Shown here: piece by piece, positions 1 through 40,707 of the stretch | Layout: every line of letters begins with the position of its first letter | Position numbering within the stretch: position 1 is the first letter of the stretch | Origin: Polymyxa betae A26-41 | Taxonomy: Eukaryota > Protista > Endomyxa: Phytomyxea | Direction: 5' to 3' | Assembly: GCA_003693705.1 (NCBI GenBank) | Contig: RBZT01000532.1 | Coordinates: 1 to 40,707 of the forward strand | DNA: 40,707 nucleotides | Translations under genes and position numbers: made by a program | Notes under the pieces: generated by a model | Database searches by the model: none | What the model was told of the DNA's origin: nothing | What the model saw: the letters and a program-made list of their open reading frames with translations, nothing else

Positions 1-236
1 AGTATTTCGTGTTTTCCCATAAATTTCTCATTTCTTCTATGTCCCATACAAAAAAAATTCGAATCACAGCTCTTGGAATTTACTTTTTTCGAAATTTTTT
101 TTCGTAACTTTCTTCTAAACGATGAGATCTGTCGAATTACGAGATAATAATTTTGATTGGAACCCTTTGGGAGGCCTCAATAGACCCCGACAATTCCCCA
201 TACAAATGTTGTCGGTTTAAGACTGCCCGCACTGTA
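1..236. mobile_element. Probable right end of a Tc1/mariner-type DNA transposon or MITE
   Basis: AT-rich non-coding stretch with recurring CCCATA(C)AAA (about 16, 44 and 198) and a CCGACAA/TTGTCGG inverted repeat (187-215). It ends in ...GCCCGCACTG|TA; the reverse complement TA-CAGTG matches typical Tc1 TIR starts plus a TA target site. The other end is outside the window. Confidence 0.4.
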
Positions 237-797
237 CCAATGAACAGTCTTCTCAGCATTATGAAGGTAAAAGATGTTGCCGAAGTAATCTCTCTTAATC
301 CTATCCTATGCCTTTGCTCTAGCTAGGTATGCAGGATGGACACATCTGGCCACTATGACAGGGACATTTCTATTCAGACTGTTAGTAACCATGCTTTTTG
401 GGCTATGAGCTAGTGCATCACCCGGATCTTCTGACTCTCCCAGTTCGGCCTGGTACCCATTACAGAAGCTATATTTACAGCCTGGTTTACCCTCTCAGCA
501 TTTATAGGCACAAAGTTGTAAGAGGCGTTCAGCAGCATCACGCCAGAGTCTGTCAGGTAAGAGCTCCTCATACAAACTACAAAAGTCTTCGCACTGCCCT
601 TGGGGGCTCCTTGTACGTGCCGGTCATGTCGGGGGCTAACCTGTTGATCATGGGATGTCTAATCTTGAGTGGATCTGCATCTATAGACATGAGTCCTGGC
701 TGATTAGAAATGAATCAAATACATGTTGTTATAAACCTATACAATTTCTAAGGGATGATGTAAATAATAGAGAATTATAAGAAACTTGGTAGGTTTA

Positions 798-1959
798 TTA
801 GGGATAAGGTCGGCTTAGGATTGGTGGCAAGAATGAGGCGGTTATTGGAGCAACTGGAACACCATCACAGTCTAGCACAGGAGCAAATGGTCCAAAGTTG
901 TTGAATCTTTGAGCAAATAGATCGAATCTGCTAAAACCTATGGGAGCTGGAAATGCAGGCGCTGGATATGCAGGAGCAGGTGGTGGAGGTGGTGGTCCAG
1001 GAGCTGCTGGTGATTCAGGTGCTGTCGCAGGACCAGCAGCTTCTACTGCAGGTGTTGTAGGACCTGCTGCAGCAGGTGCAGGAGATCCTGAAGCCTCTGC
1101 GGCGGATGCTGCATATGTAGGACCTGGACTAGATGTTCCAGCTGCACCTTCAACAGGTCCTTGAACACCAGTACTGGAACCTGTACCTCCACCTGCTGTA
1201 GGTGTTAAGACAGCTGTGGTAGAAGGAGTGACTGGAGCAGCTGATGGAGGCTGTGATAAAGTAACAATGGCTGGTATTGGTGATACAGTATTAACAGTGG
1301 GCGAAGGTGATATTTGTGGAACTGAATCAGTTGAAATTGTTGCAGGCTGCACAATTGTACTTCCTGTAAAAGCAGATAATGGGACCAGCAACAATTGAGT
1401 TGTGCTGGGCGTCTGCGAAACAGTTCCTATGCGATCGTGACAACAAGTTGTAAATAAGATGAAAATCTTACCAGTTTGTTCTGCAGCTGCAGCATAATAT
1501 ACTGGAGCTGGAGTTGAGCCTTGTACAGCTACTAATGTTGTAGTTGGTGATGTCTGCATAACAACAGGAGCCTGGGTCGTGTATAACGTTGTCGGATTCG
1601 ACACCTGGACAGTAGCTGGGATAATCTGAACAGCAGGCGCTGCTGTGGCAGGAACCGAGACAATCGTGGGTGTCTCTGCTGTAGAACTAACTCCTGGTCC
1701 TGGTGTTGCAGCTAAAGCGCTGGCCAACTGCGTTGTCGAACTCGGCATTGATGCCGGTAATGCTGGCCCTGGCGATGGGCATTGTGCTCCGCATGTTGAA
1801 GGAAGTGCAGATCCTGGTTCAGGATTGGCAACAGACTGCTGGGCTACAACACGATTAGATTGGATGAATGCGTGATAAATGCAATTAGTTGGACTAACCT
1901 TGAGATTGAGCTATCCTCAAGATGACGATCAGCACGATACGAATCAGGTTCGACTGCAT
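798..1959 (-). CDS. Secreted Pro/Ala/Thr-rich mucin/extensin-like protein
   Basis: Hand-spliced. Exon 1 MQSNLIRIVLIVILRIAQSQ (signal peptide-like) and intron 1844-1898 join in frame to AQQSVANPEPGSALPSTCGAQCPSPGPALPAS and ORF 798..1748. A 45-nt in-frame GT-AG intron at about 1428-1472 explains the odd KIFILFTTCCHDRI segment. Confidence 0.8.
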
Positions 1960-2272
1960 TAGCACTGGATCCGGTTCCGATCTCTATTACATTCCGAAAT
2001 GGGCAGATATGGCGATGTCGTCAGGGTTCGTCCGACATTTAGATCATCGTAAATATGGACAAGAACGCTTCCGGTTTGGGAGATTCCTTCTTCTGATGAT
2101 CCCGAATCTAATAGACCAAGGTCATTTGAACAAAACCCATCAATTCAATCTATGCCCTAAGATCAAGTTTTATTACTTCAAAAGACCGAGAAGAGATCTT
2201 TGTAGAATTTCCGACAATGAGTTGTGTGTGCTGTATTAAAAGTTGTGGTGACTAGATATATCGTTATCGCTA

Positions 2273-3411
2273 TCATGCATTCGCAGATAACGAGCTGAAT
2301 TTACATTTGTTTATCTCTCGAGTCGCAGCGACGATTGCATGCTCATTATATCCACAATCGTCTATTATAACAATATTAAAATGCTCAAGAAGCTGTAAAC
2401 TGGAAGAGCATTGCTCGAGAATGAATTCAGGAGCAGTTGAACATAACTTTTTTGAATGCTTTATAATCGAGCTAGCAAGACGAGATGCTATCTCAGAGAG
2501 TGACAATGAAATCAATAACTGTAGAACATGGAGCTTGCTGGAGTTTCTTTGCAGAATTTGATTGATACCATCACTCTTAATGTGTTTGATATTGCTGCTA
2601 TTACTCCAATGAGAATATATACTGTGCCTATCCCAGATATTCTTGAAGATAGCAATCTCATCATGATCGTAAATCAGAACAATTCTCTTACCACTGGCTA
2701 ATAGAGATTCAATAGTTGAACATGGCTGATAATCTCGTTGTATCACATGACTACCCAATAACAATAATAAACAATCGATAATGTAAACATGCTCCTGATC
2801 GTTTGGGCATCGAGTGCTGTGTTTAAAATCCACATAAACATGGTTCACATCCAGAATAACCAGCTCAGATGGATAATTCTCGATAAATTCTAGAATTTGT
2901 GCTGTAAATTCTGGCAATGTAATACAGCGTAGGCCATGGCATAAATAAATATGCTTTGATCCAGAATCAAAGCTCAGTCGAACATCGAAATATCGAATTC
3001 CACCGATAAGCTGTTCATAAATCGATAGTTTTTGACACTGTGAACAATGTTAAATCGATTCGAAAAGCAGAATGGACGTACTTTAGCCCAGCGAGTAATA
3101 ATTCTAGAAACAAGCGGTAGATGTGAATATCTACCTAGTGATCGTGGACAATCACCTGCTGGTTGATTACAGCGGGGTCCAATAGCATAAGAACCTGAAT
3201 TATGGCTGCCTGGGATAGCGACTTTATTCAGAGGCAAATGTCGAATGAAGTCCAGATCGTCCAACATCCACGTCGTATGATCTGATACCATATCACGACG
3301 AGATATCGGACGAGATATCGGAAGCGACTTGGTGAAACTATGTAGAAGTGATAATGAAAACCATAATGTTAATATTATGATTGAGACATTTGTTATAATG
3401 ACATTCACCAT
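2273..3411 (-). CDS. PI-PLC X-domain protein (PLCXD family), with N-terminal signal/anchor
   Basis: Motif LPLNKVAIPGSHNSGSY. After intron 3038-3081 it reads CQKLSIYEQLIGGIRYFDVRL...YLCHG, then FIENYPSELVILDVNH and a C-terminal NIVIIDD. Hydrophobic N-terminus. Confidence 0.9.
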
Positions 3412-3537
3412 ACTGTAATGTTACATACTATCGAATTACAGTCACAGAGTGAATACAGTTCATTGGAACAGTCGAGATATTCTCTATAAATAATGACTGT
3501 TTTAGGCTCACAGATAACACCGCTCTACCTAGTGTAA

Positions 3538-3606
3538 ATTAGGCTTACAAATTCACTTCATAATGCCAAACATTAGGCTTATTCAATTCACTTCATATTG
3601 CCAACC
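3538..3606. repeat. Imperfect tandem duplication, 2 x about 34-35 bp
   Basis: ATTAGGCTTACAAATTCACTTCATAATGCCAAAC followed by ATTAGGCTTATTCAATTCACTTCATATTGCCAACC, upstream of the PLCXD start. Confidence 0.85.
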
Positions 3607-3947
3607 GTTGATTAGTGATGAGGAAACCGTTTCTTAGCCCAATCTTCGTATAGCGATACAGGTTGAAGCCATGACTATATCACAATCAGCTGATTATCTC
3701 GAACGCCACATCCAGCTAGCAATCAGAACGGTAACGACCCAATAAATAATCACAACCAGACCATTCCCATTATACAGCTTCATGGTTTATATCATAAACA
3801 AATCGTTTTTTGAAAAACCGGAGAATCAATCGACCTGCAGCAATATGTTGTTGCTTAGAATTGAATGAGTCATGAATATCGGAACGAACGAATCATGGAA
3901 GATTGCAAGTTCAATCCTGATTGGCATAATTCTAATTATACGATATT

Positions 3948-4124
3948 ATGATCATGATTCAATTATTCCGAATATTATTGATTGTAATGGCTATAACAGC
4001 AATGTTGATCAGTTCCTGGGAACATGGTCTTGGTGCTGGACGTCTCTTCCGTCAGAATCGCCTCAAATTCCAACTTCTACAATCTGAATCTGATCAAGAG
4101 CAAGTAATCGTGACCGAACCCTGA
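3948..4124 (+). CDS. Small secreted peptide, 58 aa (not in ORF track)
   Basis: MIMIQLFRILLIVMAITAMLISSWEHGLGAGRLFRQNRLKFQLLQSESDQEQVIVTEP*. Signal peptide-like N-terminus; the mature start resembles the 4893..5153 product. Confidence 0.65.
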   Translation: MIMIQLFRILLIVMAITAMLISSWEHGLGAGRLFRQNRLKFQLLQSESDQEQVIVTEP

Positions 4125-4892
4125 AGACAATAATGTCATGTCCTCCCTGCCTGTCATCTCTATTTATTGCCATAACAATACAGAGCAGCATAAACCCATG
4201 GATAATCTCATCTTCGCACTTGATTGTATTCAATGTTGAAATTGTTTTAAGCTGTCAATGCCCTAAAACCGTCTACTCGTACTTCTAAACTGCCTGGATT
4301 TAGAAAGTTGCGAAATGAAGATTTGGCTCGGCTTTGTTATGGATACGACCGAGCCAATTGGGCGGGTGCCTAGGCACCTTACCTTATTGAGGCTCTCTTA
4401 GGTACTGTATATAGGCTCACCATCTATCGAAACGGGTGAAATACTGTAAAGCCCCGAAATCGTTAGTAGGGCTCTGGAATCTATTTGTCCTAATACGCTT
4501 GTTCAATTGAAATAAATTGCAGAAAAGCTAATTAGAAGCAGTATATGCTGATGTTATCAATAGACAGAGGCAATTATTGTCATGAAGCTCAATACAAACT
4601 ATGCCATGATCGACGTTCACTAGAAACCATGCTTAAATACGGTGTTGATCTTATCGTTTAGTAGACGTGATGTCAGCAAGCTTGCATTGATGGAAGCCAG
4701 GATATCATCACCCGGGGCCGTCTAAGACGAAAGCAAAACCATAACAAGAGTCAGCAATAGACAGACAATCGGAACGAAATAAAACGAAAGGAATGCCTGA
4801 TTGAGTCAACTAACATCGAGTCACCTTCCGATTATGATCTATTTCATAAGCATTCGATTCCTTCATTACGAAAAACGTTTGACACCCCTCGA

Positions 4893-5153
4893 ATGATGAA
4901 ATCGACAATGATGTTGTCCCTGCTGGCATTTGTTGCAGCATTATCTGTACAGGCGTGGGATCATGATTTCGATCATGCTGCTCATGAACATGGCATCGGT
5001 CTGGGCAACTTATTCCATCCCAATCATGTAGCATTCGGCCATGAGCATCATGATTTCAGACATCACCATCATCATGGACATGGTGGAGGTGAAGGCTGGG
5101 AGGACGATGATGAAGAAAACGATTGGCATGGACACGAGCATGACGATTTTTGA
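4893..5153 (+). CDS. Small secreted His/Asp/Glu-rich protein, 86 aa
   Basis: Clear signal peptide ending SVQA. Mature part WDHDFDHAAHEHGIGLGNLFHPNHVAFGHEHHDFRHHHHHGHGGGEGWEDDDEENDWHGHEHDDF. AATAAA follows shortly after the stop. Confidence 0.85.
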   Translation: MMKSTMMLSLLAFVAALSVQAWDHDFDHAAHEHGIGLGNLFHPNHVAFGHEHHDFRHHHHHGHGGGEGWEDDDEENDWHGHEHDDF

Positions 5154-5178
5154 GCCTTAACCGTTTGAGCCTTAACCG
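5149..5178. repeat. Perfect 15-bp tandem duplication spanning the stop codon
   Basis: TTTGAGCCTTAACCG x2. Confidence 0.9.
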
Positions 5179-5357
5179 ATAATAAAATATTGTCGAATCC
5201 AATACCGTTCCAATAAGCTGGAATTCATGAGAGTAGCGAATATTAGGTGCTGTATGATACAGCTAAGCTCTGATAATCAATGATATCAACTCCCATCTAA
5301 TAAACAATAGCCCGAATCTTGACCAGATATTAAACATCATGTACAATGCAGTTGTAT

Positions 5358-6440
5358 TTAGCAGCTTTCTGTCCTGAGACTAATTGGGCCTGATGACTTC
5401 CTTGCAAATGTTAAGTAGCCAGTATGACCTCTCATACTAGCAAATGACTTGGAGACGACATGGCCGCTAGATGGAGATTCCTGACGTGTTCGCTTTCCAG
5501 TGGGCACTATGACAGGTTCAGGTGCGAACTTCGGCAGGTTCGCAACATGAGCGTCGAATGTTCGGCGAAGAATTTCCATCGTGATCACCTCGACGAATCC
5601 TTGCTCGCGTAAGGTATCGCAGGTATGCTGGACCTGCTCGATACAGGGCGAAAACGAGCAGATTCGCCCGAAAGGACGAAGGATAAGATTGGCATGGGAG
5701 ATTGCATCCCAAGGTGATGGAAGGTCAAGGAAAACGGCATCGGCTTGTTCTAATTGTTCGTGTCCAAATCCTGATTGCAAAACATTTCGATGAGTGCAGG
5801 TTACGAGATGCTGCAGCTGCATGAGAGCGATATCATGTAGAGCGCTTTCATGACGCTGCTGATTGAATTCAAATGTGAATACATGACCAGTAGGGGCTAT
5901 AGCTCTTGCTAATGATGTTGTCAGAGAACAGGAACCGGTCCCAGATTCAGCTACAATCGATCCAGGTTTCAGATCCAGATGAAGCAACACCATGGAGATA
6001 TCGGCGTCGTACAGAATCTGAGTTCGATGGTTGAGACTCAAAGTCCATAGTTCAGGTGTTGGGCTTAATAACACAATCCATCCAGCATGGACAGGATCAC
6101 CACGCTTCGGGCGTCGCGCTTGAGAGACGCCTTTTCGGGCTCGAACCATGGACCCGTATACTTTACCGACAAAATCATCATGACTAGATCATATTGATAC
6201 GAATGTTAGAAACAAGATGTAATAGACGTACTGGAAATGCCCTTTTCTAGATGAATAAATCTGACCGCGACTGACAGTGACGAACTGCATACTGGCCTGG
6301 CTCTCGTAGAGGATCACCAGATCTCCATACGATATGATTGGTTTCGTACATGCAGACTTGGTTTTGGACCACAGATCCCAATCAGGAGCTCCTGGCTTAG
6401 TGACAGGACCTGATATTGAACTGAACACCACCGGAGCCAT
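5358..6440 (-). CDS. TRM61: tRNA (adenine58-N1)-methyltransferase catalytic subunit
   Basis: Motifs PTPELWTLSLNHRTQILY, ESGTGSCSL, DAVFLDLPSPW, CSFSPCIEQV, GHTGYLTFA. One intron at 6184-6231. Confidence 0.95.
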
Positions 6441-7184
6441 ACAGCAAGAAAATTCCAGTTGAAAACCCCAAAAAAACTACAGATTCGGTGTGAGCGCAAT
6501 TTTTACAAATTCTCATAGACTGAATATTAAGCGCAAAAAATGTCATAGATGAGGAATACAACGAATTTGATGCGAAAAGAACGAAAGGTTATCTGTGAAC
6601 ACTGATTAAGTCTAGATATGCAGCAAGGTCGACGGGAATGGCATCTCCAAATCCAACTTTTTCAGAATTTAGGGAGCCCACGAGGATGGTAAATGCAACC
6701 TCAGAAAAAACAAGAGCCACTATACAATCCTCTCTCAAACCTTCTTGAATCGATTAAATCGAACAATAGGATTTCGGGACGTTTTATCATTGGGGTTTCG
6801 GGTTTTCGAAACAGGTTTCCTTGACGTTCCTAGCTTATAACGGTTCGTTGCAATAATAGCCTTGAAAACGGAGAAGGCCTGAGGCTGCACATTGCAGAAA
6901 ATACAATGGACGCCACAAACGCCAGCCAGGAACGAGATTGACTTTATCATTGGTCGATATAAGAGGGAAAGTAAGTGAAGTGTGTTTCATCATTATGTCC
7001 GGTTGTCTGCTACCGAATATCTCCTTCGGCAATTGCTATAGCGCCACCGGACCTCTGATAAGCCTTTGACGGCTTCAGCGACCTACCACACCGCCTCTAG
7101 CAACACAACAGCAATCAGCGATTCCCAATCATCGCAAGCCCGACAAAACAATTTCCATTTCTAAGTCAGCGGGTTTGGCTGTCT

Positions 7185-7406
7185 ATGGAATCTGACGTTC
7201 AGAATTGTACAAGTTCAGGAACGGATTGTCACGGAACAAACGGGAATGGTAAAGACCAAATCGATTGTCGTCTCAACACGCCCCTTGTGACAAGAAAGCC
7301 TGTCGCCATCCCGGGAGCTCCAAAAAGACCTATCAGAGCCAAGCCTAGAGTAGATGACAGTTGCTGTAAAAGGCTACTAGCGATAAGTAACGAGGAAAAT
7401 GGATGA
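7185..7406 (+). CDS. Small 73-aa protein with SIAMESE/SMR-like CDK-inhibitor motifs (putative)
   Basis: ATG-initiated intronless ORF with C-x-x-x-TP, IPGAPKRP, a basic tract and C-terminal KRLL. Confidence 0.5.
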   Translation: MESDVQNCTSSGTDCHGTNGNGKDQIDCRLNTPLVTRKPVAIPGAPKRPIRAKPRVDDSCCKRLLAISNEENG

Positions 7407-7502
7407 ATGAAATCAATCGATCCAGAAAATATAACTTGAAGTACAGCCATCACTTACAAAACAACCGACCGTGTTCGGACAGGCAAACTTTTTCGACCAA
7501 TC

Positions 7503-8740
7503 TCATGTATTGTTAGCCAAGAAATCCGATAGACGCATGGGCTTCATGACTTCAATCAAACCATCAGCATTAGCCCCATGCTGGAGTCGTTCAGGTTCAG
7601 CAATCGAACCATTTTCATATAAATGAGCATAGAAGCACGAGGATCCGAATGGGCAGGTCCCTTTCCCACGGGCAAACCATTTGCATTCAATTTGTCGTAG
7701 TCGATCTGTATATTTCTCGATCACTTTCGATTTCCTTACAGGATCGACGACCATTCTGTCGCTTGGAATCACGAAATGCGAGTCTTGCCTACACATTGGA
7801 CACGCCCTGAGGTTTTCTTTTGTCTGCCCGGAGCTTCCTCGCCAGTTTCGAATGCAATTTAGACAAAAGGCGTGAGTGCATCCCTAATTCATCGTGTGGG
7901 TCCAGAGAGAACATGCAGATAAAAATTTAGGTACTTGCAATAGACCGAACCTTCGGCCAGATCGCACAATGTTCTCGAAACATATCTCGCATTGAAGGTG
8001 ATTGGAAAATCGTCGCTCTTCTGCAAGTTGAACCGTTTCGGCACAATCTTTTATGTGTCGCTCCTGGCTCAGCTCATCGAGCGGAACGTCCTCGCCGCAT
8101 TGTGGGCACGATGATCCAAAATCGTGCCTATAGCGACAGTGCGAAGCGTATCTGCATGAATTCTGCAGGAAGAACGGGCATATTTTGGTGGTTTGCAACT
8201 GAGCGTTAGGCGAAGAAATATGCCCAGTAGGCAATGAGGTTAACAGCTTAGAAGCATACGAGGGCTGTTCTTTCAGAGGCATCGGCCTTTGTAAACCACG
8301 TTAGATGACTCCAAAAAAAATAATAGAAAAGTGGAGACCTCAGAACAGATGACCCTCGATAAACTTCATCAGCTGGATCTGTGCATTTAGATTCCAGTGG
8401 TTCAAGCAAAGAGTCTATTAAAGCATGCTCTAAATCCGATTGCGAATCATCATCGCTTTCAGAATCGTCACTAGCAGGATCTTCTTGAGACACGGGACCG
8501 AAGGTTCCTTTATAAAGTTACTATTATTCGGGAGAAATAGCAATAAGGTGCCAGACTACCTGGAGCCCCGAAGAAATACGCTGAATCGTGCGAAAAAAAC
8601 GACGTCGTGGGAGTATTAGTCGACGGGGACGCCGACCTGGTCCAGGACTGGGTCTGGGGCGGCGGTCCCGGCCAATGAGGCAGGGAGTCGCTAACGATTT
8701 GATGAGGAGGATGAGGCCGATGCGGTTCTGGAGACGACAT
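7503..8740 (-). CDS. MKRN: Makorin-family RING E3 ubiquitin ligase (CCCH zinc fingers + C3HC4 RING)
   Basis: CCCH finger CPFFLQNSCRYASHCRYRH; RING CEICFE...RRFGLLQ/GCTHAFCLNCIRNWR...ACPMCR; C-terminal CKWFARGKGTCPFGSSCFYAH. About 3 introns; start codon uncertain. Confidence 0.92.
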
Positions 8741-9554
8741 GGGTGACGGTAAGGGTGGCTCTGGGTTGCTGGGGCCGCCTTCAACAGCCAATGTTAGAGA
8801 CACACAGGTGACGGTGATTTCTCCCAAGTCAGACACGCAGTTCTTAGGTTTACATGTCACGTTCATCACAATTTTCCTACAGTCATTAGGGTTTTTCATT
8901 CTCACTATTTGTGTTTTTGCCTTCGCTTGGAATCCTCTCGGTCTCTCTATCCCTCATGTTCTAATCGGTTCATTTCGGTCAAATTTGCTGTCCGTTTTGT
9001 CCTTGGGTTTTAAGCATTGACATCTGGGATACGTGTCAACGTCATCCTATGATTTTTCCAACCGTATGGTGCTAGATCTGACAGAGATTCGTGCTTGTTG
9101 CTTTATATGATACGTTCTCTTTTATTAAATTTCTATTGTTGAACGTTGCTACATAGGTGTCAATAAATTGTATTTTCATGCCTCATCATCAAATACTGAT
9201 GCCTTTTATGATTCGTTTTTGATTCTAAAAGCCCTATTGAATTGATTCTTACAGTCATGTACATTTCAGTTACCCTGTCAAACATATTGTTCGAATATTT
9301 GCCAAAGCGTTTGAGCGTAGGATAGATTGTAAAGTGATGAGCAGTTCTAGAACTGCAAGCCGCGATCTGGAAGAGTGGCGACATATCATTTCTGAACACA
9401 GGGAAAAAGGTTCCAGAACTGGTCGAGGCTAAGGTCGCATGAAATTGTAGGTAGTTGAATGTGACGATCAGCTTGAAATTCGGAAGGTTTTGTTTTCGTG
9501 CAACATCATCACCAAATCACAGAACCAGCGTATAGTGAACAGTTGGTAAACACC

Positions 9555-12500
9555 ATGAACCAGGATTCGATTAAGCGGAAAGCTCCTCCTGGCATTATCA
9601 TTTATCGTCCTGGTTGCAATCAGGAATTGACTGGAGCTGAATTACGTCAAGCTCTTCGTGACGAATTGCGGCGTCTCTCAGAAGACGATGGTCCTCAGCC
9701 CGCGTCTAAGCAGAAAGCATCTTCACCAACTTTGGATGCGCTTCGTGCTGAATTACAGCGGCTCCGGCAGAATGAGCTGGAACAATCTTATCAGCAACCG
9801 GCCTCGCCGAAGTTATCTCAAGCTTTGCCTCATGGATCTCCTTTAGGTTCATCGTGGCGACCAGCCTCGAAGCTGAACGCAGATGTTTCACCTTGGCGAC
9901 CTCCAAAGCTAAACGAAGAGATTATACAAAGGTTGCCGCAGACGAGTCCCAATGTTGTTGCCGATCAACATGACCAAATACTTGAGAAAGCTGATCCAGC
10001 AAATGACTACGTTGAAATTGATATCATGGATGCCGAAGATCAAGATCTGATCAAGGACGATACTAGAGCTGAGAGTGAAAACGGTGAGAAATCTGGAGAG
10101 GAAAGCGAAGAAGACAAAGATCGTAAGTTCATCTACACACCGATTGCTCAAGCGTCTCCATTTAAATGGAGATCTCAGGTAAAGCGTCAACGAACTATTA
10201 CGGTTTGCGCTTCTAAACTGAAATCGATTAGAATCCATCTCTATCATTTACGGCGAATCCTTGTGTGATACTAATCGTCGTTACTATGTACAACGAAGAA
10301 TGGGACGAACTTAGTTTGACGTTGCGATCCATTGCCAAAAATGTCAAGCACATGAGCAAGGTTCTGCAACGTCCATCTCTTTGGAAATCGGTCGCCGTTT
10401 GCATTGTCAGTGACGGTCGTTCGAAGGCTAACAAGCAGACAATGAGATACGCCAGGTATTTAAACGAGATGTTTATGCCAATTGACCTGACCACTGATTT
10501 AGCTCATTGGGGATTTTATCGGAATCAGTGATGGAAGCGCATTCATCCAAGGCCTGCGTACATCTATTTGAATCGGTTATCAGTCTAGTTAAAAATGAGA
10601 CGACTTCGACTCGTCTGCCACCATTGCAGATTCTTTTCGCTATGGTATCAATTTTATTCAATGAAATTTAGTAGTCATGTGAATTTGTTGGACAGAAAGA
10701 ACACAACAAAGGCAAGCTGCACTCACATCTCTGGTTTTTTGAAGGATTCGCCCATGTCATGAAACCCAAGTACACTTTCTTACTGTACAAATATCGGTTT
10801 TACTCGTTGTTTTCTATAATTCCTGAATGTGATGAAGCGATGTCGGGACGATCCCTCGACATGATGCTTTTTTGGGGTTCTACCGCTCCCTGGAGCATTC
10901 GACTGATGTTGCTGGCGTTTGTGGTCGAATGACGGTACGGCATCATGGCCTTGCTGACTATATCAACCCGATTGTTGCCGCCCAACATTTTGAATATGAA
11001 GTAGCTAGTGTCCTGGATAAAGCTTTTGAATCTCGGCTGGGCTATTTATCTGTCCTGCCTGGAGCATTCTCTGCATACAGGTCTGTTTTCTTTGATGCAT
11101 TCGAGATTCACGAACTGAAATTTAGGTATTCTGCTCTGCTCGGGACGCCATTGAAAAAGTATTTCTCGTCGCTATTCGTCTCAGAGAAAGACCTATACCC
11201 TTTCGCATCAAACATGACGTAAAAACTCTTAAAATTGTTTGCAAATCGAATTTGAAGGCATTGTTTTCTTTGTCTGTAGGTTGGCTGAAGATCGCCTGCT
11301 GTGCTATCAGTTAATTGCCAAAGAAAACTGCAGTTACACATTAAGCTATTGCAATTCAGCCTGTGCTGAAACTGATGTCCCTCATTCGCTTGTTGCGCTA
11401 CTGAAGCAACGTCGCCGCTGGCTTAATGGATCGTTCTTTGCCTTGCTCTTCGCCTTAGGGCACTTTTTCTCATTCTGGTCTAAATCATCGCATGGGTTAT
11501 AAGAAATAATGTTCAGAGTAATATCTGGATTACTCAACTTATTTTTAGAGTATTTCGAAAACTAGCGATTGCGTTCGAGTACTTGTTTCTGACTGTGTCC
11601 GTTGTCCTTCAATGGCTGGCAATTGGTGTCTTCTTCCTGGTCATTGTATTAACTTCAAAGGATCTGGGAGCTCCACCTACTTTCTATGTCTCTGCTGGGG
11701 CGATATTCGTTGTGCTCATTACTATCCAGTTCCTTATGGCGTTCCGGAACCAGCCTCAACAAATGTCGATGGGATATTCTCTGATTTCTGCCGCTCTGTA
11801 GGATATATCTTCCTTTCGTCTGAATACCATCTAATTCGTGTAGTGGAATTTACTTCATTGGGATATTAATCATCACAACTATTTTCTCCCTTGAACAAAT
11901 CGAGCGTGGCAACCTCATTCTGATAACAACCGTACAACTTCAAGTTTCTAGACTTAAAACATCCTTCTCATGGCATTTTAGTTATCGATGGCTTGGGGGA
12001 TATATATAGGCGCTGGTCTGCTGCATGGTGCTCTAGGCTCCATTTTCATCTCGTTTATTGGATTTCTGGGAATGATGCCGACTTTTCTCATTATTTTCCC
12101 AATATTTGCCATGTGCAATACGCATGACGTTAGGTAACTCTCACTGTGAAAACCTTAACGCGAAACTAAGCGTCTGTAGTTGGGGAACTAAAGATCTGGA
12201 TGAGGTGCAAGATAGCAGTGATCTTGCTGTTAGAGCTATGATTAAACGGCGCTTTCTCAAGTAAGCATCTTTGGCTGTTTCATTTTGGCAGTTGACCTGT
12301 GGTGCAGCTTCCGGGCTAAGATGATCATTTTCTGGATTATGTCCAATATCGCTCTGGTCTTCCTTGTCTTCTATTTTGACGCTCAGAAAATATTCCTCTA
12401 CAGCTGTATTGCCTCAATTTTATGTAAGCTTTGCATTCTCTCTTATCAAGATTATAATTTAATCGACCGATGTAGTTATGAATGGATCGCGATTCATAGG

Positions 12501-13177
12501 CTCCATGCTGTATTTAACGGGAGGTGTGGCAACTTCGTCATTCCTGGTACAGGTTGCCGTCAGCCCAATAAAACCAAGATCCTATATCAAGTTATTGAAA
12601 TTGCCCATCATGGCTTTTTTTGCGGCCATTTATCTTGTATTCACCATTCTGCTTTGGTAATTATTGTGCTAACTGTACTGACATTCTCGCTGAACTGTGC
12701 CTAGGCCATTCGTGGGTGGATCGTGTGCTGACGGAATTCTACAAGAATTCGTGACATTTGATCTCTGGCTGACACATTGGATGGTTTCTGACATGCCAAA
12801 TACTTCCCAGGCGTTCGGTGATGAGGATCTAGCCATTTATCAAGCTGAGAATATGCCCAGCTCAAAGCGCGTTGCCACATATTTTGGTACTGAACAGTGT
12901 GCTTCAATTTCGTTGCCATTGCTAATATTTCTCAGGCGGTATTCGTTGGATTGTGCCGACAATTGGATTAGGAGCGGCATTCGTTTGCATTGTCGGTCTA
13001 GTGTCATACGTGGCTCCATTATTTATCAAATGTGATATTTGTCTACCACTGACCAATCTGCAGAATTGGAGATGGGTTTTAATTCCGGTTTTCGGATACG
13101 GCGCTTTAACGGCTGCCTTTATCTCAGATTCGGTTTTAAGATGGGCAGCTATTAATTACACGTCACCTTCTGCTTAA
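9555..13177 (+). CDS. CHS: Chitin synthase (GT2), multi-exon
   Basis: Spliced motifs [68 protein letters not shown], followed by many TM helices. More than a dozen short GT-AG introns. Confidence 0.95.
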
Positions 13178-13266
13178 TTAACTCATTAAACATCTCTTTA
13201 AGAAACTGGAAAGTTAACGACGTGAGTCAACGGTGGATCTGAATTGCCCATTAACGTAAATGTCCT

Positions 13267-15279
13267 ATGCCCTTTAATGCCAGGCTTTTGTGTCTAACCT
13301 TATTGAGCTATGTCGTATCTATTTGGGGCCAGCAACAGCAGTTTGTTCCTATATATTTAACGAACCAATCGCCTCAAGCAAATCCGGCAACTGCTTCTCC
13401 ATGGCAGCAAGCGCCATTGTGGACGAATGCATTGTCCGGAGCCTACCCAGCACCGTCACAATATATTGCAGAGAATCCGAACCCTGCTCATACTGCAGGG
13501 GGCGTTCCGGATCCGATTACGCACGCTGGTGGCGTTGCCTTAAATCTTGTTGTGAATGCTGGTCCAGGCTCATCTCCTGCTCCTGCGTTTTCATCGGCAC
13601 CAGCTTCGAACCAAGCTCAGCTGCCGATTTCGACACCAGCGGGAAGCAGTGCCCAGAGCCAGCCAGCTGGTTTGGCCACAGCGGGCGACCATAGCAGAAG
13701 TGATCCAAATGGAGAAAAAGCATCACCGGCACGGAAAAATGATTTACCAGATCAGATTGTGATTGACGGCCATTCCTATAAATTGAATGATGGCGAAACT
13801 CTAGTGGTACAAGAGAAAGAAAAGAGGAAACGTCATGACGACGATGATCGGAAACATCGTCATGATGATGACGATGAGGATCGACATCGGCACACAGAGC
13901 GCGATCGCAAAGACGACGACAATGAGAAGAAGAGCCGGAAGAAGAGCGACGACTCTGATGATGACAAATCCAAAAAAAAGGTAGACTCTAAGCCGAAGAA
14001 ACCGATTGCCAAGTTACCAGAACTACCCTCGACCCCTGAAATCCCTTCAGTGCCCACATTGCAGACGCAGGCGAATTTAGAGCCGACAAAACCGCCAATA
14101 TATCCGGGAGAAAATGTAGAACTTGCAAAGGTGATCGCTGCGACGACGAATACGTCCGCCCCAATACCATCACCAGCTGCCGCCGTCGAGGCCATCAACC
14201 CAGTAAACGGTCCAGAAGTAATCAAAGCATCGCCTGTGCAAACCGGCAGCGGCACCCATCAGGAGCCAACGTCGACTATACGGGAACAGGCAGCGGTTGC
14301 AGCAATATCACCTGATGCAGTGAAACTCCAAGTTAATGGCACAGAGGCGAGCACAGACCCATCTATAATGACGACAGAAATGGGAGGTGCCCTACAAGTG
14401 CCAAATCCAGACTCTGTATCTGGGTCGCAGCCCATGATTCAAGTCGCTACATTGGCCCCGCTATCATTACCACAGAATCCAGGACAATGGGCATCACCTC
14501 TGCCCAGAGATCAGCGATTCGAGACGGCCAAGGCCACGCTAGCAACGCATCCTGATCAACGGGCGGGATCGGCAACATCTGCCCGTCCTGGCCAGATGCC
14601 GGATCTGCCAAACCTGCCGCCTGGAATGCAGTCGTTCCATCAAAGACCGGATGCGGTTAAAAAACCACCATCGCCTCCTAGTGCACCCATGCCTAAACCG
14701 ATGATGCCCAAATCCAAGGTATAACCATGCAATAGACTTCCGGTTCCATCACATTGAAAACCACAGGCAGGTTCTTTAAATAATTCGAATCCACTTGCAG
14801 TTCCAGGTACCAAAACGCCAAATGTTCCTCCAGTTGTGACGGCTCCAGGCGTAGGCTCGGTTGCCAATAAATCAACCGCTCATAGACCAGAGCCAGTTCC
14901 TGCTATACTTGTGCCAGAGGCAACACCAACCGTTGTCGATACTCCAGCTCCGACTATAGCTCCGACCCCAAGCCCTGATCCAACTCCCGAACCGAAGAAG
15001 AAGTCCAAATGGGCGTTCGGGCATGGACCCGAATATAACTACGAACCAAGCACTGGCAGAAAGCCATCAGACCAGACAAATGGGGACCCGTTTGGGAAAA
15101 AGAATAATGACAAGGAACAACCAGATGACAAGGGCAAGAAAAAGAAAGATGGTAAAAAGAAGGGCGAGGATGGTAAAAAGTCCAAAGACGCGAAGCCAGC
15201 AGCAAGTGGATCAGCAGATCAGAACAAAGCAGTTACCGATATGTTCTCCAACATCATGGGCAAAATCAAATTCAAATAA
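13267..15279 (+). CDS. Secreted Pro-rich protein with Lys/Asp/Arg-rich charged blocks
   Basis: Signal peptide MPFNARLLCLTLLSYVVSIWG. The 485-aa ORF joins via intron 14719-14766 to the 14836..15279 frame. Mostly low complexity. Confidence 0.8.
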
Positions 15280-15494
15280 TTAACAAACTGGATATATTTA
15301 CTGCAACTAGGTAAAATACCTAAGACGATTTGTCGAGTCAAAAGATACCAGAACAGGTAAAAAAGTTGAAAAAACTTGATCGAGATTAGCGCGATCGCAT
15401 ATATAGAAGAGAAGATAATTCAAAGTCCGCGACGGAGTCCGCATCCACCTCCATCTGGTTTGTTCTCGTGGTTCAGACGATCCCTTCGTGAATC

Positions 15495-16418
15495 ATGGCT
15501 CGTGGACCCAAGAAGCATTTGAAACGCCTCAATGCGCCCCGTAACTGGATGTTGGGCAAGCTGGGCGGCACCTGGGCACCACGCCCCAGCCCTGGTCCCC
15601 ACAAGCTCCGCGAGTCGATCCCCATGGTCGTCTTGTTGCGTAACCGCTTGAAGTACGCTCTCACTCGTCGTGAGACCATGGTCATCGTCATGAACCGATC
15701 TATCAAGATCGATGGCAAGGTGATTTAAGTGGCCTTACAGCAATCACTTTTATTAAATAGCATCCAGATCCGTACTGATACCAACTTCCCTGCCGGTTTC
15801 ATGGATGTCCTTCAAATCGAGAAGACCAACGAGCAGTTCCGTCTTATGTACGACACCAAGGGCAGATTTTTGCTGCACAAGATCAAGGTTTGTCATTTTC
15901 CAAACTTGGCATGCTGCAATGTTCTAACAGTATTGCAGCCAGCTGAAACCTCATACAAGCTTTGCCGTGTCAAGAAGCTCAGCAAGGGTAACAAGAACTC
16001 AGTTGGAAAGAACCCGAACCACTTCGGCCAGCTGGGTGCCGTTCCTTTCATCGTCACTCACGATGGTCGTACTCTGCGATACCCAGACCCTCTGATCCGA
16101 ATCAACGATACCGTCAAGGTCGACCTGAACTCCGGCAAGATCCTCGATTTCGTCAAGTTCGACATCGGCAACATTGCCATGATTACCGCTGGTCGTAACT
16201 GTGGCCGTATTGGTGTCATCACTGGCCGTGACCGTCACCCTGGTTCCTTCGACATCGTTCGTGTCCGTGATCGTAAGGGACACACCTTCGCCACTCGTAT
16301 CCAGAACGTCTTTGTCATCGGCAAGGGCGAGGACGCTTGGGTTTCGCTGCCCCGCGATAAGGGTATTCGTCTGTCGATTGAGGAAGACCGTGAAAAGCGC
16401 CTGTCCAAGCAGGAGTGA
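15495..16418 (+). CDS. RPS4: 40S ribosomal protein S4 (eS4)
   Basis: [15 protein letters not shown]...[29 protein letters not shown]. Introns at about 15720-15768 and 15888-15938. Strong C-ending codon bias. Confidence 0.98.
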
Positions 16419-16717
16419 ATCTATCTAACTCTTTGAATCACAAAAAATACAATATGAAGTGTATCTTAACCAGATTTGTATCCGTTGCAAGTGTAGATGT
16501 AGCTTTAATCCATTCCGATTTAAATGATGCATACTTTGAAGGAGTCATCTGCTATCAAATAGGTTCTTCGGGTGTTGTTGTATCCAGTGTTATTTTCTGG
16601 ACGATCACTCACAAATAAGGTGTGTTAGGGGTTACCTCTGTATGTTAGATAAGATGTCAGATCTGCGTTACACTTTGTGGAAGTGGACCTCATGATGCCC
16701 ATTCTGTCGATTCTTCC

Positions 16718-19700
16718 TTGGCATTGAAAGCTCTAAGGGAATTGAAAGGTCAGATGCGACATCGCTTGGCTAGACGGCTACGTCAATATCAGCATGCGCG
16801 AGTTAATGTCAGAATTGACTTACAAAACCTATCGCCTCCTCTGCGAATTATGCTTCGTTCACCCTCAGAGGAAATTCACAGAGTCGGCCGTGTGCTTTTA
16901 TCTAGGTTCTTTGCTTCTGGCATTTGCCACGTTTGGTCTTATATCTCTTGCAGATTAGATGCCAATGATGAACTTCAGACTGTGAAGCTGCTATGCCAAA
17001 AGAAAATCTCAGATGCTGCCGCATTTGCTTTAATGCTTTCTTCTCCATCCCCGAAGATTCTATCCACAATTGTCTCAGCTTGGATGAGGGATGGAAATTC
17101 AAAAGCGTGCTTAAGTTCTGGTCTTGAGCTGATTGGTTGTCTTTCCACTTACATTAATTCATCTTACTGAAATCAATTCCAGATCGTGGTGTGCATCCCA
17201 CAAAGAACGTCCTGACAACTTTAATACGTGCCGCTGGTATCTGCAACCGTTTCGACATCATCAACAGGTTATGGCATTCGAAATGTAAGCACACTGTCAA
17301 ATTTAACAGCAATCTGTTCATATATAACTAGCTCTATTTGGTATCAAAGCTGATAGTAGAATGCATGCTGCCCATATTTCTGCCTGTGGACGAATAGGGC
17401 TTGTTGAATTTCAGCAGTCTTATCAAGCTTTAATGGCTTCTGGTATTCCGCACGACTGCTATACTTATTGTGCCTCAATCCATGCTCTGTCACATTTGTC
17501 AGCTCAAGCGAATTCAGTGGAGCGGCGACTTATAGCGGATCGCTCTGAGAAATTATTTGCAGAGATGCTATCAGGTTAGCGATGTTCGTCTGAGTATGAA
17601 ATAACGAGCATATTCTTCTAAAAAATGTTTGCTATTTTGTAGGAGGAATTACTCCAACTACTGTATCGATGAATGTGCTTATCAATGCTTTGTGTAAATG
17701 CGGCGAAGTGCAACGTGCTTTACAAATTCTGAAGCATTTTGGCCAACGAATGGTCCCCGATTTGTTCACATTTGCTCCTTTATTGGATGCTTTGGTTTTG
17801 AAGGGACAAATACAAGCATGTGGTCATTTAATAGCTGAGATGCTTGCTCGAGGTCTTCTCCTACAAAAAGTGCTGTTTCTGTAACTAATATCGAGAGTAG
17901 GCATTCTCCCAAACGGAATCGTCTTATCGTCATTGCTGCATGGTTCCAAACTAAATGGCGTAAAACCTTTTCTTGTTTGGCAAACGTATCAGCTTGTTAT
18001 TGAGCAACAGAAGGATGTCAATTGGGATAATCTGGCTCGATCTGTCATTATCCAGTCAGTACAGCATGTACACGCTCATATACGAGATCCTCTTTGCATT
18101 CAGCTTATTCAGGATCACTGCAGAAGAACGCAGAATGCACCGGGTAGGGTGAATAGTCCTTCTCTCTATGGAATGCCTCTAAATCTAATGTATAGAGCGC
18201 TCGATGTTGATTCCGCTGATTGTAGACAGCACGCCAAAAAAATTCATGTTTGAAAGGTTTCTTGCAGCCTTGCAGGAATATGGCCCAGACAGATCACTCA
18301 TTAATTTTGCTTTCCGATCAGCAATCCAGTTAGGAAGGTTCGGCTGCTGGATATTTCGGTTAGATCTGACTAACGACTTTGGCAGTGTGAAACTTTGCAT
18401 GCTGCTGTCAGATATCTGCTGGCAACATCGAGCTTTGCTGGATGATAACACAGCAGCAGTTTTGCTGACGTTTTTGGTCACAAAACTTGTTTCTTATCCA
18501 TATAATGGGTGCGCTTTCTTACCAATTGTCAGATACCGTATCTTTACTGATTTATGCTCCATACTCACGTGAGCTCAGGTTGAGAAGCTGAGGTTAAATG
18601 TCGTTCTTGATCCGGCAGTAGAACCGCCAAAGTTGCTATCACTTTCTAGCTGTCGTCTGGACTCAAGCAGTGCATCTCGGTTGCGATGTTCTGTGATATT
18701 CGCTGCAGCGAACAGCAGAGCAGATTTTGCTCTAGCGTCGCTCGATCAGAGTACCAATATGCTACTTTTTTGAAGCTCAACACTGATACTCTCCCAGTCT
18801 TTAACCCATCGCTGGATAATATTCTTCTCAGAATATTTACCTCCTCAAATGATCTTCCTTCTGTCTTGGCTCTGCTTGAAAAGCGCCCTTTTCTTGCATC
18901 CCAACCTATACTGCTAGATTTATACCGAAGAACAAAGAGTATTGCTCTGATTGATCAGAGAATTCAGAGGTCAGTTCATCGATGACAGCGCTTAACTAGC
19001 ACTCTTATTTCCGTTTCGAAGCATGATCACCACACATGATTGCTGCTATCATCCATTACAAGTCGACCGAGTAATTCGAGACCTCTCCAGACTTGGGCAT
19101 CTCAAGCGATGTTACGATCTGATTCTGTGTAGGCAGCAGGTCTTGCCAATGCAGATTAGGTGAGACTTTTAATTTGCTATGTCAAATGGTACTAAAGAGC
19201 ATGGTCAGGTCTGATTCTCTTAATTCATCTCTAACTTTATTTGCTCGATCGTCCTTACCAGAGATCTGCGAATCTGTTTTGAGCGCTACCAATCCGCAAC
19301 CAAACCTCACTTGTTTTAACATTCTCATTCACGCTTATTGTAAATTACAGGACTTCAACAAAATCGCTCAGGTGAAGTGCAGTTGAGAAAGCCAAGTATG
19401 GCGACTAATCTTCCTAATTAGGTGAGAACGAGGCTTCGATTGGCCGGTTTACTGGAAGATACGGTGACATTCAATACCTTGTTGTGCTATGCTCTGCAAA
19501 CAAAACAGGTTAAATTAGCTGATCGTAGTTTAGTTTCCATCATTGACACCTTTAAGGCTTCCCTGATTAGCAGCTTGTATGATGAAATGAAGTTGCATGG
19601 CATTCCAATCAATAGCCGAACGCTCACGTGTCTTGTGAACGCCGCTTCTTTGTGCTCGGTAATAAGGTGTTATGACCATCTGCTAAGTTGTGATTCAATT

Positions 19701-20921
19701 ACAGAGACCCTTGAACTGGTTTGTAGAAGAGATCGAATCTTCCATCGGCAGCGATGAACCCGGACCCTACTTATGTGAAGCTATCATCAGGTAAACAAAC
19801 TTTGAAAATGGCGCCTGTATGACTAGCAACTGCAGAGTATTTGGCAGTGAAGGTTTAAATCTAATTCAATCGCGCTGGCCGGATGTCCTTGCTCGTAATT
19901 AAGTCCCATACAGCTGAACTGATCAGAACTGATATGTGAGAAGAAGACTGGACTGGCGTGGTTTGGGCTCGCATCATTCGAGTATTCGGGCTAAAGAAAG
20001 CGTCGTATAATGGTCCGTTAAGGGCCAACATCCTCAACGTGCTTTTAACGCAACAGAGCAGCATCCAGGCGCTACGAATTCTTTACAAAAGGTGGTTGAT
20101 TCTTGTTAATGTCACGCTCTAAAATTGCTCTACAGTGTGATTGAAGGAAAGATGACATCGAATTCGTACACATTCCCTGCTTTGATTCGAGCGCTCAGTC
20201 GTAATGGCTGCAACCCTGACGATTTGCGGATATTATTCCAAAGAATGCTTGAATTTGGCTATGGGCTAAACTCAGCTGTCGTTTCGTCCATGATCAATGC
20301 ACTCGGAAAACATTATGCGATTGCCCAGTGCCAAGAAGTTTTTGATCTGGCTCGAAGGGAGTGCTTGCCCCTAACCGAATCAGTTTATACTGCCATGATA
20401 AGGGCACATGCTCGATTAGGTTCGCTTTATTCAAGATCTCACTTTCTGTGGTAAATCTCGATCTAGGGGATATCCACGCTTGTCAATTGCTACTTGATCA
20501 AATGAGACAGCGACATGTTTGCCCAACTGTCAATACTTTCAATGCATTATTAACCGCATGTAGAGTTAAGGGCAATTTGTCCTTGGCGCATAGTAAAACT
20601 AGAATCCCATTTTGCCAATACATGTGACTGATGATGTGAGCCAGGAATGCTATCGCTTCTGAACGATCTGCAACTGCAGCCCTCAATTGGCACTTATCAT
20701 GAATTACTACGCTTGTATGCATCCAAAGGATACATTCAACAATGCCAAGATATCATCAACCATATTCGTAATCAATGTGAGTTTGAACACGATCGCATCA
20801 CTTACGGCCTTTACAAAAAGTGAGTCATTTTTTCGTACTTCAATACCTCTCTAACGTTTGCAGAGCAAAAAATGTATCCAGACAACGTTCATGTCTCATT
20901 GTAAGCCGACCAGACACGTGA
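16718..20921 (+). CDS. Pentatricopeptide repeat (PPR) protein, many exons
   Basis: Repeated P-type PPR motifs: GITPTTVSMNVLINALCKCGEVQRALQIL, PDLFTFAPLLDAL, PNLTCFNILIHAYCK, DTVTFNTLL, VYTAMIRAHARLG, PTVNTFNALLTAC. True 5' end uncertain, probably about 16560-16660. Confidence 0.85.
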
Positions 20922-21089
20922 TTACTAGCGTTGATCTCGCTGCACTCTCTCTGCAAGGTGTGCTCAGCTTTCATCGGAAATCCAGAATTTTTCGAACACA
21001 AAGTCTGTGACCGCTTATCAACAATCACATTTTGTTGTGTTTCCTGTTTGTGGACGGGTGATTTGTCGTGTCTGAAACGATAATTTCAA

Positions 21090-22733
21090 ATGATTGCCTG
21101 GGCTGCATTTCTTACGTTTATTCTGGTGTTGCTAAAGGGTTTTAGCACTAAGATTCAGAAGTCTGAGAGCACATCCGAGCCGAAAACGCACCAATCTTGT
21201 GCCTGGTTCGAATGGACTTATCTAACAGTCTATGTTCTTGTAATGGGTAAGGTACAAATGCTATCGATATAGAAGTGCACTGTTAAAATATATTGTCAGG
21301 ATCCGATTGGCTTCAAGGTCCCTATGTCTATGAACTATACCATCAATATGGATACAAACAAGCAGAAATTGCACAGTTCTTTTTATGCGGTTTCGGTTCC
21401 AGTATGATTGCTGGGACAATCATCGGATCCTTAGCTGATAAATAGTACGAAGTATAAATTCAGTGCCTAAACTTGAACTGAGTATTGTCTTTAGCGGTCG
21501 TAAAGCTAGTTGTCAGATTTTCGCGATTTTGTATTTCCTGTCGTGTTTGCTGAAGCATTATCCGAGTCCCTATACGCTGGTTATGAGTAGACTACTATCA
21601 GGAATATCAACTTCCATTCTGTTCTCGTCCTTCGGTAATAATCTGTGGCGTCGTTTCGTGACAAGTTCAAATCGTTGCTTGTTAGAATCGTGGCTAATAA
21701 CAGAACACCATTCACGAGGCTTCCCACCGGATGCCTTAAAGGGGATATTTTCCAAGGCGACAACAGCCAATGGAATGGTAGCTATTTGCTCTGGCATTGT
21801 CGCTAATCTAGCTTATGATCACTGGGGTCCAATTGGCCCTTTTGATATTTCTGCTTGTCTTCTTGTGATCAGGTACCTACGTTATCGTTGTGGAATCATA
21901 TTGCTAACGGATTCCAGCTTGATGGTGATCACATTCAACTGGAATGAAAATTACGGTGATCAGAAAGCACAAGTTCGATCATCGTTCCAAGAGGCTTTTC
22001 AACATATATGCAGATCTCGTCCGACCCAAATACTTGGGGCGGTTCAATCGCTGTTTGAGTCTTCCATGTACATCTTTGTACTGCACTATAACAATGACGA
22101 ACGTTAATTGAATCGAGATCAGGTCTTTATGTGGACACCAACGTTGAAATCGTCGACGACTGCATCGTCTATCGAACATGGGTGGATCTTCGCTTGTTTT
22201 ATGATATCAACAATGATCGGCTCATCGATATTTCGCTGTTTGACCCAATCTAAATATGCCTTAGAATCATGGGCTCCTTTCATTTTTCTCTTTGCCGCTG
22301 TGTCTCTTCTACTTCCATCATTCTTTCAACACTTTGCAACGCGGCTGATAGCCTTCTTTGTTTTTGAGGTGCTCCCTTGTGACTGCAGTGGCAATGATGA
22401 ATCTTAGTAATCGCTAGGTATGCTGTGGCATATTCTGGCCCACAATGGGGACTTTGCGCGCTCAATATATCCCAGATTCTGTTCGCAGTACAACCATGAA
22501 TTTATTTCGTGTGCCTTTAAACTGCATCGTTGTTACATTGTTGGTCGTGGTTCGTCGTTAGTAATTCAATGTTTGCTCGCTAACTTGCTGAACAGATGGA
22601 AAGATTAACGGCAAACACAGTCTGGGTAATTTGTGCAACGATGCTGTTAACAGCTTGCGGTCTGCAATATGCCTTGAAAACAATCGCAGAGCAACCCACG
22701 GCTGCAGAGACTTCCAAACAGCATTCCGAATAA
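21090..22733 (+). CDS. MFSD5: Molybdate-anion transporter, MFS family (MFSD5/MOT2-like)
   Basis: Spliced motifs YLTVYVLVMGSDWLQGPYVYELY, LADKYGRK, LSGISTSILFSSFESWL, WNENYG, QSLFESSMYIFVFMWTP, MNLFRVPLN. Confidence 0.9.
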
Positions 22734-23745
22734 AACGCAATATTTTGGACAATCATGTGCTTCATAATGACAATAATATCGTCGCCAAGCTGCAGTTCTT
22801 TGAAAGGTTCGTCTCGTTTATCTTTCGGTAAGAAACGTTCCCGCCTATTATAGGGGATTTATATCCTGGAAACCCGCCAAGATGCTTGTCAGTGAACACT
22901 TAGGATGGATTTGGTCGAACTGTAGCTACCGTCGATTGAAACTTCTAATTTGGTGTCATGGCAGGTTGATAGTCGCCATGTGGTCGTGTCTGGTAAACTG
23001 GTGGTAGTGGCCTCGGTCCAGTACGGTGGGTAAAGGCCTGATTTCTAATGTGAGTTGGCGTCCGGCTGATTGCATTAGAAATGGGAATGATTCGAGTGAC
23101 ACATTCTATTAACCTCTCTATGCTTGACAATCAAATGACCTCTCGAGACCAATTCCACACATGCGTCATACAAGTCTCTTAAAATCACGTTCATTTTGCA
23201 AATGTTGAAGTTACTTCCATTGACGCAAGCTGACGTCTACTCCTAAAAATCCAGATATTGAGAGCTACAGTCGGCTTCGGCTGCATTCTGCAATCTTGTC
23301 TATTCAAGAAATCGATCTGGAATCGTTTCGTTACGCTGTGAATTAACAAGACGACTTTGGATGCTGAAGAAGACTTAATTTCGATCATTCGTAACTGGGA
23401 AGTTCTCTCCTCGTCTCATTCTTGGATTGCCTTACGTTGAGAAGTTGGGGATTTTGATTTGCTACCGATATCAACGGCTACTGATGTCTCCGATTCCAGA
23501 TCTGGCAACTAATCGGAGCTCATATGCATTTTTATGCGAAATCGCCTCCCATGCGGTCGATGCCATCTTTCTTGACCAACCCAAGCTGAAAACGAGAATT
23601 TGCACCACGAAAGGCAGCGTCAAATTGGCGCCACAATTAGCGCTACGAAACAGAGATTGATAAAGTATGAAAACAGTAAGGAGATAGGCAAACACGAAGT
23701 ACAACGACCTTTACCTTGTGTCATGTCTGTGAACAAAATGCAGCT

Positions 23746-25233
23746 TTAAACCAATGATGATTGAGCTGTATTAATAACAGAATAGGGATATCTCTGATGT
23801 GAATAAAATGATTGCAGAATTCTTGATAATATTGGTTCCAGTTGTCTCTTATTCTATAGAAAGATCAGATCTTTACGCCTCAATACTGAGTCCAAGTTCT
23901 ACCTTAACATATATATTCAGGGCGATGCCGAGGAACACAATCAGGCCACCGATATAGTGTGAAGCAGAGGCTGGTTTCGGGAAAATCACGAAACTCAAGA
24001 TAATCGTGAACATCTTTCTCAACGATGTCACCGTTACTGCTTCAATCGCACCAAACTTGAACAATCAATCATTAATAAATCATCATAGCAAATATTTGTT
24101 GAGAGCAACCGCGTAATGAAGCCATGAGCATTCGAAAAGAGTGTTTGAAATCTGCTGAATTGGTTGAAATGTTATTTTTTTACCTTTTGAACTAATGATA
24201 GAACTGATAATTCCCCAATAAAGCCAAACATACTATACATCTAATCCAGTTATTATGTCATTATGACGATCCAACTGACCATCTTACAAGCAGATTAATC
24301 AACACAGATGGCTGATTGAAACAGAATCTCAATGCCAATGGTAGTTCACCAATCACAACGCAGGCGATGAAGGCGATTCCAGTGCCGAGTATCTTGGTGA
24401 AACAGATCTAAACAATTATCAGGTGCTACTTGTATAAAATCGTCATGATATCCTACCAACTCCATCGTTGTACAAGTATATGACTTCATTAGCAATTCCT
24501 GGACATTGCCAATGAAAGCATCGGCCGTGACGGCCAACGAGATCAGCACGAAACCTGGAGCGACAGAGTCGGCGACGAGGGTGATGGGAGAGTGAATCGC
24601 CAACCGATAGAATTGAATTGGGTCTCTGATATTGAGGCACCCAATGAGAAGATCACTAGACCGATGGTCAGCAATACAACGGCCAGATAATGTTCACGAG
24701 TGAACTCCTTCTTTAGCCAGAATCTTCCAACTAACATCACTGGAATTAATTTCCCATTCTTACACAGAACCTGATTTTCATCAGATCCAGCTAACATGAC
24801 CATCATACAGAGCTCTACCTGCGTTGGATAGTTCAAGTAAGTGCAACTGACATTGCTCAAACCGACAGTCCTAAGAATGATGTGAAACCCAGGAATGCTG
24901 GACCCGAGCCGGCTTACGCCGCCGACAACAAGGAGAGCAGGCCGTATGACCGGATGGGAGCCTTACGAGTGATGGATGACCATCTCCACCAGATCGACAT
25001 TAATGTTGCACTGAATGCGAATTGGAACAGGGTCATGAACGCTCCATAATGATACCCGGCGATCTGTTTCAAGATGTATTCCTGCATGATCCAGGAGCGT
25101 TCAGAGAGCGTCTATCGCAGACATCGAGCTTCTGACAGACCTGCAGGATTGCATAAAGAGTGTAGCAGATGAACACGACACTGGCGGCAGCCACAAATTC
25201 GATAGCCAGACCGTTGCGCTTCGAGTCCAACAT
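23746..25233 (-). CDS. SLC35B3: Nucleotide-sugar/PAPS transporter, UAA family (SLC35B3/PAPST2-like)
   Basis: Spliced motifs LQEYI, GLSNVSCTYLNYPTQVLCKNGKLIPVMLVG, ADAFIGNVQE, FGAIEAVTVTSLRKMFTIILSFVIFPKP. Last exon NKRQLEP...SSLV*. Confidence 0.88.
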
Positions 25234-25382
25234 CAACGCCGACGAGCTCGGTGACCGGATTCCGGGGCGGGCGGGTACGACGGCACGCTACACTGTCGGC
25301 GGCGGAACAGACGCATCCAGTCTCTGAGCCCAATAAGAACCATAATTTGATATTTCAGTGTTGGTAGAATAATCAGTTAGAT

Positions 25383-27726
25383 TTATATGTTGTCCCAGCC
25401 TTCAGCCTCCCAGATGGAGGCGCTGGACTCTTCTTGGCCCTCTGCACCTTGGCTCAGACCTGCCTCTTCATAGAACGATTGAGCTTGGCCGATGGACAGG
25501 TTACTGCTGGAGCTCTCAGCAGAGCTGATCGGCAGAATGCTCTTCATACGAAGGACCTCCCAGAATGTCGTATCCCGAAGAGTTTCCCGAATGCGCTGCA
25601 TTCCTTCATTGAACAACTGAGCCAGGTCCATATCTTTACACACCATGCGTGCCATATCCACGCAATCGAGCGCTTTCGATTCACCGCTAGCCTGGAACGA
25701 TTCTTGTACGAGTTTGATGATGACCTCGAACAACTGCCGAGTGGAATCGGGTGCACGATTCCGATCCTTTACCAGTACGCGATAATCCTCGACCGGATTT
25801 GCTGTCGACACTTTTGTAACTTGCTGCGCCATCAGATTCGACATGGATAGCGAAACATCGCCGCTCATCTCCGGAACGCCTTCCTCTGTCACAGCAGCAG
25901 CAATCTCTGAACGCCAATCGCGACGTTGACGGTTGCGGCCTTTCACAGGTTCAGGCGCCTTCACCAACGGGAAGAGGTCCTTTAGCCTACAGTATATGAA
26001 ATCGGTTATCACCGCATTGAAATCACCAACCTTTTAAAGGAGTGCTCGGCGTTTACGAACAGTTCCTCGTTGGGCTCCAAGACAGCACGCGATTCCGCAG
26101 TGAGGTCGGCTACGCCGGCGTTCTCATCAACAAGCCTGGCGTGCAGGGTCCTGTAGAAACGCTGCAGTAGCGGGTTGTACACCGTTTCTGGGGCCAGACC
26201 CGGGACGCGCTCGCCGCTCACCGGGTCCACATCAGCAGTGCTCAGGTCAAGCTTTTCGATCAACTCGTCGATCGATCTCGCCATCTGATCGGTGACAACG
26301 AATCGCGACAGCGACTCGAATTGGTATTCACGAATATCGTCAGCAAATGGCAGGTAGTTAAGATACATGACCTACAGAGTCGGTATCCACATTAGAGCAA
26401 CGCCAGAAGCTATTGCGAGCAACCTACATCGGCTTCACCCTCGAGTCCGGGAGAAAGCAGGGCTGGGCGCGGCGGCGCACCGTCCTTCTTCGCGTATCGG
26501 GCGAGCGCCACGAAACTGAGTTCATTCATAGCGGCGACAAACGCGGAGAACGCCGTCGCCACTTCGGGATCGTCACCGCTCGGTACAACACAATCGACGC
26601 CACTCATGAACAGATGCCTTCAACAGCAAAACATCAGGAAGAAGCTACGAAATATTTAAGGTGACAAGGCGGAAAAGCAAACGTATATGGAGAAACATAT
26701 AAGATTACCATCATACGAAAAAAATGAAAGAACACACCAACCTGGGCATTTGAGCACGCGGCAAAAAGCCAAGAACCTGTAGCGCCTTATGATCACGACA
26801 AGCAAACAATGTTTCATCGATATCGGAGATGGGGACCAATGTGTTCCCATAACGATAAGCTTTCAAGCGCAAATCGGGCGTGATCTCTTGTCCAGAAGCC
26901 TTATTGAATGATGCCCTGGATAATTTAACCTCACTGCCGGGGGCCGACGCCGACTGTTTCTTCAGTGACGGCAGCCCGGCCGGCATCGTCTTCCCGAACG
27001 AACTCGTTGGCAGTTTGATTATTGAGGTGATCTCAAGCGCGCCGCGAAATTTGGCCGTCGGTCGTACTGACTTCGACCCTGAACGTGACATCAGTCGCAG
27101 GCCGACTTCGGCAGTTAGCAAAGACGATTCAGTTTCTTCAGCTAGCGCGCGTAACGACGATAAATTAGCATCACGATTGGCAGAATCGGTATCGAAAACG
27201 ATAACATTTAGAACGACATCGTTATCTTTGATAACTGTAGCGAGATCGGCGATTTTCTCTGGGTCACAAGCCGGTCCCCCAGCAGAGGTGAACACATAGA
27301 GACGTTTGGCAAATTTTAGTTTTTTAACGCGAGTGACAACTTCATTGACGCCGACCACAATTGCATCAACGGTGTTGCCCTGTTGACGGCCAGCTGCAGA
27401 TGAAATGGAATCGATTTGCTTCATGAAGGCAAAATCTGGCTTTGCTAATGGAGCCACGACATTGATAAACTCAAATTCACCCTTTGGTGAAAAAATAAGG
27501 GATGAGATCAAAATACAAGCAATAGCATATCGACCATGTCTTCATTCAGGCGGTTGTTAGTAGCATCGTCTCCGAACAGGACTAAACCGTATTCGTTTTG
27601 ACCGCCCTGAATGAACGCCTTCATGGTAAAAGCGTTCAGCGCCCGCTTGACGTCGGCAAGAGCCGTGGCCGACATCGAAGCACCGATGTCGACTAGAAGC
27701 ATGCAGGCCTCCTTCATCATAACCAT
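25383..27726 (-). CDS. KU80: Ku80, non-homologous end-joining DNA-binding subunit
   Basis: vWA start KEACMLLVDIGASM, YGLVLFG, KAYRYG, ALARY, LPFADDIREYQFESL, PETVYNPLLQRFY, and a Ku80 C-terminal domain (VSTANPVEDY, KALDCV, FN...FW). Confidence 0.93.
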
Positions 27727-28883
27727 GATGAAAATACAAATGATGCGTTGCGACTCTGAATCGAGGCTACCCCAATCCACCATCTGGGGCCATATCATCA
27801 TGCTGCTGCGATCTATACAGAGACAATCACGTCGCCTTCACCCACCCTGTTTATTCATCAGATTCATCACAACGTTGTGTCTCACTGAAAAAGGACATAG
27901 GGTCGACAGTTCTCATTTTCCGTCATTCTCTAACATCCAAAAACCGAAAAACTCAGAACTTAACAAACCAAATAAACCACCCATCCCAAATAAATCCATT
28001 CAGCCCAAAAACCCAGTCTCAGTAAATCTCAATCCAATTACATTTCTATATTCATAAACCGTCAATATTAGCTTCTTCGCAATGCCAATCATGAATACAC
28101 CATCCTTTTCCGCGGTCTCAAAAACGATCGTCCTTTTCCAGCCATCATCTCTACCGAGTATTGGTTATATTATATATTTGGTAATCTCATTAACCATGAT
28201 TATGCTAAAAGTTGCTCGTACTGGGGAAGCAATGGTCGTCCGATTTTGAGCGGCCTATCGGCTGTTAGCATGGAATTTATGCTGACAGGTGGTATCTTGG
28301 CAGCATCAAATGTCAAGTGAATTCTACAAAATGATGGCAACTAAATGTAGGATTAAGTTCTTGCAAATCAAACTTATGCCAGAAAAGGCACGACTTTCAT
28401 TGAAATCGCAGAGATTCTGAAAAAATTCAAGCACAGGAGCTAATCCACGAAGATTTAAGACATATCGGTTCTAAGAAGGTGTCGGCTAGGTATTCCATCC
28501 GGCTAATGCCTATTAGATCAAAACGCATGATCCCTCAGCAGCACCAAGGTTTTGTTGAATGCTTTAGATTAGAGTACCAAGCCGTTCTGCTGAGCCTAAT
28601 GACCGGTTACGACATAAATCCCTTGGCTGCTCTCTTGATCGTTAAATGCAAACCCCAGGATTGAACTTTCGCAAGACCAACTACTGTAGGAGTAGTATAC
28701 CGACGATACATAAACAATGATCCAACATTGACATCCAAGTGATACGCCATTACGTTACCTGAAAGCAAGTCGCCGGATGCGACCTGCACTATATTGGGTC
28801 ATTGTGGACGGGTATCGGGAACAGGACCCGAGGACTTGATAGAGAGGGGGGCCACGGGATTCGGGGTTTCCCCACGGCCCCTT

Positions 28884-28892
28884 CTATATATA
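28884..28892 (+). promoter_or_regulatory. Putative TATA box
   Basis: CTATATATAG in a GC-rich context, about 70 nt upstream of the first ATG of the C2H2 gene. Confidence 0.45.
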
Positions 28893-28958
28893 GTGTGGGA
28901 CCAGAAGCGAGCCCAGCCCAGGCGCAAGACACCGGCCCGAACTGCGCCGAACAATCAG

Positions 28959-29600
28959 ATGTGCCCGGCGACGAGGACGTCGTCGGTGGCGATGGAGTTT
29001 CGCTGCCGATGGCCTGGCCCACCCGTTCGCTGCCATTTTTGCTCGGTCTGCAAGGAGTTCGGCGTCCGAACCGAAGACCAAATCCGTCGTCACCACGCAG
29101 AGCATCTGACCAGGGCGGTGGAAACGCCAGCCCCTCCAATCAGGACCCGCCGCATAGTCGGCAAAGTTCATATCTGCCCATATGAAAATTGTACGACAAC
29201 GTTCAAATGCCAGAGCCATCTCGAACGCCATATGCGTATCCACACGGGCGAACGGCCGTTCGGCTGTGATCGCTGCGGTAAATCGTTCAAGCGTCAGAGC
29301 CACTTACGACGTCATGAGCTGACACATCTTGGACATCGTGCATATGCATGTACTGAATGCCCTCGAGCCTTCGCTTGTATTGAATCGCTGCGGAAACATG
29401 CCCGGTTGCATCTCGAGGGTGCCGAGCCCGAGTCAAACTCTTATTCAGTAAGCATTATCAAAAGATAAAATCGCTCTCTTAAACCTGAGTAGGCAGAGGC
29501 GGCGAAGGAAAGCGACACCAGCGGCTCCACTCAAGACTTCTTGAATGAAATAACAGAAAGAGCACTGTCAAGGCGGATCAGCGCGGGTCCTGGAATTTAA
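28959..29600 (+). CDS. C2H2 zinc-finger transcription factor (3 canonical fingers)
   Basis: CPYENC...[15 protein letters not shown]...HELTH...CTEC...HARLH. A probable intron at about 29448-29492 leads to a last exon ending GPGI*. Confidence 0.88.
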
Positions 29601-29824
29601 ACGTTATCGGGCGCCCGGCAGGAAAGAGGCCCCATTTATTATTACGACTGACTTACAAACTAGAATACATTTATCAACTGCTGATATCCCACACGTTAGG
29701 ATCAGAAGTAATGCTGAACAGGCATCTATGATTCCGCCATATAATCCGAGCAACAGAAGCTATTACGTATGATTTTGATAACGATTTAGTCGAGATCGGG
29801 ACTATTCTATATTCGAAAATTAAT

Positions 29825-30649
29825 TCAATACCGGATGGGACAGTTTGACATACTTTCAATACCTTCGGTTGATGAACTCGGTTTGCTATTGTCGAGAATA
29901 TGCTTGAAAACGAAACTTTGAGCAATGCTATTTGCCGCCAGAGATAATGAAGCTAGAGCGCCGTATGAAACAAGAATGGTGTCAAGCCGTGCCGGAATCC
30001 ACCAGATCCAAATAGTAGTGATAATCGCTAAAGGCAAGATGGCAATAGTCCACATGCTGACAACGGCTAGAATCATGGTCCGACGATAAAATTTGACGTC
30101 CTTGATGACCATCGAGGACCGCATCGCTGTTAGTGATCGCATGAAGAGCCAAACTGCAACGATGAAACGGCCCAGGGCGAAGATTATAGCGAATACGGGG
30201 AGATACAGTTTGATAGAATGTGGCGACGTCATTAATACAAAAACGACGCTGAAATCAAACATCAACGGAAGGAGCCTGAGAAAATCTCTCAGCTTGGAGT
30301 AAAGATCTAAGCGACTTCTGCTCAGCGATGGTAAAAGTGTTCTGGAGCTTTCATCCTTTTGATCGGCAATAATCTGAAGGCTGTTGATTATCACAAGCAT
30401 CGAGGACAAGCCGACACCTTGAAGACCGAAAGCTAAGAACGATCTGAGTTTCCAATGCAGGAAGCCGGCATCCAAGATGGTGTCAATCAGAGCTAGTCCT
30501 AACAAGCCCATCGCAGCGCCTTCCAAGATCAGAACCGTGTTGGGGAACGTTCGAATCTTCGCCCGGTTTAGAGCCAGAAAGGAGATGGCAATGCATGAAG
30601 CGATCAGGAACGGCAGAGCTAATAGCCAGGCCCAGCTAGCATATATCAT
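29825..30649 (-). CDS. Intronless membrane protein with about 7 hydrophobic helices (GPCR-like topology)
   Basis: Seven hydrophobic segments by eye, basic/polar loops after TM3 and TM5, and a Ser-rich C-tail. No family-specific motif recognised. Confidence 0.7.
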   Translation of the reverse strand: MIYASWAWLLALPFLIASCIAISFLALNRAKIRTFPNTVLILEGAAMGLLGLALIDTILDAGFLHWKLRSFLAFGLQGVGLSSMLVIINSLQIIADQKDESSRTLLPSLSRSRLDLYSKLRDFLRLLPLMFDFSVVFVLMTSPHSIKLYLPVFAIIFALGRFIVAVWLFMRSLTAMRSSMVIKDVKFYRRTMILAVVSMWTIAILPLAIITTIWIWWIPARLDTILVSYGALASLSLAANSIAQSFVFKHILDNSKPSSSTEGIESMSNCPIRY

Positions 30650-31239
30650 CTCAATGACGACCAAGAGTGTCTATCACTTTAAATCGCCCGGCTGTTTTTG
30701 TTACGTTAACATCTATCAACCTAGAGAAAAAAACCCACCATTAAGGTAACTCGTTCTGATCTAATGGTATGAAGTGATGAGATCATGTGCGGCAGACGGA
30801 TATACTCATCCTCATGGCTGTAAGCGACAGTGCATACGCATGAGCAATGCCAACACCCTCTAGGCTTGGGATTTGGTATCGCACACAGCCTGCTGCTGCA
30901 TCCTTTTCAGGCACAGGGTTTGACAGGCCCTAACTTGGGTCAGTCATGAGGTGGAAAGGTGTCGAGACCGGTAGTAAGCGCTTCTAACTATCAGTAGGAT
31001 GAACAACGCCATAATCAGAAAATCCAATATTTCTATGACATAAAGCTGTGCACGTTGTTGATTTTACATCGTTTGAATTTATTTGATTCGAGCATTTAAA
31101 TACATAATCTAACGGTAATAAACAATAGGTCAACCGGCTTTTGGCGATTACAGGATAAATAATGATAAAAGTCTTGGCATCAACCAATCCGCAAGAGACA
31201 ATACACAGGGAGGATTTTATTAGAGCACGAGCAAGCTGT

Positions 31240-31777
31240 TCAGCCAATGTTCAAGCGAAAAAGGTCGTTGTGAACCCACCATGAGCCAGACTGGGTTGGC
31301 ATAATATGGAACGTCTGTGAGTACTTTAATGGGTTAGGTTCCTCGTCGATCTTCAAGTCGCCACATCTGCAAAGGCATTAGGTCATGGAGCGTCCATTCT
31401 AAAACATGTATTTACACGACAATAATGATGCCACCACATCCAGATGGCTGGATATCCATGGTAAGGATGTTGTGAACGACTTTACGGAATGGCAAACCCT
31501 GTTATGAAGAGAGTAAGGGAACCCGGTACGCCTGAATTATGAAAGCCTGCTTACGTTGAGTTTGTTGCCAATTGCTTCGGCACCCATAAACTGGTCGTTC
31601 TCGAAAGTCAGCATCGACTGCTGTTGCTGTCAATGTTGTCAGCAAGGAATGGCATAACAGAATGGCTAGTCGACCGACATAAAGAGAGGACAGCTGGGCG
31701 CGGTTCGTGTCGAAAGTCGTGTAGTAATGCTGGACGAACGCCTGAGCGATTTTCTGCATGTCAGCCAAGCTAGCCAT
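31240..31777 (-). CDS. NTF2: Nuclear transport factor 2
   Basis: Four exons: IAQAFVQHYYTTFDTNRAQLSSLY / QQQSMLTFENDQFMGAEAIGNKL / LPFRKVVHNILTMDIQPS / GDLKIDEEPNPLKYSQTFHIMPTQSGSWWVHNDLFRLNIG*. Confidence 0.96.
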
Positions 31778-32625
31778 GGCGTTTGGAAAAATCGACGAGG
31801 TAAAACTCCAACAATCTAATCGACAATGAAAGGCGGAAGCGCGGATTGCGCAGACCACGGCGGTTGAATCTCCCCCCAATTGGATGGCGATTGACGGGCA
31901 GACGGCTCAACATTGAAATTAATTTGTAACAATGAACGGCACCCAAACAAGCAACGAAGCTGGGAAATTGAAATTCAATCAGGCTTTATGATTAAATTGT
32001 AGCATCGTCCGTTGGAAGAGCTAAGGCACATCCATCCAGCCGCATGCTAAAGCCAATGCCATGAAGGTACGCTGTGCCTTGAGCGAGATTATTTCCCATA
32101 GATGAGCAAACTAAATTACGATTGTTGCACACTCCCGAGTAAATGCTTCTGGAAGTTTGGAGACTTTAAATGTAGTTTGCTCGAACAGTAAACGTGGCCA
32201 TGTTAAAACGGTCGTCAAATCGTGGCAGAAGATCCAAATTGATGGTCAAAAAGCAGCAATCGATATGGCCTCACCATTTACGCCGGTGGGGATTGCTCCC
32301 CTTTCTCGGCACTATAAAGTCGAGATCGTTCGTATCCACAATAGCACCCTGCTCTGATTCCAAAATCTGTAACAACAAAATACGTGCGTAAGTTGAAGGG
32401 CTGGCAAACTGGTGGCAGCAAAACTTGTGTCGCAGCATACTGCAGCTGCGGATTCTTTCTGCTGTTACAGGGGGACGGAGGTCGAGTTGGGCTGTTGGGG
32501 TCACGGGTGGGCCCCATATGTGCGACTGAGTAGGGTTATTAAGGGCCTAAACTCAGCTAAGTGAGTCGCGCCGCTTCTCCTTTGCCCTCTGGCCTCATTT
32601 CACGAATAGGTCACGCCCCGACCAG

Positions 32626-33562
<937 letters not shown>

Positions 33563-33921
33563 TTGTGTGAATCAAGCTACCTCATTGTATTATAATTATC
33601 ACATAAGCGCCCTTCGGCATTCAGGATGTGGACCTTGCAGGTTTTCCTCTGAACCAGGAATTAACCGCTTCTCGATTCCTGTCTGTTATCATTGTCCTTA
33701 CGTAATATGTAACTGTTAAATATTATTGAAAATCACTCAGAATCGTCTTTCTTTGTTGTTTTGTAGATACACGATGGCCGATGACCATATAGATAGCGAC
33801 TACAGCCAACAAACAGGTAGCATCTGCACCATCGTTGAATATACTTCATTACGATAGTAAAGGTACTGTACATACGTGCTGATTAGTTGCGCAGCCCATT
33901 ACCATTTGACATCAAATCGTC

Positions 33922-34529
33922 ATGTATCTTATGCGACGATTGTCCAGGCGATTTCTGTCGATACAGGCAGATTCTCATCGCATGGGCACCGCAGCCGATG
34001 CACTTCCTGGTCAGTATCGGGAACTGGTTAAGGTTGGTAACAGCGAAATTTCACGTTACTGTTTTATTCTGACATCAAATTAGGAAGAAGAGTTGATAGA
34101 AGGCATTGATAATGACAATGACATCGCACGGCTGAAGCGGGTTTTTAGCTATGAAAACGCATCGCAGCCCGAAATTAATAAGATGATCAAATCTCGAATG
34201 ATCGAGCGTTTTCAACTCAAACCTGGTGATACCGGTTCGACGGAAGTCCAAGGTTTTTGGGGGGTTTCTCGTTTTTTTTTTTGATAAAGCTAATGTCGAT
34301 TCTAGTTGGAATTTTGACCTCCCGTATCCATTACTTAGCTGAGCATATGAAGAATAACCGGAAAGATTTCAGCTCGAAGCGTGGCCTGGAAGCTTGCGTT
34401 CATAACCGACGAAAGCTTCTAACATATCTGAAACGAACCGAGTATCCGCGATATATGGCTCTTATCAAGGAGCTCAATCTTCGTGATACAGTACGGGCAT
34501 GGTCGACTGATCGTCCTTCCAATCTCTAG
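33922..34529 (+). CDS. MRPS15: Mitochondrial ribosomal protein uS15m
   Basis: Arg-rich transit-like start MYLMRRLSRRFLS. Motif [37 protein letters not shown]...RRKLLTYLKR...LIKELNLR. Two introns. Confidence 0.93.
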
Positions 34530-34542
34530 ACTGATTTTATTC

Positions 34543-36456
34543 TTAACTGTATACTAATTCACTGGGACTTTGAAAAGCCAGTTCAGTATCTTTTCTGGTT
34601 CCAAGTAATTCGTAATTCGATCCTTCTCTAACAGTTGTGCTTTTAATAGTTGCAATCTCTTCTCCCGCTCCATTTTCAGTTCTTTCTCCATTTTTCTAAA
34701 CGCGATTCGTGTTTGGATTTCATATGTCTTTCTTCGAGCATTTTCGTTTTGAATTTCTGCAATTGTAAGATGGGTCGCCCAATTAAGCAGCAGATGTACC
34801 TGTTAGAAGCATTTGGTACTTATCGCTGAAAAAGCGTTCGATTGATGTCTTCCGGTTCAACCATTGTTGCTCTAGATGACTCCGCCGATCTTTAAAAGCA
34901 GCGTACTGGACCCTCTGATAATCTCTTTCTAGCTTGAGTGCTTGTTTGAAGATTTTACCAACTATTGTTAACTAAGCATCAAATGATAAACCGTGACAAT
35001 CCGACTTTGATATTGCAAAGTTTCGTCGCGAATCTTCCGCATTGTTGATTCATCCCTAGAGAGGCCTTTTTCTATTTTAGATTTCCATATTTGCTCATGA
35101 CGCCGCTCTCTTGAAGCCATTTTTAAAAGCTGCTGGTTCCTGAGTTCATCCTCAGCCTGTCTCTTTCCATTCATTGCACTCAGCTGCTTCAAAAGCATAT
35201 CTACGTTATTTCATCTGTCAGATCTGAATAAAGTAGAGGCTTTCCTACTTTGGCGTTCACTGAACAAAATTGGCTGCGAGTGCTTTTGGTTTCCAGCAAC
35301 AGGATCGGGGTCTTCGCTCACATTACCTTTTTCGTGTTGCTCTTCAATGACATAAGGACTGGACTTCAGATCTGGATCTGCTTTGCTACGGCTATTTAAT
35401 GCCTACGACATGGCTTATTGACGTTTTTCACTTTGGACAGCTTCTTACTAAAGCGATCACCCTTGAGATATAGCTAAGGGCCATGCTATTACCAGCTACG
35501 ATTTTGTCAGCAAGTTCACAATCTATTTTGGTGCCAATAAACTTTGAAAGCGCCTAATGGATTTTATAAGTGTCGAATAAGGAATAAAAAACCAGAATCA
35601 GTAACCTTCAGTGCTAAACGAGCATTGATCAGATAGTCTCTTCTTAGCAATGGTCGTCGAACCACTTCTTTAAGCCGCTTTTGTATTATTGCCTTACGAA
35701 GATCAATAACTCTGAAAAAAGAGTGGAGATAGTGGACTGACTTCAACAATGAGCGTTAAGACGCTGCTAGCATTCTCTTGTAGTTCCTATACAATGTTCA
35801 AATGCTTAATTGCTAATCAAGTAATCGTTAAACCTTCCAGTTCGAGAGCATCGGAAATTTCAGTGCCTCCATGTAGCTATTCCAGGTTAGAAGGTCGGTA
35901 TCGCCTGCAGCATTGTGTGGATTAATAATTGGCAGAGAAGAGAACGCGCTTACCTGGAACCTCTGATGGTTCATCTTCGAAAGAATCCAGATCAGGTTCT
36001 GGTGCGATTGGACTGCCGTCCAGAGCCTCTATCACTTCAATGCACTTTTGGATTGCCTGATAATCACCATTGCAGACCAACTCTGGAGTTACGCCTAATT
36101 TGGAATTGTTGTTAGTTTCCGCGAGCCACTACAAGAGAGCAACCTTTCAGCTTGATTTGAATATTTCGCTCAACAGCTGTGATAAACACTTGTGCATTAA
36201 AGCAGTGGTCTTCAAACGTTATAGGTGATCTTAGCAGGTCAGACAAAATTCAATTTGTTGATAACTTCTACCGATTCACATCTGGAAACTTCTTTTTCAG
36301 AAGCAGCTGCAGAGTGGCAACGAGAAAAGCAGAAGCGTGAAGACGAAATTCTGCATAATTTGCGAAGATTGTTTCATCTCCAAGCTCATTTAAAATCCTA
36401 TGGGCTCGAGCCAGTATCGTAGCCTCAATAGCAGCAGCGTCTTCAGCATCCGTCAT
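34543..36456 (-). CDS. CEP95-like centrosomal coiled-coil protein
   Basis: The spliced N-terminus (SPITFEDHCFNAQVFITAVERNIQIKLKGVTPELVCNGDYQAIQKCIEVIEAL) resembles the CEP95 N-terminal CH-like domain as I recall it. The C-terminal coiled coil (IFKQALKLER...SIERFFSDKYQML...) also fits. Central exons not resolved. Confidence 0.65.
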
Positions 36457-37043
36457 CCTTGCGGATTGAAATTGTTTTTGAGGTCATACGAGGGTGCAGT
36501 CACACAGCCGAGTGCACTGATATCTCATTTACCTAATGAAATTATAAGAGAAGAAATGTTGCAGTATCCGCTCAGAAATGATTGCAAGTCTATGTTATTC
36601 CTGGTAGAGCGCCGGTAAAACTGGCATTATTCTGAGGGTGACAATGCAGGCCGTTTCTGGTTTTCAACAATCCATTCCATTCAATTAGAAATCTATATTA
36701 AACGTCTATTCACCGCCAACACTAAAACTATCTTCTTGCACCTTGATGTCTAAGGACGTGAGATTGCCTTAGTGCCCATGGCCCACGACAAACAACTATT
36801 GAAGGCATGACGTAGCACGACACTGATATCAAATATAAATCAAGCAGTTTGCAAACCCAAGTTGACAATGACGAGTCCGAGCAACAACTGGAATGAGAAA
36901 GCCAATGATGTCATCTATAAGACGATTGAGTGCTTGTCTATATGTGTATACTAGTTGTGGCTTGAATTCTTTGCGTATTCAGTATTCACTTCCGTCTTGG
37001 TTCTGTCAATCGGTGCGTCTAGTATTGCAGCGAAATCTTCGCC

Positions 37044-37741
37044 ATGCAAGACACCCCCCAGCCTGGCCAGTCATTTCGCTTCGCGATCAGCGCATCGCAG
37101 CCGGTCCGTCAGCAAATTAGCCGGTTGTGGCGGGCGCTGAGAAGCCATTCGACGGTTGTTGTTACCGGCCTAGGCCAAGCGCTTGCTACGGTGGTCGATG
37201 TTGTTGAAACACTAAAGAACAAGGATTTGGTTACGATTCAGTCTGTGAGAACCTCCTCTGTTAGCCATCCCGAGAAGCGTATTTCGGTACTTTGCTGTTA
37301 GCCCAAATATTCTGTCTCTGATATCATGCCCTTAGACTCCGCAACTTGATATTACCATCTCTTTGAGTGGTCCGAGAGTTCTTCCAGAAGATCGACAGAA
37401 GCAGGTCAAATCACTGTTCAAAAAGCTAAGTTCTTCCAAGTCAGGAAGACTTTCAGTTAACGATTTGTATGTGAAGTTGTAATTCTAGTAGCTGCTATTC
37501 ATTGCTTGATTGTAGAATGAATTTGGAATTATCCAAAGCTATTCCTTCAGCAGCAGAAAGTGATTTGGCCTATGCTGTTAATCGATTGATGGTTCTTGAT
37601 TCCTACAGTGATGGGCATATTGAGATGAAGGATTGGCAAGCCTATATTGCTTCGTTTTGTCCTGATGGAATGAATGACGAGCAGTTTGCTGATGTTGTAA
37701 AGCACATCGAAAGCAAGGTCGTCGTCCAAGCTCAGTCATGA
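37044..37741 (+). CDS. Alba-domain protein fused to an EF-hand pair
   Basis: Alba signature VVVTGLGQALATVVDVVETLK...IQSVRTS...PQLDITI, then LFKKLSSSKSGRLSVNDL and LDSYSDGHIEMKDW. Introns at about 37288-37336 and 37467-37515 keep the frame open. Confidence 0.8.
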
Positions 37742-38053
37742 TTATTTTTCACATTTATCGATAATGGTTTTAATACAAATGAACGGTTTCATGAGAATAC
37801 AAAAAGGCAGAAAATGTATATATTTTTTACCAGACAAAACAGGCCATCCCAAAAATCCAAATCGTCTTTTTCTAAAAACGGTCCAAAAAACCCAAATTGC
37901 AATTTTCGAAAACAAAATCAAATTTCTAAAATTACACCATCCCATCCATCCTGGATCTACCTCCGGAAGCCGCGGTAAATGCTGGAAAGCAGCGTAACTT
38001 TGTTTTTTATTTAATTTTTATTTGAAACATCTTTTATATGTACAGTAGCAGAG

Positions 38054-38933
38054 CTATGAAGACAAAGCGTCATCGCTTTCCTCGTCCTCCCTAACAGTCA
38101 GTGTGACCATCAAGCGCATTGGCTTCTGAGCATCGCTATAAACGATCCTCTTTTTCGACGCTCGTTTTAACGGGATTCGATAGTTCAACTTCATAGTTCA
38201 GCACCTTCCGCTCTTGGTCCCGAAATAATTTCCGCAGCGCTTCTGTCTCAGAAATTTTCGATGCAAGTATAAGCTCGTGAGCATCCGAAATCTTATCGCG
38301 TATTGTGAAAAGAACGCGGAGGCCGTCATTGCTCACCTTCACTGTAGTAGAACTGTAGAAGTGCTAGCTATCATCTTAAAAATTATCAGGACTTTGTCGC
38401 GACAGGTAAAACTGTCGAAATATGTTGATTGCTCATGTAACCCGATCGACATGCACGCAATATTATTCGTTGTTTTTGGCGTGGAGCGCACAGACCTCAA
38501 GCTGGGCCTTGACGTTGGGGTCAACGGCTCTGTCGCTTGCCTTTTTAAAGACCCAACGAGCAGATTATTTGGTGGCTCTGGAAAACCCTGCTGCGATGTC
38601 TCTATTGATCCTAATTCGGATATCGACAATTTAGAAATCCATACTATCGCACTTTTATGTTACGTTACCAGCTTTGGAGAGTAGGGCCGTCAGCTTAGCC
38701 TTGCATTGTAATATGTGCGCAATTTAGAACTCAGTGTACTTGTCTTAAACTTAGCAAGGGGCGACTCAAGAACTTCGTTGGTATCAGGATCCGTAATGGA
38801 CTCGTGAATCAATTGCGCAGGAGAGAGTTGTTTGCCAGGATAATCATGCTGATAGCGAGAGCAAATCTGGGAAAGGAGCAGGAGCATCATCAGTGAAAGC
38901 GGCGGCGCCAAGCTGCTGGGCGGTTTCAGTCAT
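38054..38933 (-). pseudogene. Frameshifted gene remnant, possibly with a Myb/trihelix-like N-terminus and a coiled-coil C-terminus
   Basis: Consecutive protein-like segments in shifting frames: MTETAQQLGAAAFTDD / LLLLSQICSRYQHDYPGKQLSP... / ...ETEALRKLFRDQERKV... / EDEESDDALSS*. Confidence 0.4.
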
Positions 38934-39094
38934 TGTACCTCTTCCGAACGCATTAACGAATGAGCAAGCCTAACCCATATCTCTCCAATTGGAACGTGCA
39001 CATGCAAAACACAACATGAACTCTGAAAAGCACCTGTCAGTTGATCCTGGCAGCACATAACAGGTCAATGTTTTTTGTCGCCGTGCTCAGTCTT

Positions 39095-40002
39095 GTTTCA
39101 AAAGAGAAGCTTGGGAAGCGGCCGTGCAGAACTCAATTCTGAATTCAAACTCTCCTACGATCGGGATCATTTAAAGACCCGAAATACCCAGGTTTCTACT
39201 ATATAAAGACGTCCACTGATAGGCTTATTCCCGACTTTTAGTTACGAAAAGACTACGATATAGTTCGATCTATCAAAGGAATGAGCGGTTTCGGGTGGAT
39301 TCTTCTCGGCACATCGCAACTGCTTCAGATTCAGTTTGAGCAGATTACATCGACGTATGTCCATGTCAGGGTTTCTTTGCGAGGTTGACCTTGATATGTA
39401 AAAACATTTGAAAACAAAGAAATGGAGAAGTACACACTTTCCTTTGTTCCCTTTGCTTGAACAACTTTACGAAGACACTATAGCGGTCGGTGCGTTCGCG
39501 TACTCAGCTGCCTCTTCGACCGGAATAGTTGCTGTCCCTTCTAAATCGCCGAATAGCGATAGCTGCGAATTTAGCAATGATTCGGATGATAATGCCGAAA
39601 AGGAGCCGCTGTCGCCAAAAGTATCTGTGGAAGCAACAGATTTGAAGACTCCTCCTTCATCTCTGCCATCAGCGCTAAGCGAAATCGCCCTAAACGAATT
39701 CGGGAAAACGGAGCAAGTAGACTTGCAGCTTCATTGGACCAGATGAATCGGATTAGCGAACAGGGATATGAAATTCTTGAAAAGTTAGTCACCGAATCTC
39801 CCGAGAAAAATAGGCGAAGGAGAATGTATCCGAGCTCGCCGTGGATGCTATTGACGGCGTAGACCTGGATGATTTCGAAAAAGTTCAAGCTTTCAACGTT
39901 GTATTAGAAGAGGCAAAGGCGAGGATTTTCCTACGTATGAAACCGCATTTGCAATTGCTTTGGGTACGTGACCAAATTCCGAAATCGTTAAATTTCTACT
40001 AA
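39095..40002 (+). pseudogene. Decayed Myb/SANT-like DNA-binding protein (Myb_DNA-bind_3 type), as in PIF/Harbinger transposons
   Basis: FKREAW...LNSEFKLSYDRDHLKTR/LRKDYDIVRSIKGMSGFGW-DSSRHIATASDSV*ADYI...KKWRSTHFPLFPLLEQLY and C-terminal KARIFLRM...WV. At least two frameshifts, a TGA at a conserved Trp, and a broken splice acceptor. Confidence 0.8.
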
Positions 40003-40107
40003 TGTACCGACTGTAAACTGCCCACATTTTTGTTGCGATATCGTCTCGCATTTGTTTTGCTTGACCGGATTCGGCAGCTTCTTGAGAATCTTGTAACAGT
40101 GCAATTC

Positions 40108-40117
40108 NNNNNNNNNC
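40108..40117. other. Assembly gap (10 N)
   Basis: Run of N. Confidence 1.
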
Positions 40118-40183
40118 CGTGATGGTTTGCAGACGTGCTGTTGATAGAGTGCTTAATAATTAATAGTTTCATTCACAGAGCTG

Positions 40184-40459
40184 TTGGCGAAGTTGTCTGA
40201 TATGAAAGCCAAAGAAAATGCCAAAAATCGGAAGCAGCAGTCACTGCCGAAAGAAATCGGAGAGTACTGTTTCCCGAAGGATTCGCTTGGTTTTCTGTTG
40301 GAATCCGTGTATGAAGATTTCGTGCACCTCAACCAAAACAATAACGTTGTTTTTGACATCAATACCAGCAGCTTAGGTCAAAAAACTAGAAATCAGGTTT
40401 TCGCCCACCTTCAGAAGCGCTGCCAGGAAGATGCAGGTAAACCAACACAAAAACGATAG
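40184..40459 (+). CDS. Possible coding exon of unknown protein, partial, after the gap
   Basis: 91-codon open frame with protein-like composition and a good donor site (GCAG|GTAAAC) near 40437. No motif recognised. Confidence 0.3.
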   Translation: MAKLSDMKAKENAKNRKQQSLPKEIGEYCFPKDSLGFLLESVYEDFVHLNQNNNVVFDINTSSLGQKTRNQVFAHLQKRCQEDAGKPTQKR

Positions 40460-40707
40460 ACATTTGCTCACAAAATCCATGATGACCTTTCCTGCATTTT
40501 TCAATAAAACTTGTATCGCAAAATAGGGTTAGGGTTTACATAGGTACAAAGACAGTAAATAAACCGGAAGACTGACCTGAACGTCCAGATTGGCATCAAT
40601 GCTTAGGATGTGATCGATAGAATCGTGAGAAAGTATATGAGAAGAATGGTCAGAGGAGCGATTCGATCTGTGACATGATGTTAACATGAAAATGATTAGG
40701 AGATGGG

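Follow-up and report, generated by a model that had tools for sequence, protein, structure and literature searches.

Two small, probably secreted paralogous peptides of Polymyxa betae, one of them rich in histidine

Two short open reading frames (ORFs) lie 769 nt apart on the forward (+) strand of the window, the term used here for the whole stretch of 40,707 nt of Polymyxa betae DNA that was analysed. The first of them, ORF1, is overlapped by an ORF of 71 aa (3872-4087) that is read in a different frame, and the second, ORF2, lies downstream of it; both were found where the original prediction had placed them, as was the overlap. The GC content is 38-50% in the window and 45.1% in the P. betae draft assembly, which comprises 1,001 contigs and 27,085,946 bp (PMC6328671). 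The features of the locus are the following.

3866-3872, + strand: TGAGTCA box of ORF1, 82 nt 5′ of the ATG and about 47 nt 5′ of the first base of the RNA contig
3919-4255, strand not given by the contig: unspliced RNA contig spanning the whole of ORF1 (run X11, 337 nt, no differences, depth 16)
3948-4124, + strand: ORF1, 58 aa, consisting of a leader (M1-S23), W24, the core and a short acidic tail
3948-4016, + strand: predicted signal peptide of ORF1, with Arg8, a 13-residue hydrophobic run and I-S-S ahead of Trp (hydropathy; -3/-1 rule by eye)
4020-4070, + strand: conserved core of ORF1 (E25-F41), immediately 3′ of W24 (pairwise alignment and genome motif pattern)
4357-4487, no strand: copy of a dispersed repeat (about 135 bp) lying between ORF1 and ORF2 and belonging to neither gene
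4802-4808, + strand: TGAGTCA box of ORF2, 91 nt 5′ of the ATG and about 72 nt 5′ of the first base of the RNA contig
4880-5208, strand not given by the contig: unspliced, very deep RNA contig spanning the whole of ORF2 (4880-5208 in run X1, 4883-5204 in run X9)
4893-5153, + strand: ORF2, 86 aa, consisting of a leader, W22, a short His/Asp stretch, the core and a His/Asp/Glu/Gly tail
4893-4955, + strand: predicted signal peptide of ORF2, with Lys3, a hydrophobic run of about 14 residues and V-Q-A ahead of Trp (hydropathy; -3/-1 rule by eye)
4986-5036, + strand: conserved core of ORF2 (E32-F48) (pairwise alignment and genome motif pattern)
5037-5150, + strand: His/Asp/Glu/Gly-rich tail of ORF2, predicted to be disordered (composition and AlphaFold2)

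The repeat in the spacer has at least 32 copies on other contigs, with 72-91% identity, and at 4471 and 4487 RNA contigs leave it and continue in unrelated sequence. A search of Rfam over 3700-5400 returned no real match.

The resemblance between the two products had been described as a gapless alignment over a 17-residue core, E-H-G-[LI]-G-x-G-x-L-F-x-x-N-x-[LV]-x-F, and this alignment was confirmed, with nine identical and two conservative positions. Arg in the core of ORF1 is aligned with Asn or His of ORF2, also as noticed before. BLASTP between the two products gives E = 4e-6, and the mature parts reach an ungapped BLOSUM62 score of 53, well above that of shuffled controls (n = 5000; mean 19.4, sd 3.6, maximum 40), none of which attained it (0/5000; z about 9). 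When the 193 ATG-initiated ORFs of the window were compared with the core of ORF2, ORF1 scored far above any other, the runner-up reaching 31. At the level of the genome, a degenerate DNA pattern for EHGxGxGxLF has three sites in 27 Mb and none in a reversed control, and the site outside the window is a further copy of the motif on another contig, C455. A looser pattern, G-x-L-F-xx-N-xxx-F, has 53 matches in the genome, but HGxG lies upstream only in the two of the window; it was absent from all 51 of the others when these were read in frame (0/51). A loose pattern match elsewhere in the genome, on contig C462, was considered as a family member and rejected; it lies in a protein whose Gly-rich repeats, judged by eye, resemble MORN repeats. 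Searches of the P. betae genome with single proteins were too insensitive to connect ORF1 with ORF2, a connection that was made by a profile and by the DNA patterns.

Both ORFs are short and large genomes do yield chance matches to short motifs, so that a fortuitous resemblance between two random ORFs has to be considered. Nevertheless, the shuffle and ORF-partner scores, together with the count of pattern sites in the genome, already refute this explanation, and the leader, the Trp, the strand, the adjacency, the promoter box and transcription are all common to both ORFs; what probability it retains is negligible. At the same time, ORF1 and ORF2 have no alignable DNA in common. That the leader, the Trp and the core nonetheless stand in one frame in each of them implies long coding constraint. 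ORF1 and ORF2 are true paralogs. Of the tandem family of secreted peptides that had been suggested, a real pair of leader-bearing, transcribed paralogs therefore stands, but not an expanded family, since in the whole genome only two genes of this kind are intact and the one other copy is a broken relic.

Both leaders have the n-region and h-region of a cleavable signal peptide, and their hydropathy windows peak at 2.6-2.8 and drop after about residue 20. Judged by eye, V-Q-A|W in ORF2 and I-S-S|W in ORF1 fit the -3/-1 rule, although for ORF1 a cut after Ala18 would be possible as well. [quoted passage not shown] In histatin 5 and serum albumin, the ATCUN arrangement consists of a free N-terminus with His as its third residue (PMC8391865). 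An X-X-His end on both peptides is thus inferred and depends on the cleavage site, as it would be lost from ORF1 upon cleavage after Ala18.

Runs X9 and X11 represent RNA, because neighbouring genes appear in them with their introns removed (3038-3081, 6184-6231, 6490-6548). When RNA coverage was checked, as the original prediction had advised, 3948-4124 proved to be transcribed, the exact, unspliced X11 contig over ORF1 being short and separate from the contigs of its neighbours. On all three counts that had been named as grounds for refuting the original prediction, namely no transcription of 3948-4124, no further copy of the motif and a score no better than that of shuffles, the results went the other way. 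Expression of ORF2 is of another order: with contig depth taken as a rough measure, its contig has a depth of 1209 in X9, compared with 35-65 for neighbouring contigs, and a summed depth of about 900 in X11, compared with 24-43 for the neighbours. Of a 5.5-kb stretch around it, nothing but the ORF2 transcript was found in the root metatranscriptome X1, and sampled words of this stretch were matched in runs from five studies. The contigs give neither the strand nor the true ends of the transcripts; in each of them, the + strand ORF is the sole ORF that fills the contig. ORF1 and ORF2 are, then, transcribed as short unspliced units, and the RNA of ORF2 is very abundant in infected roots. By the crude measure of contig depth, ORF2 is overwhelmingly the main expressed member, expression of ORF1 being modest.

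Upstream of both ORFs, and in the same orientation, lies the sequence TGAGTCA, beyond which their upstream regions do not align. There are only four such sites in the 40.7-kb window. Three of them are found at -82 (ORF1), -91 (ORF2) and -44 relative to a third gene, a leader-bearing low-complexity ORF of 485 aa with a His/Asp-rich stretch (13267-14724), while the fourth is at 20821. Three of the four boxes of the window precede, by no more than 100 nt, a leader-bearing ORF of the same strand, an arrangement with P of about 5e-5 under a crude definition of leader-bearing ORFs, the target being the 2.3% of strand-positions that immediately precede them. Genome-wide, there are 2475 sites in 27.1 Mb, or about 0.009 per 100 nt. 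Going by their sequence, both ORFs can be placed with a putative class of TGAGTCA-box secreted-protein genes, in which an AP-1-like box lies just upstream of a leader-bearing ORF.

The further copy of the motif (C455:76084-76343) shares 81% DNA identity with 3938-4205 of the window. Compared with ORF1, it has AGG at the position of the start codon, a 4-nt gap between leader and core and an 8-nt gap within the tail. Its leader is still hydrophobic when read in the old frame, which indicates that the ancestor of this copy and ORF1 had the layout of ORF1, and it also reads W-E-H. There is no TGAGTCA box near it. It sits 3′ of several short upstream ORFs. Run X9 includes an RNA contig with its sequence (loose end at 3999), and it is probably transcribed as a 3′ portion of the RNA of an upstream gene. 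We read it as a frame-broken, promoter-less relic of ORF1. A retroposed copy was also considered, in keeping with the missing promoter, but it has no poly-A tract and the homology stops before the end of the transcript.

Divergence between ORF1 and the relic is uneven. In the block from Met19 to Arg38 (4002-4061), 58 of 60 nt are identical and both changes are synonymous, whereas the rest of the duplicated segment is 16.5% diverged (Fisher P = 0.008, binomial P = 0.0016). This low divergence is compatible both with selection acting on the core and with a tract of gene conversion. The similarity extends beyond the stop codon of ORF1 at about the level of the tail, and includes a perfect 28-nt block. 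A second His-rich ORF near the relic (L010:6930-7145) was examined as a homolog of ORF2, which would have meant that a two-gene block was duplicated, and was rejected, as the similarity is limited to composition. The His/Asp-rich piece upstream of the relic has no significant DNA match in the window.

With regard to the products, the different charged tails that had been described were found, short and acidic in ORF1 and rich in His, Asp, Glu and Gly in ORF2. Cut ahead of Trp, mature ORF2 would have 65 residues, among them 18 His (28%), 17 Asp+Glu (26%) and 10 Gly but no Cys, with a pI of 5.3; ORF2 contains three H-E-H triads, a single Arg and no HEXXH. Mature ORF1 would have 35 residues with a single His, and has no His-rich tail. 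The AlphaFold2 model, built on a three-row alignment, has the leader as its only confident helix (mean pLDDT 58.5), and beyond the core of ORF2 the mean pLDDT is about 47-56 per 10-residue block. These values fit a mature ORF2 that is a disordered peptide.

Searches for relatives outside this genome were negative. A word-index search with ORF2 found none, and an exhaustive profile search of 1.84 billion representative proteins gave no match at E <= 0.001. In JGI metagenomes, none of 578 pattern matches was confirmed by tblastn. No Pfam family was matched at E <= 10 by ORF1, ORF2 or the ORF of the C455 copy, no chain among PDB sequences was matched at E <= 10, and the ESM Atlas features gave nothing for ORF1 or ORF2. 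The core, which had been called unrecognised, thus has no match in any database searched. In exact-product look-ups, neither product is recorded as a called gene among the records searched, from which those of this genome and of close relatives may be missing; small ORFs often are not called. Two known families were considered and rejected. ORF1 has R-L-F-R, with Phe where the RxLR-dEER effectors require Leu, and ORF2 has N-L-F-H there; as to the MORN repeat (PF02493), the spacing of the core is off by two residues, the core is present in a single copy, and Pfam gave no match at E <= 10. In the literature searched, no paper was found that links plasmodiophorids with histidine-rich proteins, and the core strings of ORF1 and ORF2 were not found in the text supplements of a plasmodiophorid secretome paper, one of them truncated, which may contain no sequences (PMC12503489). 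Provisionally, the family appears to be restricted to the Polymyxa lineage, and, within the searches made, three features are new: the motif of the core, a Trp-X-His head that is conserved, and the association with the TGAGTCA-box gene set.

The explanation that we favour, and regard as probable though well short of assured, is that ORF1 and ORF2 are the two surviving members of a small secreted-peptide family, apparently restricted to Polymyxa, and that ORF2 binds metals. One part of it is considerably firmer, namely that both ORFs are real, expressed and secreted paralogs, which we hold to be very likely. That metal binding is the main activity of ORF2 is a more tentative proposal, nearly as probable as its opposite, and is made because of the composition of the peptide and by analogy with the histatins. 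It is preferred over the effector, spore-wall and signalling roles because of the composition and disorder of ORF2 and the predicted W-[DE]-H ends.

According to this proposal, the leaders would route both products into the secretory pathway and would be cut just ahead of Trp, and the free W-E-H and W-D-H ends would form X-X-His ATCUN sites. The Gly/hydrophobic core would be the common working module, most likely a surface for binding or self-association, and the disordered tail of ORF2 would contribute many weak sites for zinc, copper or nickel. Outside the parasite cell, ORF2, as an abundant peptide, might buffer or scavenge metals at the host interface, or else cross-link material of the wall or spore ball. 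ORF1 would be a short paralog in which the His-rich tail is lacking but leader, core and Trp-X-His end are retained.

Several other explanations have to be weighed against this one. Judging by its sequence, ORF1 could be recently dead or non-coding, as it is short, its tail is not conserved, its similarity to the relic continues past the stop codon and its only close relative is broken. In that case only ORF2 would work, and ORF1 would be a transcribed, still-open remnant of an old duplicate, comparable to the C455 copy. Its 58 codons without a His-rich tail agree with this, as do its RNA depth (about 16, with ORF2 at about 900 to 1200), the tail-level similarity with its perfect 28-nt block beyond the stop codon, and the presence in RNA of the frame-broken copy itself. 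However, start codon, leader, Trp and core of ORF1 all stand in a single frame in spite of the absence of alignable DNA in common with ORF2, which implies long coding constraint, and its core block differs from the relic by synonymous changes only. Besides, ORF1 has its own TGAGTCA box at a distance like that of ORF2, where the relic has none nearby, and its own short RNA contig apart from those of its neighbours. On balance, we consider loss of ORF1 unlikely, though it deserves to be taken seriously.

Two further alternatives concern what the peptides do. The peptides might be structural, a His-rich, metal-cross-linked component of the wall of the resting spore or spore ball, whose core drives self-assembly. 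This overlaps with the main reading, and it suits ORF2 as a peptide that is very abundant, rich in His and Gly, predicted to be disordered and devoid of Cys, as well as the occurrence of the same box ahead of the 485-aa secreted low-complexity ORF with its His/Asp-rich stretch. Mature ORF2, however, has only 65 residues and no repeats, it lacks the Tyr, Lys or Cys usual for covalent cross-linking, and the infected roots that gave the RNA runs are of unspecified stage. We judge a wall role to be about as improbable as the loss of ORF1. Alternatively, the peptides could be host-directed effectors or mimics of host peptide signals, with a processed 17-residue core acting on a plant target or receptor. 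Small size, predicted secretion, lineage restriction and high in planta expression all agree with such a role, as does a conserved core directly 3′ of the leader, with basic residues around it in ORF1 (R-L-F-R, N-R-L-K). But neither ORF has an RxLR motif, the basic sites of ORF1 are not kept in ORF2, and there is no Pfam family at E <= 10; nor, to our knowledge, is any of the CLE, CEP, RGF, IDA/PIP, PSY or RALF consensus motifs matched by the core. This role appears distinctly less probable than the other two alternatives.

Polymyxa betae is a plasmodiophorid that carries beet necrotic yellow vein virus (rhizomania) and cannot be cultured, and we know of almost no molecule secreted by it that has a known role. 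Plant parasites commonly have small secreted proteins that are orphan, and ORF1 and ORF2 are of this familiar kind, ORF2 being rich in His; the family amounts to two genes and one relic. ORF2 is nevertheless a convenient subject, as it is apparently unannotated, has very high RNA levels in planta and is short enough for chemical synthesis, and the prediction to which it gives rise, that it binds metals by way of an X-X-His end and a His-rich tail, is simple and can be tested. Its RNA is detectable in field root metatranscriptomes and could mark infection, and the TGAGTCA box that it has in common with further secreted-protein genes offers an entry point to gene regulation in P. betae. In its most far-reaching form, which we offer as speculation and think unlikely to hold in full, the interpretation would be that of a P. 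betae peptide family unknown elsewhere, which combines a W-[DE]-H copper/nickel end with a new Gly/hydrophobic module. ORF2 would then be among the most abundant products that the parasite secretes in the root. As the equivalent, in a protist, of histatins or HRP2, it would control copper or zinc, and through them redox chemistry, where host and parasite meet, and it could be a sensitive marker of infection by the rhizomania vector.

Among known systems, the closest in working principle are the histatins, His-rich peptides of human saliva such as histatin 5, which have an amino-terminal X-X-His copper/nickel site and further His-based zinc sites (PMC8391865). They are small, secreted, His-rich and disordered, as ORF2 is predicted to be, and their X-X-His end would be matched by W-D-H in ORF2 and W-E-H in ORF1 if these were cut ahead of Trp. 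By contrast, histatins are cationic and ORF2 is acidic, there is no sequence similarity, histatins have no Gly/hydrophobic core, and ORF2 has no HEXXH. The likeness would be one of working principle only, not of membership. HRP2 of Plasmodium and Hpn of Helicobacter, examples of His-rich proteins that intracellular parasites export or that serve in metal handling, are very abundant, of low complexity and bind metals or haem, and HRP2 serves as an infection marker. Its use as an abundant marker is paralleled by the detection of ORF2 RNA in root metatranscriptomes, but HRP2 and Hpn have repeats or long His runs, no conserved core outside the His residues and no homology to ORF1 or ORF2. The core also recalls the MORN repeat (PF02493) in its W...HGxG...N...[YF]-G flavour, although that repeat forms intracellular arrays, whereas ORF1 and ORF2 each have a single motif behind a predicted signal peptide. 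Finally, supplement 1 of the secretome paper reports that orphans make up about 65% of the secretome predicted for P. betae (PMC12503489). With the small secreted candidate effectors of plasmodiophorids, ORF1 and ORF2 have in common a predicted signal peptide, small size and the absence of a known domain; to these they add a conserved core, a predicted X-X-His end and a common promoter box.

His-rich open reading occurs on both sides of the frame-broken ORF1-like relic on C455, another contig of the P. betae genome, of which L010 is a stretch:

C455:75886-76079 (L010:5887-6080), directly upstream of the relic: open stretch of about 30 codons rich in His/Asp/Glu
C455:76891-77144 (L010:6892-7145), on the relic's downstream side, about 600 nt away: overlapping ORF pair

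The upstream stretch is flanked by two 30-nt direct repeats, 87% identical and 164 nt apart, and resembles a small duplicated or inserted segment. In the downstream pair, an ATG ORF whose signal-peptide-like start ends in ...C-S-W overlaps a 71-aa His/Asp-rich ORF one frame over, and together they could represent a secreted His-rich gene that has been frame-shifted or mis-assembled. The His-rich ORF resembles ORF2, the 86-aa His-rich peptide of the window, in composition only, and against ZIP transporters this region matches their His-rich loop weakly, at chance level (E = 0.76).

Within the window, RNA contigs bear out three short introns in genes neighbouring ORF1 and ORF2; the list also gives three ORFs:

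3038-3081: 44-nt intron, gene for a leader-bearing protein (hydrophobic N-terminus) without Pfam match
6184-6231: 48-nt intron, GCD14/TRM61 tRNA methyltransferase gene
6490-6548: 59-nt intron, + strand unit (strand from the GT..AG ends)
13223-14724: 485-aa ORF whose start clearly resembles a signal peptide
2974-3411, - strand: leader-bearing ORF whose product has a PISR-PISR micro-duplication
3694-3783, - strand: 29-aa ORF, nearly all one hydrophobic helix

The 485-aa product is of low complexity, rich in Pro/Ala/Ser with an additional His/Asp/Lys/Arg-rich stretch, and has no match in Pfam; a TGAGTCA box, the promoter word also present upstream of ORF1 and ORF2, lies 44 nt upstream of its ATG. 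At 3297, inside the ORF at 2974-3411, 12 nt present in the assembly and in RNA run X9 are absent from the contigs of RNA run X11. As the same ORF carries the PISR-PISR micro-duplication, this indel, placed at the level of the ORF, may be that duplication differing among isolates. The 29-aa ORF is a candidate membrane micro-protein, and one X11 contig spanning 3498-3774 reaches into it.

The spacer between ORF1 and ORF2 contains one further element:

4357-4487: dispersed repeat copy of about 135 bp (the 'hairpin cluster')

At least 32 copies, many of them partial, are found on other contigs with 72-91% identity. Since RNA contigs leave the repeat at 4471 and 4487 and continue in unrelated sequence, copies of it are transcribed. 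The element has no match in Rfam and looks like a MITE or SINE.
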